Origin: Vicinamibacteria bacterium
Lineage (GTDB): Bacteria > Acidobacteriota > Vicinamibacteria > Marinacidobacterales > Marinacidobacteraceae
Direction of reading: 5' to 3'
Assembly: GCA_964291235.2 (NCBI GenBank)
Contig: OZ219816.1
Span: 832,001 to 896,000, forward strand
Length of the DNA stretch: 64,000 nucleotides
Under the pieces are notes generated by a model. That model ran no database searches, was not told the origin of the DNA, and saw only the letters and a list, made by a program, of their open reading frames with translations. This document shows, one piece after another, positions 1 through 64,000 of the stretch; position 1 is the stretch's first letter, and the number at the start of each line of letters is the position of its first letter. A program made the translations under genes and the position numbers.

Positions 1-858
1 CTCTTGCAGGGCTCGGAAGGACTCCTCGTAGTCGCAGCCGTCGCATCCCACCACCTTGAGGTCGGGGAAGCTGGCGGCGAGGGGTGCGATGTTCCCGCCG
101 GCTGTCTGGTGTTCCACGGGGACCGAGATGGCGTACCCGTTGTCCTGGATCAGGAACACGACGGGCAATCGCCGCAGCGAGGCACTGTTGAGCGCCTCCC
201 AGAACTCACCTTCGCTGGTGGCGCCGTCGCCACCGCTGACGAGCACCAGGCCGTCCCCGTTGGGGGCCGCCGGGAGTCCCGGGAGGCGGTGGCGGCTCAG
301 GTAGCGCTCGGCGTACGCCAAACCGACAGCGTGCAGGAACTGCGTCCCCACGCAACTCGAGTGCACGGTGAGGCCAAGCGACGGCTTCGAAAAATGCGAC
401 GGCATCTGGCGCCCACCCGAAGAGGGATCCGCAGCGGCGCCCCAGGAAGCCGCCAGTTGCTCGAGGGGGGTAAGTCCGAGGCCGGTGGCGAGGGCGCGGT
501 CCCGGTAGTAGGCGAACACCCAGTCGGTCTTCGGCCGCAGCAGAGTTGCGGCGGCGGCGGTGATCGCCTCGTGGCCGGCGGAACTGACCTGGAAGAAGGC
601 CTTGTTCTGCCGCTTCATGGCGATCTCCCGAAGATCCACCTCCCGCGAGGTGAGCATCACCCGGTAGGCGGCCCGCAGTTCCTCGGGGCTAAGCGCAGGA
701 GTGTCTTCGGGTTCGCTCTCCGCCACGCGATCGTGACCGTTTCCGGCCTCGCCGATGTGCGTGCGGCGCCGCTCGCCGGACTCCGCAGCGGACCCGGAAG
801 CCTCGCGCTCCGCGCCAGCGTCCCTTCCGTTCGAGCGCGGGAGATCGGCGTCCGACAT
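1..858 (-). CDS. 2-oxoacid (branched-chain/pyruvate) dehydrogenase E1 component, TPP-dependent; runs off the window edge
   Basis: Hand translation from ATG at 858: MSDADLPR...LRAAYRVMLTSREVDLREIAMKRQNKAFFQVSSAGHEA...DWVFAYYRDRA...SGGDGATSEGEFWEALN...FLIQDNGYAISVP (GDG...N TPP motif). Absent from the ORF track because there is no stop inside the window. Confidence 0.9.
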   Translation of the reverse strand, partial: MSDADLPRSNGRDAGAEREASGSAAESGERRRTHIGEAGNGHDRVAESEPEDTPALSPEELRAAYRVMLTSREVDLREIAMKRQNKAFFQVSSAGHEAITAAAATLLRPKTDWVFAYYRDRALATGLGLTPLEQLAASWGAAADPSSGGRQMPSHFSKPSLGLTVHSSCVGTQFLHAVGLAYAERYLSRHRLPGLPAAPNGDGLVLVSGGDGATSEGEFWEALNSASLRRLPVVFLIQDNGYAISVPVEHQTAGGNIAPLAASFPDLKVVGCDGCDYEESFRALQE

Positions 859-1057
859 GTCAGAACCTGGCCCCCCCGGCGGATCGCAACTCACACGAGG
901 CCCTACGTTGGAGGCCAAGCAACGCGATCCGAGCCATCAGGGAGGGCTAAAAATCTTAGCAGAGCGCCGGTGTCCGCAGCGCCGCCGCGTACCCCGAGGT
1001 GGCCGGGGGAGTCGGATCCCCCCGAAAGGGACGACGCCGGCCGGAAGGCCGGTGCTC

Positions 1058-1408
1058 CTACCGCGCGAGGGCCTCGCCCGGCTTCTTCTTGTACTGGCGG
1101 TACTCGTAGGTCCGGTCGCGCTCTTCAGTCAGCCGGATCCCTTCGTCGTGGGGGAACATGTGGATGGCGTCGTAGTCGGGCGGGCAGAATTTCGCGCAGA
1201 GCTGGCAGCCGATGCAGGTCTCGACGTTCACTTCGCAGACCTGCCCCACCGAGCGGGGCTCGGGATCGGGCACCAGGATGATGCAGTCCTTGACCGGACA
1301 GACGGCGATGCACATTTCGCAGCCGCGACCAAAACACTTACCGGCATCCACGTAGGCGAGGATCTTCGGCTGGCGCTTTCGGGGCCCGGTGATCAGCACG
1401 TCCTGCAT
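1058..1408 (-). CDS. 4Fe-4S dicluster ferredoxin-like protein
   Basis: Two Cys clusters (CFGRGCEMCIAVCP; CIGCQLCAKFCP). Start placed at ATG 1408. Confidence 0.85.
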   Translation of the reverse strand: MQDVLITGPRKRQPKILAYVDAGKCFGRGCEMCIAVCPVKDCIILVPDPEPRSVGQVCEVNVETCIGCQLCAKFCPPDYDAIHMFPHDEGIRLTEERDRTYEYRQYKKKPGEALAR

Positions 1409-1433
1409 GTCCCGAAAGCGTATCATTCCGAAC
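1409..1433. promoter_or_regulatory. Overlapping divergent -10 elements (bidirectional, near-leaderless promoter)
   Basis: TATCAT (+, 1421-1426) is 7 nt before GTG 1434. TGaTACGCT (-, hexamer 1422-1417) is 8 nt before ATG 1408. Confidence 0.55.
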
Positions 1434-2765
1434 GTGCCGATCGCCGAAGACTCCGTCCAACCGGCGGAACCCGGGGAACTCACGCCTTCGAGCGCCAAGC
1501 TGCCACCCCCCGGTATCCACTACCGCCGCGGCCTGGGACTCCGAAAGGAGATCATCGAGCCCGTTACCGAGGACTACCGCGGCCATCTGGTCCGGTTTGC
1601 CCGAGATCACGACTATCGGATTCGGGCCGGCGACCTCGTCTTCCAGATCGCCCACGAGTTCGGGTTCTGCTACGGGGTGGACCGGGCGATCGAGTACGCC
1701 TACGAAGCCCGCCTCCGCTTCCCCGACCACCGGATCTACCTGACCGGAGAGATCATCCACAACCAGTACGTGAACCGGCGGTTGTCCGAGTTCGGGATCC
1801 GGTTGATCGAAGACGATGTGTCGCCCGAAGCGAAGTTCGCCGCCGTCGGTCCCCAGGACGTGGTGCTGCTCCCGGCCTTCGGGGTGCCGACACCGGAGCT
1901 CGACGTGTTGCGCCGGAAGGGCTGCATCCTGGTGGACACCACCTGCGGTTCGGTGATGAACGTGTGGAAGAACGTGGACCGGTACAAGCGTGACGGTTTT
2001 ACGTCCGTCGTCCACGGCAAATCCGCCCACGAGGAGACCAAGGCCACGACCTCCCGGGCGGGCGCCTACCTGGTCGTCCGCGACATGGCCGAGGCCCGGG
2101 AGGTCTGCCGCTACATCGAAGCCGGTGGCGCGCCGGGCAGTCCGGGCGAGGACGCGGGCGGAGGCCCCGCGCCGCTCGGCCGGCAGGGGTTTCTCGAACA
2201 TTTCGCCCCGTCCGTGTCTCCCGGTTTCGATCCGGATCGCGACCTGGGCAGAATCGGTCTCGCGAACCAGACCACCATGCTCGCCAGCGAATCTCTCGAG
2301 ATCGCGGCGGTCCTGCGCGATTCGATGGCGCGCCGCTATGGGGAAGATGAGGTGGCCGCCAGGTTCCGCTCGTTCGACACGATCTGCAGCGCCACTCAGG
2401 AACGCCAGGACGCGGTTCTCGAACTCCTCCAGGAGAATCTCGATCTCGTGCTGGTGGTCGGCGGCTTCAATTCCTCGAACACCGCGAACCTGGCCGCGAT
2501 CTGCGACCGGAAGTTTCCGAGCTACCACATCTCCGGCCCCGAGTGCCTGCTGTCCGCCGACGAAATCCGTTGCCGGCCCGCCCCCGGGACGGGCCAGGGA
2601 ACGGAGCCGGTGGTGCGGCGGGGCTGGTTGCCCGCGGGGCCGCTGCGCGTCGGGTTGACCTCCGGAGCCTCGACCCCGGACGTGATGGTCCACCGCACCA
2701 TCCTCCGGGTCCTGGAATTCCGGGGAATGACCGAGGACGACTGCCGCGCCGACGAATCGTTCTGA
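1434..2765 (+). CDS. ispH: 4-hydroxy-3-methylbut-2-enyl diphosphate reductase
   Basis: FGFCYGVDRA, EIIHN, VDTTC, NQTT, DTICSATQERQ, GGFNSSNT and SGASTP motifs. GTG 1434 start is inferred. Confidence 0.93.
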   Translation: MPIAEDSVQPAEPGELTPSSAKLPPPGIHYRRGLGLRKEIIEPVTEDYRGHLVRFARDHDYRIRAGDLVFQIAHEFGFCYGVDRAIEYAYEARLRFPDHRIYLTGEIIHNQYVNRRLSEFGIRLIEDDVSPEAKFAAVGPQDVVLLPAFGVPTPELDVLRRKGCILVDTTCGSVMNVWKNVDRYKRDGFTSVVHGKSAHEETKATTSRAGAYLVVRDMAEAREVCRYIEAGGAPGSPGEDAGGGPAPLGRQGFLEHFAPSVSPGFDPDRDLGRIGLANQTTMLASESLEIAAVLRDSMARRYGEDEVAARFRSFDTICSATQERQDAVLELLQENLDLVLVVGGFNSSNTANLAAICDRKFPSYHISGPECLLSADEIRCRPAPGTGQGTEPVVRRGWLPAGPLRVGLTSGASTPDVMVHRTILRVLEFRGMTEDDCRADESF

Positions 2766-2820
2766 CCGGGATTCGCCGGCGGGACGCCGGGCAGACACGC
2801 GCGGGAAGTAGCTGACGCGG

Positions 2821-4911
2821 ATGCCATCCGGTCCCTCCCGCTACGCCGGACCCGCCGAGCGGGCCGCCCCCTACGCCCGTCCCGGCCTCCCTCCGCCGCA
2901 GTCCGCGCGTCCCTTCCGGGTGGTGAGTCCGTTCGAGCCCCGGGGCGACCAGCAGCAGGCGATCCACCAGCTCGTCGAGGGGCTCGAGCGTGGCGACCCC
3001 AACCAGGTACTGCTCGGCGTCACCGGTTCCGGCAAGACGTTCTCCGTGGCCCGCGTGATCGAGGCGGTCAACCGCCCCGCACTCGTCATCGCGCACAACA
3101 AGACGCTGGCGGCCCAGCTCTACCAGGAGTTCCGGAGCTTTTTCCCGGACAACGCCGTCGAGTATTTCGTCAGCTACTACGACTACTACCAGCCCGAGGC
3201 CTACGTGCCGGCGAGCGACACCTATATCGAGAAGGAGGCGACCATCAACGACGAAATCGATCGCCTTCGGCTGTCGGCCACCCGGTCGCTGTTCGAGCGC
3301 CGGGACGTGCTGATCGTCGCCAGTGTTTCGTGCATCTACGGCCTCGGATCACCGGAGGCGTACTACGGGATGCTCCTGGTGTTCGAGGAAGGGGCCGAGT
3401 TCCCGTCCCGGCAGGCTCTCCTCCGCAAACTGGTTGAAATGCAGTACGAGCGCAACGACGCCTCGCTCGAACGAGGACGGTTCCGGGTGCGGGGAGACAC
3501 CGTGGAGATCGTGCCCGGGTACGAGGATCTCGGCCTGCGGGTGCGCCTCTTCGGCGACGAGGTGGAGCGGGTGGCTCGTTTCGACCCCCTCACCGGGCGT
3601 GAGCTGGGGCGAGAGAGCCGGGCGACGCTCTTCCCGCGCACCCACTACGTGGCCCGGGAAGAAGACCTGGCCCGGGCGCTCGTCACCATTCGGGAGGAAC
3701 TCGACGAGCACCATCCCAAGCTTGTCCAGGAAGGAAAGCTGCTCGAGGCGCAGCGACTGATGCAGCGGACCCTTTTCGACCTGGACATGCTCGCCGAAGC
3801 CGGCCACTGTCACGGCATCGAGAACTACTCGCGCCACTTCACCGGGCGCGCGCCCGGAGAGCCGCCTCCGACCCTGATGGACTACCTGCCGGGGGATGCG
3901 TTGATCGTGGTGGACGAGAGCCACCAGACCTATCCGCAGGTCCGCGGCATGTTCGCGGGAGACCAGGCGCGGAAGCGGACCCTGGTCGAGCACGGTTTCC
4001 GGCTCCCCTCGGCGCTCGACAACCGTCCGCTCTCCTTCGAGGAATGGGAGGAGCGGGTAGGGCAGGCAATCTCGGTCTCGGCAACCCCGGGGCCCTATGA
4101 GCTCGACGCCACTGACGGCGTCGTGGTGGAGCAGATCATCCGTCCCACGGGATTGCTCGATCCCGAGGTCGAGGTGCGGCCCGCGGGGGACCAGGTGGAC
4201 GATCTGCTGGGAGAGATCCGCGAGACCGTGGCCCGGGGGGAACGGGTGCTCGTCACCACCCTGACCAAGCGGATGGCCGAGGACCTTTCCGAGTATTACC
4301 ACGAGCTCGGGGTCCGCTGCCGCTACCTGCACTCGGACATCGACACCCTCGAAAGGGTGCAGCTCCTGCGCTCGCTCCGGCTGGGCGAGTTCGACGTGCT
4401 GATCGGGATCAACCTGTTGCGCGAGGGGCTCGATCTGCCGGAGGTATCCCTGGTGGCCATCCTGGATGCGGACCGCGAGGGATACCTCCGCTCCGAGGGA
4501 GCGTTGATCCAGACCATGGGCCGGGCTGCGCGACACGCCAGCGGCCGGTCCATCCTCTACGCCGACCACGAAACCGGCTCCATGAAGCGGGCGCTCGGCG
4601 AAACCCGCCGCCGGCGGGCGCTCCAGCAGGCGTTCAACGAGGAGCACGGCATCGTGCCGCAGACGGTCGTCAAGGACGTGGCCGAGGCGTTCGCTCCCGC
4701 ATCGGCCGGAACGGCGGCGGCCGAGGAGGACGACTGGGATCGGGCCATGGGTCTCTTGGAGCCGCCGCCGGAGGGTTCCGAGGCGCTCGAACGGGAAATC
4801 GCGCGGCTCCGCAAGGAAATGAAGAAGGCGGCGCGCGATCTGGAGTTCGAACGCGCGGCGCGGCTGCGCGACCATTTGCGCGAGTTGCAGCACGGAGCGT
4901 TACTCCGGTAG
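2821..4911 (+). CDS. uvrB: Excinuclease ABC subunit B
   Basis: [54 protein letters not shown]-terminal UVR domain. Confidence 0.97.
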
Positions 4912-4952
4912 GGAGCGGTGCGGCGCGGCGCCTGCCGTGGGAGAATGACCGG

Positions 4953-6314
4953 ATGAGCACCAGTCCGAACGAATCAGCCACCCAGGAGGAAATCCCGCCT
5001 GCCTGTCGGCCTTCCCTGAGTACTGAAGCTATCCGCGAGGCGCACCGCCGTTACGTCCTGCCGGCGGTGCAGACGTTTTATGACGAGCCCATGCCGATCG
5101 TGCGGGGGCAGGGACAGCACGTCTGGGATTCCGACGGCAACCGGTATCTCGACTTCTTCGGCGGCATCCTGACGGTCGGCCTCGGGCACTGCCACCCGGA
5201 GGTGAACCAGGCGGTCCGCGGGCAGCTGGACACCCTCCAGCACGTCACCACCATGTTTCCGAACCAGCCGATGGTGGAACTTGCCGAGCGCCTCGCCCGC
5301 CTCACTCCCGGAGATTGCCGGAAGAGCTTCTTCACGAACTCCGGTACCGAAGCCAACGAGATGGCGCTGCTGATGGCCGAGATGCATACGGGAAACTCCG
5401 AAGTCATCGCCCTCCGCCACGGCTACAGCGGCCGCAGCCGGCTCACCATGGGCGCCACCGGTCAGGCGCCCTGGCGGCTTGGGGCCAGCGCTGCAGCGGG
5501 GGTCCGTCACGTGGCGAACGCCTACTGCTACCGCTGTCCCTTCGGTCTCGAGTACCCATCCTGCGACCTCCGCTGCGCGCGCGACATCGAGGACGTGATC
5601 CAGACCACGACCTCCGGCCGGATCGCCGGGTTCATCGCCGAACCGATCCAGGGTGTCGGCGGGTTCATTACGCCGCCTCCGGGCTATTTCGAGGTGGCCG
5701 TGGAGATCGTGCGGCGCTACGGGGGGGTCTTCATCTGCGACGAGGTCCAGACCGGCTGGGGACGCACCGGCGGCGCCCTGAACGGCATCGACCACTGGGA
5801 CGTGGAGCCGGACATCGTCACCTACGCCAAGGGCCTCGGGAATGGGGTCCCGGTGGGGGCGACGGTCGCCACCGACGAGGTCGCGGGGTCGGTGCGGGGG
5901 AACACCCTTTCCACGTTCGGCGGAAATCCGGTGAGCATGGCGGCCGCCGGAGCGGTACTCGAGATCGTGGAGCGTGAACGCCTCGCGGAGAATGCGGAGC
6001 GCATGGGCGCCCACCTGCGCGCCGGGCTCGAGGAGCTCGCCGAGGCCCATCCGGCGATCGGCGACGTCCGCGGCAAGGGGCTCATGCAGGCGCTCGAGTT
6101 CGTGGAGGACCGGGGGACGAAGACCCCCGACGCGGCGTTCGCCGGCCGGTTCATCCAACACGTCCGGGACGAGGGGCTCCTGATCGGCAAGGGGGGGCTC
6201 TACGGCAACTGCGTGCGGATCTCTCCGCCGCTCAACATCGGGACGTCCGACGTGAGCGACGCCCTGGCGATGCTCGATCGGGCGCTCGCCGCCACGGAGG
6301 CGGAGGCCCGTTGA
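4953..6314 (+). CDS. Class III PLP aminotransferase (AGXT2/GabT-like)
   Basis: YLDFFGG, NSGTEAN, AEPIQGVGG, DEVQTGWGRTG, AKGLGNG, STFGGNP. Confidence 0.9.
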   Translation: MSTSPNESATQEEIPPACRPSLSTEAIREAHRRYVLPAVQTFYDEPMPIVRGQGQHVWDSDGNRYLDFFGGILTVGLGHCHPEVNQAVRGQLDTLQHVTTMFPNQPMVELAERLARLTPGDCRKSFFTNSGTEANEMALLMAEMHTGNSEVIALRHGYSGRSRLTMGATGQAPWRLGASAAAGVRHVANAYCYRCPFGLEYPSCDLRCARDIEDVIQTTTSGRIAGFIAEPIQGVGGFITPPPGYFEVAVEIVRRYGGVFICDEVQTGWGRTGGALNGIDHWDVEPDIVTYAKGLGNGVPVGATVATDEVAGSVRGNTLSTFGGNPVSMAAAGAVLEIVERERLAENAERMGAHLRAGLEELAEAHPAIGDVRGKGLMQALEFVEDRGTKTPDAAFAGRFIQHVRDEGLLIGKGGLYGNCVRISPPLNIGTSDVSDALAMLDRALAATEAEAR

Positions 6315-7492
6315 CCGCCAATGCCCCAGCGGGGCGAGCGGTGGCGGGGCCGCCGCTCGCAGGGGTTCGCGTCCTGGATCTCTCGCGGATCCTGGCGGGT
6401 CCCTACGCGACCATGATGCTCGCGGACCTGGGCGCCGAGGTGATCAAGATCGAGCCTCCCACTGGGGACGACACGCGCACCTGGGGACCGCCGTTCGCCG
6501 GCGGCGAGGCCGCCTACTTCCTCGCCGTCAACCGGGGGAAGAAGAGCGTTGTCCTGAATCTGAAGAGTGCCGAGGGTTCCGAGGCCCTTGCCCGGCTCAT
6601 CGCGTCCAGCGACGTGCTCGTCGAGAACTTCCGACCCGGGACGATGGCGCGCCTCGGGTTTCCACCGGACGAGATCCAGGACCGCCATCCCCGGCTCATC
6701 TGGTGCTCGATCTCCGCCTACGGCCAGTACGGTCCGCTCTCGACGAAGCCCGGCTACGACGCCATCATGCAGGGCGAGGCCGGCTGGATGGGCCTCACCG
6801 GCCCCCCTGAGGGGCCGCCCACCAAGGTGGGAGCTTCGCTCGCGGACATCTGCGCGGGCATGATGGCGAGTTCGGGAATCCTCGCCGCGCTCTTTCGGCG
6901 AGAGCGCGACGGCCGGGGCCGCCGGGTGGACGTGGCGCTGTTTGATTCCGTGGTGGCGACGCTGTGTTACCAGGCCCAGGGATACCTGCTCACCGGCGAG
7001 GAACCCGTGAGGAGCGGCAACAATCACCCGTCGCTGACGCCCTACGAGAGCTTCGAGGCGTCGGACGGGCACGTGATCGTGGGGGTCGGCAACGACGCCC
7101 TGTGGAAGCGGTTCTGCGCCGTCGCCGGTTCCGGCCTCGATCGTCCCGAATACGAGAAAAATCCCGACCGGGTGCGGCGCCGCCCCGAGCTGCGCGCCCT
7201 GCTGGAGCCCGTCTTCCGCTCCCGGGCAGTCGCCGAGTGGGAACGCGTGCTGGACGAAGCCGGTGTTCCGGTGGGACGGGTACGGAGCGTGGGCGAAATC
7301 CTGAACAGTCCGCAGCTCAAGGCCCGCGGCATGCTCGTGGAAGGCGATCACCCGGCAATCGGAGCGCTCAGGATGGTCGGCAATCCGATCCAATTCGACG
7401 GGCAGAACCATTCCGCCGCCCTCCCGCCACCACGGCAGGGCCAGCACACCGAGGAAGTTCTCGCCGACCTCCGGATCCCTCCGATCCGCTGA
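6311..7492 (+). CDS. CaiB/BaiF family class III CoA-transferase
   Basis: LAGVRVLDLSRILAGPY...LADLGAEVIKIE, NRGKKS, ENFRPG, GYDAIMQ. Confidence 0.92.
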   Translation: MTANAPAGRAVAGPPLAGVRVLDLSRILAGPYATMMLADLGAEVIKIEPPTGDDTRTWGPPFAGGEAAYFLAVNRGKKSVVLNLKSAEGSEALARLIASSDVLVENFRPGTMARLGFPPDEIQDRHPRLIWCSISAYGQYGPLSTKPGYDAIMQGEAGWMGLTGPPEGPPTKVGASLADICAGMMASSGILAALFRRERDGRGRRVDVALFDSVVATLCYQAQGYLLTGEEPVRSGNNHPSLTPYESFEASDGHVIVGVGNDALWKRFCAVAGSGLDRPEYEKNPDRVRRRPELRALLEPVFRSRAVAEWERVLDEAGVPVGRVRSVGEILNSPQLKARGMLVEGDHPAIGALRMVGNPIQFDGQNHSAALPPPRQGQHTEEVLADLRIPPIR

Positions 7493-7640
7493 AGGGCCGG
7501 CAGCGCCGCCTGCGCGTTCCGTGCTCCCGTGCGTAAGCGGTGGTGGTGGGGGAGGCGGAGTACGGATCACCGAGGTGGACCCCCGCGCCCCTGACGCGCC
7601 GCGATCGCGCTGCTACCATTGATCCGTTGGGGTGAGGTTA

Positions 7641-7821
7641 AGAGCCTGTGGTGAAACTCACGCGGCATTCGACGCCCGCTGAATCCCCGCTGAACCGCTC
7701 GCCTTCGGCTCGCTCATCGTTGCGCTTCGGTCGAAATACACTCGGCATTCCTCCCTCGCGCGTCTTGTCACCGAGGCCCAGCGGGCGTCTCGGTGCTCAC
7801 GTCAGTTCCACCACAGGCTCT
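7641..7821. mobile_element. 181-bp MITE-like element with 22-bp terminal inverted repeats and TA flanks
   Basis: AGAGCCTGTGGTGAAACTCACG (7641-7662) vs CGTCAGTTCCACCACAGGCTCT (7800-7821), 2 mismatches. TA on both sides (7639-40, 7822-23). Inner IR GACGCCCGCTG/CAGCGGGCGTC. No ORF. Confidence 0.75.
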
Positions 7822-7832
7822 TAGGAGGCGCC

Positions 7833-8777
7833 ATGGAAACGGCAAGAGGAACCGGAGCCGAGCCCCCGGTGCGCCGTTCTGAAGGCTGGCTGGCCGGCCT
7901 CGCGTCCGGGGGTGCGGCGACCAGCCCGGCGGACCCGATCTGGAAACAGCGACCGGCGCTCGCCTCGGCGGCCTTCCACCTGGCGCTCGCAGCTCTGGTT
8001 TTTCTGCCTGGATTCGGTTTGTTCGATTCTTCGGAGGAGCGGATGACGGGCAACCCCATCTTCCAGTTCCGGGTTGCCGGGGGCGAGGGCGCCGGCGGCG
8101 GCGGCGGCGGGGGCGGCAGCCGCGGCGAACGCATCAGCGCCTACATCCCGGTCCGGGTGGAGCGTGCTGCTCCCGAGCCCGAGACCCCGCGCGAGGCGCC
8201 CATTGCGCCGCGGAAACCGCGCCCGTTGCGGTTCGAAGATCTCGAGAATGTCGCGGACCAACCGGATCTCACCAACCTGGTGCTTGGCGGAGTGTTTTCG
8301 CCGCAGGCGGAGGATTTCCCCGGGCTCTCGCTCGATGATTTCGGTGACTACGGGGGGCGGGACACTGCGCCGAGCGCCGGTACGGGGGGAGGCATCGGCG
8401 GCGGCGAGGGGATCGGCACCGGCGAGGGGCAGGGATGGGGAGTCGGCCCCGGATACGGGGGCGGCTCGGGCGGGGGCGCCTACAGCCCCGGGGGCTACGA
8501 CGTGGAGCCGCGCATCCTCTTCGAACCCCCGGAGCCTCCCTATCCCGAGTCGGCCCGCCGCCGGAAAATCACCGGCGAGGTGATGCTCCAGGTTCTGGTG
8601 AAGCTCGACGGATCCACCGAAGTGCTCGGGGTCATCAAGTCCGGGTGCCGCGTCTGCGTCGAAACGGCGCGGAAACACGCGCTCCTCTATCGCTGGAAGC
8701 CGGCGCTCAAGAACGGCAAGCCGGTGGAGGCGATCGGCGTCATCAGCGTCACCTTCGGCCTCCTGCCGACCGGCTGA
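7833..8777 (+). CDS. TonB family energy transducer protein
   Basis: N-terminal TM helix with S-x3-H, Gly-rich linker, C-terminal PPYPESARRRKITGEVMLQVLV...WKPALKNGKPV. GGAGG RBS. Confidence 0.85.
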   Translation: METARGTGAEPPVRRSEGWLAGLASGGAATSPADPIWKQRPALASAAFHLALAALVFLPGFGLFDSSEERMTGNPIFQFRVAGGEGAGGGGGGGGSRGERISAYIPVRVERAAPEPETPREAPIAPRKPRPLRFEDLENVADQPDLTNLVLGGVFSPQAEDFPGLSLDDFGDYGGRDTAPSAGTGGGIGGGEGIGTGEGQGWGVGPGYGGGSGGGAYSPGGYDVEPRILFEPPEPPYPESARRRKITGEVMLQVLVKLDGSTEVLGVIKSGCRVCVETARKHALLYRWKPALKNGKPVEAIGVISVTFGLLPTG

Positions 8778-8791
8778 ATCCGGCATTCGGC

Positions 8792-9331
8792 GTGACATCC
8801 CCGAGCGAGGCGGCCGCGGATCCACCCGAGGTCCTGTCGGCGGCGGTCATCGCCGCCCGGGTGGAATCACTGGCCGGGGAGATCGAGGCGGCGCACGCCG
8901 ATCGAAAGCTGCATCTGTTGGTGGTGCTGCGGGGGGCGTTCGTTTTCGCGGCCGACCTGGCGCGCGCACTCCATTCCCGGGGGATGGAAGTGACCGTGGA
9001 TTTTTGCCGGGTGGCGTCCTATGGAGACGGTACCGAGCCGGGCGTCCCCGCGGTCGAGCTCTATCACCCCGAAACCCTGACCGATCGCGACGTGATGATT
9101 GTCGAGGACATAGTGGACACCGGGTTCGCGCTGGAAGCGCTGATGCGGGCGGTGAAGTCGGCCGGGCCCCGATCCGTCTGTTGCGCGGCGCTGCTCTCCA
9201 AGCCGAACCGCCGCCGGGTGACGATCCAGGCGGACTTCACCGGCTTCATCGTTCCCGACAAGTTCGTGGTGGGCTACGGCCTCGATTACGCCGGCCGCTA
9301 CCGCCATCTCCCCTACGTCGGCTCGCTGTAG
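8792..9331 (+). CDS. hpt: Hypoxanthine phosphoribosyltransferase
   Basis: VLRGAFVFAADL, VASYG, IVEDIVDTG (PRPP site), FVVGYGLDY. GTG start is inferred. Confidence 0.92.
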   Translation: MTSPSEAAADPPEVLSAAVIAARVESLAGEIEAAHADRKLHLLVVLRGAFVFAADLARALHSRGMEVTVDFCRVASYGDGTEPGVPAVELYHPETLTDRDVMIVEDIVDTGFALEALMRAVKSAGPRSVCCAALLSKPNRRRVTIQADFTGFIVPDKFVVGYGLDYAGRYRHLPYVGSL

Positions 9332-9400
9332 GGTCGGCCACGGACCGGGCGGCAGCGCGGGGACACCAAGGAGCGCCGGCCAGGTCTTCCGCTGGGGGCG

Positions 9401-10258
9401 TCAGTCCCCGCGGAATTCCGGTTCCGCCGCCGCCGCGCCGAGTAGGCGCACCAGGCCGGGCACCGCCCGTGCCCCGGCCTCGTTCACGTGCGCCGCATCG
9501 AGCGGGCCTTCCCCGATGCCCGCCGCCAGATTCGAGGCAAACGCCAACCCGGCGAGCCGAATCCCCAGATGCCGGGCGGCGATTGCCTCCAGCACCACCG
9601 ACATTCCGACCACGTCGGCGCCGACCGTCCGCAGCATCCGGATCTCGGCGGGGGTTTCGAACTGCGGCCCCCGGACTCCGCCATAGACCCCGGAAACGAG
9701 GGGCATGCCGATGCGCGCCGCGGCGCGCTCCAGCGCCGTTCCCAGTTCCTCGTCCCAGGCCCGCGTCATGTCCGGGAACCGCGGCTCCGGCCCGGGTTCC
9801 GGCCCTTCGAGCGGGCTGGCTCCCGTCAGGTTCAGGTGGTCGTCAATCCGCAGGAAATCGCCGACCCGGAGGTCCGGATGGATGGCTCCCACCGCGGCGG
9901 TGAGCACCAGGCGCCCGACGCCGAGCGCGCCCAGCAGCCTCACTCCGAAGACGGCCTCCTCCGCGGTCCAACCCTCGTAGAGATGATGCCTGCCGAGTAG
10001 CATGGCGACCGGCAGCGATGTCCCGGCATCGGTGGCCAGCTCGCCCACCACCAACCGGCTGCGGTGCCCCGGCGCCGAGCACTGGGCGAGTCCCGGGATC
10101 TCGGGGTAGGGCAGGGAACGGGCATTCGAGACCGAGTCCGCGGCGCCGGCGAGGCCGGAACCGAAGACGATTCCGACCTCCGGGAAGATGCCGTCTCCGT
10201 ACCACTGGCGCACGGTGGCGGCCGCCTCCCGGAGCCGGGCGGCCGTTTCGACCCTCAC
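9401..10258 (-). CDS. Purine-nucleoside phosphorylase (PunA/XapA type)
   Basis: GIVFGSGL, GRHHLYEG, GPQFETPAE, ADVVGMS, SNLAAG. Confidence 0.9.
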   Translation of the reverse strand: MRVETAARLREAAATVRQWYGDGIFPEVGIVFGSGLAGAADSVSNARSLPYPEIPGLAQCSAPGHRSRLVVGELATDAGTSLPVAMLLGRHHLYEGWTAEEAVFGVRLLGALGVGRLVLTAAVGAIHPDLRVGDFLRIDDHLNLTGASPLEGPEPGPEPRFPDMTRAWDEELGTALERAAARIGMPLVSGVYGGVRGPQFETPAEIRMLRTVGADVVGMSVVLEAIAARHLGIRLAGLAFASNLAAGIGEGPLDAAHVNEAGARAVPGLVRLLGAAAAEPEFRGD

Positions 10259-11460
10259 GGCGTCCCGGAAAGCATGCCGGCGATGGCTGCGGTGACGAGC
10301 GTTGCCAGGGTGCCGCCGGCGAGGGCGCGGAGGCCAAGCCGCGCCAGGTCTTTCTTGCGCCCCGGAGCGATCGCGCCGATGCCGCCGATCTGGATGCCGA
10401 CCGACCCGAGATTCGCGAAGCCGCAGAGTGCGAAGGTCGCGATGACTTCGCTCTTCGCCGAGAGCGTCCCCGCGGCCTTCAGCGCGGTCAGGTCGAGGTA
10501 GGCGACGAACTCGTTGAGGATCACTTTCTTGCCCAGCATGGCCGCGACGGTGCTGACTTCACCGGCGGGGACGCCGATCAGGAACGCGATCGGGGCGAAG
10601 ACCCAGCCCAGGATCTGGGAGAGCGAAAGGCCCACCGCGCCGAGGGGCAGATTGACGAGCGCCACGATGCTGAGGAACGCGATCAGCATGGCGACCACGT
10701 TCAGCACCAGCTTCATCCCGGCGGAGGCGCCGGTCGCCGCCGCGTCGATGAGGTTCACCTCGGTCCGTTCCACCTTGTATTCGATCCGACCGGCGGTTTC
10801 CGGTTTCTCCGTCTCCGGACTGATGATCTTGGCCATCATGAGCGCCGCCGGAGCGTTCACCAGGCTCGCTGCCAGCAGGAACCTGGCATCCACCCCCAGG
10901 GCGATGTAGGCGGCGAGCATCCCGCCCGACACCGTGGCCATCCCCGAGACCATGACCGCGTGGAGTTCCGAGCGGGTCATCCGCTCGAGATAGGGAGCCA
11001 CCAGCAGGGGAGCCTCCGTCTGACCCATGAACACGTTCCCGGCCGCGGCAAGCGTCTCCGCGCCGCTGGTCCCGAACGTCTTCACCATCACCTTCGCCAT
11101 CCCGACCACGGCAAGCTGAAGGATTCCCAGGTAATAGAGGACCGAAAAAACGGACGCCACATAGACGATCGCCGGGAGGGCGGTGACCGCGAGGATGACG
11201 CCGAATTGCTCCCGATCGGCCAGCGGGCCGAACAGCAGCTCGATCCCGGCGTTCGCCTGCTGGAGCGCGAGATCCACTCCGTCCGCGATGGTGGACAAGA
11301 CGGCGGTTCCGGCGCCGGTCTTCAGCACCAGCACCGCGAAGGCGACCTGCATCGCGAGCGACCAGCCCACGATCCGCCACGGGAAGCGGCGCCGGTCCAG
11401 CGAGATGGCCCAGGCGATCCCGATCAGGACCGCGATCCCGAGGATCGGGAGTCCCGCCAT
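10255..11460 (-). CDS. NupC-like concentrative nucleoside transporter (CNT family)
   Basis: GNVFMGQTEAPL, GKKVILNEFVAY, TFALCGFANLGS; next to hpt and PNP. Confidence 0.92.
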   Translation of the reverse strand: MAGLPILGIAVLIGIAWAISLDRRRFPWRIVGWSLAMQVAFAVLVLKTGAGTAVLSTIADGVDLALQQANAGIELLFGPLADREQFGVILAVTALPAIVYVASVFSVLYYLGILQLAVVGMAKVMVKTFGTSGAETLAAAGNVFMGQTEAPLLVAPYLERMTRSELHAVMVSGMATVSGGMLAAYIALGVDARFLLAASLVNAPAALMMAKIISPETEKPETAGRIEYKVERTEVNLIDAAATGASAGMKLVLNVVAMLIAFLSIVALVNLPLGAVGLSLSQILGWVFAPIAFLIGVPAGEVSTVAAMLGKKVILNEFVAYLDLTALKAAGTLSAKSEVIATFALCGFANLGSVGIQIGGIGAIAPGRKKDLARLGLRALAGGTLATLVTAAIAGMLSGTP

Positions 11461-11484
11461 CTGGAAAGCTGGTCGGGAACGGGA

Positions 11485-11655
11485 TCAGCCGCCCGCGAGG
11501 TACATGACCCAGCCGATTCCGACGGCGAACCCGACGAAGCTGACGAAGGCCCAGAAGGTGAAGCGCAGCCGCGCCATCCATCCCTCGCGCATGAGGCAGG
11601 CAAAGGCCGGGGAGACCAGCGCGGCGAAGAGGATGAGCGCGGCGGCGTGACTCAT
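11485..11655 (-). CDS. Small two-TM membrane protein (56 aa)
   Basis: MSHAAALILFAALVSPAFA...FVGFAVGIGWVMYLAGG. ATGA overlap with the upstream gene. Confidence 0.65.
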   Translation of the reverse strand: MSHAAALILFAALVSPAFACLMREGWMARLRFTFWAFVSFVGFAVGIGWVMYLAGG

Positions 11656-12125
11656 CGCGCCGAGTCCCGGGGTCCGTCCGCGGGTGCGGCCTCTTCCGCC
11701 GATTCCTTCGCCCCGGTCGCGATGTCCCAGGCATCGAGGACGACGAGCATGTTGAGGAGTCCCGCCACGATCAGGAAGGCGTACCCGTACTCGTAGGTGG
11801 GCGCCTCCGGATTCCCGGCGCCGAAGCCCAGCAGGCGGGCCGCCACGTAGAGGCCCCCGGCCCCCACCTCGGCGGCGCCGGCGAGGAGGGTGAGCGGCGC
11901 CGCGGCTTCGAAGGGGAAGAGCTCGCCTTCCATGTGGAGCCCGAACCCGAACAGCAAACCGATGGAAACCAGGAAGACGACGCCGGTCCCGCGCCGCCCG
12001 AGGGCCAGGTGCCCGCCGCCGGGAAGAACGAGGCCCAGACCGCAATAGAGCAGGGGGTTCGACGCCTCCCGGCTCCCGGCGCGGGGTTGCTGGCCGGCGC
12101 TCGGCCGCGCCCTTGCCTCGACCAT
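11652..12125 (-). CDS. Membrane protein, DUF6677-like
   Basis: LVLPGGGHLALGRR...YEYGYAFLIVAGLLNMLVVLDAWD. TACGAT -10 sits 6 nt upstream of ATG 12125. Confidence 0.7.
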   Translation of the reverse strand: MVEARARPSAGQQPRAGSREASNPLLYCGLGLVLPGGGHLALGRRGTGVVFLVSIGLLFGFGLHMEGELFPFEAAAPLTLLAGAAEVGAGGLYVAARLLGFGAGNPEAPTYEYGYAFLIVAGLLNMLVVLDAWDIATGAKESAEEAAPADGPRDSAR

Positions 12126-12303
12126 CCCGGAATCGTAACCGGGCGGCGGGAGGCCGCCTGCTCCGACCGCGGTCGATGACCGGAGCCACAAGGGGCGTTG
12201 CTTGCTGCCCGGTCGGCCGGCGGCGCCGGTATTGAGACCGGCGGTCCGTGGCCCCTCGAACCGTGACGGGTCGCGCGATCCCCGCGATACGCTTTCGCCC
12301 GCC

Positions 12304-13542
12304 ATGAGTCCGCCCAGAAACGCCGTCGCTCCGGCGTCCGGAATCTGGTTCCTGGCGGGGGCCCGGACTCCCATGACGCCGTTCCTCGGCGAATTGGCGG
12401 GATGCACCGCAGTGGAGCTCGGGGCCGAGGCGGCGAAGGGCGCCCTCGACCGGTCCGGGGTGGAGCCGGAGCGGGTGGACCACGTGGTGGTCGGCAACGC
12501 CCAGCAGACCAGCAGCGACGCGATCTACGGCGCCCGGCACGTGGGCCTGCGGGCGGGGGTACCGGATTCGGTGCCGGCGCTCACCGTGAACCGCCTCTGC
12601 GGCTCGGGCATCCAGGCGGTGATCTCCGCGGCGCACCAGATGCTCGCCGGGGAAGCGGACGTTGTCCTCGCCGGCGGCATGGAGTCCATGAGCCAGGCGC
12701 CCTTCGTGGTGCGGGGCGCCCGTTCCGGCCTCCGGCTCGGTCACGGTAAGCTCGAGGACACCCTGGTCGCGGCGCTCACGGATGGCCGTTGCGGCCTTTC
12801 CATGTCCGACACCGCCGAGAACGTGGCGGAACGCACTGGGATCACCCGCGAGGATTCCGACGAATACGCGCTCCGCAGCCAGCAGACCGCGGATCGCGCC
12901 TTCCGGGCCGGGGCGCACGCCGAGGAGATCATCCCCGTCACCGTGAAGACCCGGAAGGGCGACGCCATCGTGTCGGAGGACGGGCACCGGCGTCCCCAGA
13001 CCACCCGGGAAGGCCTCGCCCGGCTCCGGCCGGCATTCCGCCGCGACGGGCTCGTCACGGCCGGCAACGCCAGCGGCATCGTGGACGGAGGCGCGGCCTT
13101 CGTGGTGGCGCGGGAGGGCGCGGCGACGGTGCGGGAAGGGTCTCCGCTCGGCAGGATCGTCTCCTGGGCCACCGCGGGCGTCCCTCCCGAGATCATGGGA
13201 CTCGGGCCGGTTCCGGCCAGCCGGGCGGCGCTCAAGGCCGCCGGGCTCGGGCTCAAGGACATGGACCGGATCGAGGTCAACGAGGCGTTCGCCCCCCAGT
13301 ACCTGGCGGTCGAGCGGGAACTCGGGCTGGACCGCGAACGAGTGAACGTGAACGGCGGTGCGATCGCGCTGGGGCATCCGCTGGGCGCCACGGGCACCCG
13401 TCTGCTGCTCACGCTGCTCCTCGAACTGCGGCGCTCGGGTGGCCGCTACGGGCTTGCCACCGCCTGCATCGGTGGCGGGCAGGGCATTGCGATGGTCGTC
13501 GAGGCGGCGGGAAGCGGCGCCGGCAACGGAGCGGCGTCGTGA
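12304..13542 (+). CDS. Acetyl-CoA C-acyltransferase (thiolase)
   Basis: NRLCGSG, GMESMS, NEAFA, GGAIALGHPLGATG, CIGGGQG. Confidence 0.95.
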   Translation: MSPPRNAVAPASGIWFLAGARTPMTPFLGELAGCTAVELGAEAAKGALDRSGVEPERVDHVVVGNAQQTSSDAIYGARHVGLRAGVPDSVPALTVNRLCGSGIQAVISAAHQMLAGEADVVLAGGMESMSQAPFVVRGARSGLRLGHGKLEDTLVAALTDGRCGLSMSDTAENVAERTGITREDSDEYALRSQQTADRAFRAGAHAEEIIPVTVKTRKGDAIVSEDGHRRPQTTREGLARLRPAFRRDGLVTAGNASGIVDGGAAFVVAREGAATVREGSPLGRIVSWATAGVPPEIMGLGPVPASRAALKAAGLGLKDMDRIEVNEAFAPQYLAVERELGLDRERVNVNGGAIALGHPLGATGTRLLLTLLLELRRSGGRYGLATACIGGGQGIAMVVEAAGSGAGNGAAS

Positions 13543-14330
13543 CGGCCCTTCCCGACCTCCTGGTCGAGCGACGGGAGACCGCCAAGGGACATCCCTTCGC
13601 TCTCGTCACGGTGGATCGGCCCAGGGCCCTCAACGCCCTGAACCGCAGCCTGGTGGAATCCCTCGCGGCCGCCTTCGAGGACCTCGGAGCCGACGGGGCC
13701 GCGGAGGGGATCGTCCTTACCGGCGCCGGTGACCGGGCCTTCGTTGCCGGGGCGGACATCTCCGAGTTGCGCGACCTCACCCCGGAAGCCGCCTTCCAGT
13801 TCGTCCGCCGCGGCCAGGAAGTCATGCGGACCATCGAGGGGACCGGCAAACCGGTCATCGCCGCGATCGGCGGCTACGCGCTCGGGGGCGGCCTCGAGCT
13901 CGCGCTTGCCTGTCACCTGCGGGTCGCGAGCCCGAAGGCCAGGCTCGGCCTCCCCGAGGTGAAGCTCGGCGTCATTCCCGGGTACGGCGGCACCCAGCGG
14001 CTGCCGCGCCTCATCGGCCGCGGCCGCTCGCTCCGGATGATCCTCACCGGCGAACCGGTGGACAGCGAGGAGGCGCTCGTGGCGGGGCTCGTGGATGCGG
14101 TCCACGAGGACGCGGTCGAAGGAGCGGCGGCGCTCCTCGACCGGGTGCTCGCCAACGGCCCGCTCGCGGTCCGGAACGCACTCCTCGCGGTGGATGCGGG
14201 GCTTGCCGGCCTCGAGGACGGCCTGCTGGCCGAGGCATCGCTCTTTTCGTCGCTCGCCGGCACCGACGACATGCGGGAGGGGCTGGGCGCGTTCCTGGAG
14301 AAGCGTCCGGCGCGGTTCCGTGGCGCCTGA
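13539..14330 (+). CDS. Enoyl-CoA hydratase/crotonase
   Basis: [53 protein letters not shown] overlap. Confidence 0.93.
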
Positions 14331-14859
14331 TCCGGGGTCCCGGCGGAGGCCCGACGCGGGCGGCGACGCCGCGGAGACCGGACCGCTCGCCGGCTACCAC
14401 TTCGGAATCGTTTTCTCGGAGCGGGACACGCCCTCGGGCCGCCTCGCCGCCGCCGCCGAGCACTGGCTGCAGGCGGAAGGAGCCGATATCTCGCGCTATC
14501 CGGCGCCCGCCGCTTTCGAGGTGGCCCAACTGACCGGCTGGCTGGCGGACTCCGGGCGGGTGGACGGAATCGTCGCCTGCGCCTCGATCGTGCGCGGGGA
14601 GACCTCCCACGACCGTCATCTTGCCGAGGCGGTGACCACCGGGCTCCTGGAAATCGCCGTTCGGACCGGGATTCCGGTGGGGAACGCGGTCCTGACCGTG
14701 GACACCAGCGAACAGGCCGACGCCCGTTCCGGGGGCGCCCGGGGAAACCGCGGCGAGGACGCGGCGCGGGCGGTCGCCGGATTGCTCCGCGCCCGAAAGC
14801 GTCTTGGCGAGCGCCCGGGCCGCGATCTTGGGCCGCTACCGGTTTCGGGGCGCCACTGA
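14320..14859 (+). CDS. ribH: 6,7-dimethyl-8-ribityllumazine synthase (divergent)
   Basis: [45 protein letters not shown]; directly upstream of nusB. Confidence 0.8.
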
Positions 14860-14860
14860 A

Positions 14861-15337
14861 ATGGACCCCCGGACCGCGCGCGAGCGCCGCCGCGGGCGCG
14901 AACTCGCCGCGCAGATGCTGTCTTCCTGGGAAGCGAATCCCGCATCGCCGCCGTCCATCGTGGCGGGGGTGCGGGATCTCACCCGGGCGAGCGAAAGGCA
15001 CCTGGAGTTCGCGGAAGCGCTCGCGAAAGCCGTCTGGGAGCGGCTCGCCGAGATTGACCGCCGTCTGGACGAGACCACCAAGCCCTACTGGAAGGAGAAC
15101 ATGGGGCGGGTCGAGCGCAGCGTGCTGCGGGTGGCGGTGGCCGAACTGCTCACCGGGAGCGCGCCGCCCCGCGTCGTCCTGAGCGAGGCCATCGAGGTGG
15201 CCCGCCGTTACGCCGGGGAAGACTCCACTTCGTTCGTCCACGCCGTGCTTGACGGGGTCGTCCGCCAACTCGGACCGGCGGGGGCGTCCGCCGCCAGCCC
15301 GGGCGACGACGGCGCCGGGGAAGGACGGGATTCATGA
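14861..15337 (+). CDS. nusB: Transcription antitermination factor NusB
   Basis: [45 protein letters not shown]. Confidence 0.9.
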
Positions 15338-16863
15338 GCGAGACTCCGAAGAGCGCCGAGCCCGCCATGAACCGGGACGAACGGGACCGGCGCCGCAAGC
15401 TGGCGGAGATCGAGAGCCTCGGAGTTTCCGTCTGGCCGAGCCGCTATGCCGCCTCGCACACCCTCGGGCAGGTCTCGGAGTCGTACGGGGACCTTGACGG
15501 GCCCGCGCTCGAGGCCACCCCCGAGGCGGATCGGGCGGTGCGGGTCGCCGGCCGCATCGTGGCGATCCGGTCGTTCGGGAAGGCGGCGTTTCTCCGGATT
15601 TCGGAGGGGGCGGCCACTCTCCAGGCCCACGTGCGCCGCGACGTGCTTGCGGAGCGCGATTTTGCGGTTTCGAAGCGGCTCGACCTTGGAGACTGGGTAG
15701 GGATCGCCGGCCCGGTGTTCCGGACCCGCACCGGAGAACTCACGGTTCGCGCCGACTCCCTGACCTTTCTGGCGAAGGCCCTGCTGCCGCTTCCCGAGAA
15801 GTGGCACGGCCTGACCGATCGGGACACCCGCTACCGCCAGCGCTACCTGGACCTCCTCGGAAATCCCGCTACCCGCGAGGTCTTTCGCCGCCGGGCGGCC
15901 ATGGTCTCGTCCATGCGCCGCTTCATGGACGCCGAGGGTTTTCTGGAGGTCGAGACTCCCATGCTCCAGCCCCTCGCCACCGGGGCGGCGGCGCGGCCCT
16001 TCCAGACCCGGCACCGGGCGCTCGGGATCGACCTCTACCTGAGGGTAGCGCCCGAGCTCTACCTGAAGCGGCTGGTGGTCGGTGGGTTCCCGAGGGTTTA
16101 CGAGATCAACCGCAACTTTCGGAACGAGGGGCTTTCCACCCGCCACAACCCCGAGTTCACCATGCTCGAGTTCTACCGGGCGTTCACCGACTGCGCCGGC
16201 ATGATGGACTTCACCGAGCGTTTGCTGATCGCCGCCGCCGGGGTCGTCCTTGGTGGTGAGCCGGCGATTTTCGGAGACGAGGAGATCGCCTTCGAAAAGC
16301 CTTTCGTGCGCGTCTCGCTCCGCGAGGTCACCGAAGCGGCGCTCCGGGATCGCGGCGTTCGGCTCAGCGGGGACGAGTTGCGCTCGGCGCCGGCGCTGGC
16401 CGACGCCCACCGCCGGCTCGATCTCACGCTGCCTCCCGATGAGAGCGCCGGGAAGCTGCTGGTGAGCCTCTTCGAAGCGCTTGCCGAACGGAGCCTCGTG
16501 CAACCCACCTTCGTGACCGGCTACCCGGTGGAGGTGTCGCCGCTCTCCAAGGCGAGCCCGGAGGAGCCCGGGATCACCGAGCGGTTCGAACTGTTCGCCG
16601 GCGGGCTGGAAATCGCGAACGGGTTTTCGGAACTGAACGATCCCGACGAGCAGGCCGCCCGGTTCGGCGAACAGATGGCGAAGCGGCAGGCCGGCGAAGA
16701 ACACGCCATGGACTGGGATTACATCGAGGCGCTTCGGCACGGCCTGCCGCCGACCGGGGGTTGCGGCGTGGGAGTGGACCGGGTGGCGATGCTGCTCACC
16801 AACTCGGCCGCGATCCGGGACGTCATCCTCTTCCCGCACCTGCGTCCACGCGAGGGAAAGTGA
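15334..16863 (+). CDS. lysS: Lysine--tRNA ligase (class II)
   Basis: LPEKWHGL, RYRQRYLDL, ELYLKRLVVGG, FRNEG, HNPEFTMLEFY, GLPPTGGCGVGVDR. Confidence 0.97.
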   Translation: MSETPKSAEPAMNRDERDRRRKLAEIESLGVSVWPSRYAASHTLGQVSESYGDLDGPALEATPEADRAVRVAGRIVAIRSFGKAAFLRISEGAATLQAHVRRDVLAERDFAVSKRLDLGDWVGIAGPVFRTRTGELTVRADSLTFLAKALLPLPEKWHGLTDRDTRYRQRYLDLLGNPATREVFRRRAAMVSSMRRFMDAEGFLEVETPMLQPLATGAAARPFQTRHRALGIDLYLRVAPELYLKRLVVGGFPRVYEINRNFRNEGLSTRHNPEFTMLEFYRAFTDCAGMMDFTERLLIAAAGVVLGGEPAIFGDEEIAFEKPFVRVSLREVTEAALRDRGVRLSGDELRSAPALADAHRRLDLTLPPDESAGKLLVSLFEALAERSLVQPTFVTGYPVEVSPLSKASPEEPGITERFELFAGGLEIANGFSELNDPDEQAARFGEQMAKRQAGEEHAMDWDYIEALRHGLPPTGGCGVGVDRVAMLLTNSAAIRDVILFPHLRPREGK

Positions 16864-18146
16864 CCGGGAGCGAAGCCGGGCGGCCGGCCGGCCGCGGTCT
16901 GCTGGCGCGTCTCGGAGGCTCCTTTCCCTTCGAACTCCAGATCGCCGGGCGCTACCTGATGCTCCGCAAGCGGGGCATGTTCATTTCGGTGATCTCGGCG
17001 ATATCCGCGCTCGGGGTGGTCCTCGGGGTCGCGATCCTGCTGGTGGCGCTCGCCATCATGACGGGCTTTCAGGGAGAGCTGCGGGCGCGGATTCTCGGGG
17101 CGCTTTCCCACCTCACGGTGTACAGCCTCTCGGCGGAGGGATTCACCGACCACGCGGACGTGGTCGGGACGATCGAGGGCGTGCCGGGGGTGGAGGCGGC
17201 GGCGCCGGTGCTCTACGGCAAGGCGATCGCCCTCGGCCGGAGGGACGCCCTCGTGACCCTGAAGGGGGTGGACGCGGCCCGGGAACCGGGCGTGAGCGAG
17301 TTCGCCTCCCGGATGACCGCGGGGAGTTTCGCGGATCTTGAAGGCGTGGCGCCGGGGGAGCCGCCGCCGGTGCTCCTTGGGGAGGAACTGGCCATCGCGC
17401 TCGGCGTCGGGGTGGGGGAGACGATCCGGCTCATGGTTCCCGGGGGCCGCCTGACTCCGCTCGGCACCGTCCCGACCACCCGGCGGTTCCGGGTGGCGGG
17501 TTCCTTCCGTCTGGGCCTTTACGACTACGACAACGCCTGGGCGCTCATTCCGCTCGCCGAGGCGCAGCGGCTCACCGGCCGGCCGGGGGAGGCGAGCCAG
17601 GTCGAGGCCCGGGCCACCGACATGTTCGAGGTGCGGGAACTGGAGACCCGCGTCCGGGACACGCTCGGTCCGGGATATTCGGCGCTCAACTGGATCGACC
17701 TCAACACCACTCTCTTTTCGGCTTTCTGGCTCGAAAAGCTCGCCACCGCGCTGTTCGTCAGCTTCATCGTGGGGGTGGCGGCGCTCAACATCGTGGCGGG
17801 ACAGATCGTCACGGTGATCGAAAAGACCCGGGACATCGCCATCCTGCGATCCATGGGGGCCACCCGGCGGAGCATCATGGCGCTCTTCATGGCGCAGGGG
17901 GCCGCGATCGGGGTTCTCGGGACCGGAGTCGGGGCGGCGCTCGGGATCGCCGCCTGCCGGATCCTCGACGGCCGCATCCGGATTCCCGAGGACGTGTACC
18001 AGATCACCGCGGTGCCGTTCACCCTGCTTCCCGGCGATGTGGCGCTCGTCTGCATCTTCGCCCCGCTCGTCTGTTTCCTGGCCACCGTCTATCCGGCGCG
18101 CCGCGCCGCGTCGCTCGTGGTGACCGACGCCCTCCGCTTCCAGTGA
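16860..18146 (+). CDS. lolE: Lipoprotein-releasing ABC transporter permease (LolC/E family)
   Basis: FISVISAISALGVVLGV, MTGFQ, EKTRDIAILRSMGA, YPARRAA; followed by lolD. Confidence 0.88.
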   Translation: MTGSEAGRPAGRGLLARLGGSFPFELQIAGRYLMLRKRGMFISVISAISALGVVLGVAILLVALAIMTGFQGELRARILGALSHLTVYSLSAEGFTDHADVVGTIEGVPGVEAAAPVLYGKAIALGRRDALVTLKGVDAAREPGVSEFASRMTAGSFADLEGVAPGEPPPVLLGEELAIALGVGVGETIRLMVPGGRLTPLGTVPTTRRFRVAGSFRLGLYDYDNAWALIPLAEAQRLTGRPGEASQVEARATDMFEVRELETRVRDTLGPGYSALNWIDLNTTLFSAFWLEKLATALFVSFIVGVAALNIVAGQIVTVIEKTRDIAILRSMGATRRSIMALFMAQGAAIGVLGTGVGAALGIAACRILDGRIRIPEDVYQITAVPFTLLPGDVALVCIFAPLVCFLATVYPARRAASLVVTDALRFQ

Positions 18147-18826
18147 CCCTCCAGGTGGAAGCCCGCGGGCTCGACAAGACCTTCGCTACCGGCGCCGGGC
18201 GAATCCCGGTGCTCCGCAGTCTGGACATCGATGTCCAGCAGGGCGAGATGGTGGCCATCACCGGCCGCAGCGGGGTGGGGAAGACGACCCTGCTTCACGT
18301 CCTCGGGGCGCTCGACCGGCCGGACGCGGGCTCGATCCGGCTGGCCGGCGAGGAAGTGGCGCAGCTGTCCGAGCGGGAAGCGGCGGCTTTCCGCAACCGC
18401 AACGTGGGGTTCGTGTTCCAGCACCACCGGCTGCTGCCCGAACTGACCGCGGTGGAGAACGCCTCGTTGCCGCTGCGGATCCGGCGGCTGCCCCAGCGCG
18501 CCGCGGAGGCGCGGGCGGCGGAGCTGCTCGGCGAGCTGGGGCTCGGGGAGCGGCTCGGCCACCGCGCGGAGGAACTCAGCGGGGGCGAGCAGCAGCGGGT
18601 GGCGGTGGCCCGGGCGCTCGCTGGCGACCCGGCCCTGTTGATCGCCGACGAGCCCACCGGCAACCTCGACGACGCCGCCAGCGCCCAGTTGCTGGAACTG
18701 CTGTCCGCGCTTCACGCCGCCTACGGGCTCACCGCGGTCATTGCGAGCCACAGTCCCCAGGTCGCGGCGAGCTGCGACCGGGTGTTCCGTATGGAGTCCG
18801 GCGTGCTGCACGACGGCGCGGCCTAG
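18143..18826 (+). CDS. lolD: Lipoprotein-releasing ABC transporter ATP-binding protein
   Basis: GRSGVGKT, FRNRNVGFVFQ, LSGGEQQRVA, ADEPTGNLD. Confidence 0.9.
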   Translation: MTLQVEARGLDKTFATGAGRIPVLRSLDIDVQQGEMVAITGRSGVGKTTLLHVLGALDRPDAGSIRLAGEEVAQLSEREAAAFRNRNVGFVFQHHRLLPELTAVENASLPLRIRRLPQRAAEARAAELLGELGLGERLGHRAEELSGGEQQRVAVARALAGDPALLIADEPTGNLDDAASAQLLELLSALHAAYGLTAVIASHSPQVAASCDRVFRMESGVLHDGAA

Positions 18827-18920
18827 CAGCCGGCCGGTTGGCGGCCGGCGATTCGCGCGACGGGGCGGAATCGGGGCTGCTGCTAAATTGCGACTCGGCG
18901 CGGTCCCGCGCCGAAGATCA

Positions 18921-21371
18921 TTGTTCGAGCGATATACGGAGCGCGCCAAACGGGCCATCTACTTCGCCCGGCACGAGGCGTCCCAGTTGGGCGGCGACGC
19001 CATCGAGCCCGAACACCTGCTGCTCGGACTGCTGCGCGAGCTTCCCGCCGCGGTGGCGGGACGCCTCCACATCTCGCTCGAACGGGTGCGCACCGACGTG
19101 CAGAGCCACGTCCTGCTCCGGGACACGGTCTCCACCTCGGTAGGGATACCGCTCTCGGCGGAATCCAAGCGGGTGCTGGAACACGCCCGCGAAGAGGCGG
19201 ACCGGATGAACCACGAGAGCGTGGGAACCGAGCACCTGCTGCTCGGGGTGCTTCGGGAGCCCGGTTCCGCGGCGGCCGCGATCCTCGCGCGGCAGGGAGT
19301 GCGGGCGCCGGCGGTCCGGGAAGCGATCGCGCTCGACCACGGCCGGAGGAAATCCGGCGCTCGCGCCCGCGAGACTCCGCTCCTCGCCGAGTTCTCCCGC
19401 GACCTCACCCAGGCGGCGGGCGACGGGGCGCTCGACCCGCTCATCGGACGGACGGCGGAGCTGGACCGGGTGATCCAGGTCCTCTGTCGCCGCACCAAGA
19501 ACAACCCGGTCCTCATCGGCGAGCCGGGCATCGGCAAGACCGCGATCGTGGAAGGCCTCGCCAGCCGCATCGCCAGCGGCGATTGCCCCATCTTCCTGGC
19601 CGACCGGCGGATCGTCTCGCTCGACATCTCGCTGGTGGTGGCCGGCACCAAGTACCGGGGCCAATTCGAGGAGCGGCTGAAGGCGATCATCAAGGAGCTC
19701 GAGGAGTCCCCGTCGTTCATCGTGTTCGTGGATGAACTCCACACCCTGGTGGGAGCCGGCTCCGCGGAGGGTTCGCTCGATGCCGCCAACATCCTGAAAC
19801 CGGCCCTCTCCCGCGACGGCATCCAGTGCATCGGAGCCACCACCCCGGCGGAGTTCCGGCGCCACATCGAGCGTGACCGCAGCCTGGAGCGCCGTTTCCA
19901 AGGGGTGGTGGTGAAACCGCCGAGCGACGACGAGACGCTGGTGATCCTGCAAGGTGTCCGGGAACGCTACGAGCGCTACCACCACGTCCGTTACGCCGAG
20001 GATGCGATCGATGCCGCGGTCCGCCAGGCCCAGCGCTACATCACCGATCGCTTCCTGCCCGACAAGTCGGTGGACCTGCTCGACGAGGCCGGATCGCGGG
20101 TGAAGCTGCGGGACAACCGGTATTCGCAGGAGTTCGCCGAGATCCGGAAGCGCATTCAGGACATCCGCAAACGGAAGGACCAGGCGCTCGACAACGACGA
20201 CCTCGAGCGCGCCTCCCTGGCGCAGGATCAGGAAAATGCCGAACGCGAGAGTCTGGCGCTGGTGGAGGGCCGCTGGAAGGCCCGGGACGGTGAGGCGCCG
20301 CTCGTGACCCGGCGTGACGTGGACGAGGTGGTGGCCCACTGGACCGGGATCCCGCTGGGCTCGATCGAGGAAGAGGAGAGCCAGAAACTGCTCCGCATCG
20401 AGGACGTGCTCCACGAGCGCATCGTCGGGCAGGAAGAGGCGGTCGCCACGGTGGCGCGGGCGATCCGGCGGGCGCGGGCCGGGCTCAAGAACCCCGAGCG
20501 GCCCGGCGGGGTGTTCCTCTTCCTCGGTCCGTCCGGGGTGGGCAAGACGGAGGTGGCCCGTTCGCTGGCCGAATTCTTGCTGGGAACGGAACAATCCCTG
20601 CTGCGTTTTGACATGAGCGAGTACATGGAACGGCACTCCGTCTCCCGCTTCATCGGTTCGCCGCCGGGCTATGTCGGACACGAAGAAGGGGGGCATCTCA
20701 CCGAGCAGGTGCGCCGCAACCCCTATTCGGTGCTGCTCCTCGACGAGTTCGAAAAAGCCCATCCCGATGTCTGGAACCTGCTGCTCCAGGTGTTCGAGGA
20801 CGGCCGGCTTACCGATGGGCTCGGAAATACCGTGGATTTCCGGAACTCGATCATCATCATGACTTCCAACCTGGGCGCCCGCCACATCCAGAAGCAGGCA
20901 TCCCTCGGGTTCGCCTCCGCCGAGGCGGGGCACCGGAAGCGGGCGATGCGCGAACTTATCCAGGGGGAGGTCAAGAAGACCTTCAGCCCCGAGTTCATCA
21001 ACCGGCTCGATGCCGTGGTCATCTTCGACATGCTGACCGAGGCAGACCTCACCGAGATCCTGCGGCGCCTGATCGGCCGCATGAATCAGGAACTCCGTGA
21101 CCGGGGACTCACGGTCGAACTCACTCCGGAGGCGGAGGCGTTCCTCGTGCGGGAGACGCTGCGCGACCGTTCCTACGGGGCGCGGCCGCTCCGGCGCGCT
21201 CTTCAGAAATACGTCGAGGATCCCCTCTCGGAAGCGGTGCTCACCGGAGCGGTCGGCCCCGGCGACCCAGTGGAAATTTTCTTGCAGGAGGGGGAACTCG
21301 TCGTCCGCCGGAGCGGCCAGGCGCTCCTCGGAGAAGCCGAGGAATCCCTCGAGGAAGTGGTGGCCGGATGA
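18921..21371 (+). CDS. clpC: ATP-dependent Clp protease ATP-binding subunit ClpC
   Basis: TTG start ([11 protein letters not shown]), Clp-N repeats, GEPGIGKT and GPSGVGKT Walker A motifs, GARPLRR. Confidence 0.93.
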
Positions 21372-23824
21372 TGGCGATTGGAAGGATGGTGAAAGCCTGG
21401 GCGGTTGCCGGAATGGCGCTGGGCGGATCCGCCTGGGCCGAGGCGCCGGTTCCCACCGGTCCGGCGTCCATCGGGACACAGCAGCCCGAGACCGTGGAGG
21501 CGGTGCTCATCGAGGGCAACGACCTGATCGCCGCCGACGCCTGGCTCGCGCACCTGACCGTGCAGCCGGGCGATCCGGTGGACCGCGAAGCCCTCCGCGC
21601 GGAGTTCCGGACCCTCTGGGACACGGGTTTCGCCGACGACATTCGGCTCGAACTCCGGGACGGGCCCGGAGGCGGGAAGCTGGTGGTCTTCGTGGTCCAC
21701 GAGCGCCCGCGGGTCGCTTCCCTGGAGTTCGTGGGAAGCGAAGAGCTCGACAGCGACGACATCCTCGAGAAGCTGGAAGAAGAGGACTCCCAGATCGGAG
21801 TGGGAGCCCCCTATGACCCCGACCGGGTGGTGCGCGCCCGGGAGATCATCGAGGAGATGCTCGTGGACAAGGGCCGTACCGAGGGTGCGGTGGCGAGCAG
21901 CATCACCGAGAGCGAGAACGGGGTCCAGGTCGTCTTCAACATCAACGACGAGCAGCAGATACGGATTCGCCGGATCCACTTCGAGGGGATCGAGGCGCTC
22001 AACGACTGGCCGCTCCGCTGGGCGATGAAGAAAACCCGGGAAAGCCACCCGCTCGGCGCGCTGCTGGGAGGCTCCACCTACACCGAGGAGCAGTACGCGG
22101 AGGACATCGAAGCCGTGCGCCAGGAGTACCTGAAGCAGGGCTACCTGGACGTCTCGTTCGGTCCGCCGCAGTTCGAATACGAAGATGGCTACTCGCGCCA
22201 GTTCCTGTTCTGGAAGCGCGCCAAGCGCTGGATGGACGTGACGATTCCGGTGGTCGAAGGGGAGCAGTACCGGGTCGGCGAGGTCAGCGTGGAGGGCGCG
22301 GAGGTGTTCCCCGCCGAATTCGTCCGGGCGTTCTTTCCGATCCAGGCCGGCGAGGTGTACGACGAGTCCAAGGTGAACAAGGCGCTCGATTCCCTGCGCG
22401 AGGTTTACGGCGCGCGCGGCTACGTGCAGTTCACCGGCTTTCCGACGTGGCACCGCCGCCCCGAGGAGCGGGTGGTGGACGTTGTCATCAACCTGGCGGA
22501 AGAGGATCAGTTCCTCGTCAACCGGATCGAGTTCCGGGGGAACTCGACCACCAAGGACCGGGTGATTCGCCGCGAGATGTGGCTGAACGAGCAGGACATC
22601 ATGAACATGGAGCTGCTCAAGGCCTCCATCCAGCGGATCAACCAGCTCGGCTACTTCCGGCCCATCGAGCAGCCGATCATCGAGCCGAGTCCCGACGACG
22701 ACTCCAAGCTCGACATCACGCTCGACGTGGTCGAGGAGAACCGCAACCAGCTCACCTTCGGCGCCGGGGTATCCGGGCTCGAGGGGGTGTTCGTGAACGC
22801 GTCCTTCGGGACCACGAACTTCCTGGGACGCGGCGAGACGGCGAACTTCACGGTACAGACCGGAAGCCGCACCCAGAACTACCAGATCGCGATCACGGAC
22901 CCCTATTTCATGGACAAGCCGATCACGCTCGGCTTCGACGTGTTCAGCCGGGTCCTGAAGCTCAGGGAGTTCACCCGCGGCGACCTCGGGGGCCGCATCG
23001 TCTTCGGCGTTCCGCTCGGGCGCTGGTCGCGGGCCTTCCTGAACTACGGGTACTCCGTCATCACCGTCAGCGAGCCGGATCCCGACATCGTCCTGAACCT
23101 CTACGACCTCTACTACAACAGCACCTATCTGGACCCGCGGTTCTACGGATTGTCCGGCGACTTCCAGGAGAGCAAGATCAGCCCGACGTTCGTGTACAAC
23201 ACCGTGGACCACCCCATCTTCCCGAGCACCGGGAGGAAAATGACCGCGTCGTTCGACATTGCCGGCGGGAGACTCGGCGGCAACGTCCACTACCTGAAGC
23301 CGACCCTGGAGCTCGTGCACCACATGCGGGTCATCGGCAACACGTCGCTGGGTTTCCGGGCCATGGGGAGCTACCTGCACGGCTACGGCGGCACCCCGCC
23401 ACCGGAGGGCCAGGAGATCGACATCTTCAACGTCGAACAGACCGGGGTCCCGTACTACAACCGGTTCTTCCTCGGGGGCGAGTACCAGATCCGCGGCTAT
23501 TACATCCGCTCGGTGGGCCCGCGGAATGCGCGCGGCCAACTGCTCGGCGGAGACAAGATGCTGCTGTTCAACGCCGAGTACGCGATCCCGCTGGCCGGCC
23601 CGCTGCGCGCCATCCTCTTTTTCGATGCCGGAAACGCCTTCGCCGAGGAAGACAACTGGAGCCTCTCGATGCTCCAGGACTTCCGCACCTCCACCGGCAT
23701 CGAGATGCGGGTGTTCATCCCGATGCTCAACGTCCCCTTCCGGCTCATATTCGCCTACAATCCCCATCGGGACTACTACCATCGGCCCACGGCCTTCGTG
23801 TTCGGGATCGGAACGACCTTCTAG
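21368..23824 (+). CDS. bamA: Outer membrane protein assembly factor BamA
   Basis: Signal peptide, POTRA repeats (GNSTTKDRVIRRE), IRGY motif, C-terminal Phe. Confidence 0.92.
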   Translation: MMAIGRMVKAWAVAGMALGGSAWAEAPVPTGPASIGTQQPETVEAVLIEGNDLIAADAWLAHLTVQPGDPVDREALRAEFRTLWDTGFADDIRLELRDGPGGGKLVVFVVHERPRVASLEFVGSEELDSDDILEKLEEEDSQIGVGAPYDPDRVVRAREIIEEMLVDKGRTEGAVASSITESENGVQVVFNINDEQQIRIRRIHFEGIEALNDWPLRWAMKKTRESHPLGALLGGSTYTEEQYAEDIEAVRQEYLKQGYLDVSFGPPQFEYEDGYSRQFLFWKRAKRWMDVTIPVVEGEQYRVGEVSVEGAEVFPAEFVRAFFPIQAGEVYDESKVNKALDSLREVYGARGYVQFTGFPTWHRRPEERVVDVVINLAEEDQFLVNRIEFRGNSTTKDRVIRREMWLNEQDIMNMELLKASIQRINQLGYFRPIEQPIIEPSPDDDSKLDITLDVVEENRNQLTFGAGVSGLEGVFVNASFGTTNFLGRGETANFTVQTGSRTQNYQIAITDPYFMDKPITLGFDVFSRVLKLREFTRGDLGGRIVFGVPLGRWSRAFLNYGYSVITVSEPDPDIVLNLYDLYYNSTYLDPRFYGLSGDFQESKISPTFVYNTVDHPIFPSTGRKMTASFDIAGGRLGGNVHYLKPTLELVHHMRVIGNTSLGFRAMGSYLHGYGGTPPPEGQEIDIFNVEQTGVPYYNRFFLGGEYQIRGYYIRSVGPRNARGQLLGGDKMLLFNAEYAIPLAGPLRAILFFDAGNAFAEEDNWSLSMLQDFRTSTGIEMRVFIPMLNVPFRLIFAYNPHRDYYHRPTAFVFGIGTTF

Positions 23825-23900
23825 CGGCCGCGGGAAAGAGCGCGCGTTCCCCCGATCGAAAAAAGTGTCCGAGCAGAGTTTCAGGGAGTTGACCAACGTC

Positions 23901-24470
23901 ATGAATCGTTTTGCCCGCCGCCTCCGGGGCGGCTATTCGGGAGTGGTGCTGGCCGGCATGTTGCTGGCGGCCCCGGCCGCTCTCGCGGCGCAGACTGCCG
24001 AACCCACGCGGATGGCGGTGATCGACATCGACCGGATCGCCCAGGAGTCGGCGCGGGGACAGGCGATGTTCACCGAACTTCAGGCAGCGCAGGAGGAAAT
24101 CCTCCGCGGCCGCCAGCAGCGCGAACAGGAAATCCGCGACCTCACGAACCGGGCGCAGTCGCAACTGCTGTCGGCCGAGGCGCGCGCCGACCTGACCCGC
24201 GACATCGAGCGCAAGAACACCGACCTGCAGCGCTGGCTGGAGGATCAGCAGCGCTCGTTCAACGACCAGCAGACCACCGGATTCACCGCCCTCGAGGCGG
24301 ACCTCGGCCCGGTTGTGGAAGAACTGGCCCGCGAGCGGAACATCCAGTTGATCCTCCGCGTGACTCCGGGCCTGACCTTCATCATGGATCCCGCACTCGA
24401 CCTCTCCGACGAGGTGATCACGCGGTTCAACGCGCTGAGCGGCGGCGGGGAAGACGGGGAAGACCCGTAA
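23901..24470 (+). CDS. skp: OmpH/Skp periplasmic chaperone
   Basis: Signal peptide, MAVIDIDRI, coiled coil, DLSDEVI; follows bamA. Confidence 0.82.
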   Translation: MNRFARRLRGGYSGVVLAGMLLAAPAALAAQTAEPTRMAVIDIDRIAQESARGQAMFTELQAAQEEILRGRQQREQEIRDLTNRAQSQLLSAEARADLTRDIERKNTDLQRWLEDQQRSFNDQQTTGFTALEADLGPVVEELARERNIQLILRVTPGLTFIMDPALDLSDEVITRFNALSGGGEDGEDP

Positions 24471-24498
24471 CGAGCGACCCGCCTCCGGCGGGGCCGGG

Positions 24499-24906
24499 AT
24501 GACAAGCAGCGACGGGCCCCGGCCTCTCCTCGACGAGATCGGGGAACCCGAGGGCGGCGTCCCGGTCACGGGGCGGCGTCACCTCCCGGCGGACGAGCCG
24601 TTCTTCGCCGGCCACTTCCCGGGGATGCCCGTCGTTCCCGGGGTCTTCACGCTGGAAGCGCTCGCCGAGTGCGCCCGGCGGTCGCTTCCGGTTGGCGCGA
24701 CGCTTGCGTCTGCGCCCCTCGTGCGATTCCGACGCCGCGTTGACCCCGGAGATACCCTCGAACTCACGGTGACTCCGGCAGGCGGCGAAGGCGCCCGCCG
24801 ACGGTTCGAGGCGGTTGCCTCGGTCGAGGGCCGGACCGCCGTCCAGGCCGTCCTGGAATTCGTCGTCCTGGAGTTGCCGGTCGGGGACCGGACGCCGGAA
24901 CGATGA
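24499..24906 (+). CDS. fabZ: FabZ-like 3-hydroxyacyl-ACP dehydratase
   Basis: EPFFAGHFPGMPVVPGVFTLEALA, VRFRRRVDPGD. Confidence 0.75.
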   Translation: MTSSDGPRPLLDEIGEPEGGVPVTGRRHLPADEPFFAGHFPGMPVVPGVFTLEALAECARRSLPVGATLASAPLVRFRRRVDPGDTLELTVTPAGGEGARRRFEAVASVEGRTAVQAVLEFVVLELPVGDRTPER

Positions 24907-26225
24907 GTTCGGACTTTCCGGGACTCGGACTTCTGGATCCCGAAGACCGGCCCCGGGCCGCCTCCGCGTCGGAAAAGGGGAGCGGCCGCCGCCCGTCCGG
25001 GGCGCCGCCGTTCCGCCGCTCGCGCCACGCACCTCCGGCCTCGGGCGAGCGCGGGGCGTCCGCCGTTTCCCCGGAATCCGGCCGGATGTTCGCGGGTCTG
25101 AGCCGTGGGGGCACGCTCGATGACCTGACCGGCGTTTCGGTCCGCCGGCGCGCCGCGGTGGCGGGCGCCTCGTCCGCGTTCCACCTGCTGCTGGTGCTGA
25201 TCTTCGTGGGCGGGCTCATTCCGGTCGCGCCATCCGAGCCGCAGCCCGCGGAAGCGGCGGAGGACCCGCTGCTCTACGCCTTCGAGGCGCCGCCGCTCGA
25301 CGAGCCCGAAGCGCTCGCGGTGCCGGTCGAGCCGGTCCCGGCCGACCCGGCTCCGGAGGACGCTCCGGAAGCGCCCGAGGCGCAGCCGGCCCCGCCGCCT
25401 CCGGCGGGCGGTCTGGTGATTCCCGAGGCCCAGATAGCGGCGCCGAACACCGGCTTCCAGAATGACCTGCCTTTCTCGGAAGGGGAGGACGAGGAGTTCT
25501 ACGTAGATCAGGAGATGGGAGAGGAGCTGGCCTCCGAGGACGACCGCAGCGAGACGGCGGAAGCGGCGGAGCCGGAACTCCGGGCGCAGGTTCCGCCGGT
25601 CGAAGAGGCGGCGGCGGCGCCCGCCGAGCCGCCGCCCGAAGTGGCCCTCGACCCGCTTGGCGCCGGGCTCGCCGACGAGCGGCTGTTCTTTGACGCCGAG
25701 GCGTTCCGCCGCCTCATCAACGACCCCGCCGCCGACGTCCGGCGGCTCGGTGACGAACTGGCCATGCGGGAGGCCCGCGCCCAGGCGGAAGCGGAGCGCC
25801 GCAAACAGGGCGCGCCCACCGACATCTGGCGGTTCCTCGAGGGCAAGCGGTTCCGGAATCCGGAGGGGGGGCTCGTCTCCAATCGCAACAACACCCTCTA
25901 CTACGACGACCGCGGCGCCAACCTGGTGCCCTGGATCAGCCGCCTCATCGCGGAGGTGCGCCGCAACTGGTACATCCCCTACGCCGCTTCTTACGACAAC
26001 GGGCACGTGGCCATCGCGATCAGCGTGTTGCGGAGCGGGGACCTCGCCTGGTTGCAGGTGGTTGTCCCTTCCGGGGTGCCCGGCTTCGACAACGCCGCGG
26101 TGGGAGCCCTCCGGGGCGCCCAGCTGCTGCCGTTGCCGGACGACTACCCCGGAGCGGACTTCGAGATCATGCTGGTCTTTTGGTACAACGAACAGCCGTA
26201 CGATCTCTTCGGGACCGAGGGCTAA
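24903..26225 (+). CDS. TonB/TolA C-terminal domain membrane protein
   Basis: TM helix with S-x2-H, Pro/Glu-rich spacer, C-terminal VRRNWYIP...SGVPGFDNAAVGAL...LPLPDDYP. Confidence 0.75.
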   Translation: MSSDFPGLGLLDPEDRPRAASASEKGSGRRPSGAPPFRRSRHAPPASGERGASAVSPESGRMFAGLSRGGTLDDLTGVSVRRRAAVAGASSAFHLLLVLIFVGGLIPVAPSEPQPAEAAEDPLLYAFEAPPLDEPEALAVPVEPVPADPAPEDAPEAPEAQPAPPPPAGGLVIPEAQIAAPNTGFQNDLPFSEGEDEEFYVDQEMGEELASEDDRSETAEAAEPELRAQVPPVEEAAAAPAEPPPEVALDPLGAGLADERLFFDAEAFRRLINDPAADVRRLGDELAMREARAQAEAERRKQGAPTDIWRFLEGKRFRNPEGGLVSNRNNTLYYDDRGANLVPWISRLIAEVRRNWYIPYAASYDNGHVAIAISVLRSGDLAWLQVVVPSGVPGFDNAAVGALRGAQLLPLPDDYPGADFEIMLVFWYNEQPYDLFGTEG

Positions 26226-26229
26226 GCGG

Positions 26230-28479
26230 GTGAGGCGGCCCGGGGAAGAGGAGCGCCGGTCCTCGGACCGCCGTCGGGGCAGAACCGCGCCGCCCGCTTC
26301 CCGCCGCGGGCGTGCGCGTGGTGCGTTGCCGGCCGCGGTAACCGTGGCCGTGGTCCTGGCGGGCTCGGCGGCCGTGCCGGCGGGCGCCGCAGCGCAGAGT
26401 ACCCCCGCGGAAATTCGCATCGGTCTCGCCGATGCGGCGCCCGCGGCCCGGATCTCGGCGCCCGTTCCGTTCGTGCTGCGGGCCGGGGAGCTCGTGATCG
26501 AGACCTCGGAAGCGCTCGTCGCTCCGGAGACCGGGCCGGGGGAACCCGTCCTGACGCTGGGGTCGTTCGCGAGCGAATCGCGGGCGCGCGCGGTGGCGGA
26601 GGCGTTTCGCGAGGACCGGAGGGACGGCCCCGAGGTTCGCGTGGAGCGCGATCCGGCTACCGGACGGCACTTGGCCGCGCTCGCCTCCGCCCCGGCCACT
26701 GCCGCCGAAGCCGTGCGTTACCGGGCCGCCGGATATCCCGAGGCCGGCGTGTTTCACGTTCCGCGGCCCCTCGGTGAGGCGCTCGTCGTCCGGCCGATCG
26801 GCGGTTCGCCGATTCGCTTCGCCGCCGGCATTTCGCTTACTGCGGAACCGCCCGTGGACGGCTTCCTGGAGTGGGAGGGACAGCCCTACCGCGGTTCCCT
26901 GACCGTGTTCCGCAGCGGTAGCGGGGTCACGGTCGTCAACCGGACGACGCTTGAGGAGTACCTCTACGGCGTGGTGCCGCGGGAGTTGCCGCCCGATCTG
27001 TTCCCGGAGCTCGAAGCCTTGAAGGCACAGGCCCTGGCGGCCCGCACCTACGCGCTCACCCCGCGGGACGCCTATCTCCGGCGTGGCTACGACCTCTGCA
27101 GCGGTCCCGCCTGCCAGGTGTACGGCGGGGTGGCGGCGGAGCGCCCGCTTTCGACGGCGGCCGTCCGCGAGACGGCGGGTGAGGCGCTCTTTTACGACGG
27201 CCGCCTGATTGACGCCCTCTACACCGCCGCCTGCGGCGGGTACACCGAAAACGCCGAGAACGTGTTCTCCAACCCGACTCCCTACCTGGTGGCGCGCGCC
27301 TGCATCCGGGAGGCCGGGGGTGTCCGCGTGCGCTCCGGCGCCGCGGAGGGCCTGCCGCTCGACGCGGCGCTGCTCCGCCTTGCCGGCGCGCTGCCCGCGG
27401 GCTGGAGCGGCGCGGCGCTGGCCGAGTCCGCGACCCGGGACGAAGCCCACCGCGTGCTCGACGCGGCGGTGCGCCGGCTCGGCCTGCCGGCGTGCGATCC
27501 GGGGCCGGGCGCTGGCCTGAACCTCGGCGACTTCGGCCGGCTGGTGGAGGCGGTGCGCTGCCGGGAGCCGGACGGCCTGCTATTCGGGCCGGGACCCGAC
27601 GGGAGCGAGTTGGCCGAGGGCGAACCGGCCGTCGGCAGGCTGCTCGCCGAGGGGCTGCTCGATCCCCGGGAGCTGGGTCTGACCCCCGGCCGGGCGGTCA
27701 GCCGCCGGGAAGTCGTTGGGGTCGCGGCCGCCTTGATGCGGAGGGACGGGCAACTCTTCCGGCGCGGACAGATCCGCGAGGTGGCCGAGCTGGACGGCTG
27801 GGTGCGCATCACGGTTGAAGTGGAAGGCGCCCCCGAGTTTGAGGGGGAGCCGCTGCAGCACCGGCTCGAGGCTCTCGGAAACGAACTCCTGTTCCGCGAG
27901 ATTCGTCCCACCCGGACCCCGGGGCGCGAGGAGCCGGCCCCGCTCTCCGTTCCCGTCGGCGAAGTCCGCCTCCGGGTGGGGGACTTCGTGCGGTACCACG
28001 CGGAGGTGGCGCGTCCCGCAAAGTCCGCGAGGCTCGATCTGCTGATCCTCGAGGACCTCGGCGCCGCCCTGGACCGCTTCTCCAGCCAGCGCTCGTGGTT
28101 CGTGCCGAAGAACAACACCGACCTTTCGGACGCGGTGAACAGGGCGAAACCCATTGGCCGGATCGTCGCCCTCGAGCCGCTGGAGTTCGGAGCCTCCGGA
28201 CGGATCGTCCGGCTGCGGATCGTCGGCACCGACGGGAATCTCGAGGTGCGCGGGCTTCGCATTCGGCGCCTCCTGGGCCTTGCCGAGAACCTGTTCCGGG
28301 CCGAACCCCGGCGGGATGAAGGCGGCGAGGTGGCGGAATGGTGGTTCTCGGGGCGGGGGTGGGGGCACGGCCTCGGCCTCTGCCAGGCGGGGGCCTACGG
28401 CATGGCCGCCGCCGGCGCCGGCTACCGCGAGATCCTGGCCCACTACTACCCGGGAACCGAGATTCGCGCCGTCCCGTGA
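26230..28479 (+). CDS. SpoIID/LytB domain protein with SPOR-like region
   Basis: YRGSL, VVN...LEEYLYGVVPRE, EALKAQALAARTY, CQVYGG, GRGWGHGLGLCQAGA...ILAHYYPG. Start is uncertain. Confidence 0.85.
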   Translation: MRRPGEEERRSSDRRRGRTAPPASRRGRARGALPAAVTVAVVLAGSAAVPAGAAAQSTPAEIRIGLADAAPAARISAPVPFVLRAGELVIETSEALVAPETGPGEPVLTLGSFASESRARAVAEAFREDRRDGPEVRVERDPATGRHLAALASAPATAAEAVRYRAAGYPEAGVFHVPRPLGEALVVRPIGGSPIRFAAGISLTAEPPVDGFLEWEGQPYRGSLTVFRSGSGVTVVNRTTLEEYLYGVVPRELPPDLFPELEALKAQALAARTYALTPRDAYLRRGYDLCSGPACQVYGGVAAERPLSTAAVRETAGEALFYDGRLIDALYTAACGGYTENAENVFSNPTPYLVARACIREAGGVRVRSGAAEGLPLDAALLRLAGALPAGWSGAALAESATRDEAHRVLDAAVRRLGLPACDPGPGAGLNLGDFGRLVEAVRCREPDGLLFGPGPDGSELAEGEPAVGRLLAEGLLDPRELGLTPGRAVSRREVVGVAAALMRRDGQLFRRGQIREVAELDGWVRITVEVEGAPEFEGEPLQHRLEALGNELLFREIRPTRTPGREEPAPLSVPVGEVRLRVGDFVRYHAEVARPAKSARLDLLILEDLGAALDRFSSQRSWFVPKNNTDLSDAVNRAKPIGRIVALEPLEFGASGRIVRLRIVGTDGNLEVRGLRIRRLLGLAENLFRAEPRRDEGGEVAEWWFSGRGWGHGLGLCQAGAYGMAAAGAGYREILAHYYPGTEIRAVP

Positions 28480-28572
28480 GCTCGCGACCTCCGCTCGCGT
28501 TCACCAGCGGACAGTTGCGTGCCGGAGCGGTGGTCGTCTTCGTGCTCTTGCTGATCGCCCTGATGCGCCGCC

Positions 28573-29580
28573 TTGGGTGATTTCTCCGGAAGCGGGCGCC
28601 TGGTGCTGGCGCTCGTCGGTCCCACCGCGAGTGGCAAGTCCGACGTGGCGGTCCGGGTGGCCGCATCGCTCCCCTTTCCGGTGGAGATCGTCTCCTGCGA
28701 CGCTTTCCAGATCTACCGGGCGCTGGACATCGGCTCCGGGAAACCGTCGCCGGAAATGCGGACCCGCCTGCCGCACCACCTTCTCGACACGCTCGATCCG
28801 GACGATCCCTGCACTGCCGGCCGCTATGCGGATCTCGCGGCGTCCGCGGTGCGGGGCATCTGGAGCCGCGGAGCCGTCCCGCTGGTGGTTGGCGGGAGCG
28901 GCCTCTACTTCCGGGCGCTGCGCGACGGGATCTTCGAGGGGCCGGCGCCCGACCCCCGCCTGCGGGCGCGGCTGGACGCGATCCATGAGAGGCCCGGAGG
29001 ACCCCGCTGGTTGGAGAGGCTGCTCGGACGCCTCGACCCCGAGGCGCACCGGCGGATCCATCCGAACGACCGCGTTCGCCGGGTGAGGGCCCTCGAAGTG
29101 GCGCTCGCCGCGGGGGAGCCCATCTCCCGCCTCCAGGCCACCCGTCGGCCGCCGCTGCCGGACGCCACCTGGCGCATCGCGGGCCTCGATCCGCCGCGCC
29201 GCCTGCTCGAGGGGCGGATCGCCCGGCGGGTCCGGGGAATGTTCCAGGACGGGCTGGTGGAAGAGGCCCGCCGTCTTCACCAGAGGTACGCGGACGGCTG
29301 GCCGGGGCGGTTCGCGATCGGGTATCGCGAGGTCCTGGCGCTCCTCGCGGACGGCGTGGGGCCGGACGATCTCACGGCGCGTCTCGCCGATGCCGAAGCC
29401 CGGGTGGTGATCGCCACCCGCCGCTACGCGAAGCGCCAGTGGACCTGGTTCCGCGCGGAAGAGGGCGTGACCTGGGTTCCTTTCGCGGCGGGTGACGCGG
29501 CGGCGCCCGAAGGCGTCTTGCGCGTCTTCCTCCCGGGTGGCATCGCCGGCGTTCCGGTTCCTTCTGCCGGAGCCTCCTAG
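28573..29580 (+). CDS. miaA: tRNA dimethylallyltransferase
   Basis: GPTASGKS, EIVSCDAFQIY, DIGSGKP, VGGSGLY, TRRYAKRQWTWF. Confidence 0.95.
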   Translation: MGDFSGSGRLVLALVGPTASGKSDVAVRVAASLPFPVEIVSCDAFQIYRALDIGSGKPSPEMRTRLPHHLLDTLDPDDPCTAGRYADLAASAVRGIWSRGAVPLVVGGSGLYFRALRDGIFEGPAPDPRLRARLDAIHERPGGPRWLERLLGRLDPEAHRRIHPNDRVRRVRALEVALAAGEPISRLQATRRPPLPDATWRIAGLDPPRRLLEGRIARRVRGMFQDGLVEEARRLHQRYADGWPGRFAIGYREVLALLADGVGPDDLTARLADAEARVVIATRRYAKRQWTWFRAEEGVTWVPFAAGDAAAPEGVLRVFLPGGIAGVPVPSAGAS

Positions 29581-29595
29581 AATCCCCTCCGTTCC

Positions 29596-30201
29596 GTGCG
29601 CTCCTTTCTCTTGCTTCTCGCCGCGCTCCCGCTTCTGGGTGCGGCTTCCCCCGGGGCGCAGGCGCCCGCGCCGCCTCCCGACCCGGTGGAGGGCGCCGCC
29701 TGGCTGAAGATCTTCGGGATCGTCTCCGGCGCCCCGGATCCGGTGGTTCTGGCGGAGGACGAGGTCAACGCCCTGCTGGGTTCGGCGCAGTTGACCGCGG
29801 TCCTCACCGAGCGGGCCGGCCTGACCGGCGTCACGGCGCGCCTCCTCCCCGACGAGGTGCAGCTTCGCGGAAACATGGCGGTTGCGAAGCTCGCCGCGGC
29901 GCTCGGCCCGCTCGCTCCCCCCTCCGGAAGTCCGCCGCAGCCCGTGGAACTCGTGCTGCGGCTGCGCGATACGGGCGGTTCGGCGGAAGCCACCCTCCTG
30001 CGGGGAACGGTTTCCGGGATGGAGCTGCCGCCCCCGGTCATCGCCGAAGCCCTTTCGGAAGCCCTCCTGGGAGCCTTGACGGCCCAGTTTCCGGACGGGA
30101 GCCAACCCAGCCTCGACGGGACGCCTTTCCCGTTGCCGCGCAGGATTGCGCGCTTCGAAGTGAGGTCCGGAGAAGTCCTGCTCCTGCCGGCCACTCCCTG
30201 A
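29596..30201 (+). CDS. Exported hypothetical protein
   Basis: Signal-peptide-like N-terminus; fills the miaA-recG gap. Confidence 0.6.
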   Translation: MRSFLLLLAALPLLGAASPGAQAPAPPPDPVEGAAWLKIFGIVSGAPDPVVLAEDEVNALLGSAQLTAVLTERAGLTGVTARLLPDEVQLRGNMAVAKLAAALGPLAPPSGSPPQPVELVLRLRDTGGSAEATLLRGTVSGMELPPPVIAEALSEALLGALTAQFPDGSQPSLDGTPFPLPRRIARFEVRSGEVLLLPATP

Positions 30202-30227
30202 CCGGAGTTCCGCGGGAAAACGCGACC

Positions 30228-32408
30228 TTGCCCGGAATCACCCCGGACACCGAGGTCCGTTTCCTTCCGGGCGTGGGGCCGCGGCGGGCGGCGGCGCTCG
30301 GCGAGATCGGGGTCTTCCGGGCCTCCGACCTGCTCCTGCGGTTGCCGTTTCGCTATGAAGACCGCAGCGAGCACCGCCCGGCGGCCGAACTGGCGGACGG
30401 TGAATCGGCGGCCGCCGAAGTGCTCGTCGGGTCGCTCAGCGTCCGCCCCACGCGGCGGCGGAACCTGCGCATCGTCGAGCTGCGGGGCCACGACGCGAGC
30501 GGCCCGGTGAAGGCGACCTGGTTCAACCAGGTACACCTCAAGCAGATCCTGAAACCGGGGCAGCGGGTGCTCCTCTACGGGAAGGTGCGCCGTCCGTTCG
30601 CCGGCGCGGTTCCCGAGTTTGCGAATCCGGGATACGAACTCGTTTCCGGCGACCGGGATCCGACCCCCCCGGAGCCCGGCGCGGGCGGGGTGCTCCCGCC
30701 TTCCGAAGTGGCCTCCGGGGACGCCGCGGCCGGCGCGCACGCCGGGCGCATCGTGCCCATCTACGAGCGGGTCGGTTCGCTCACCCCGCGGCTCCTCCGC
30801 ACCACCCTGCACCGGTTGCTGGAAAACGGCGACGCGGTGGGGCCCGGCCAGCTTCCCGAGGAGCTGGTGTCGCGGATGGGGCTGCCCTCCCGGCGGCGGG
30901 CGCTCGAAGAGGTCCATTTTCCGCCGGACGGCGCCTCACTGGCCGAGTTCGACCGCAAGCGCTCTCCGGCCCACCAGCGGCTCATTCTGGAGGAGTTCTT
31001 CGTCTTTGCCCTGGGGCTCCAGCTGCGGCGCCGTCAGGACCGCGTCGGGCGGCCCGGAGGGCACCGGTTCACGGTGGACGATGAACTCCGGGACCTGGTC
31101 CGCAAGGTTCTCCCTTTCCGTCTCACGCGTTCCCAGCGGGGAGCGCTCGCCACCATCGCCGACGAGTTCCAGTCCCCGCTGGCCATGCGGCGGCTTCTCC
31201 AGGGGGATGTCGGATCCGGCAAGACGATCGTCGCGGTCATCGCGGCGCTCATCGTCATCCACCACGGGGCCCAGGCGGCGCTCATGGCCCCCACCGAGGT
31301 TCTTGCGGAGCAGCACTTCGCGACCATCCGAAAGCTTCTGGAGCCGCACCGCATTCGGGTGGTGCTGCTCACCGCCGGACTCGGCGCTGCCGAGCGCCGG
31401 GACGCGCTGCAGGCCGTCGCGAGCGGCTGGGCCCAGTTGGTCGTCGGCACGCACTCGCTGATCCAGGAGGGCGCCCGGTTCCGGGATCTCGGGTTCGCGA
31501 TCGTGGACGAGCAGCACCGCTTCGGGGTCGCGCAGCGGCGCACCCTCGTCGAGCGGGGCGGGGGCGCCGATCTGCTGGTGATGACGGCCACTCCGATTCC
31601 GCGCACCCTGACGATGGCGCTGCACGGGGACCTCGATCTGTCGGAGCTTCGCGAGCTGCCTCCGGGCCGGCAGCCGGTGAGCACCCTCGTCCGGGATGCC
31701 AGCGGGCTCCCGGAGGTGTACGCGCGGGTGCGGGAAGAGGTCGGGAAGGGCCGGCAGGCGTTTTATGTCTGTCCCCTGATCGAGGAATCGGAGGAACTGC
31801 CGGGCGCCGGGGTTGAAGCCCGCTTTCGGGAGCTTTCCGGCGGACCGTTTCGGGATCTGCGCGTGGACTTCGTGCACGGCCGCGTTCCGGCGGCGCGCCG
31901 GGAGCAGGTGATGAACGCCTTCGCGGCGGGGGAACTCGACGTGCTGGTCGCCACCACGGTGATCGAGGTGGGGGTGGACGTCCCGAACGCCGCCGTGATG
32001 GTGGTGGAGCACGCGGAGCGTTTCGGGCTCGCGCAGTTGCACCAGCTCCGGGGCAGGGTAGGGAGGGGGTCCGACCCGGCGACGGCGATCCTGGTGGTGG
32101 GCGGGAAACCGACCGAATCCGCGCTCCGCCGGCTCAAGGTGCTCGAAGCGACTACGGACGGGTTCCGGATCGCCGAGGAGGACCTCGCCATCCGGGGCCC
32201 GGGCGATTTCCTCGGTACCCGGCAGTCGGGGATCCCGCCGTTCCGGGTCGCCGAGATCGTGCGCGACGCCGAATTCCTGCGCCTCGCCCGCAAGGAGGCG
32301 AGCGACTTCCTCGGCTCGCCGGCAGCCGCGACGGAGGAGGGCCAACGCATCCTCGCCCACGTCCGGGACACCTGGGGCGAGCGGTTCGGGCTGACCGCGG
32401 GGGGGTAG
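30228..32408 (+). CDS. recG: ATP-dependent DNA helicase RecG
   Basis: RLLQGDVGSGKT, DEQHRFGV, MTATPIPRTL, RFGLAQLHQLRGRVGRG, DLAIRGPG. Confidence 0.97.
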   Translation: MPGITPDTEVRFLPGVGPRRAAALGEIGVFRASDLLLRLPFRYEDRSEHRPAAELADGESAAAEVLVGSLSVRPTRRRNLRIVELRGHDASGPVKATWFNQVHLKQILKPGQRVLLYGKVRRPFAGAVPEFANPGYELVSGDRDPTPPEPGAGGVLPPSEVASGDAAAGAHAGRIVPIYERVGSLTPRLLRTTLHRLLENGDAVGPGQLPEELVSRMGLPSRRRALEEVHFPPDGASLAEFDRKRSPAHQRLILEEFFVFALGLQLRRRQDRVGRPGGHRFTVDDELRDLVRKVLPFRLTRSQRGALATIADEFQSPLAMRRLLQGDVGSGKTIVAVIAALIVIHHGAQAALMAPTEVLAEQHFATIRKLLEPHRIRVVLLTAGLGAAERRDALQAVASGWAQLVVGTHSLIQEGARFRDLGFAIVDEQHRFGVAQRRTLVERGGGADLLVMTATPIPRTLTMALHGDLDLSELRELPPGRQPVSTLVRDASGLPEVYARVREEVGKGRQAFYVCPLIEESEELPGAGVEARFRELSGGPFRDLRVDFVHGRVPAARREQVMNAFAAGELDVLVATTVIEVGVDVPNAAVMVVEHAERFGLAQLHQLRGRVGRGSDPATAILVVGGKPTESALRRLKVLEATTDGFRIAEEDLAIRGPGDFLGTRQSGIPPFRVAEIVRDAEFLRLARKEASDFLGSPAAATEEGQRILAHVRDTWGERFGLTAGG

Positions 32409-32490
32409 CGGGCGGAGTTGGGACCGCTGGCCTCCGGCCGGCATCTCAAGCCTCCGGCGGGCGGGAGGTGCGAACGGGGAGGGGTCGCGG

Positions 32491-32835
32491 CTATCGGCCT
32501 TCGCGGGCGCCGGCCGGCCCCGAGTGTGCCTCCAGATGGATCTCCATCAGCGTCTCCAGCCGAACGATGCGGTCCGAAAGTGTCGTCTCCAGCCGGGTGA
32601 TGCGATCCGAGAGTCTGGTCTCCACCTGGGTGATGCGGTCCGAGAGTTTGGTTTCCACCTGGGTGATGCGGTCCGAGAGTTTGGTCTCCACCAGATTGAC
32701 GCGATCCCCGAGCCGGTTTTCCATGTCGGCCATCCGGCTGTGGGTGCTCGTTGTCGTATAGAACATCGCGACGATCAGGGTGCCAAGCAGCACGGGCATG
32801 GTGCTGTCCCTGACTGTTCTCCACCTGGTGCTCAT
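32491..32835 (-). CDS. Small membrane-anchored coiled-coil protein with 11-aa tandem repeats
   Basis: TM segment followed by about 5 copies of LSDRITQVETK-like units. Confidence 0.7.
   Translation of the reverse strand: MSTRWRTVRDSTMPVLLGTLIVAMFYTTTSTHSRMADMENRLGDRVNLVETKLSDRITQVETKLSDRITQVETRLSDRITRLETTLSDRIVRLETLMEIHLEAHSGPAGAREGR
32550..32715. repeat. 33-bp coding tandem repeat, about 5 units
   Basis: Units such as GGTGATGCGGTCCGAGAGTTTGGTCTCCACCTG lie back to back with no spacers. Confidence 0.85.
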
Positions 32836-32937
32836 GAGTGCCTTCTCTGTTCGGGTTGGCGCAGTCTAGCAAGACGTTTGACAGGGGGATGTGGCGCCGG
32901 GTGCGGCATGAACGGGATCTCGTGGGTGGATGGCATC

Positions 32938-34125
32938 TCAACTTGCCCGGATTCCGGAGACCGCCGCCTGCTGCGCGTCTTCTTCGGTAGCGCGATCGTC
33001 GCCGGCCCCCAGGGGATGGACCGCATCTCCATCCATCGTGGGCCGGAGCAGCGCGTTTGCGAAGGGATCGGATCCTCGCGATTCACTCCCCGCGTTCGGC
33101 GATTCGGCCTCGACCGGTTCGGGGAACCAGCGATCGTCGATTCCCTGCTGCGTGACGCTGGTGCGGGCCGCCTCCCGGGTGAGGAAGACCGCGAACTCAT
33201 GGGGACCGCCGTTCCGCCACTGCCGCACGGTCTCGGGCAGCGCCATCGGGTGTTCCATGGCCCGGTCGCCAATGACGCATCCGGGCCGGTAGGTGCGGAT
33301 GGCGTTGCCGAAGACGCTGTATTTCCGGCCGACCCGGTCCGTCAGCGCGTAGGTCATCGGGCCGGCCACCACGACCACGTGGGCGAGACCTACCGTCCGA
33401 TGGGCGAGGTCCCACGCATCCAGGGGCGCCGATTCCGGGCTCGTGTCCCGCGGGCGGAGTCCGATGGCGAAAACGGGACGGGTTCGCCGCTCGCTCCCGA
33501 TCAGGTGGATCAGGCCCTCGACCCCCTCTTCGTTGCGGATGATCCACGGCGCCGGGAGCAGGCGCCAACCGTAGTCCACGAGTCCGGGCGAACGGGCCAG
33601 CCAGCGCACGATCCCGGGAACCCACAGAGGGGCGCTACGCTGCGCCAGGAGCCGGCCGGGGGCGAGCAGCATGGCGCGGAGCCGGCTCGTCGCTTCCGAA
33701 CCGAAGACGGTGACAACCGCTTTCCAGGCGGCCGATCCGGCGGCCGAGCCAGCCTCGACGGACACCCCGAAGTACCGGCTCGATCCCGCCTCCCGATCGA
33801 CGGCTCGTACGATGGCGCCCGCGGATCGATGACCCTCGACATGCAGTTTCCTGCCTTCCGGACCGAAGGCCGCTTCGAATTCGGGAGGCAGGGCCCCGAC
33901 GTGCGCGGCCAGCCATTTGAGGATCTGCCGCCGCGTATGGTCGAACGCGCCCTCCGCGCCTCCGGTCGCGATCTCCGCGGATACCGCGACCGCGGGTCGG
34001 AGTTCCGACCGTCCGGGGAAGGCGCCGGCAAGCGCTGCCCGACGGGCGCGCGGCGTCCGGAGAACATCCGGTTCGGGTTGAATCCGGCGGCGGGCCGGAT
34101 CAGGGACAGGAAAAGGCATGGGCAT
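32938..34125 (-). CDS. Hypothetical protein (about 395 aa)
   Basis: GGAG RBS before ATG 34125. Globular-looking core RTRPVFAI...GLAHVVVV...YSVFGNAIRTYRPG...HPMAL. Confidence 0.6.
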   Translation of the reverse strand: MPMPFPVPDPARRRIQPEPDVLRTPRARRAALAGAFPGRSELRPAVAVSAEIATGGAEGAFDHTRRQILKWLAAHVGALPPEFEAAFGPEGRKLHVEGHRSAGAIVRAVDREAGSSRYFGVSVEAGSAAGSAAWKAVVTVFGSEATSRLRAMLLAPGRLLAQRSAPLWVPGIVRWLARSPGLVDYGWRLLPAPWIIRNEEGVEGLIHLIGSERRTRPVFAIGLRPRDTSPESAPLDAWDLAHRTVGLAHVVVVAGPMTYALTDRVGRKYSVFGNAIRTYRPGCVIGDRAMEHPMALPETVRQWRNGGPHEFAVFLTREAARTSVTQQGIDDRWFPEPVEAESPNAGSESRGSDPFANALLRPTMDGDAVHPLGAGDDRATEEDAQQAAVSGIRAS

Positions 34126-34190
34126 GATGGCTCCTTGGCAGGGCGGCTCCGGACGAGCCGGGGTGTTGTTTGCAATCGGGAGGTTCCGAG

Positions 34191-34838
34191 GTGAGCGTGC
34201 GGATCGCGGGTGGCGTCTTCGCCGGCCGGGTCCTGACCGGCCCCCCGCGGCCGGACCGTCGCCGGTCGCGCCCCACCGCGAAGCCGACGCGGCCAACGGC
34301 GGTGAGGCTCCGCAAGAGTCTGTTCACCGTTGTCGCGGACGACCTCGTGGAGGCCCGGGTCCTGGACCTGTTCGCCGGGGTGGGGACGCTGGGCTTTGAG
34401 GCGGTGTCGCGGGGAGCCCGGCAGTGCGTGTTCGTGGAGCGTTCGCCGCGGATGGCCCGCGTGATCGAGCGCAACGCGGAGCGGCTCGAAATCGGTGCTG
34501 TTGAAGTTGTGGTGGGGGACGCGCTGCGCGAACTCCGCCGGTTCGGGCGCGAGGGAAGACGGTTCGAGGTGGTTTTCCTCGATCCGCCCTGGGAAGACTG
34601 GGAGACCGGGACCGCAGCGAAGTTGATCGGCGAAGCCATTGGCCTCGCGCCCCTGGTGGTTGCCGAACACCGTTCTTCCTGGACCCCGCCGGTCACGGTC
34701 ACCGGCGCGGAGCCGGAATCCGGGTCTTCACACACTCCCCCCGCCGGGGTGAAGACCCGGACTACAGCCGCCGGGGATGGTGCGTTTTCGCTGTACCGGC
34801 GGGAGGAGGAGACGACAGGGGGCCGCACCCCTTCCTAG
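34191..34838 (+). CDS. rsmD: 16S rRNA m2G966 methyltransferase RsmD
   Basis: VRIAGG, TRPT, VLDLFAGVGTLGFEAVSRGA, VFLDPPW; upstream of coaD. Confidence 0.88.
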   Translation: MSVRIAGGVFAGRVLTGPPRPDRRRSRPTAKPTRPTAVRLRKSLFTVVADDLVEARVLDLFAGVGTLGFEAVSRGARQCVFVERSPRMARVIERNAERLEIGAVEVVVGDALRELRRFGREGRRFEVVFLDPPWEDWETGTAAKLIGEAIGLAPLVVAEHRSSWTPPVTVTGAEPESGSSHTPPAGVKTRTTAAGDGAFSLYRREEETTGGRTPS

Positions 34839-35055
34839 ACGAAATTTCGATGCGGGTCTTCCCACCCGACACCCGAATTCGGCCCGAATGTGGAAAAGTC
34901 GGCTTGAAGAACGGCAAAAGAGCCGGAATCCCCCGGCTGGCCTCGCCGGGGCACGGCCGCGGCGGTAGAACCGCATTGCGGGAACCGAGGCGGCGCCCAC
35001 CCCGCCATTCGTCGGACAGCGGCCGTATGCTAGGTTTCGCCCGCGCCCTCACGGA

Positions 35056-35583
35056 GTGGCGCTGAACTTGGAACGAACCTCCCGCCTGGCCATCTGCCCG
35101 GGGTCCTTCGACCCTTTGACGCTGGGACACGTGGACATCATCCGGCGCGCCGCCCGGCAATTCGACCGGGTCCTCGTCGCGGTCCTGCACAACACCGGGA
35201 AGGCCCCGCTCTTCACGGTCCCGGAGCGCCTCAATTTCATTCGCGCGACCTTTCAGGACGACTCGGCCGTGGAGGCGGACGCCTTTTCCGGGTTGCTCGT
35301 GGACTACGCCCGGCGGCGGGGAGCCACCGCGATCGTCCGCGGCATCCGGGCAGTTTCAGACTTCGAGTACGAATTCCAGATGGCGCTCATGAATCGCCGG
35401 CTCGCGCCCGAGGTGGAGACGGTCTTCCTGACACCGGCGGAGGAGTATTCGTACGTCAGCTCGAGGTTGATCAAGGAGATCACCGCGCTTTCCGGCGACG
35501 TCAGCGGCCTGGTCCCGGATGCGGTGGCGCGGCGCCTGGCCGAGAAGTTCCCGTCCGCGCCCAACCCCGCCGTCACCGGGTGA
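35056..35583 (+). CDS. coaD: Phosphopantetheine adenylyltransferase
   Basis: PGSFDPLTLGHVDII, RGIRAVSDFEYEFQMALMNR, YVSSRLIKE. Confidence 0.96.
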   Translation: MALNLERTSRLAICPGSFDPLTLGHVDIIRRAARQFDRVLVAVLHNTGKAPLFTVPERLNFIRATFQDDSAVEADAFSGLLVDYARRRGATAIVRGIRAVSDFEYEFQMALMNRRLAPEVETVFLTPAEEYSYVSSRLIKEITALSGDVSGLVPDAVARRLAEKFPSAPNPAVTG

Positions 35584-35616
35584 TTCACCCCGTGACATCT
35601 CGCTCCTGACATCTTC

Positions 35617-36804
35617 ATGACCGATCCCGCAATCCATCTCGCCCAGCGTATTTCTGCGATTTCTCCCTCGCCGACGATGGCGGTCATGGCGGAGGCGATG
35701 CGCCTTCGCGCCGCCGGAGAGAACGTGGTGGACTTTTCGGCCGGACAGCCCGACTTCGATACGCCGTCGCTCGCGAGGGAGGCCGGGATCCAGGCCATCG
35801 AATCGGGATACACCCGGTACACCCCGAACCCGGGGGCGCCCGATCTGCGGGCGGCGGTCGCTGATTGCTACCGGCGCGACTTCGACCTCGACTTCGGGGC
35901 CGGCAACGTCCTCATCACCTCGGGAGGCAAGCACGCTCTCACCGGGTTGTTGCTCGCCACCTGCGAGGAAGGGGACGAGGTGGTGATCCCGACGCCCTAC
36001 TGGCCGACCTTCCCCGAGCAGGTGAAGATCGCCGGGGCCGCGCCGGTCCTCGCCCGCGCCGGAGAAGAGAGCGGGTTCCGGCCCACCCGGGACGTCATCG
36101 AGCCAGCGATGACCGATCGCACCCGGTGCATCATCTTCAACATTCCGGGGAATCCGTCCGGGGTGGTGCTCTCGGCGGGTGAGTTGGAGGCGGTGGCGCA
36201 CCTGGCGCTCGAGGCCGACGCCTACCTGCTCTGGGATGACACCTACGCCCGGCTCACCTTCGAGCCGGCGCCGGAAGGCGCCTACCGGCGGATGCAGGAA
36301 ATTCTCGGACACCGGTTCGTCATTGCCGGCGGAGCCTCGAAGACCTACGCCATGACTGGCTGGCGGCTCGGGTGGGCGCTCGGCCCGGAACCGGTCATCA
36401 AGGGCGCCGCCTCGCTGCAGAGCCAGATGACGTCCAACGCGAGTTCCATTTCACAAAAGGCGGCGCTCGCCGCGGTGACGGCGGACCCCGCCGGTTTCGC
36501 CTGGATGACCGAGGAGTTCGCCCGCCGGATGGTGCGGATGCGGAACGGCCTGCTGCAGATCGAGGGGCTCCGCTGCGGGCCCGCCGACGGCGGCTTCTAT
36601 CTGTTCCCGAACTTCGAGGCGGTCCTGCGGCCGGGCGAAGGGTCCGGCGAGCTCGCTGCCGCGCTGCTCGACGAGCAGCGGGTCGCCACGGTGCCGGGAG
36701 TGGCCTTCGGCCACGACACCCACCTCAGGCTCAGCTACGCCACTTCGGACGAGATCATCGACGAGGGCGTGGGGCGGATCCGGCGGTTCTTCGCGGCGCG
36801 CTGA
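35617..36804 (+). CDS. Class I/II PLP aminotransferase (aspartate aminotransferase-like)
   Basis: GQPDFDTP, PGNPSG, SKTYAMTGWRLG, LRLSYA. Confidence 0.92.
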   Translation: MTDPAIHLAQRISAISPSPTMAVMAEAMRLRAAGENVVDFSAGQPDFDTPSLAREAGIQAIESGYTRYTPNPGAPDLRAAVADCYRRDFDLDFGAGNVLITSGGKHALTGLLLATCEEGDEVVIPTPYWPTFPEQVKIAGAAPVLARAGEESGFRPTRDVIEPAMTDRTRCIIFNIPGNPSGVVLSAGELEAVAHLALEADAYLLWDDTYARLTFEPAPEGAYRRMQEILGHRFVIAGGASKTYAMTGWRLGWALGPEPVIKGAASLQSQMTSNASSISQKAALAAVTADPAGFAWMTEEFARRMVRMRNGLLQIEGLRCGPADGGFYLFPNFEAVLRPGEGSGELAAALLDEQRVATVPGVAFGHDTHLRLSYATSDEIIDEGVGRIRRFFAAR

Positions 36805-37051
36805 GACGGCGAACCTACGGTCGGAACCACTACCCCATACAGAGCAACGAGCGGGCCGTCCCTCCGCCATTGGTCCAGTCTGCACGCGATCGAGAAGCTA
36901 AGGGGCGGGACCTGCGCGGCAACCGTTCCTAGCTAGCCCGGATTTCTCATCCCTCCGTCGTAGAGATCTATGCAGGATGGTTCCCCTCTCGGCGAGAACC
37001 CAACTAGCCTTGATGTCGGACAGGCACGGGAGCCCCCTATAGGATCGGCGA

Positions 37052-37243
37052 CGTCCTGCGGGAGCCGAGATTCGGCTGCCGTTGTATCAACTCAGGTTGG
37101 CCAATCCGCCGGGAGTACTAACTGAGCCCCGGTGCCGCGAGCACCTACGGTGGACACGTACCCCGACGGATGGCCGTGATGGACGACCAGTGGAGAGTCG
37201 GTTCCAATCGAGAACCAGTATAGGGGCTGGACAGCATCGCGGC
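37052..37243 (+). ncRNA. Putative IS110 bridge RNA (target-binding loop about 37101-37173; donor-binding loop about 37173-37243)
   Basis: Loop 1: GAGCCCC-[GGTGC cgcga GCACC]-taCGGTGG-AC matches target GAGCCC(CC)ACCG. Loop 2: GTGGAGAGTC-[GGTTC caatcga GAACC]-agTATAGG-GG matches donor GTGGAAAGT(CC)TATA. The 5' end is inferred from the TAGGAT -10. Confidence 0.8.
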
Positions 37244-37286
37244 GCGGCGGACCTCCGGCGGAGCGCAAGCTCGAAGGAAGACAGCG

Positions 37287-38549
37287 ATGAAGCAGAAGCT
37301 GAGCTGGTTCGTGGGCATCGACTGGGGCGAGCAGAGCCACCAGGTGTGCCTGTGCGACAGGCGCGGGAAGGTGCGCGGGGAGCGCGCCTTCGCGCACAAG
37401 GGATCGGGGCTGGCGGCCCTGGTGAAGTGGCTTAGGAAGCAGACGGGTGTGCCGCCGGCGCGGGTGGCGGTCGCGATCGAGCGGCCGGATGGGGCGGTGG
37501 TGGCGACGCTGCTGGAGGCGGGGTTTGCGGTCTATGCGGTGAACCCGCGGCAGACGAGCCACCTGCGGAAGTTCATCTCCCACCCGGGGCACAAGAACGA
37601 CCGGCGGGACGCCCGGATGTTGGCCACCACGCTGCAGGCGAGCCTGGCGGGGTTCCGCCTGCTGGTGCCGCTACCGGGGTTGGTGCTGCGGCTGCGGGAG
37701 CGGACCCGGACGGCGGACCGTCTGCTCCAGGAGCAGGTCCGGCAGTGCCTGCGGATCCGGAGTGCGCTGGTGGACTACTTCCCGCAACTGCTGGAGGTGG
37801 CCGGCGAGGCGAAGAACCTGGGGGCTCCGTTCTTCCGGGAGTTGTGGGCTCGGGCTTCTACGCCGGCGAAAGCGCGGAAGGTGTGGTTGTCCACGTTGGA
37901 GAAGCTGGTCCGGCGGTATGGAGTGACCCGGATCAGCGCCGCGCGGATCCAGGCGTTGTTCCGGGAGCCGGCGCTGGTGATGGCGCCGGGGGCGACCGAG
38001 GCGGCGGTGGAGACGATCCGCACGGCGCTCGCACAGTTGGAGGTTGTGCGGGCGGAACTCGTCCGGGCGGAGGGCCAGATGACCCAACTGCTGGACGAGT
38101 TCTCGGAGACGGCGGAGGCCGGGGGTGGTTCGGATGCCACGGGCCCGGATCTGGTGAGCGCGTTGCGCTCGCGCCCGGGCGCGGGGGACAAGGCGCTGGC
38201 CCGGTTGTTCGCCTGGGGCTTCGAGGCGCTCTCGGAGGGGAACTACCGCCGTCTGCGCGCCTACTGTGGGGTAGCCCCGATCGAGGACCAGTCCGGCAAG
38301 TCCGCACAGCTCCGGCAACGGCGCGCCGTTCCCAGTTCGCTGCAACACGCCACCTACATCCTGGCGCGGGGGGTCGTCCGCTGGGACGAGAAGGTGGCGG
38401 CCTACAACCGGAAGTTGAAGGCGGAAGGGAAGCACACGGCCCGGCGCCACCGGAGCATCGCGGATCAACAACTCCGGGTGCTGTGCGCGATGGCCCGGAA
38501 CCGAACCCTCTTTGATCCCAACTTCTCCCAGAAGCGGAGGGCCGCCTAA
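37287..38549 (+). CDS. IS110-family transposase/recombinase (DEDD RuvC-like domain plus Transposase_20 domain)
   Basis: FVGIDWG (D), VAIE (E), KNDRRD (D,D), VYAVNP, AYCGVAPIEDQSGKS (conserved Ser). AAGGA RBS. Confidence 0.95.
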   Translation: MKQKLSWFVGIDWGEQSHQVCLCDRRGKVRGERAFAHKGSGLAALVKWLRKQTGVPPARVAVAIERPDGAVVATLLEAGFAVYAVNPRQTSHLRKFISHPGHKNDRRDARMLATTLQASLAGFRLLVPLPGLVLRLRERTRTADRLLQEQVRQCLRIRSALVDYFPQLLEVAGEAKNLGAPFFRELWARASTPAKARKVWLSTLEKLVRRYGVTRISAARIQALFREPALVMAPGATEAAVETIRTALAQLEVVRAELVRAEGQMTQLLDEFSETAEAGGGSDATGPDLVSALRSRPGAGDKALARLFAWGFEALSEGNYRRLRAYCGVAPIEDQSGKSAQLRQRRAVPSSLQHATYILARGVVRWDEKVAAYNRKLKAEGKHTARRHRSIADQQLRVLCAMARNRTLFDPNFSQKRRAA

Positions 38550-38589
38550 CGCTCTTGCGTTCTCGTGGAAAGTCCACCGGGAGAACTGG

Positions 38590-39316
38590 GCCGGCCTCCA
38601 GGCCGGCACAGCCCGCCGCAGGCGGGCGGCGGGACGGACCTGTCTGGCCAGGATGGCTCCCTCTCTCGGAGAGGACCCCGTGAGCGCGAGCAGCGAGGAA
38701 TCGCCCGCGGCGCTGCGCGCCGCGGTGCCGACCTGGAGGTCGGAGCCCGGCCCGTGCGGGAGCCTGAGTGCCGCGGCTGCTCCGCGTCCACCATCGGGCC
38801 GATCTGCGAATGGACCCGGCTGCGCCAATGCATCGAGGGCCAGCCAGCGGGTGGTTGGGCGCTCTCCGGCCCTGAGGGTGACAGAAATGTCGCTGTGGGG
38901 ATACCGGCCGGAGGTGAACATGTCGCAGTGGCCCGATTTCCGGGCTCAGCATGTCGCAGTAGCGGCACCGGCGCGGTGGAATCTGGGGCAGTATCGGAAC
39001 CGGCGCGTCAAGAGACACTTCCAGGCAGTTGGGAGACACCTACTCTTGCGCACTGCGGGGGTGAAGAGCGATGCGCCGCCCGCGGGCCTGCGGCCCGCTG
39101 TGCCGGCCTGGAGGCCGGCGTTCCCGTGCCGGTGGTGCTGGGGGGGGCTGGAGGGCGACGTGCGTTTCGCTCCCCGGTGGGGAGCGATGCCGGCCGGAGG
39201 CCGGCGCTCCGCTGTCGCGCGTTGTCGGGATGGGGCGCGGTGCGCCGCCCGCGGGCCTGCGGCCCGCTGTGCCGATCTGGAGATCGGCGTTCCCGTGCGG
39301 GCGGTGCTGTGGGGGC
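38590..39316. repeat. Cluster of REP-like palindromes, including two approximately 80-bp direct repeats
   Basis: GCCGRYCT-GG-AGRYCGGC hairpins at 38590-38607 (reverse), 38727-38744, 39102-39119 and 39271-39288. 39068-39148 resembles 39237-39316. Confidence 0.8.
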
Positions 39317-39536
39317 TTGGGAGCGATGCGCCGGCAGACTGATCTCGTCCATTGCCTTACCGCTTGCGCCGTCCTAAAATTACCCGGCGCCCGGCGGGAT
39401 GGACGGCTGCCGCGCTTGTGATGCGGCGGCGCTCCGGCCGGGTCTTTCCCGTGCGGCAAGAACGGCGTTTCGGTCGGGGCCCCGTCCAGGTTTCCGAAGC
39501 GCGCTATCTCACCAACCCCTTTCCCGAAGAGAGTTC

Positions 39537-40937
<1,401 letters not shown>

Positions 40938-40979
40938 TCCGCGGATCCACAGCGGGATCTCCGCAAAAGGGGGTTGCAG

Positions 40980-41906
40980 ATGCGACCGAAAGTGACCGTG
41001 GTCGGCGCCGGGAATGTCGGCGCCACCACCGCCCAGCGGCTGGCCGACGCCGAACTCTGCGACGTCGTCCTGATCGACATCATCGACGGCATCCCCCAGG
41101 GGAAGGGCCTCGACATGCTGGAGGCCTGCCCGGTCACCGGCAGCGACGTGCAGGTGAGCGGCACCTGCGACTATGGGGACACCGCCGGCTCCGACATCGT
41201 GGTCATCACCGCGGGGTTGCCGCGGAAGGCCGGAATGAGCCGGGACGACCTGCTGCGGAAGAACTACGAGATCGTGAGCAGCGTCACCCGCCAGGCGATG
41301 GAACACTCGCCGGACGCCATTCTGGTGGTGGTCTCGAATCCCCTCGACGCCATGGTGCAGACCGCGCTGCGGGCCAGCGGGCTGCCGAAGGCGCGGGTGG
41401 TCGGGATGGCGGGCGTCCTCGACTCGGCGCGCATGCGGGCCTTCATTGCCGCGGAGGTGAACGTCTCGGTGGACAACGTGCACGCGTTCGTTCTCGGCGG
41501 GCACGGGGATGACATGGTGCCGTTGCCGCGCTACTCCACGGTCGCCGGGATTCCGCTGCCCGACTTCATGTCCGAAGAGGCCATCGCCCGGATCGTCGAA
41601 CGCACCCGGAAGGGCGGGGGCGAGATCGTGGCCTACCTGAAGACCGGATCCGCTTACTACGCCCCTTCGGCGGCCATCGTCGAGATGGTGGATGCCATCC
41701 TGAAGGACAAGAAGAAGATCCTCCCCTGCACGGCTTATCTCGAGGGTGAGTACGGCGTTGACGGCCTCTATCTGGGAGTGCCGGTCAAGCTCGGCCGCGC
41801 GGGTGCCGAGCAGGTCATCGAGATCCAGCTCACGGACGACGAGCAGGCCGCCCTCGACCGCTCGGCCGCCTCGGTCCGGGAACTCACCGAAAAGATCGGC
41901 GTGTAG
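40980..41906 (+). CDS. mdh: Malate dehydrogenase (LDH-like type)
   Basis: [41 protein letters not shown]. Confidence 0.95.
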
Positions 41907-41921
41907 GCGGAAAGGCAGCCG

Positions 41922-43094
41922 ATGAACCTTCACGAACACCAGGCCAAGGCGCTGCTCGCCGAGTACGGCGTCCCGGTTCCCCGGGGCAAGGTCGCGTTCA
42001 GCGTGGACGAAGCGGTCGCCGCCGCCTCCGAACTCGGCCTCCCGGTGGTGGTGAAGGCCCAGATCCACGCCGGCGGGCGGGGAAAGGCGGGCGGAGTGCG
42101 CCTCGCCCGGACCATGGACGAGGTGCGCGCCGCCGCCGACGCGATTCTCGGCGCCACCCTGGTGACGAAGCAGACCGGCCCCGAGGGCCGGCTGGTGCGC
42201 CGCCTCCTGGTCGAGGAAGGGGTCGCCATCGCCCGGGAGCTCTACGTCAGCTTCATCGTGGACCGCTCCAGCGGACGTCCGATGTGCATCGCGAGCGCCG
42301 CCGGGGGAATGGACATCGAGGAGGTGGCCGCCGAGTCACCGGAGAAGATCCTGACCGTGACCGTCGATCCGGCCCTGGGGATGCAGCCCTTCCAGGCGCG
42401 CCGGCTGGCCTTCGGGCTCGGCTTCGAGGGGGAGGTGTTCAAGAACGGCGCCCGGTTCCTCACCGCGCTCTACCGCGCCTTCGACGGGCTCGACGCCAGC
42501 CAGGTCGAGATCAACCCCATGCTGGTGACCGAGGGCGGCGAGGTGCTCGCGCTCGACGCCAAGGTCTCGGTGGACGACAGCGCGCTCTTCCGCCAGCCGA
42601 AGGTCGTGGAGCTGCGCGACATCCACGAAGAGTCGCCCTTCGAGGTGGAGGCCAGCCGCCACCGCCTCAACTACATCAAGCTCGACGGCTCGGTGGGCTG
42701 CATGGTGAACGGCGCCGGCCTCGCCATGGCCACCATGGACATCGTGAAACTGGCGGGTGCGGCGCCCGCGAACTTTCTCGACGTCGGCGGCGGCGCCAGT
42801 GCGGACCAGATCGAAAACGCCTTTCGCATCCTCTCTTCGGACCCCTCGGTGCGGGTGGTGCTCATCAACATCTTCGGGGGCATCCTGCGCTGCGATCGGC
42901 TCGCGGCGGGCCTCATCGCCGCGGTCCGGAAGCTCGGGGTCACCCTGCCGATCGTGATTCGCATGGAAGGCACGAACGTGGAACTGGCCCGCCGGATGCT
43001 CGAGGAATCGGGGCTCGACTTCACCACCGCCGACGGGATGCAGGACGCCGCCGAGAAGGTGGTCTCGAAGCTCCGGGGCCAGGAGGCGGCATGA
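41922..43094 (+). CDS. sucC: Succinyl-CoA ligase beta subunit
   Basis: [43 protein letters not shown]. Confidence 0.97.
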
Positions 43095-43966
43095 GCGTTC
43101 TCGTCGGCAACGAAACCCGCCTGCTCGTCCAGGGCATCACCGGGCGCGAAGGGGCGTTTCACGCCGGGGCCTGCCGCGACTACGGAACGAATCTGGTCGC
43201 CGGGGTCACGCCCGGCAAGGGAGGGCAGACCGCCGCCGCGGGCGTGCCCATCTTCGACACGGTGGCGGAAGCGGTGGCCGAAACCGGCGCCAACACGGCG
43301 TTCGTGGTCGTTCCGCCTCCCTTTGCGGCGGACGCGCTCTCTGAAGCGGCGGACGCCGGGGTCGGCCTGGCGGTGAGCATCACCGAGGGGGTTCCGACCC
43401 GCGACATGGTTCGGGTGATCCGAGCCATCCCGCCGGGCGGTACCCGCATTCTCGGCCCGAACTGCCCGGGCGTCATTTCTCCGGGCCGCGCCAAGGTCGG
43501 CATCATGCCGGGGTTCATTCACCGGGAGGGCCACGTCGGGGTCGTCTCCCGCAGTGGAACGCTCACCTACGAGGCGGTCCACCAGCTCAGCCAGCGCGGC
43601 ATTGGCCAGAGTACCTGCGTCGGCATCGGCGGCGATCCGGTGATCGGCACGAACTTCGTGGACGTGCTGGAGCTGTTCGCGGCCGATTCCGAAACCGAGG
43701 CGGTCATCCTCATCGGTGAGATCGGGGGCGGCGCCGAGGAAGAGGCCGCCGATTTCATTCGGCGCGAGCTGGACAAGCCGGTGGTGAGCTTCATCGCGGG
43801 GCAGACGGCGCCTCCGGGACGACGGATGGGCCATGCCGGGGCCATCGTGATGGGCGGCAAGGGAACCGCCGCCGACAAGATGGAAGCGCTCCGCTCGGCC
43901 GGCTGCACGGTCGTCGAGAGCCCCGCCGAGATGGGCGCCGCCATGGAAACGCGGCTGAACGGATAG
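43091..43966 (+). CDS. sucD: Succinyl-CoA ligase alpha subunit
   Basis: [30 protein letters not shown]. Confidence 0.97.
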
Positions 43967-43980
43967 CGAGAGTACGGAAC

Positions 43981-44391
43981 ATGCGAACCTTTTCGATCGT
44001 GAAGCCCGACGCGGTGGCGGCCGGGAACACCGGGGCCATCCTCCAGGCGCTCGAGGCGGCGGGCTTCGGCATCGTCGCCATGCGCCTGGTCCGGATGAGC
44101 AAAACCGAGGCGGAGGGCTTTTACGCCGTGCACCGCGAGCGGCCGTTCTTCTCGAGTCTCACCGACTTCATGTCGTCGGGACCGGCGGTCGTGGTCGCCC
44201 TCGAACGGGACGATGCGATCCCCGAGCTGCGCCGCCTGATGGGCGCCACGAATCCTGCCGAGGCAGCGCCCGGCACCATCCGGGCGCGCTTCGCTTCCTC
44301 CATCGAGCGGAACGCGATCCACGGTTCGGATGCCCCGGAGACGGCCGCTTTCGAACTGGGATACTTTTTCCCCGGCGTCGAGCTCATCTGA
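43981..44391 (+). CDS. ndk: Nucleoside-diphosphate kinase
   Basis: RTFSIVKPD, GATNP, PGTIR, NAIHGSD. Confidence 0.97.
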   Translation: MRTFSIVKPDAVAAGNTGAILQALEAAGFGIVAMRLVRMSKTEAEGFYAVHRERPFFSSLTDFMSSGPAVVVALERDDAIPELRRLMGATNPAEAAPGTIRARFASSIERNAIHGSDAPETAAFELGYFFPGVELI

Positions 44392-44424
44392 CACCAGGCC
44401 GAGCGAATCGAAGAGGGACCCGAA

Positions 44425-45003
44425 CTGCCGAGCATCAAACCGGATCACTGGATCCGCCGGATGTCGCAGGACCACCGGCTGATCGATCCGTTCGTGGATC
44501 ACCAGGTGGGGCAGGGGGTCATCTCCTACGGGCTCTCCGCCTACGGCTACGACATCCGGGTCTCCGACGAGTTCAAGATCTTCACGAACGTCCACACGAC
44601 GATCGTGGACCCGAAGAACTTCGACGAGCGGAGCTTCGTGGACTACAAGGGCGAGGTGTGCGTGATCCCGCCCAACTCCTTTGCCCTCTCGAACACCATC
44701 GAGAACTTCCGGATGCCCCGCAACGTGTACGGCATCTGCATCGGCAAATCCACCTACGCGCGCTGCGGCATCATCATCAACGTGACCGGTTTCGACGCCG
44801 AGTGGGAAGGCAACGCCACCCTCGAGATCTCGAACACCACCCCGCTCCCGTGCCGCATCTACGCCGGGGAAGGGATCGCCCAGGTGCTGTTTTTCGAGAG
44901 CGACGAGGACTGCGAGGTCAGCTACCGGGACAAGAAGGGGAAATACCAGGGCCAGGAGCACATCACCCTGCCCACGATCCTGGGCCCGAACCCGGGGTCC
45001 TGA
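44425..45003 (+). CDS. dcd: dCTP deaminase (probable CTG start)
   Basis: (M)[49 protein letters not shown] is 6 nt before CTG 44425. Confidence 0.9.
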
Positions 45004-45007
45004 CCGC

Positions 45008-45517
45008 GTGGAGCTGATCGCGGGAGCGGCCCTTCGGCGGCGGCTCGAGGCGGATCCGCCGCTGCTCGCGGCGCTCGTGGATCCCGAGACGCAGATCCAG
45101 ATGAACGGGGTGGATCTGACGCTCGCCGAGGTGAGCCGCTTCGGAGCGGGGCCGGGTCGCGTCGATTTCGACAACACGAGCCGCCGGATTCCGACCCCGG
45201 AACCGCTTCGGCCCGGCGACGACGGGGTGTACCGGCTCTCCACCGGGCCCTATTGGGTGCGCTACAACGAGGTGGTGAACATTCCGCCGGATGTCTTCGC
45301 GATCGGCCGCACCCGATCGTCGCTGCTCAGGAGCGGGGCGCAGATCGGCACCGCGCTCTGGGACTCGGGGTACCGGGGCCGCAGCGGTTCCCTGCTGACC
45401 GTGCACCATCCGGACGGGCTGGAACTCGTCCGGGACGCCCGCATCCTGCAACTGGTGTTCTTTCAGTTGGCGGCCCCGGCCGAGCGGACCTATTCGGGCC
45501 AGTACCAGGACGAATAG
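45008..45517 (+). CDS. dUTPase of the dCTP-deaminase-like (archaeal-type) family
   Basis: QIQMNGVDLTL, RSSLLRSG, LWDSGYRG, RILQLVFF, YSGQYQ. Confidence 0.78.
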   Translation: MELIAGAALRRRLEADPPLLAALVDPETQIQMNGVDLTLAEVSRFGAGPGRVDFDNTSRRIPTPEPLRPGDDGVYRLSTGPYWVRYNEVVNIPPDVFAIGRTRSSLLRSGAQIGTALWDSGYRGRSGSLLTVHHPDGLELVRDARILQLVFFQLAAPAERTYSGQYQDE

Positions 45518-45663
45518 CGCGCGGCGCGGCGCCGCCGGCGCTTCCTCCCCCCGCAGCCCGGCGGCGCGCGATGCGTCCGGCCCGCGGTGGCGCGCGGACC
45601 GTCAGAGCCCCGCGCTCCCGGCGGCATGGCGGTTGCATTTTGGTTGTGACAGGCCACAATCCG

Positions 45664-46743
45664 ATGCAGACATTCATGCGAATCCTTTTTCCGATCGTTC
45701 TTGCCCTCTTGACCGTGGCTCCCGTGGGAGCCCACCCACCGGGAACCCAGCCGCGCTCGGACACCGTGCTGCGCGACGAGATCGCCGCGGCAATCGAAGA
45801 GGCGGATCTGCCGATCGGGATCTTCGATGTGGACGTTCGGGACGGCGTCGCGATGCTGAGCGGCGAAGTCCTGAATGAGAGCACGCGGACCCGGGTGGTC
45901 GAGCTGGCGCTGTTCGTGGACGGCGTGGCCGCGGTGGAGACCGACATCACGGTCCTGCAGTCGGAGGATCTCGGTGACCCGGGCGCCGATGAGGAGCCGG
46001 GGGGGGCGGCGGCAGGCTCCGGCCCGATCGAGGAAGGAATCGAGGAAGACGTTGCTTCCCCGCCGCCGGCCGCTCGGGTGGCGACCCGCCCCGACGATGC
46101 CGTTCACGCGGACGTGGCGCGGGAGGTCGAGCGCGCGGACCTCGAAGGGAACGATCCCCGGGTTACCGTGGACAACGGGGTGGTCCGCCTCACCGGTCAG
46201 GTAGCGAGCGCCTGGGAGTGGCGGGAGCTCGTGGAACGGGCGGAGTCGGTCCAGGGAGTCCTGGCGGTGGATCCCGATCTCGAGATCGCCGAGCCGGAGA
46301 GCATGGACGACCTGGTGGCCGGGGTGCGGAGCGCCGTGCTGCGCTACTCCTACTACACGGTGTTCGACGACATCAACTTCGGGATGGAGAAGCCCTACGA
46401 GATCATTCTGCTGGGGGCCGTCACCGAACCCTTCAAGAAGACCGAGCTCGAGAAGCGGGTGTCCAAGGTCTTTGGGGTGAGGAGCGTGGACAACCGCATC
46501 GAGGTGCTGCCGCTTTCCCCGAACGACCAGGATCTCCGCCGCGCCCTCTTCTATCGGATCTACCGGGATCCCCGTTTCTCGGACCGCGCCAACCAGATCA
46601 ATCCCCCCATCCACATCGTGGTGTCACGGGGGGTGGTGGCCCTGACGGGGGTGGTTCGGAGCGCCATCGAATCGCGAATCCTCGAGTCGATCGCCCGCAG
46701 CACGCCGGGCGTCTTCCGGGTGATCAACCGCCTCGAGCACTGA
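45664..46743 (+). CDS. Periplasmic multi-BON-domain protein
   Basis: Signal peptide and four BON-like repeats (e.g. VDNGVVRLTGQV; GVRSVDNRIEV; GVFRVINRL). Start could instead be 45676. Confidence 0.85.
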   Translation: MQTFMRILFPIVLALLTVAPVGAHPPGTQPRSDTVLRDEIAAAIEEADLPIGIFDVDVRDGVAMLSGEVLNESTRTRVVELALFVDGVAAVETDITVLQSEDLGDPGADEEPGGAAAGSGPIEEGIEEDVASPPPAARVATRPDDAVHADVAREVERADLEGNDPRVTVDNGVVRLTGQVASAWEWRELVERAESVQGVLAVDPDLEIAEPESMDDLVAGVRSAVLRYSYYTVFDDINFGMEKPYEIILLGAVTEPFKKTELEKRVSKVFGVRSVDNRIEVLPLSPNDQDLRRALFYRIYRDPRFSDRANQINPPIHIVVSRGVVALTGVVRSAIESRILESIARSTPGVFRVINRLEH

Positions 46744-46789
46744 CGCCCGGCGTCCGCCAGCCGCCGGCGAAACGTCCGCCGGCGAAACG

Positions 46790-47770
46790 TCAGGTCGAGC
46801 TTGGAGGCTCCGGTATCGTCATCCGCCGTTTGGGGGGTAGCGCGCTCCAGAGGAGCTTCTTGCGGAGCACCCGGAAGTAGTTCGTTTCCGGGAGGCTGAG
46901 AAGCTGCACCCGGACCTCCGACTTGCGCACCCGCAGCACGTCGCCGGGAAGCAGGGGATGGCTCGCCTGGCCGTCGAACGTCACGTGCACCTGGCGGCGG
47001 CGTCCCCGAAGCGTCAGCGTCAACTCCTCCGTGTCGGGAAAGACCACCGGCCGCTGGGTCAGGGTCAGCGGCACGATGGGCGCCAGCACGATCGCCTCCA
47101 CCGCCGGGTGGACCACGGGGCCGCCGGCGCCGACGTTGTAGGCGGTGGACCCGGTGGGAGTCGCGACGATGACGCCGTCGCCGAGCACCGTCGCCACGAA
47201 GCCCTGGGCGGTGGTGATGCGGACCTCGATGACCCGGGCGATCGAACTCCCGGTAATCACCACGTCGTTCACCGACATCTCCTCGAGCAGCGTTTCGCCA
47301 TCGCGCCGCAGCGAGGTGCGAAGCGTGGTGCGTTCGTCGAGCACCCCCTCGCCGGCAAGGATCTTCTCCAGCTCCGGATAGAGCTGATCGAGGGGGGCGT
47401 TGGTAAGGAAGCCGAGGCTCCCGAGGTTGACGCCGAAGATCGGGACCTGCCGGTCTCCCAGAGCGCGGGCGACCGAAAGGAGCGTGCCGTCGCCACCCAG
47501 AACCAGCATCAGGTCCTGCCCCCCGCCGATCGTCTCGAAGGGCGCCGCGGCGCCGCTCCAATCGGTAGCCTCCGCGAGCTTTTCTTCCAGGACGACGATC
47601 GCTCCCCGGCTCTCAAGCCAGCGGGCCAGGCCGCCGGCGGTGGCGGGAGCTTCGGGGGCGGCGATCTTGGCCACGATCCCAACCCGCAGGCGCCCCCCGG
47701 CGGGGGGCAGGAATCGCCGCGCATTGGCGCGGGCGCTCGCGCGACGGGAGCGGGCGTTCTTCCTGGGCAT
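46790..47770 (-). CDS. nadK: NAD(+) kinase
   Basis: LGGDGTLL, GVNLGSLGFL, VNDVV, GDGVIVATPTGSTAY. Confidence 0.95.
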   Translation of the reverse strand: MPRKNARSRRASARANARRFLPPAGGRLRVGIVAKIAAPEAPATAGGLARWLESRGAIVVLEEKLAEATDWSGAAAPFETIGGGQDLMLVLGGDGTLLSVARALGDRQVPIFGVNLGSLGFLTNAPLDQLYPELEKILAGEGVLDERTTLRTSLRRDGETLLEEMSVNDVVITGSSIARVIEVRITTAQGFVATVLGDGVIVATPTGSTAYNVGAGGPVVHPAVEAIVLAPIVPLTLTQRPVVFPDTEELTLTLRGRRRQVHVTFDGQASHPLLPGDVLRVRKSEVRVQLLSLPETNYFRVLRKKLLWSALPPKRRMTIPEPPSST

Positions 47771-47775
47771 CGACG

Positions 47776-48738
47776 TCAGTGCTTCCGGCGCAGGATCCGG
47801 TCGGTCAGGGCGTGGAGAAGATGCATTCCGGCGGAATTTACGGCGGGGCCGGGCTGGCTGGCGACTGCGTCCAGAAGTTCGTGGGTCAGGCCGGTCCGGC
47901 GGTTCGCTTCCGCGCGAGCCCCCGCGATCCCGTGAATGGCGGGATACGTGGCCTTCCCCGCGGCGCGGTCCTTGCCCGCGGACTTGCCGAGTTCGGCGCT
48001 CGTCGCTTCCTCGTCCAGGAGGTCGTCCACGATCTGGAACACCAGTCCAAGCTCGCTCCCGAAGGCCGCGAGGGCGTCCGTCTGCTGAAGGCTTCCACCT
48101 CCGGCGAGGGCGCCGAGCGCGACCGAAGCGGAGATCAGCGCCCCGGTCTTGCCCCGGTGAATCGCCTCCAGCCCGCACGCGTCGGGAGGCCGGGTCTCCG
48201 CTTCGATGTCGAGCGCCTGGCCGGCCACCATCCCCCTGGGTCCGGCCGCCGCCGCCAGCCGCCCGACCGCCTCGACCCGCATCCGGGCCGGCCCGCCACT
48301 CCCGGCGATCGTCTCGAAGGCCAGGGTGTGGAGTGCGTCCCCGGCGAGCACCGCGATCGCCTCGCCGTACTGGATGTGGGCCGTCGGCTGTCCCCTTCTC
48401 AGGTCATCGTCGTCCATACAGGGCAGGTCGTCGTGAATCAGGGAATAGCTGTGGATCATTTCGAGCGCCGCGGCGGCCGGCAGGGCGTCCGCGCCCTCTC
48501 CGCCGACCGCGGTCGCGGACGCCATCGCGAGCGCCGGCCGGATGCGCTTTCCTCCCGCGAGGACGGTATAGCGCATGGCGCTCGCGAGCGTCGCGGGAGG
48601 GCCGTTCGCGGGGGGGCCGTCCGCGGGAGGGAGCACCCCGTCGAGGAAGGCATCCACCTCCCGCGCGCAGCGGGCGAGGAAACCATCCAGATCCACGGCC
48701 GGCGCGGCTGCCGGATCGCCGGTCTCAGACCGGGGCAT
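47776..48738 (-). CDS. ispA: Polyprenyl (farnesyl/geranylgeranyl) diphosphate synthase
   Basis: GGKRIRP, LIHDDLPCMDDDDLRRG, GKTGAL, FQIVDD, GKATYP. Confidence 0.93.
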   Translation of the reverse strand: MPRSETGDPAAAPAVDLDGFLARCAREVDAFLDGVLPPADGPPANGPPATLASAMRYTVLAGGKRIRPALAMASATAVGGEGADALPAAAALEMIHSYSLIHDDLPCMDDDDLRRGQPTAHIQYGEAIAVLAGDALHTLAFETIAGSGGPARMRVEAVGRLAAAAGPRGMVAGQALDIEAETRPPDACGLEAIHRGKTGALISASVALGALAGGGSLQQTDALAAFGSELGLVFQIVDDLLDEEATSAELGKSAGKDRAAGKATYPAIHGIAGARAEANRRTGLTHELLDAVASQPGPAVNSAGMHLLHALTDRILRRKH

Positions 48739-49249
48739 CCGACTCGGGGGTCTTGGTCCGGGCCGCCGGAAGGGGGGTGGCCGCCTCGGGTTCGGCGCCT
48801 TCCCCGGCGGCCGTCCGGGGGATCGTCCGGGTGGTCGTCTCGGCGACCTGCCGCTGGGCCGCATCGAGAATCGTTTCGCAGCGGGCCGCCAACCGCCGGG
48901 CTTCCCGATAGAGGTCGATGGCCCGGGCGAGAGGCAAGTCCTCTCGCTCGAGCGTGTTCACCACCTCGGCCAGGCGGTCGCGCACCGCTTCGTACGGCGC
49001 TCCGGAGTTCGCCTCGGGGCCCGGATCCTCCGCCGCGGCGTCGCGCCCGATCTCGGTGGTGGCCTCCTGGGCCGCCTCGACGATGGCTTCGAGCTTCCCG
49101 TGCAGGGAAACCGCGCGGGCATGCAGTTCCAGCCGTTCTCCGAGCGGAACCGCCGGATCCTCGAGGCGCCCGGTCGCCTCCTTCAATGCGGCCTCGACCG
49201 ACTCGAAGGTCGCGGCGGCCGGCGGGAGCGGATCGGTGGAATCGGTCAT
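48725..49249 (-). CDS. xseB: Exodeoxyribonuclease VII small subunit with two tandem XseB-like domains
   Basis: Located between xseA and ispA. Two units: FESVEAALKEATGRLEDPAVPLGERLELH...AQ and YEAVRDRLAEVVNTLEREDLPLARAIDLY...CETILDAAQ. Confidence 0.8.
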   Translation of the reverse strand: MTDSTDPLPPAAATFESVEAALKEATGRLEDPAVPLGERLELHARAVSLHGKLEAIVEAAQEATTEIGRDAAAEDPGPEANSGAPYEAVRDRLAEVVNTLEREDLPLARAIDLYREARRLAARCETILDAAQRQVAETTTRTIPRTAAGEGAEPEAATPLPAARTKTPESDAPV

Positions 49250-50868
49250 GACGGATTTCCTTCGGGATTGTGCCGCGAGCCGCGCATCTCCGCGGAGTCT
49301 CCAGGAGAACGAACTTCCTCGACCGTGGCCCCGAGTTCGCCCTCTCCCAGCAGGACTCGTACGCGATCTCCCACCGTGACGTTCCGACTGGAGGCGAGTG
49401 CGCGCCCCTCCGAATCGAGGGTAAGGCTGTAACCGCGCCGGAGGACACTCCGCGGATCGCGGGCCTCGAGATCGCGCCCGATCGCCGCCGCGACAAAGGA
49501 GCGGTGGTCCAGGAGCCGCTGGAGCGCGGCCACCCGGCGGCCATTGCGGCCGGCCAGCGCCCCTCGCTCCGCCTCCACCAACCGCTGAAGGGCCTCGGGC
49601 GAAACCCTTGTCGCCGCCGCGGCGAGCCGCGCCTCGTGCGCCCGCAAGAGCGGCAAGCCGGCAAGGCGTTCGCGTAGCCGCGCCAACTGGGCCGACTGGC
49701 CGGCAAGCCGGCGGGCCGGAAGGTTCCGGTCGAGCCGCTCGCGGGCTTCGCGCAGGCGAGGCTCGCGGTCCCGGATTGCGCCGCGGACCGCCTCGCGGGC
49801 GCGCTCGAGATCCTGCTGCCGGCCCCGCCGTTCCCGTTCGAGCCATCCCGGTAGCGCGGTGGTGGCGCGGTGCGTGCGGAACGTCGCCGCGCGCGACGCG
49901 GCCGCGCTCAGTACTCGCCGCACCACGGACCGCGCCGCGCCCCGGCGGCCTTCGATCTCCTGGTCGAGCTCGTTTCGCTCGGGAAGGATGTCCCGCGCCG
50001 CCGCCGACGGCGTGCTGCAGCGGCGATCCGCCACCCGGTCGAGGAGCGGCCGATTCTGTTCGTGACCGATCGCGCTCACCAGCGGAACCGGGCAGGCCGC
50101 GGCGGCGCGAACCACCGTCTCGTCGCTGAAGGGAAGGAGATCCTCGACCGAGCCGCCCCCCCGCGCCACCACGATGACGTCGAGCGCTTCGCGGCCGAGA
50201 GCCCGGATCCCGGCCGCCAGCGCCGCCGGAGCCGCCGGCCCCTGGACGGGTGCGTGGTGCTCCCGGATCTGGACTCCGGGGAATCGGATCCGCGCCGTTT
50301 TCGTGAAATCAACCAGGGCGTCGCTGCCGGCCGCGGTCAGGAGCCCGATCCGAAGCGGCAGGAAAGGAAGTTGTCGCTTCCTCGCCGGTTCGAACAGCCC
50401 TTCGCGCTCGAGACGCGCCTCCCGCTCCTGGAGTTCCTGCAGCAGCGCTCCCATCCCGGCGGGCTCGAGGCGCTGGACCTGGAACTGATAGACGCTCTTG
50501 CCGTCGTAGATGCGCAGGCGTCCGAAGGCGCGGACCCGGTCTCCCGGCTCCGGAGTGAATGAAAACCCGCGGGCGTCGCCGGCCCAGGCCACCGCCTCGA
50601 GCACGACTCTTTCCTCGCGGAACGACAGATACAGGTGACCGCTCCGGGGGCGGCTCACCTGGGAGAGTTCCCCCTCCAGCCAGAGGCTCCGCGGAAAGCC
50701 GTCCTCCAGCACCTCGCGCACGCGGGCGCTGAGGTCCCGAACCGAAAACGGTGATTCGGCCGACCCCGGTTGGGCGGCGGGCGCGGTCTCGATCAGGGGC
50801 TCCGTGGCCGGGGCCGCAACCGGCCGGACCGGAGACGGGGGCCGTCCGAAAAGTGAGCGGCGGGTCAT
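49246..50868 (-). CDS. xseA: Exodeoxyribonuclease VII large subunit
   Basis: GELS, SGHLY, IVVARGGGSVEDL, SAIGHE, STPSAAA, VLRRGYS. Confidence 0.94.
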   Translation of the reverse strand: MTRRSLFGRPPSPVRPVAAPATEPLIETAPAAQPGSAESPFSVRDLSARVREVLEDGFPRSLWLEGELSQVSRPRSGHLYLSFREERVVLEAVAWAGDARGFSFTPEPGDRVRAFGRLRIYDGKSVYQFQVQRLEPAGMGALLQELQEREARLEREGLFEPARKRQLPFLPLRIGLLTAAGSDALVDFTKTARIRFPGVQIREHHAPVQGPAAPAALAAGIRALGREALDVIVVARGGGSVEDLLPFSDETVVRAAAACPVPLVSAIGHEQNRPLLDRVADRRCSTPSAAARDILPERNELDQEIEGRRGAARSVVRRVLSAAASRAATFRTHRATTALPGWLERERRGRQQDLERAREAVRGAIRDREPRLREARERLDRNLPARRLAGQSAQLARLRERLAGLPLLRAHEARLAAAATRVSPEALQRLVEAERGALAGRNGRRVAALQRLLDHRSFVAAAIGRDLEARDPRSVLRRGYSLTLDSEGRALASSRNVTVGDRVRVLLGEGELGATVEEVRSPGDSAEMRGSRHNPEGNPS

Positions 50869-50916
50869 CGTCCTCCGGATGCTATTCCGGGTGAGGAGCC
50901 GGCGCCGGGGCGGTTG

Positions 50917-51756
50917 CTAGTGGCGGCCCCGGCGGCGAGCGCGGCGCTCCGCCTCGGCCGCCTTCCGCTCGGCGCGCTGCTGCTTGCGGAGTTCCCGCGC
51001 AGCCTCCTTCTCACGCTCGCGCACCGCGTTCATGGTGCGGGAGAGCAGGCGGGTGATCGCCGATTGGGCCTGGCCGCTCGTGCCCTGCTTTTCCGTCATG
51101 TGCTCGACGACCAGCCACTTGCGGATACGCGAACGGCGCTTCTCCTCTTCCCGGCTGATGGTCTTCACCTCGTGCCGGAGGTGAAGGCGTTTGAGCGCGT
51201 GGGCAAGGCTGGCCACCGTCCCCTCGCGTTCCTGGGCGGTGATCAGGTCCAGGCGCTCCGTCGCGTCGTCGATGGTCGGTTCGAAGTCGGAACCGAGGAT
51301 TTCCTGGATCACTCCCGGCGAATCTCCGGCGTGGCGGATGCCCCGGCTCGAAAGCTGCCCGACGGGTATCAGGATGCGATTACCGGTCGAAGAATCCTGG
51401 GGGGTCAGTTCGAGGAGGTCAAGGTCGGTCTGGGCGTCGTGAATCACCTCGCCGACGTCGCAGTGACCGATCTGGGGATAGAAGACGAAGTCCCCCTGAT
51501 TGAAGACGCCGGGCACCGGCGCGGCAACGTCCAGAGCTTCGTCGGAAGGTTCCTCGTCGGAAGCTTCCTCGGGGGGCAACGCCTCACCGGCGGGTTCTTC
51601 GACGGGGAACTCCTCATCGGGAAGGTCCCCGCCCGCGGGCTCCTGCCCGGAGGGTTCTTCCGCGGCAGACGCTTCCCCGGTACGTTCGTCCTCCGACAGC
51701 TCGTCCTCGGTTTCGACCTCCATGAGATCGGCTACCCCTTCCTGCGCGGCCGTCAA
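50917..51756 (-). CDS. CarD-family transcriptional regulator with acidic N-terminal extension
   Basis: FNQGDFVFYPQIGHCDV...ILIPV...GIRH resembles the CarD RID domain. Acidic EEP repeats at the N-terminus and a basic C-terminal tail. Confidence 0.7.
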   Translation of the reverse strand: MTAAQEGVADLMEVETEDELSEDERTGEASAAEEPSGQEPAGGDLPDEEFPVEEPAGEALPPEEASDEEPSDEALDVAAPVPGVFNQGDFVFYPQIGHCDVGEVIHDAQTDLDLLELTPQDSSTGNRILIPVGQLSSRGIRHAGDSPGVIQEILGSDFEPTIDDATERLDLITAQEREGTVASLAHALKRLHLRHEVKTISREEEKRRSRIRKWLVVEHMTEKQGTSGQAQSAITRLLSRTMNAVREREKEAARELRKQQRAERKAAEAERRARRRGRH

Positions 51757-51889
51757 TTTCGTTCGGGAGTTCTAGGGGGAAGTGCCTGCTTCGGGTCCGA
51801 TACGGACCGAAGATACAGGGAACTCCCTACTGTACCACGCGTCATATCGGGCACGGCGGGCCGGTACCGGCCCGCCGGCCGGGAGCCGG

Positions 51890-52390
51890 TCACCCGCACG
51901 CCTTGAGCGCGGCGTCGTAGTCCGGTTCCTGCTTGATCTCCGGAACGAGCTCCGAATGCACGACCTTCCCGTTCCCGTCCACGACGACCACGGCCCGCGC
52001 CAGGAGGCCGGCGAGCGGGCCTTCGGCGATCCGGAGTCCGTAGGCGTTGCCGAACGAACTGTCGCGCAGTTCCGAAACGCAACGGACCGCCTCGATGTTC
52101 TCGGCGGCGCAAAAACGCCCGTGGGCGAACGGAAGATCGCGGGAAACGCAAAGAACGGACACACCGTCGAGCGCCCCGGCTTCCTCGTTGAAGCGCCGGA
52201 CCGAGGCCGCGCACACGGGAGTGTCCACGCTCGGGAAGACGTTCAGGATCAGTTGCTGCCCGGCGTAGTCACCGAGCGAAACGTCCCCGAGGTCACCGCC
52301 GGTCAGCGTGAAATCGGGAGCGGCGTCTCCCGCCGCGGGGACGTCGCCCGAGATGGCGAACGGAGTGCCGCCGAGCGTGACGGTAGCCAT
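51890..52390 (-). CDS. tpx: Thiol peroxidase (atypical 2-Cys peroxiredoxin)
   Basis: FPSVDTPVC, SRDLPFA, RFC, GLLARAV, EPDY. Confidence 0.95.
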   Translation of the reverse strand: MATVTLGGTPFAISGDVPAAGDAAPDFTLTGGDLGDVSLGDYAGQQLILNVFPSVDTPVCAASVRRFNEEAGALDGVSVLCVSRDLPFAHGRFCAAENIEAVRCVSELRDSSFGNAYGLRIAEGPLAGLLARAVVVVDGNGKVVHSELVPEIKQEPDYDAALKACG

Positions 52391-52525
52391 GGATTCTCTC
52401 CTCCTTGGGAATTGATAAGCCCCCGGAATCCATGGGACGGGATCCCTGGACACCGGGGGCAATCCGGGAACTGGAGGAAACGGAACGGGCCGCTTCCGAG
52501 CGGGTAGGATAGCCTGAAGGTCCTG

Positions 52526-52864
52526 TTGGAGTCCGTGAAAACGCTTACGAGGGAGAATGCCGAACTACGCTGCCAGGCCGCAGCAACTCAAGAGTCTGCC
52601 GACGATCTCACTAGCGACTACGTTGAAGACGCAATATACGAGTCAAGGAGGGAACCTCGACCCTCCACAGTCCGGCGACAGAATCAAGATATACGCAATT
52701 TCCACAACTTCCTAGCAGAGCGGAACCTACAACCGTCGCCCAAGAGCGCCGCCGAATTTTTCAAGCACCCAAAGAGAGAGAAGAAACGTCCGTTCGCCTC
52801 AATTGAAGTCGCCCGCGCCGCAGTCAACAAGAAACACCCGGAAATACGAAGAACCCGGGCATAA
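52526..52864 (+). pseudogene. Possible N-terminal (SAM-like/core-binding) fragment of a tyrosine recombinase
   Basis: STVRRQNQDIRNFHNFL...AAEFF...ASIEVARAAVNKKH resembles integrase N-terminal helices. No catalytic domain follows. AT-richer than its flanks. Confidence 0.35.
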
Positions 52865-53234
52865 GACAGGTCTTCGCTGCATGGCGTAAGGAAAGCCACG
52901 GCCAATACAGAAAAGCGGCGCCAGCGATCACCCTTGAACACTTCCGTAGCCTTTGGGAGGCCGTAGGTCACAGGAGCAGTTTCTCCACCCGGGAGACGGA
53001 AGGTTGGGAGTCCGATCTATCCGCTCAACTCCTTGCCAAGCAGTGGTAGGCCCAACTCGCCATGTTGCACGGGTGCGGTAACCGTTTTTCTGATGCGAAG
53101 GTAAACCACCGGGTCAGCGGATTGGCGGGAACCGACCGGGAGACTGGAATCCTGGGCGCCTGCGGCGCCTGCGAGCAGCGCGCCGGCAACGAGGATCCGT
53201 GGGGTCAACCTAAGGGGGTTCGAATCCCAACTCG

Positions 53235-53771
53235 CTATCGGCGTTCCGGATAGTCCGGCCAGGGACACGGTTCCTCCGGGAAGCAAGCCTGGATGTTGTA
53301 GTCGAGGAGGTGAGCCACGTTGCCGAATTCGGGCGGGGGACCCGGGTAGCGGACCGGGTAGCCACAGGCGGTGTCCAACCAGCCGTCTCTGCAGAACCAG
53401 AAGGGACTCCCCTGCAAGATCCGTTCATGCCGATTATTGCCGACGAACTTTGACGGGGCACGGATGCGGTTCTCTCCACGCTCTCCAAGCTCGTAGATGT
53501 TGACTGCCACCTTGAACCGGAGGGGCTGGTCATCGCAGCGGTTCCGCGTGGAGACGTTGTATACGAGCCAGCCGTTGTACGAAGCCACATACCAGTAGTC
53601 GACGCCGTGGAGACAGTCGTCGGGGATACTGTCGAGTGGCCTCGGGAACGGAGGCGGTGGCCCGCCACCCGTCATTGGTGGCGGTGTTCCGTCGTCCGGA
53701 GTGACTGACGAGTTGTTCCCGCAGCCCGCAAGGAAGGCAAGCGCCAGGACGGCAGTAGGAGTCAGGGTCAT
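53235..53771 (-). CDS. Hypothetical Cys-containing lipoprotein
   Basis: Lipobox LAGC, Pro-rich linker, then a domain with 6 further Cys. Confidence 0.6.
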   Translation of the reverse strand: MTLTPTAVLALAFLAGCGNNSSVTPDDGTPPPMTGGGPPPPFPRPLDSIPDDCLHGVDYWYVASYNGWLVYNVSTRNRCDDQPLRFKVAVNIYELGERGENRIRAPSKFVGNNRHERILQGSPFWFCRDGWLDTACGYPVRYPGPPPEFGNVAHLLDYNIQACFPEEPCPWPDYPERR

Positions 53772-54091
53772 AGCGCGAGCGCGCCCACGCCCGAGGCGAC
53801 GGAACCGCAAGCAGGAAGTCATTGTGTATGAGCCAAGCATTGGGGTGTCCGCCCCTCCTGTTGTGGGGTGGCGGGCTGCCGCCCCAATCCCAAGCGAGTG
53901 GCTAACGTCACAGTCCTTGGGTGCACAAATGATACGTCCCGCGACTATAGGCCTGAGGTCAATTGGGAAGACCCCTCCCCCTCCGCCCCCGCGGCGGGCG
54001 TTGCCGCTGGCACCGCGCTGCCGTTCGCGGCCGTCAACAACCCCCGGCATTGACCGTGCTCGGCGACAACGCCGCACAAACGAGAGACCAA

Positions 54092-54379
54092 ATGCGGATC
54101 GCAGCCATCATTCTGCTCCTTCCTTTCCTCGTGGCGGCCTCTCCGGTGGCGGCCGACATGCGGGGCCAGGTGGTGTGCGGGGTTCCGCCCGACGAAGCCG
54201 TGGCCTACGTCCGCGAGTCGCGGGGATCCTGGGCATACCTCGGCACCCTCGGCCGTATGTGGCGCAACAACTACCCGACTGCCGAGGAGGCACTGGAGGC
54301 ACACGCTCCGGCGAACGCCACCGACGTGTGCGACGTGGAGATAATGGACAACCTGCGAAGGCGCCCGGTAAGGCTCTAA
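54092..54379 (+). CDS. Small exported hypothetical protein
   Basis: Signal peptide MRIAAIILLLPFLVAASPVAA; two Cys in the mature part. Confidence 0.55.
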   Translation: MRIAAIILLLPFLVAASPVAADMRGQVVCGVPPDEAVAYVRESRGSWAYLGTLGRMWRNNYPTAEEALEAHAPANATDVCDVEIMDNLRRRPVRL

Positions 54380-54624
54380 CGCCTCCACCGGCCCTTGGTG
54401 GTGCAACGTGCGGATTCCGTCACGGGCAATGTCCCCAGGGGCGACCACGACGCCCGGCAGAACATCGTCGGGATGCCCGCGGACGGTGCGGAGGACGCGG
54501 GCAGGACAGCAGGCGGTACGGAACCTGGTCAGCCGTCCGTATCCGTGTGCAGCCGGCGTCCGCCGATCTGCGCGGCGGTTCCGAAGGATCGACCGCGGCC
54601 GACCTAGTCCCGCCGAGCGGGCCG

Positions 54625-54987
54625 GCGGGGGAGTTCGTCTGGATCCCGCCGGGGGAGTTCCGGATGGGTTCGACGACTTACGCGAGTAATGACTACTTTG
54701 CGGAGTTGCCGGTGACGCACGTTTGGCTCACTGAGGGGTTCTGGCTGGGGAAGTATGGGCTTCACGATGGGAACGTGACCGAGTGGGCGAGCGACTATCA
54801 CGCGGGGTACCCGGGAGGGACCGTGACGGATCCTCGCGGCGAGGATCCGGGCACGGAGGGATGGGGAATCGTGCGGGGCGGGAATCGGGTAGGCCGCACT
54901 TGGAACATCAGAGCACCAGCGCGCGCGGCTGTGCCGATCCGCACTGGCGGAAACGCGATTGGCTTCCGCCTAGCGAGGACACGATGA
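54625..54987 (+). pseudogene. Internally deleted FGE-sulfatase (C-type-lectin fold) domain
   Basis: EFVWIPPGEFRMGS...FWLGKY joined directly to GLHDGNVTEW...VRGG...IGFRLAR; the usual central part is missing. Start is unclear. Confidence 0.6.
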
Positions 54988-55717
54988 CGCCGGTGTTTGC
55001 AACGGCCCGGCCCGTGGAGGGCCGGCGCCGGGGAGTCCCCATGTCGCGCGCACTGGACGACTCCGCTGTGACCCTGGGCGCGGAGTCCGCAACCTGGGTC
55101 GATATCGACTACCTGGGCTGCATCTTTCCGGAGGGCGGATAGATCCCTCCCGCCTGACCGCGCGGCACCACGGAGAGAGCGAGCATCCGCCCGAGTCGCG
55201 GCGTAGCGCGTCCACCAATTCTGGATCCCTGGTCAGCGGGAGAAGATCCCTCCGGTGATGCTCGATTCAATAATGGCAGTCCTAGATCACGGAGGCGCCG
55301 GACGTCGATCAGTTCTCGCTCGGTGAGGGGGGAGGCCCGATCTACCCCGGGTGCGTCGAACGGAGAAGCACCATGAGTGCACCAACCTTCAGTGCGCGTA
55401 GGTCCAGCTGAGATCCAGACGCTAGGGACCTCCTCCCAGAGCCGACGGACAGGGTGAACTCCAGGGCCCTCGCACGGTGTGATCCGACTCCCTTGCCGGG
55501 ATCGGTACCCGCATTTCGATCACCACCGGTCCCGACGCCGCTGCCGCCCATTTCTCTCTGTCGGTTCCGCTCTTCCCGATCATCCACCCGGTGATAGGCT
55601 CGGGAAATGCGGTTTCCCGACCGCCCTGCTACATGGTTGCGCCTACGCAATTCCCACCCCAAATGCCTAGTTTGACGTAGCTTGGATAGCAACCCGTTTG
55701 CCTGGAGCGTCCGTCCC

Positions 55718-56659
55718 ATGAAGATCCGCATTCTCTCGACTCCTGCCCGCCGTTTGGCCCCCTTGGGCCTCGCGGTGGCGCTTGCCGCGTGCTCCTCCCC
55801 ACCCGCCGACGACGAGACGCCGGCGGAGGAGGAGCCCGCCGCGCCCGCGGCCCCTGCCGGGCCGTCGTGGAACCGGGTCGCGTCGCTGCTTGCCGATGGA
55901 CAGGTCGTTTTCGGCATTTTTTCGGGAGAAAGGACTCCGGAGACGGCGATGGAGATGGCCCAAATGGAACTGGCCGACTTCATCTTCTACTCCCTCGAGC
56001 AGGGTCCCTTCGATCTGGACACCATGTCGGCCTACCAGGAGGCCCTGTCACCGCCTGATGGCCGCGGGGCAGCCAATCCCCATCCCATCCTCCTCCGCAT
56101 TCCTCCGATACGGGACGGAATGGACGAGGCGGCGGAGCGGACGGCGGCCGCACTCGATGCCGGCGTCTACGGGATCGTCTTTCCGCACGTCGAGAGCGCT
56201 GAGGAATCGCGGCACGCGGTGGCCTCGATGCGCCCGGTGGGTTCAGGCGGGCTTCGCGGGGGTGCCGATCCGGAAGCGGCGCGCGTGTTTGGTGTGTCGG
56301 AGGAAGACTACGCGGCCCGGGCCGACGTGTGGCCGCTGGATCCGGCGGGCGAGTTGGTCAGCTTCTTGTTGATCGAGGACAAGATCGGAATCGAGAACGC
56401 ACTTGAAATCACGAGCGCGCCCGGAATCAGCATCGTTTCCCCCGGTCCCGGCGACCTGCGGCGGGCCTACGAGGGCGACATGGAGGCGGTCGAAAGGGCG
56501 ATCCAGACCGTGCTGGCCGCCTGCCTGGAGGCCGAGGTCCCCTGCGGCATTACCGCGGGTCCGGATGACATTGCCATGCGGATCGAGCAGGGATTCCGCG
56601 TTTTCATCGTGACCTCGCCGGAGGCGCTCGCCGTCGGCCATCAGGCCGCCGGCCGCTGA
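55718..56659 (+). CDS. HpcH/HpaI aldolase/citrate-lyase family protein with lipoprotein signal
   Basis: Lipobox LAAC; SLEQGP, ALDAGVYGIVFPHVESAEE, LIED, GPGDL. Confidence 0.8.
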   Translation: MKIRILSTPARRLAPLGLAVALAACSSPPADDETPAEEEPAAPAAPAGPSWNRVASLLADGQVVFGIFSGERTPETAMEMAQMELADFIFYSLEQGPFDLDTMSAYQEALSPPDGRGAANPHPILLRIPPIRDGMDEAAERTAAALDAGVYGIVFPHVESAEESRHAVASMRPVGSGGLRGGADPEAARVFGVSEEDYAARADVWPLDPAGELVSFLLIEDKIGIENALEITSAPGISIVSPGPGDLRRAYEGDMEAVERAIQTVLAACLEAEVPCGITAGPDDIAMRIEQGFRVFIVTSPEALAVGHQAAGR

Positions 56660-56691
56660 TTCGCGGCAACGACGAACCGAAGGGAAAGCTC

Positions 56692-58035
56692 ATGTCCGAC
56701 AACAGCAAAACAGCGCTCCTCGAGCGGGATGCCGAGCACCTGATCCATCCGATCCACTCGGGCGCCGCGGTTGCCGGCGGCCATGTCTGGGTGCGTGGCG
56801 AGGGGGCTCGGCTCTTCGATGCCGACGGCCGCGACTACGTGGACGCTCTCTCGGGCCTCTGGAACGTCTTCATCGGGCACGGCCGCGGTGAACTCGCCGA
56901 CGCCGCAGCCCGGCAAATGAACCAACTCGGGTACGCCTCCGGGTACGCCGGGAGCACCAACCCCCAGGCCATCGCGTTGGCGGAAACCCTGGCCGAGATG
57001 GCCTATCCGAGCATCAACCGGTTCTTCCTGACCTCCGGCGGCGGCGAGTCCACCGATTCCAGCATCAAGACCGCCCGTTACTACTGGAAGGTGCGTGGCA
57101 AGCCGGACAAGACCAAGGTGATCTCCCGTATCTGGGGCTACCACGGGGTGACGCTGGCGGCGATGTGCGCCACCGGAATGAGCGTTTACTGGCCCATGTT
57201 CGAACCCCGGATGCCGGGTTTTCGTCACATCGGCTCTCCCTATCCGTACTTCTACGATCCCCCGCCGGGGAAGACCCGCGGGCAGGCCGCCGCCGACGAG
57301 CTGGAAACGGCCATCCTTGAAGAGGGCCCGGATACGGTGGCGATGTTCATCGCCGAACCGGTCCAGGGCGCGGGCGGGGTGATCGTTCCCACCGACGACT
57401 ACTTTCCCCGGATCCGCGAGATCTGCGACCGCTACGACGTGCTGCTGGTCTCCGACGAGGTCATCACCGGATTCGGCCGGACGGGGACGATGTTCGGCCT
57501 CGACCACTGGGGGATCGAGCCCGACATCATGCAGTTCGCGAAGGCGATCACCTCGGGACACATCCCTCTCGGAGGCATCGGTCTTTCGGATCGGGTCGCG
57601 GAGACCCTCGACGGAGGCGATCCGGTCTGGATGCACGCCTACACCTACAGCGCCCATCCGGTCTCCTGCGCCGTCGCGCTCGAGAACCTCCGCATCATCC
57701 GGGAAGAGGGACTCGTCGAGATGGCGGGAGAGAAGGGGACGGAGCTCATCCGCAACCTGGAGCAAGCGGTCGGCGGCCACCCCAACGTGGGTGAGGTCCG
57801 CGGCCTGGGACTGATGGCGGCCGTCGAGGTGGTGGCGGACCGGGGGACGCGCGAGCTCTTTATGGCCTCTGACAAGGTCGGGCCGCGCTTGCTCAAGGCG
57901 ATCGACGAACGCGGGGTCTTCAGCCGGCTCCGCGGGGACGTCTTCGTCTGCGCTCCGCCGGTCTGCTCGACATCCGCGGATCTCGAGCAGATCGCGGACG
58001 CCGTCGCCGGCGCTCTCGCGGAGGTGCTGGGTTAG
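56692..58035 (+). CDS. Class III aminotransferase (omega-amino acid/putrescine:pyruvate type)
   Basis: DALSGLW, GYHGVT, AEPVQGAGG, DEVITGFGRTG, FAKAITSG, HAYTYSAHP. Confidence 0.92.
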   Translation: MSDNSKTALLERDAEHLIHPIHSGAAVAGGHVWVRGEGARLFDADGRDYVDALSGLWNVFIGHGRGELADAAARQMNQLGYASGYAGSTNPQAIALAETLAEMAYPSINRFFLTSGGGESTDSSIKTARYYWKVRGKPDKTKVISRIWGYHGVTLAAMCATGMSVYWPMFEPRMPGFRHIGSPYPYFYDPPPGKTRGQAAADELETAILEEGPDTVAMFIAEPVQGAGGVIVPTDDYFPRIREICDRYDVLLVSDEVITGFGRTGTMFGLDHWGIEPDIMQFAKAITSGHIPLGGIGLSDRVAETLDGGDPVWMHAYTYSAHPVSCAVALENLRIIREEGLVEMAGEKGTELIRNLEQAVGGHPNVGEVRGLGLMAAVEVVADRGTRELFMASDKVGPRLLKAIDERGVFSRLRGDVFVCAPPVCSTSADLEQIADAVAGALAEVLG

Positions 58036-58179
58036 CCCGGCACGCCGGCACGGCGGGCCGTAGGCCCGTGGGCGACGAATCGGTCTCTAGCCCCGCAGCA
58101 CGCAGGCCTTCCCGGGCCTATGCGACCCCAACGACGGCTCGGGTCCCCGCCGAGAGGGGAACCACCCTGACGCTTGGGG

Positions 58180-58313
58180 GGCTGTCCCGCCGCCCCGCTT
58201 TGCGGGGCTGTGCCGGCCTGGAGGCCGGCGTTCCATTGCGGTCGCCCGCCGTCGGTGCTTGGGGGTCCGTCCCGCCGCCCGCCTACGGCGGCTGTGCCGG
58301 CCTGGAGGCCAGC
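58180..58313. repeat. Two REP-like palindrome units (same family as the 38.6-39.3 kb cluster)
   Basis: GCTGT-GCCGGCCTGGAGGCC(G/A)GC at 58212-58229 and 58296-58313, each preceded by GTCCCGCCGCCC. Confidence 0.8.
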
Positions 58314-58400
58314 GCCCTTGCGGTGGAAGTCGGCATCCAGCGACAGCGTTTCGCCGATTCTGCGACCGGGGTTTACCCGCGGCAGGCGTCGGCTCTTCCC

Positions 58401-58928
58401 TCAGTTGCCCTCTCCCCGCCTTTGTGCCGTCCGTTCCAACAGGTCGTGGAGCCGCGGCAGCGCCCGGCGGTCCTTCTCGCGATCCGCAGCGCTCTTCGAG
58501 CGGATCACGTCTGCGAGCGAGGCCACCAGAATGACGACGCCCTCCACCGCCTCCACCGCCACCGCGTCCCGCTTGAGGTCCCCGTACCCGGCAGTGCCGG
58601 CCGGTGCAAAAGCGATGTCCAGCGCCCCCGCGCGGGTGGTCAGGTTCAGGATGGACCCGGGTCCGAGGTTTTGCAGAAACTCCGGGGAGCGATCGAAGGC
58701 CAGCCCGTTCGGCGCTCCCTCGGCGCGGATCCGCGCGTCGAGGTTGTGCAGCACCGCCGCCAGCCGCCGGAGGTTCTCCCGGTCACGGGCAGGCGTGATG
58801 TCGAGGTCCACGGTGACGCCCACATCGCCGTGCAGCACCGCTGCCATCCCTCCGATCAGTACGAATCGGACGCTGGCGCCATGCAGGGCGGACAGAATGG
58901 CGGCCGGATCGAAGGCCGGCTCAGCCAT
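58401..58928 (-). CDS. Pol-beta-superfamily nucleotidyltransferase (putative toxin-antitoxin component)
   Basis: FVLIGGMAAVLHG...TVDLDI, GALDI, LADVIRSK...REKDR. Confidence 0.75.
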   Translation of the reverse strand: MAEPAFDPAAILSALHGASVRFVLIGGMAAVLHGDVGVTVDLDITPARDRENLRRLAAVLHNLDARIRAEGAPNGLAFDRSPEFLQNLGPGSILNLTTRAGALDIAFAPAGTAGYGDLKRDAVAVEAVEGVVILVASLADVIRSKSAADREKDRRALPRLHDLLERTAQRRGEGN

Positions 58929-59247
58929 CGTGCCGATTGCCGATCCGGGATCGTCCGCCGAGGACGAAGCGGGCGGCGCGGACGGCTCCCGCGAGGCGTT
59001 CGGCGGGGGTCTGCCGAAGCGTCGCCTCGAAGAGCGAGCGGGTTCCGGGATCCGGCTGGCCGAGCTGGCAGCGGATCTCGAAACCGGCGATGCGGACCAG
59101 CCTCTCGACCAGCTTTGTCGAAGGAACACGGGATCCGGATTCGAGGCGCGCGATCGTGGATTGCGGCACCCCGGCGCGAAGGGCGAGCGCCACCTGAGTC
59201 AACCCCGCTCGCCGGCGCGCTTCGCGCACGAGATTGCTGAGGATCAC
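58921..59247 (-). CDS. XRE-family helix-turn-helix regulator
   Basis: REARRRAGLTQVALALRAGVPQSTIARLESG; overlaps the downstream NTase gene. Confidence 0.85.
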   Translation of the reverse strand: MILSNLVREARRRAGLTQVALALRAGVPQSTIARLESGSRVPSTKLVERLVRIAGFEIRCQLGQPDPGTRSLFEATLRQTPAERLAGAVRAARFVLGGRSRIGNRHDG

Positions 59248-59273
59248 GCTTCAATTATAGCCAATAGGCTATA
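59248..59273 (-). promoter_or_regulatory. TATAAT -10 with overlapping palindromic operator
   Basis: TATAAT (59259-59254) is 6 nt before GTG. TATAGCC-N4-GGCTATA at 59256-59273. Confidence 0.75.
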
Positions 59274-59287
59274 GGACTGCGGTTCCC

Positions 59288-60436
59288 TCAGACGACCTCC
59301 ACCACGTAGCGCTCGCGGATCAGCCGCCACGCCGACGCCGCGAAGGCGGTCAGCGGAATCGCCAGCAGCGTTCCGGTAAGCCCGCCAAGGGCGCTGCCCC
59401 AGAAGAGGACGGCGACGATGATCGCCATCCAGTGGAGTCCGGTCTGATCCCCCATGATCCGGGGCGTGAGGATCCAGCCCTCGATCAACTGCACCGTGAC
59501 GAGCACGCCGGCGGTGAGGGCCGCGAGCACGAGGCCGCCGTCCGGCTGGATCCAGGCGAGCGGCACTGCGACCGCGAATCCCACCGCGGTCCCCAGATAC
59601 GGAATGATGGTGAGGACGCCCAGCCCGAGGCCGATCACGAAGCCGTAGTCGAGGCCGATCGCGGTGAACCCGATCGCCACCAGCAACCCCTGGAGGAACG
59701 CCACCACGAGTTGGGCGCGGAAGAACACGATCAGGATCTTCACGAAGTCCCTGGTGAGCCGGGCCACGCTGTCGCGGGTGCGCGGTTTCAGGAACGGGAG
59801 GATGCGAGCCGGGTCGGTGGGCGGCGGCTCCCACACCAGGAAGAACCCGAAATAGAGCGGCAGTACCGCCCACGACAGCAGCGTGCCGACGCCCCGCAGG
59901 ATTCCGGCGCTTGCCGCCACCGCCTGCTCACCGACCCGGGCGAGTCCTTGCAACAGGGACGCCTGCTGGCTCAGCACGAAGTCCCGAATCTGCTGTCCCA
60001 CCGGGTGGTTCTCGAAAAAGTCCACGAAGGCCGGCGTCTCGGCCACCACCCAGGCGTAGGCGTTTTCGAGAAAGGTGGGCGCCCGCTGGACCAGGTCTGA
60101 GAGCTGCGTCGCGAGCAGGCGGCCGAAGATGAGGGCGAAGCCGGTGAGCACCGCGGCAACCGAGACGTACACCGCGATGAGCGCCGCCCAGGCGGGAAGC
60201 CGCAGCCGGGTCCGGAAGGCCTCGAACCAGGGCTTGAACACCAGCGCCGCGAGTCCTCCCACTGCCAGGGGCAGCAGCACGTGGGAAAAGGCGGAAACGA
60301 ACCGGTAGAGCAGCCAGACCACCCCGCAGACGGCGCCCAGGAGGACCGCCGAGGAGAGGACGATCAGCGCCGCCGCCCGCGGGTCGCCGGGGCGGGTACC
60401 GTCCGGCCCTGCCGCTGGATCCGTCCGTTCGTCCAT
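59288..60436 (-). CDS. AI-2E family transporter
   Basis: Multi-TM protein; IIPYLG, QLIEGWILTPRIMG...GLH, GTLLAIP. Confidence 0.9.
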   Translation of the reverse strand: MDERTDPAAGPDGTRPGDPRAAALIVLSSAVLLGAVCGVVWLLYRFVSAFSHVLLPLAVGGLAALVFKPWFEAFRTRLRLPAWAALIAVYVSVAAVLTGFALIFGRLLATQLSDLVQRAPTFLENAYAWVVAETPAFVDFFENHPVGQQIRDFVLSQQASLLQGLARVGEQAVAASAGILRGVGTLLSWAVLPLYFGFFLVWEPPPTDPARILPFLKPRTRDSVARLTRDFVKILIVFFRAQLVVAFLQGLLVAIGFTAIGLDYGFVIGLGLGVLTIIPYLGTAVGFAVAVPLAWIQPDGGLVLAALTAGVLVTVQLIEGWILTPRIMGDQTGLHWMAIIVAVLFWGSALGGLTGTLLAIPLTAFAASAWRLIRERYVVEVV

Positions 60437-60460
60437 TCGGGGCGCTTCTCCCGCGGGTCT

Positions 60461-61951
<1,491 letters not shown>

Positions 61952-61991
61952 TTCGGGCACGGGTTCCGGTCCTTTTGAAGATCGGTCGTGG

Positions 61992-62912
61992 TCAGCGCTG
62001 GTCTCGCCGGCGACCGCTGCCGAGGAAAGAAGTCATCAGGAATCCGCCGGCGAGGGCCGCGACGGCGGTAACGACCTGCATGCCGGTGGGGATGAAGAAT
62101 GCGCCGCCAACGCTCTGAAATGGCCAAAGACCCGCCGACGCTCCGAGCAGGAGCCCGAAGAGCACCCCGAGGGTTGCTTGCCGATGGGCGCCGAGGAAGT
62201 ATCGCACGAGCCTGGCGGCGGCGGCGATGCCCAGCACCATCCCGAAAAAGAACGGGACGACCCCGATTACGGCGGTGAGGAGCGGCGGTGGGTCGCCGCC
62301 GCGCATGCCGAGGGCGGCGGCCACGCGGTCCACGGCGTTCAGGAACGGCAGGTACATTCCCATCAGGAGCAGCAGGGTGCTGCCGCTGATTCCGGGCAGG
62401 ACCATGGCGAACGCCGCGATGGCGCCCGCCCCGAAGAGCGCCGGGGCCGAGGCCGCCAGCGTCGACGCTTCCGCCTCCGTCCGGGTCACGAGCAGGATCG
62501 GCACCACCACCGCCAGCGCCCCCACGACGGCGCCGGCGCCGAAGGTGCGATCGGGCGGTGACGCCATCCGCCAGAGCAGGGGAGCGCCGCCGAGCGTCAA
62601 ACCCAAAAACAGGGCGAAGAAGGCGACCGGCCAGGCGATGAAGGCGTCGCGCGCCGCGCCGGCCACCGCGAATACGGCGACCAGCGCGAATCCGACGGTG
62701 ACCAGCAGCCGGGACACCGACCCCCAGTGGAGGCGGCCCGCCGTGAGCTCGGCGACCGCGCCGATGAGTTCGGGATATACGCCGGCGGCCAGGATCATGG
62801 TGCCGCCGCTCACGCCGGGCACCAGACTGGCGAGGCCGGCAAGGATTCCCGCCGCCGCGCAGCGGGCGAGCGTCGTCGCCCGCGGCCGGGAGGGCGGCCT
62901 CTGTTCCGACAC
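61992..62912 (-). CDS. DUF368 family membrane protein
   Basis: VPGVSGGT and LPGISGS motifs. TACACT is 6 nt before GTG 62912. Confidence 0.85.
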
Positions 62913-62959
62913 GCGGTCAGTGTAGGGCGGGCCCGGGGCCGCCGCGCCACAATAGCCTC

Positions 62960-63586
62960 GTGTTCGCCGCCCGCGACCTGAAGATCCCCGGACTTCCGGC
63001 GCTCTCCTTCGCCGTGCCTCCCGGCGCGGTGCTCGCGGTCTCGGGCCCCTCGGGTTCGGGGAAGACCCGGCTGCTCCGGACCCTGGCGGACCTCGATCCG
63101 CAGACAGGCCACGTCTCCTGGTCGGGGCGATCATGCCGCGAGCTGCCGGCGCCCGAGTGGCGCCGGAAAGTGGGACTGCTGCCCGCCGAGCCGCGCTTCT
63201 GGCATCCCACCGTCGGTGCGCACTTCCCGGCGGAGGCGAACTCGCTCGGGGAGGAGTTCGCGTCGCTCGGCCTGGACCCGGAGGCGCGAAACGCCGATCC
63301 CACGCTGCTCTCCACCGGCGAGCGCTCCCGGATCGCGCTCCTGAGACTCCTGCTGCGGTCTCCGGAAGTGCTCCTCCTCGATGAACCTGCGACCAACCTC
63401 GACCAGGACAACCGGGCGCTCGTCATCGGAAGAATCGACCGGTACCGGAGAGACCACGGGGCTCCCGTCCTGTGGGCCTCGCACTTTGCGGAGGTAGTCG
63501 CCGCGGCCGATCAGGCCCTGGGACTCCCGGAAGGGGATGTGGCGCCTCCCCCCGCTCACGGCGCCGGCACGGAGCACCGTCCGTGA
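62960..63586 (+). CDS. ABC transporter ATP-binding protein (FetA/YbbL-like)
   Basis: GPSGSGKT, WRRKVG, LSTGE, LLLDEP. Confidence 0.82.
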   Translation: MFAARDLKIPGLPALSFAVPPGAVLAVSGPSGSGKTRLLRTLADLDPQTGHVSWSGRSCRELPAPEWRRKVGLLPAEPRFWHPTVGAHFPAEANSLGEEFASLGLDPEARNADPTLLSTGERSRIALLRLLLRSPEVLLLDEPATNLDQDNRALVIGRIDRYRRDHGAPVLWASHFAEVVAAADQALGLPEGDVAPPPAHGAGTEHRP

Positions 63587-64000
63587 TCCCCCTCAGCTAC
63601 GGGGACCTCGTCGCCGCGGCGGCCGCGGTGGTGGCGCTCGCGGTCGCCAACCGGATGGCGGGACTCGCGGTCTCGCGGCAGCTCCTCTGGCTGGCGGCGC
63701 GCGGATCGGCGCAGCTCCTGCTGCTGGGACTCGTGCTGCGCTTCGTTCTCGGAACAACGCAGCCGGTGATCGTCGGACTCATGGCGCTGTTCATGCTGGC
63801 GGTTGCGACGCGGGAGGTGAAGATCCGCCAGGCGCGGCCGCTCGCCGGACGGTGGGGCTACCTCAGCGGAGCGCTGGCGATGTTCCTTTCCTCCTTCCTG
63901 TTCACCGCCTTCGCGCTGGCCGCGGTGCTCGGGCCGGACCCCTGGTGGGCGCCCCGGTTTTCCATCCCGCTGCTCGGGATGCTGCTCGGCAACACCATGA
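63583..64000 (+). CDS. FetB/YbbM (UPF0014) family permease, partial
   Basis: Hand translation MIPLSYGDLV...ARGSAQLLLLGLVLRFV...PWWAPRFSIPLLGMLLGNTM. GTGA overlap with the ATPase gene; runs off the window edge. Confidence 0.8.
   Translation, partial: MIPLSYGDLVAAAAAVVALAVANRMAGLAVSRQLLWLAARGSAQLLLLGLVLRFVLGTTQPVIVGLMALFMLAVATREVKIRQARPLAGRWGYLSGALAMFLSSFLFTAFALAAVLGPDPWWAPRFSIPLLGMLLGNTM

Follow-up and report, generated by a model that had tools for sequence, protein, structure and literature searches.

The 64,000-nt stretch of DNA analyzed here (the window) raises the question of whether the two ends of a mobile element would assemble a promoter when the element is circularized, and whether such an arrangement fixes where the element begins and ends. 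A sequence-only reading had claimed both. The interval 37038-38575, together with the duplicated CC core at 37036-37, very probably constitutes one intact IS110-group insertion sequence that, by analogy with IS621, would be guided by a bridge RNA and expressed from a promoter at the joined ends (all coordinates refer to the window and all features lie on its forward strand). The element occupies a conserved target site in an Acidobacteriota-type chromosome, with a REP-like repeat next to it. It is an ordinary member of the IS110 family, in which bridge-RNA guidance and, according to PMC11208160, junction promoters are already established, and it introduces no new principle.

Boundaries, core, and target site

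The element is 1,538 bp long and comprises a 249-nt non-coding left end (LE; 37038-37286) that encodes the putative bridge RNA, a gene for a 420-aa DEDD/Ser recombinase (37287-38549), and a 26-nt non-coding right end (RE; 38550-38575, delimited from the sequence and a right-end alignment) that includes the core. The left copy of the core was read from the sequence at 37036-37037, and the left donor segment (GTGGAAAGT) with the right core copy (38574-75) occupies 38565-38575. Both junctions carry this short CC core rather than a target-site duplication, and terminal inverted repeats are absent (7/30 identities between LE and reverse-complemented RE; best 10/25 over 11 shifts). In PMC11208160, the IS1111 group is defined by a bridge or seek RNA in a long right end and by subterminal inverted repeats of 7-17 bp; with an RE of 26 nt, guides in the left end, and no inverted repeat at the ends, the element does not belong to that group. 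LE is longer than RE in the window copy, whereas right ends in relatives reach ~207-343 nt and in three relatives the gap in length is smaller or reversed; the RNA is still located in the left end in these three relatives with longer right ends.

A search for relatives of the recombinase led to three Acidobacteriota MAGs that contain ten related copies, and these have both their ends and their target in common with the window copy. Across 11 junction sets from four genomes, the ends read CC-TATA[G/C]GATC and TTGC[G/A]T-N13-CC around a common target, and 10 of 10 left junctions and 11 of 11 right junctions are consistent with the form left target, CC, right target. The window target reads ...GAGCCC-CC-ACCGGGAG..., and the donor obtained by joining RE to LE reads ...GGAAAGT-CC-TATAGG.... 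The left target bases paired to the RNA (37030-37036) end at the first core C and are identical at 7/7 positions to RNA 37124-30, while the right target (ACCGGGAGAA, 38576-38585) is identical in 10 of the 11 right junctions, with one change in L007, and in three empty sites. GC-rich palindromic repeats stand next to the target or on both sides of it; for the window copy the hairpin is found on the 3' side, where a REP-like palindromic repeat (38590-38629) adjoins the insertion site.

Uninterrupted sites, which are paralogous sites in the relatives rather than alleles of the window's own locus, read ...CCC-CC-ACCGGGAGAAC, that is, five C followed by ACCGGG. One of them lies in L009, and another is present twice, in L008 and L010; the junctions counted from these two have near-identical flanks and may be one locus. 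Together with the common ends of the ten related copies, these sites bear out the CC crossover core and the boundaries that the sequence-only reading had proposed, as well as the form it had predicted for an empty site, here with five C. That reading had also taken the spacing of the promoter to fix the boundaries; the boundaries stand, but spacing alone fixes none of them because spacers of 16 to 18 nt would all do, and it is the empty sites and the RNA guides that do so. Within the 64-kb window, 0 matches to the predicted empty site were obtained with as many as 3 mismatches allowed, no second copy of either element end was found, and no circle or tandem junction was detected in the window and the 10 loci (135 kb).

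Recombinase and putative bridge RNA

Judged by its domains and aligned residues, the encoded protein is an IS110-family recombinase. An N-terminal RuvC-like DEDD domain is present with profile positions 1-155 of 155 covered (PF01548, E = 4e-28), as is a C-terminal Tnp domain with its conserved Ser (PF02371, E = 1.4e-8). In the alignment with the IS621 chain, D12, D105, and D108 each fall on the matching Asp and E65 at most one residue from the Glu, and S336-G337 falls on the SG of both IS621 and ISCro4.

The putative bridge RNA begins with a 5' stem-loop (37058-37082; alignment columns 23-47), in which four pairs are kept through two-sided changes. A target-binding stem-loop follows (37098-37176; columns 63-141) that is built of basal stems, an internal loop, and an inner hairpin (37131-45), with one compensatory pair and most pairs invariant. 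The left target guide (LTG; GAGCCCC, 37124-37130) stands on the 5' side of this hairpin, and the right target guide (RTG; CGGTGG) with the handshake dinucleotide AC (37148-37155) stands on its 3' side. Further downstream, the left donor guide (LDG; GTGGAGAGTC, 37190-37199) forms nine Watson-Crick pairs and one G.T wobble with right-end positions 38565-74, and the right donor guide (RDG; TATAGG) with the handshake dinucleotide GG (37219-37226) forms 8/8 pairs with the integrated left junction, namely two target C, the CC core, and TATA. Between the donor guides, an inner hairpin (GGTTC/GAACC, 37200-37216) was read from the sequence; L007 carries GCGC/GCGC at this position, pairing there is poorer in L001, and three sequences yielded no consistent outer stem for the donor-binding loop.

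Guide pairing amounts to 7/7 for LTG, 6/6 for RTG, nine plus one wobble of 10 for LDG, and 6/6 for RDG, with both handshake dinucleotides at 2/2. The latter lie directly 3' of RTG and RDG and pair with partner DNA, as do the handshake guides of IS621 (PMC11208158). The guides occur in the order LTG, RTG, LDG, RDG, each flanking an inner hairpin, and in the polarity of IS621, the rule for which is given in PMC11208160. LDG ends at the first core base, and LTG covers just one core base. Moreover, at two positions changes in LTG are matched by changes in the left flank: LTG reads GAGCCCC in the window and L001 and AGGCCCC in L007 and L008. When the left end was dinucleotide-shuffled 20,000 times, 0 shuffles contained all four guides together; singly, LTG, RTG, LDG, and RDG were recovered in 933, 2,753, 115, and 452 of them. 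The earlier assertion that four guide matches agree with the CC register holds for these loop guides, but not for two same-sense matches to the flank that may have been among the guides then meant, CGGGAGCC (37059-66) and CCGGGAG (37109-15), both of which were rejected as guides on the grounds that they lie in stems rather than loops. An Rfam search of 36500-39500 in E-value mode returned no family match, and the RNA folded as a single sequence was no more stable than shuffled sequences (z = -1.43).

A promoter-like arrangement across the joined ends

At the right end, a -35-like box, TTGCGT (38555-38560), is followed by 13 nt (38561-38573) and the core at 38574-75, and at the left end the core at 37036-37 is followed by TA (37038-39) and a -10-like box, TAGGAT (37040-37045). 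Joining the ends at one CC gives TTGCGT-N17-TAGGAT, the spacer being 13+2+2 = 17 nt, exactly as had been read from the sequence. The boxes match TTGACA/TATAAT at 7/12 positions (3/6 and 4/6), a weak match to a consensus that is the E. coli sigma-70 consensus and may not be that of the host phylum. A scan of the integrated DNA from 36800 to 38800 returned 0 promoter-like and 0 terminator-like sites under a promoter rule of at least 4/6 per hexamer and 9/12 overall, a threshold below which the junction pair itself falls.

Better evidence for the junction comes from comparison. The -10-like box is TAGGAT or TACGAT at the same place in 4/4 lineages, and the -35-like box is TTGCGT or TTGCAT in 5/5 aligned right ends. 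When in silico junctions were scored by script, the best hexamer pair was the same pair in 4/4 lineages, at 7/12 with a 17-nt spacer, two other pairs tying at 7 in the junctions of L007 and L008. Both the boxes and the spacing of the proposed motif are thus present and conserved in all four lineages. In the alignment of five right ends, unbroken conserved columns begin one base before the -35-like box and the sequence upstream is essentially unalignable, so that conservation starts at this box despite right-end lengths of 26 to ~343 nt. The window copy amounts to a natural experiment, since it has lost its right end except for the last 21-26 nt, which are exactly the -35 box and the donor segment; this supports these two as the only essential functions of a right end.

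Could the same conservation reflect recombination instead of transcription? With the boundaries unchanged, the conserved TTGCRTTCTC and TA[G/C]GAT might be subterminal sites recognized by the recombinase or the RNA, expression being provided by read-through from an aminotransferase gene or by a hybrid promoter of flank and LE. Consistent with this, the boxes are weak at 3/6 and 4/6, the aminotransferase gene (35617-36804) lies upstream on the same strand with no terminator-like site in 36800-38800, CGGACA-N17-TAGGAT is already present in the integrated state, and integrated IS621 is weakly transcribed by read-through, which suffices for excision (PMC13626964). However, PMC11208160 reports that a 22-bp donor is sufficient for IS621 recombination with RNA supplied in trans, and that removal of the -35 stops only the expression of RNA in cis. 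The -35-like box, at 13-18 nt from the core, lies outside the equivalent of that donor, which argues for a role other than recombination. The T, T, and G of the first box and the TA...T of the second are, moreover, the positions that are invariant in 4/4 lineages, at a fixed 17-nt spacing. Recognition sites are accordingly considered an unlikely explanation, and a promoter-like junction is preferred.

In the integrated window copy, the left-flank hexamer CGGACA (37017-37022; 4/6 to TTGACA) precedes the -10-like box by the same 17 nt. It might stand in weakly for the -35 box, bringing the match to 8/12, although it lacks the TT of a -35. The claim that a promoter arises only after circularization is therefore not secure; in the other eight integrated copies scored, the flank hexamer matches at just 0-3/6. 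It had further been suggested that the outward-facing -35 could create hybrid promoters at new sites. This appears unlikely at cognate sites, where the guides fix CGGGAG: the -10 slot downstream falls in the conserved right target and matches at 0-1/6 in all five right junctions scored in register, and a sixth, L003, scored one base off, also gave 0-1.

Target recognition and alternative boundaries

The sequence GCCCCC-ACCGGGAGA(AC) recurs within otherwise differing REP-like repeats in the window and three related genomes, between GGA and AC in one repeat type and in the hairpin loop in another. It is conceivable, if quite unlikely, that the target is this portable 15-17-nt cassette and not REP sequence as such, and that either an additional recognition determinant or joint spread with a landing pad follows from it. 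The right target half is kept for 10 nt even without REP context, as in L001, although just 4 of these bases pair with RTG, so that a further determinant may take part in recognition. The same-sense CCGGGAG, which is invariant and lies in a basal stem of the target-binding loop, is one candidate; the element could alternatively be spreading jointly with its landing pad.

Boundaries drawn around an AG core, such that the element would run from CCCCCTATA... to ...GTCCACCGGG and leave an empty allele of ...CACGGGAG-AACTGG..., are highly improbable. They are invited by a CGGGAG direct repeat on both sides (37027-32 and 38578-83), by short REP-like copies that read GGGA-AC without the 15-nt block GCCCCCACCGGGAGA, and by the same-sense CGGGAGCC and CCGGGAG of the left end. 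Yet the uninterrupted sites in L009 and L008/L010 keep ...CCCCC ACCGGGAGAAC without the element, and the left flank of L003 and the right flank of L001 diverge only outside AGCCC-CC and ACCGGGAGAA. Further, one of the stems that hold the same-sense matches covaries and differs in sequence in other lineages, and the CC register accommodates the four loop-located guides as well as the two handshake dinucleotides. The AG-core model was rejected on the empty sites and the guide locations, which leaves the CC-bounded element and its joined ends as the preferred reading.

That the promoter-like arrangement at those ends is a functionless chance resemblance is likewise highly improbable. In the window (69% G+C), 493 of 127,940 positions match TTGACA/TATAAT at 7/12 or better when the spacer is 16-18 nt, or ~0.07 expected among the 18 junction-straddling registers, and TTGnnn-N17-TAnnnT has a single occurrence among 127,940 start positions, both strands included. 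These figures are indicative only, since the site had been seen before the motif class was selected, but the identical arrangement recurs in four lineages with right ends that are otherwise unalignable. This comparative conservation is stronger evidence for a promoter-like junction than the chance figures are.

Proposed mechanism and comparison with known systems

The element most likely works as IS621 does: its DEDD/Ser recombinase and left-end bridge RNA would recombine the CC-centred donor with a CC-centred target, and excision would yield a circle. In that circle, 17 nt would separate the -35-like TTGCGT of RE from the -10-like TAGGAT of LE downstream, and transcription would be predicted to start at approximately 37051-54, just before the 5' stem-loop. 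Transcription from the junction would raise the levels of bridge RNA and recombinase and thereby drive re-insertion, while the integrated copy would presumably be weakly expressed. The value of the analysis is mainly for annotation: it defines the exact ends, core, target, and guide segments of an IS110-group lineage, as yet unnamed, from Vicinamibacteria-like Acidobacteriota.

Among IS110/IS1111-family elements, a promoter (Pjunc) that forms where the ends of the circle meet has reportedly been described for IS492 and ISEc11, the same concept as that proposed here. ISEc11 belongs to the IS1111 group, in which the RNA is kept in the right end.

The closest parallels are with IS621 of Escherichia coli, an IS110-group element (PDB 8wt6). 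Both have a recombinase with DEDD and Ser, a 2-nt core, and a long left end that encodes a bridge RNA, putative here, with target- and donor-binding loops after a 5' stem-loop. Shared, too, are the polarity and order of the guides, handshake dinucleotides placed 3' of RTG and RDG, the end of LDG at the first core base, and a target beside REP-type repeats. As in IS621, circularization would join a right-end -35 to a left-end -10, both of them sequence motifs here. In contrast, the protein match is distant (E = 2.4e-6), with 420 aa here and a 328-residue chain in IS621; the core is CC rather than CT; LTG has 7 nt with one core base rather than 9 nt; RTG has 6 nt rather than 4 nt; the right end is just 26 nt; and the host is Acidobacteriota-like. 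When the protein was compared alone, the best match to a solved structure was the ISCro4 transposase (PDB 9t56, E = 1.9e-7), both domains of which align, including the SG motif. With respect to target choice, ISPpu10, an IS110 element of Pseudomonas putida, is reported to have all of its insertions in a single kind of conserved intergenic repeat that contains a GC-rich stem-loop. The likeness lies in a target that is here also beside GC-rich palindromic repeats, the hairpin in the window being 3' of the target.

Identity of the element and its relatives

The sole long sense open reading frame in the region (37287-38549) encodes a 420-aa recombinase and is flanked by 249 nt of non-coding DNA on its 5' side and just 26 nt on its 3' side. 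A domain search returned PF01548 (DEDD_Tnp_IS110; E = 4e-28) and PF02371 (E = 1.4e-8), and the transposases of ISCro4 and IS621 were the top solved-structure matches. The GID, D..D, and SG motifs align with those of ISCro4 and IS621, the residues here being D12, E65, D105, D108, and S336 and the catalytic residues reported for IS621 being D11, E60, D102, D105, and S241 (PMC11208158). The element ends (37036-38575) form no inverted repeats (7/30 identities), a search of the window found no further copy of either end, and the IS1111-group features looked for in the element were absent. All testable defining features of an IS110-group bridge-RNA element were present or consistent, and the sequence-only reading, which had described an IS110 element with a promoter-like junction joined at CC, is correct in its central point. 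The neighboring upstream and downstream reading frames (35056-36804 and 39399-40937) are of housekeeping type and lie on the same strand as the element; judged by eye, their translations look CoaD-like, aminotransferase-like, and isocitrate-dehydrogenase-like.

A genome scan for relatives of the recombinase returned 10 loci: six near-identical copies (L001-L006) in the Vicinamibacteria MAG OZ220713.1 (83% amino-acid identity), a single copy (L007) in a Candidatus Marinacidobacterium MAG (64% identity), and three defective copies (L008, L009, and L010) in a further Vicinamibacteria MAG. L008 and L010 carry an internal deletion between near-identical flanks. They lie on separate contigs of one MAG and may be one locus assembled twice; in both, the same deletion starts inside the left donor guide and ends near recombinase residue 170. 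L009 lacks the 5' part of the element. Its truncated element is bracketed by an 82-nt direct repeat (2922-3003 and 4173-4254, 98% identical) and its right junction (4126-4152) recurs 188 nt downstream as an empty target (4314-4340, 27/27 identical); these repeats suggest local rearrangement or the assembly of mixed alleles.

Common to all copies are a left end of CC followed by TATA[G/C]GATC and a right end of TTGC[G/A]T-N13-CC. The length from TATA to GTCC is 1,538 bp in the window and 1,725-1,726, 1,864, or 1,138-1,140 bp elsewhere. After the stop codon, the right end of the window copy measures 26 nt, whereas those of its relatives measure about 207-343 nt (lengths read by eye), as though the interior of this end had been lost by natural deletion. 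When set against the right ends of L001, L007, and L008, the window right end (38550-38575) retains exactly the conserved -35 box and the donor segment.

Boundaries and target sites

Because the element inserts site-specifically, its ends cannot be placed from flank divergence alone: GCCC precedes CC in 10/10 left flanks, right flanks start with ACCGGG in 11/11 and with ACCGGGAGAA in 10/11, and flanks diverge only upstream of AGCCC in L003 and only past ACCGGGAGAA in L001. In these two of the six OZ220713.1 copies the REP context is absent on one side (right in L001, left in L003), with ACCGGGAGAA and AGCCC, respectively, kept next to the core; the L001 right end has a 1-nt deletion. Boundary placement rests decisively on unoccupied target copies in the retrieved flanks, which read GCCGGTCTGAAGGCCC-CC-ACCGGGAGAACCGG in L009 (plus strand, 4310) and GGACTCCC-CC-ACCGGGAGAACTGG in L008 (minus strand, 1662), the latter equal to L010 (minus strand, 1399). 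The predicted form of the empty site is thereby seen at these sites in the relatives. Five C are present in empty sites, five in left junctions, and two in right junctions; given conservative exchange, the circle would therefore have to carry exactly two C, aligned with the final two of the five C in the target. The register of exchange is thus fixed by the count of C, and it matches the CC register proposed from sequence alone. The predicted empty-site 18-mer had no match in the window at up to three mismatches.

A family of REP-like palindromic repeats occupies 38586-39330 and 58208-58313 of the window in both orientations, each repeat consisting of GCCGGCCTCCAGGCCGGCACAG and then a second GC-rich palindrome. 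One of the repeats bears the insertion sequence at its 5' edge. In short copies GGGAAC runs directly into GCCGG, and the occupied copy has an additional block, GCCCCC/ACCGGGAGA plus TGG.

The predicted bridge RNA and its guides

In IS621, the left target guide (LTG) reads as the top strand of the left target and the left donor guide (LDG) as that of the left donor, and the right guides (RTG, RDG) each read as the reverse complement of the core together with the right target and the right donor, respectively (PMC11208160). The left end encodes four such segments: LTG GAGCCCC (37124-30; 7/7 match) followed by an inner hairpin (37131-45), RTG CGGTGG (37148-53), LDG GTGGAGAGTC (37190-99; nine Watson-Crick pairs and one G.T wobble) followed by an inner hairpin (37200-16), and RDG TATAGG (37219-24). 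The four guide matches agree with the CC register, as claimed. When the left end was shuffled 20,000 times with dinucleotides preserved, all four guides never occurred together (single guides occurred in 933, 2,753, 115, and 452 shuffles). Moreover, LTG covaries with the flank (GAGCCCC in the window and L001, AGGCCCC in L007 and L008) and LDG tracks the A/G difference of the right end across lineages. The handshake guides of IS621 are the two bases 3' of RTG and RDG, which after strand exchange base-pair with the other DNA at its positions 6-7 (PMC11208158). Here, AC after RTG pairs with GT at the terminus of the right end and GG after RDG pairs with the two target C ahead of the core, so that both dinucleotides are complementary to the partner DNA and not to their own. 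In IS621 this configuration favors insertion (PMC13626964), as it may do in the window element.

A consensus fold of four sequences comprises a 5' stem-loop (37058-82, four compensatory pairs) and a long target-binding stem-loop (37098-37176), with 8 of 69 predicted pairs compensatory; no consistent outer stem of the donor-binding loop emerged from three sequences. Folded on its own, the window sequence shows no unusual stability (z = -1.43), and an Rfam search gave no match. Two same-sense flank matches, CGGGAGCC (37059-66) and CCGGGAG (37109-15), were rejected as guides because both sit in stems. The former is not kept in other lineages. The latter belongs to the basal stem of the target-binding loop, does not vary among four lineages, and is sense-identical to right-target positions +2 to +8, RTG coverage ending at +4; it could be a coincidence or an additional recognition element.

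The putative junction promoter and the expected expression of the integrated element

The right end carries a -35-like TTGCGT (38555-60), then 13 nt and CC (38574-75), and the left end carries CC (37036-37), TA, and a -10-like TAGGAT (37040-45). Joining the ends at a single CC separates the hexamers by 17 nt, exactly as the sequence-only reading had stated. Among junctions assembled in silico from sequence slices and scored in four lineages, the best hexamer pair was identical in 4/4 (TTGCGT/TTGCAT-N17-TAGGAT/TACGAT, 7/12), with two other pairs also reaching 7 in L007 and L008. In the right-end alignment, an unbroken conserved block begins one base ahead of the -35, beyond which the sequences are essentially unalignable. 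This box lies 13-18 nt from the core and could be conserved as part of the recombination site; however, a 22-bp IS621 donor, which loses the -35, is reported to suffice with RNA in trans, recombination being abolished only if RNA is made in cis (PMC11208160), and a promoter therefore seems to fit better. Such motifs are sparse in the window (69% G+C): TTGnnn-N17-TAnnnT occurs once among its 127,940 positions on both strands, and matches of at least 7/12 with a 16-18 nt spacer occur at 493 of them. Counting against a promoter, the hexamer match is weak (7/12, below the promoter-scan rule), and the promoter preferences of the host phylum may differ.

The proposal that a promoter forms only after circularization is weakened at this locus, where flank CGGACA (37017-22) stands 17 nt upstream of TAGGAT and gives 8/12 in total, without the TT of a -35. 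In the eight other integrated copies scored, the flank hexamer reaches 0-3 of 6. The aminotransferase-like gene upstream lies on the same strand, a scan found no terminator-like site downstream of it, and integrated IS621 shows weak read-through transcription, enough for rare excision (PMC13626964). For these reasons we expect basal expression of the integrated element, with circularization acting as a boost and not as an all-or-none switch. Hybrid promoters built on the outward-facing -35, also proposed, fail at cognate sites: the -10 slot 16-18 nt past it is CCGGGA, CGGGAG, or GGGAGA, within the conserved right target, and scores 0-1 of 6 in five right junctions scored in register (likewise 0-1 in L003, scored one base off register). 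They could arise at off-target insertions only.

Comparison with known systems

Published work already covers junction promoters, REP-type targets, and the guide logic, and the element is a new, unnamed member of the IS110-group bridge-RNA elements. It differs from IS621 in that its LTG extends no further than the first core base, the limit reported for the 8-nt LDG of IS621 (PMC11208158).

Follow-up and report, generated by a model that had tools for sequence, protein, structure and literature searches.

A probable complete IS110-group element with a predicted bridge RNA in its left end, from an acidobacterium

Introduction

Does the non-coding DNA upstream of an IS110-type recombinase gene in an acidobacterium encode a guide RNA that reads both the target of the element and the element's own joined ends? 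The question is raised by a 64,000-nucleotide stretch of the genome of a Vicinamibacteria bacterium (assembly GCA_964291235.2, contig OZ219816.1, positions 832,001 to 896,000 of the forward strand), here called the window. Two similarly built hairpins with large internal loops stand upstream of a gene for a DEDD recombinase, and the original prediction was that the loops of the first match the insertion site and the loops of the second match the ends of the element. We argue that positions 37038-38575 of the window are, with high probability, a complete IS110-group element whose left end encodes a predicted bridge RNA of about 200 nt.

The bridge-RNA mechanism is already known; what is new is a distant member of the family from an acidobacterium. 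Durrant et al. (2024; PMC11208160) predict bridge RNAs in 85.7% of the IS110s that they catalogued, and describe covariation across thousands of orthologues, so that a further member is to be expected. Almost all mechanistic work has been done on two elements from enterobacteria, IS621 and IS622 (ISCro4), and bridge recombinases are under development as programmable tools for DNA insertion, inversion and excision. How far does the logic worked out with IS621 and IS622 extend to an element whose protein can only marginally be aligned to that of IS621?

Results

Limits, copies and target site of the element

The genome from which the window comes (3.45 Mb in two contigs) is 68% GC, as would be expected of the high-GC host that had been proposed. 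It carries five copies of the insertion sequence, 98-100% identical, each with an open frame of 420 aa. When the copies are aligned together with their flanks, the shared identity starts exactly at TATAGG (37038) and stops at GAAAGT (38573; 38573-75 if the ambiguity is counted), and the ends assumed in the original prediction are thereby borne out. From the five-copy alignment and the empty sites we derive an IS110-group insertion sequence of 1,538 bp (window 37038-38575), whose left end has 249 nt, whose right end has 24 nt and whose core is CC. The left end (37038-37286, + strand) starts with TATAGG and contains the -10 half of a candidate junction promoter, a 5' stem-loop and the predicted bridge RNA. 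The right end (38550-38573, + strand) contains a -35-like TTGCGT (38555-60) and the left donor half-site GTGGAAAGT (38565-73). A repeat search of the element found no inverted repeat joining its two ends.

All five copies lie in the same site of a REP-like repeat, GAGCCC-CC-ACCG. The window copy has the left target half-site GAGCCC (37030-35) and the core CC (37036-37) on its left (37030-37037, + strand), a left flank that is the same in the five copies; on its right it has the core CC (38574-75) followed by ACCG (38576-79), the right target half-site (together 38574-38579, + strand). The pattern GGGAGCCC-CC-TATAGG...GAAAGT-CC-ACC(G/A)GGAG holds for every copy, the right flank being CC-ACC(G/A)GGAGAACTGGGCCG in all five, with CC on both sides of each. 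The flanks of the other copies had been put forward as a check on the proposed target, and they agree with it: all five copies lie at GAGCCC-CC-ACC(G/A), and the empty sites read GAGCCC-CC-ACCG. In the empty sites the left flank is contiguous with ACCG; at one of them, for example, the two blast hits C2:1533246-83 and C2:1533282-328 have the 2-nt core in common. The exact 12-mer GAGCCC-CC-ACCG is found unoccupied 21 times in the genome, against 3.7 occurrences expected from base composition, and the 14-mer GAGCCCCCACCGGG occurs 18 times. The element inserts site-specifically into the REP-like repeat.

Is the element still mobile? An end census of the genome gives five left ends and five right ends; there are no solo ends in the assembly, and a search for the junction of right end with left end, as in a circle or a head-to-tail tandem, gave 0 hits there. 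Among the contigs of four metagenome runs that cover 36600-39000, none bridges an empty site by joining 37037 to 38576, and the junction of right and left ends is likewise absent from these contigs, whose depth is not to be taken as a copy number. A search of sequencing runs listed no RNA run containing this sequence. One might think therefore of a genuine IS110 element with a bridge-RNA gene that is now immobile, a recently silenced relic whose copies were distributed in another way, for instance by recombination between REP arrays. The missing junction, empty allele and RNA run would fit such a history, as would the left guides described below, which do not pair with the second core base. 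Circles are rare, however, and are seldom retained in assemblies and contigs. Moreover, two of the copies are identical across all 1,538 bp while the remaining three differ at 17-18 sites, all five frames are open with the catalytic residues intact, and the five target sites are precise, identically oriented and set in different genomic neighbourhoods. We therefore hold silencing to be improbable, and prefer the reading of a complete and apparently recently active element.

The sites that differ, 18 in number, define two subtypes of the copies. They include a compensatory pair in the 5' hairpin, where 37066 C>T is accompanied by 37074 G>A, so that a C-G pair becomes U-A. Separately, a single low-depth contig from a different metagenome (depth 3, side 28) joins 37064 to 38574; this joint was set aside as uninterpretable.

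The recombinase

The recombinase gene (37287-38549, + strand) encodes a protein of 420 aa with DEDD RuvC-like and Tnp domains. PF01548 (DEDD_Tnp_IS110) matches with E 4e-28 over profile positions 1-155 of 155, and PF02371, the C-terminal Tnp domain, with E 1.4e-8; the NCBIfam model NF033542, 'IS110 family RNA-guided transposase', is passed barely, at 141.6 bits against a cut-off of 140. In an alignment of seven sequences, six of them homologues at 31-82% identity, D12, E65, D105, D108 and S295 are invariant. S295 aligns with the S-x-P-G-x-G motif of ISCro4, and is probably the counterpart of S241 of IS621. The three family models and the invariant residues thus identify what had been called a DEDD recombinase as an IS110-family DEDD/Ser protein. 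The element had also been described as intact; in agreement with this, its five copies are nearly identical, keep their frames open and have catalytic residues that are invariant. When the solved structures of ISCro4 and IS621 are used for comparison the matches are weak (E 2e-7 and 2e-6, 30-34 bits), so that the protein is a distant relative of the enzymes that have been studied.

Homologues of the recombinase at E <= 1e-30 are found in 10 of 61 related genomes, the window's own genome counted in. A pattern scan of genome contigs matched 599 stretches, 571 of them encoding a relative, of which the best 80 were kept. These best 80 of the 571 come from Vicinamibacteria, other Acidobacteriota, Alphaproteobacteria, Rhodothermales and others.

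Structure and conservation of the predicted RNA

The structured region lies in the 5' untranslated part of the recombinase gene. A single-sequence fold gives a 5' hairpin and two modules, each built as stem, internal loop and stem. The 5' stem-loop (37058-37082, + strand), which holds the compensatory pair of the two subtypes, lies upstream of both guide loops. The predicted bridge RNA core (37088-37256, + strand; 169 model positions) is bounded by a closing helix of 37095-37102 with 37246-37253 and comprises the target- and donor-binding modules. The target-binding module (37104-37171, + strand) has an outer stem of 37104-18 with 37158-71 and an inner stem of 37131/2-35 with 37141-44/5. The donor-binding module (37172-37243, + strand) has an outer stem of 37172-82 with 37234-43 and an inner stem of 37200-05 with 37210-16. 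The stems named in the original prediction are present in both the minimum-free-energy and the centroid folds, and are helices 3, 4, 5 and 7 of the covariance-model alignment; among them the CCAG/CTGG stem is weak, with only two conserved pairs, 75% paired. The energy of the fold is ordinary (z = -1.44; 17 of 200 shuffles fold at least as well).

Is the fold conserved? In an alignment of five close sequences, at 64-100% protein identity, the stem GUAC/GUAC becomes GCGC/GUGC, and the inner donor stem GGUUC/GAACC becomes GCGC/GCGC. A covariance model, R1, was built from five close relatives with the loops left unpaired, and was run on 55 of 111 homologue loci (L031-L141), one or two per family. 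It matches 53 of the 55, always upstream of the recombinase gene and on the same strand, at E <= 1.4e-9; the loci without a match are L048, which is truncated at its 5' end, and L133. In the R1 alignment 92.2% of the cells form standard pairs, versus 29.8-39.1% when the partners are slid by 1-3 columns. Two-sided changes are seen in 35 of the 42 pairs, and 0 of 500 shuffles reach any of these measures. The alignment (A3) was fitted to the structure of the model, which inflates the pair counts, but the slid control is still far lower. For the target module, 98.0% of the cells of helix 3 and 79.6% of those of helix 4 are paired, and 12 of 13 and 3 of 5 pairs, respectively, have changed on both sides; for the donor module, helices 5 and 7 have 89.9% and 98.4% of their cells paired. 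The four loop segments vary while the stems stay conserved. A covariance model from homologues was one of the checks that had been proposed, and its outcome is that the architecture of two internal loops is conserved with compensatory changes. A scan of 36500-39200 with Rfam 15, at E up to 1, gave no match that reached threshold.

Guide sequences in the window

In the bridge-RNA loops that Durrant et al. (2024; PMC11208160) describe, the 5' side has the sequence of the top strand and the 3' side that of its complement, and each pairing takes in the core. The loops of the window conform to this exactly. In the first, the left target guide GAGCCCC (37124-37130, + strand) equals the left target half-site plus the first core base (37030-36) and would pair with the bottom strand. 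On the other side of the loop, the right target guide CGGTGG (37148-53), which with the putative handshake dinucleotide AC (37154-55) spans 37148-37155 (+ strand), complements the core and ACCG (38574-79). In the second loop, the left donor guide GTGGAGAGTC (37190-37199, + strand) agrees at 9 of 10 positions with the right end plus the first core base, GTGGAAAGTC (38565-74); at the odd position an RNA G stands opposite a bottom-strand T, a wobble. The right donor guide TATAGG (37219-24), with the putative handshake dinucleotide GG (37225-26) spanning 37219-37226 (+ strand), complements the core plus TATA (CCTATA, 37036-41). All four strings are thus found where they had been placed, with the matches that had been given for them. 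The assignment of loop 1 to the target and of loop 2 to the joined ends stands as well, and the strand arrangement is that of Durrant et al. (2024).

Could such matches be chance similarity in GC-rich sequence? Bare 6-mers do recur in the element: CGGTGG is found at two further places, and TATAGG also opens the element itself. GAGCCCC, CGGTGGAC, the 10-mer and TATAGGGG are each found in the 1.5-kb element at their loop positions alone. In mononucleotide shuffles of the 169-nt RNA region the single strings appear at rates of 3.4%, 8.8%, 0.03% and 1.7%, and 0 of 200,000 shuffles contain all four. The same relation between loops and flanks is moreover found in about 45 other families with different sequences, as the next section describes. 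The probability that we would leave to chance is negligible; the shuffles, together with the co-variation of the guides with both the right and the left flanks, refute it.

Guides and flanks in the relatives

Do the guides of the relatives follow their own flanks? In the relatives, the right junction was located by the element's own donor guide and the left junction by its own right donor guide, so that both are set by motifs from the other loop of the same RNA and are independent of the target loop; comparison of copies was made in about 12 multi-copy families. One row was used for each combination of family and guide, over about 45 families. The families are related and some have common targets, so that the permutation figures below overstate independence.

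On the right side, the own-guide matches at positions RT1 to RT5 are 93, 89, 89, 89 and 74% (46 cases), versus 27-50% in 2,108 cross-family pairs; RT6 matches in 7%. A right guide agrees with its own right flank at 4.35 of 5 positions, versus 2.01 for the flanks of other families. The agreement is perfect over the five positions in 27 of 46 cases, versus 115 of the 2,108 cross-family pairs, and 0 of 10,000 permutations reach the observed sum. On the left side, the longest exact run that a left guide shares with its own 12-nt left flank has a median of 7 nt (n=42), versus 3 nt for the flanks of others (n=1,718); runs of at least 7 nt are found in 26 of 42 versus 41 of 1,718, and again 0 of 10,000 permutations reach the observed sum. 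This longest-common-run measure replaced a scoring of the left guide in fixed register ('LEFT reg 0/1'), whose signal was modest, the register being blurred by C-runs and by left guides whose 3' ends differ in length from family to family. For the donor loop, a family's own donor 9-mer recurs downstream of the stop codon exactly in 28 of 44 families and with at most one mismatch in 39 of 44; the donor guides of other families, where they differ at two or more positions, are found there exactly in 87 of 1,190 comparisons.

Not all loci agree. The right flanks of L130 and L085 do not fit, and those of L105, L118, L120, L140 and L068 fit only in part, some of them at C-runs with uncertain homopolymer length; in L074 and L111 the right end abuts a left end. 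Other cases are particularly clear. Three sister copies in one Rhodothermales genome have three different target loops. Their right guides are GGGGGGG, GGGGGGG and GAGUCGG and their right flanks CCCCC, CCCCC and GACTC, so that every right guide fits the flank of its own copy; their left guides also differ, and each has a run of 6-7 nt with its own left flank, in one copy by way of a single mismatch. In the window's sub-clade, whose members have one common repeat as target, the left guide follows the flank: GAGCCCC with GAGCCCC in the window, AGGCCCC with AGGCCCC in L043. Another of the proposed checks, that guide loops co-vary with targets in homologues, therefore comes out positive on both sides, with no permutation of 10,000 reaching the observed match. 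The natural co-variation of guides and flanks in the relatives argues that the guides of the window element may be reprogrammable.

Handshake positions

In the IS621 model of Hiraizumi et al. (2024; PMC11208158), each right guide is followed on its 3' side by two bases which, once the top strands have been exchanged, find their partners at positions 6-7 of the non-cognate DNA; handshake pairing with the cognate DNA blocks exchange. What stands at these positions in the window? AC (37154-55) is the complement of the GT that closes the right end and does not complement the target's CC; GG (37225-26) is the complement of the CC with which the left target ends and does not complement the right end's GT. 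It follows that CGGUGGAC complements GTCC-ACCG at the right junction, and UAUAGGGG complements CCCC-TATA at the left. As judged from complementarity, the two putative handshake dinucleotides both agree with the IS621 model. In the clade as a whole, the donor loop has as its first handshake base the complement of the target's last base in 39 of 42 cases, versus 59% with permuted families, and the 39 comprise 31 G:C, 3 T:A, 3 C:G and 2 A:T pairs. In the target loop the handshake base is A in 46 of 46, standing opposite a conserved T; this is consistent with the model, though conserved rather than co-varying.

These findings bear on whether the loops act through RNA at all. Since the structured region lies within the 5' untranslated part of the recombinase gene, it might be supposed that the loop strings are DNA copies of the ends and the target to which protein binds, or that the region is a translational leader of the mRNA, with no RNA guide involved. 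A DNA-site model predicts neither the compensatory changes that keep the RNA helices while the loops vary, nor a two-strand register specific to bridge RNAs in which the loops track the flanks, nor handshake positions that co-vary with the non-cognate partner. A role as DNA site or leader is accordingly disfavoured, and we consider it very unlikely. The preferred reading of the loops remains that of RNA guides.

Core and left guides

What is the core, and how is it read? The two junctions of the window have only CC in common, and because they share CC alone we take CC as the core. A CT core, as in IS621, was considered and rejected: many relatives have CCT at both junctions, which fits either reading, and the window has only CC. 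Five copies with CC at both junctions sustain the CC core of the original prediction.

The right guides include both core bases and the left guides the first core base only; in the alignment, every full-length right-guide segment ends in GG, the complement of CC. In the sub-clade formed by the window's element and relatives at 64-83% identity, there is a locked G in both loops: each left guide segment terminates in a G (37131 and 37200 in the window), which would pair with a C across the inner stem. Thus G37131, which follows the left target guide, is predicted to pair with C37145 within the RNA without reading the second core base. Because this terminal G would be locked in the inner stem, the left guides appear to read the left half-site and the first core base only. 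It had been proposed that both left guides end at the first core base, and four distinct guide/flank pairs of the sub-clade have the same register. Among other members of the clade the left guide meets the core in various ways, with C-U, U-U or longer tails; at alignment column 58-115 there is a G-C pair in 9 of the 50 rows that have letters at both columns and no pair in the other 41 (51 distinct rows, one of them gapped). The CC core and the short left guides are real, if modest, variations.

One may speculate that the CC core is fully read by the two right guides alone, in a strand-asymmetric manner. A second, separate possibility is a gate beyond base pairing. We put these forward as tentative ideas that are considerably more likely wrong than right. 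If the first were true, strand-asymmetric reading might relax the core requirement, or shift it from CT to CC. The element in any event lends itself naturally to testing what part of the core the left guides must read.

A candidate junction promoter

Durrant et al. (2024; PMC11208160) describe a junction promoter for IS110 elements. In the window there is a -10-like hexamer, TAGGAT (37040-37045, + strand). It would come to stand at a distance of 17 nt from TTGCGT (38555-60) once a single core connects the right end to the left end, and the candidate split promoter TTGCGT-17-TAGGAT arises only on that joining. The -35 half, TTGCGT, agrees with the consensus at 3 of 6 positions. With the same geometry, the families have TTGnnn in 30 of 39, TAnnnT in 32 of 39 and both in 25 of 39; several of the families without both halves have a TTG displaced by one base. 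A scan of the linear sequence 36700-38900 returned 0 promoters and 0 terminators, at thresholds that would miss the junction promoter too. From the split promoter, a transcript start is predicted near 37052, upstream of the 5' hairpin. Neither the handshake dinucleotides nor the split promoter had been part of the original prediction.

Discussion

How might the element move? Transcription, binding of the RNA by the protein, circle formation and catalysis are here transferred, by analogy, from published work on IS621. Excision of the element would yield a circle, with one CC core connecting its right end to its left end, and the circle junction would build the promoter, with TTGCGT in the right end, a 17-nt spacer and TAGGAT in the left end. 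That promoter would drive the RNA and probably the recombinase too. The RNA would fold into the 5' hairpin and the two stem-internal-loop-stem modules. Loop 1 would then pair with both strands of GAGCCC-CC-ACCG, GAGCCCC taking the bottom strand and CGGUGG the top one, and loop 2 would likewise pair with the circle junction GTGGAAAGT-CC-TATA. Strand exchange at the CC core would be carried out by the DEDD/Ser recombinase. After top-strand exchange, AC of loop 1 may pair with GT of the right end and GG of loop 2 with the target CC, and this non-cognate handshake pairing would push the reaction forward.

How does the element compare with those that have been studied? The features found here that mark the IS110 group are the DEDD domain, the Tnp domain with its Ser, the match to the family model, core-flanked site-specific insertion, a predicted non-coding RNA in the left end, complementarity of two loops, and the handshake positions. 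The element resembles IS621 and IS622, as described in the sources drawn on here (Durrant et al. 2024, PMC11208160; Hiraizumi et al. 2024, PMC11208158; Perry et al., preprint 10.1101/2025.05.14.653916), in several respects. The protein combines a DEDD RuvC-like domain with a Tnp domain carrying the probable catalytic Ser. A long left end is paired with a short right end, and the RNA, predicted in the present case, lies in the left end and has a 5' hairpin and two internal loops. Each loop's 5' side pairs with the bottom strand, its 3' side with the top one, around a 2-nt core. Both right guides are followed, on the 3' side, by handshake dinucleotides that suit the non-cognate partner and do not match the cognate one. 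A candidate promoter would likewise be rebuilt across the joined ends, and insertion is into REP-like repeats.

The element also departs from IS621 and ISCro4 in several ways. Its protein is only distantly related to theirs and is about 90 aa longer (420 versus 328-341 aa). Where IS621 has a CT core, the present element has CC. Its left target and donor guides, unlike those of IS621, are 7 and 10 nt long and end at the first core base, and the second core position in the RNA is instead a G predicted to pair inside the RNA. The right target guide covers the core plus 4 nt in the window and the core plus 5 nt in most of the clade, which we also count as a difference from IS621. Finally, IS621 and IS622 come from enterobacteria, whereas the host of the present element is an acidobacterium (Vicinamibacteria) of 68% GC.

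Might the element belong rather to the IS1111 group? That group has the same recombinase family and, according to Durrant et al. (2024; PMC11208160), the same RNA-guided logic, with the RNA in a long right end and sub-terminal inverted repeats of 7-17 bp. The window element has a right end of 24 nt and its predicted RNA in the left end, and the repeat search found no such inverted repeat; membership of the IS1111 group is ruled out on these three grounds.

What is gained by a further member of so large a family? The window offers a complete, apparently recently active system from a distant lineage, with its natural target, donor, guides, handshake bases and candidate junction promoter mapped at base resolution, and it stands in a clade of about 45 families whose guide code can be read directly from genomes. 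The base-level map and the readable guide code make it a reasonable candidate for ortholog screening. For annotation, the left end of loci called 'IS110 family transposase' in Acidobacteriota, Alphaproteobacteria and Rhodothermales carries a recognisable predicted RNA gene. Among the matches listed in our literature search, none treats IS110 elements or bridge RNAs in Acidobacteria; ISfinder or the supplementary database of Durrant et al. (2024) may already list the clade.

The choice of target has a parallel in Pseudomonas putida, where the IS110-family elements ISPpu9 and ISPpu10 are reported to insert into REP or conserved intergenic repeats (PMC12288879; 10.64898/2026.03.19.712850). As far as the descriptions in these two sources allow a likeness to be drawn, those are, like the present element, multi-copy IS110 elements found always at one position of a repeated, intergenic, palindromic element. 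For ISPpu9 and ISPpu10 a stem-loop 'gate' next to the target is reported. There is a hint of such a gate for the window's element also: two repeat contexts carry the identical 12-nt target, and all five insertions are in just one of them.

Repeat context of the target

The exact 12-nt target of the IS110-group insertion sequence, GAGCCC-CC-ACCG, is carried by two distinct repeat contexts in the window's own genome (G000, contigs C1 and C2). Type I has the form GGCAxGGGAGCCCCC-ACCGGGAGAACTGGGCCGGCCTCCAGGCCGGCACAG, as at C1:302395 and C2:451799, while type II consists of a roughly 95-nt hairpin unit that terminates in GGGCCGCGGGGGTTTTGCC, as at C1:887335, C1:754877 and C2:1112888. The window copy of the element sits at its target with flanks at 37030-37037 and 38574-38579. 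Is base pairing with the target all that insertion requires? All five IS copies in this genome occupy type I sites, of which a further 7-9 are empty, whereas type II sites hold no copies and 11 are empty (Fisher p ~0.04-0.05). This restriction to type I is a weak hint that insertion may require something beyond base pairing.

The element lies within one unit of a repeat array. Such tandem arrays are built from a GC-rich palindromic core of 31-40 nt (GCCGGCCTCCAGGCCGGCACAG...) with a period of 85 or 121 nt, and are found at G000 C2:1269308-1269593, C2:339261-339773 and C1:790902-791187, and in the window at 38590-38640 and 39080-39119. In metagenome run X1 the summed contig depth, which is not a copy number, was 10,442 across window 38544-38705 versus about 40 in the unique flank. 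Similar 30-nt segments lie one on each side of the element, at a distance, at 36973-37002 (CAGGATGGTTCCCCTCTCGGCGAGAACCC) and 38651-38682 (CAGGATGGCTCCCTCTCTCGGAGAGGACCCC); these look like successive units of the array, outside the element itself.

Homologous loci

Three sister copies in one Rhodothermales MAG (L081, L096 and L103) carry three different target-binding loops. Every right guide matches its own right flank, and the left guides largely match their own left flanks. As read from the loops and flanks, this is natural retargeting inside a single genome.

In two loci from other genomes, L074 and L111, the left-end start TGTAC comes immediately after the right end plus CC. These right junctions indicate either tandem copies arranged head to tail or a circle junction that has been captured.

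At L038, L046 and L054, in genome G018, an insertion of about 45 nt takes the place of the inner stem of the target-binding loop. Identity among the three loci extends more than 900 nt beyond the stop codon, suggesting that the element is larger and carries additional content. Their left flank contains an inverted copy of the target repeat seen in the window. A decayed relative in genome G014 (L141, C1:349100-353400) is 68% identical and has one in-frame TAG; it is without a recognisable left-end terminus, and retains the RNA and a right end located at the same target as that of the window element.
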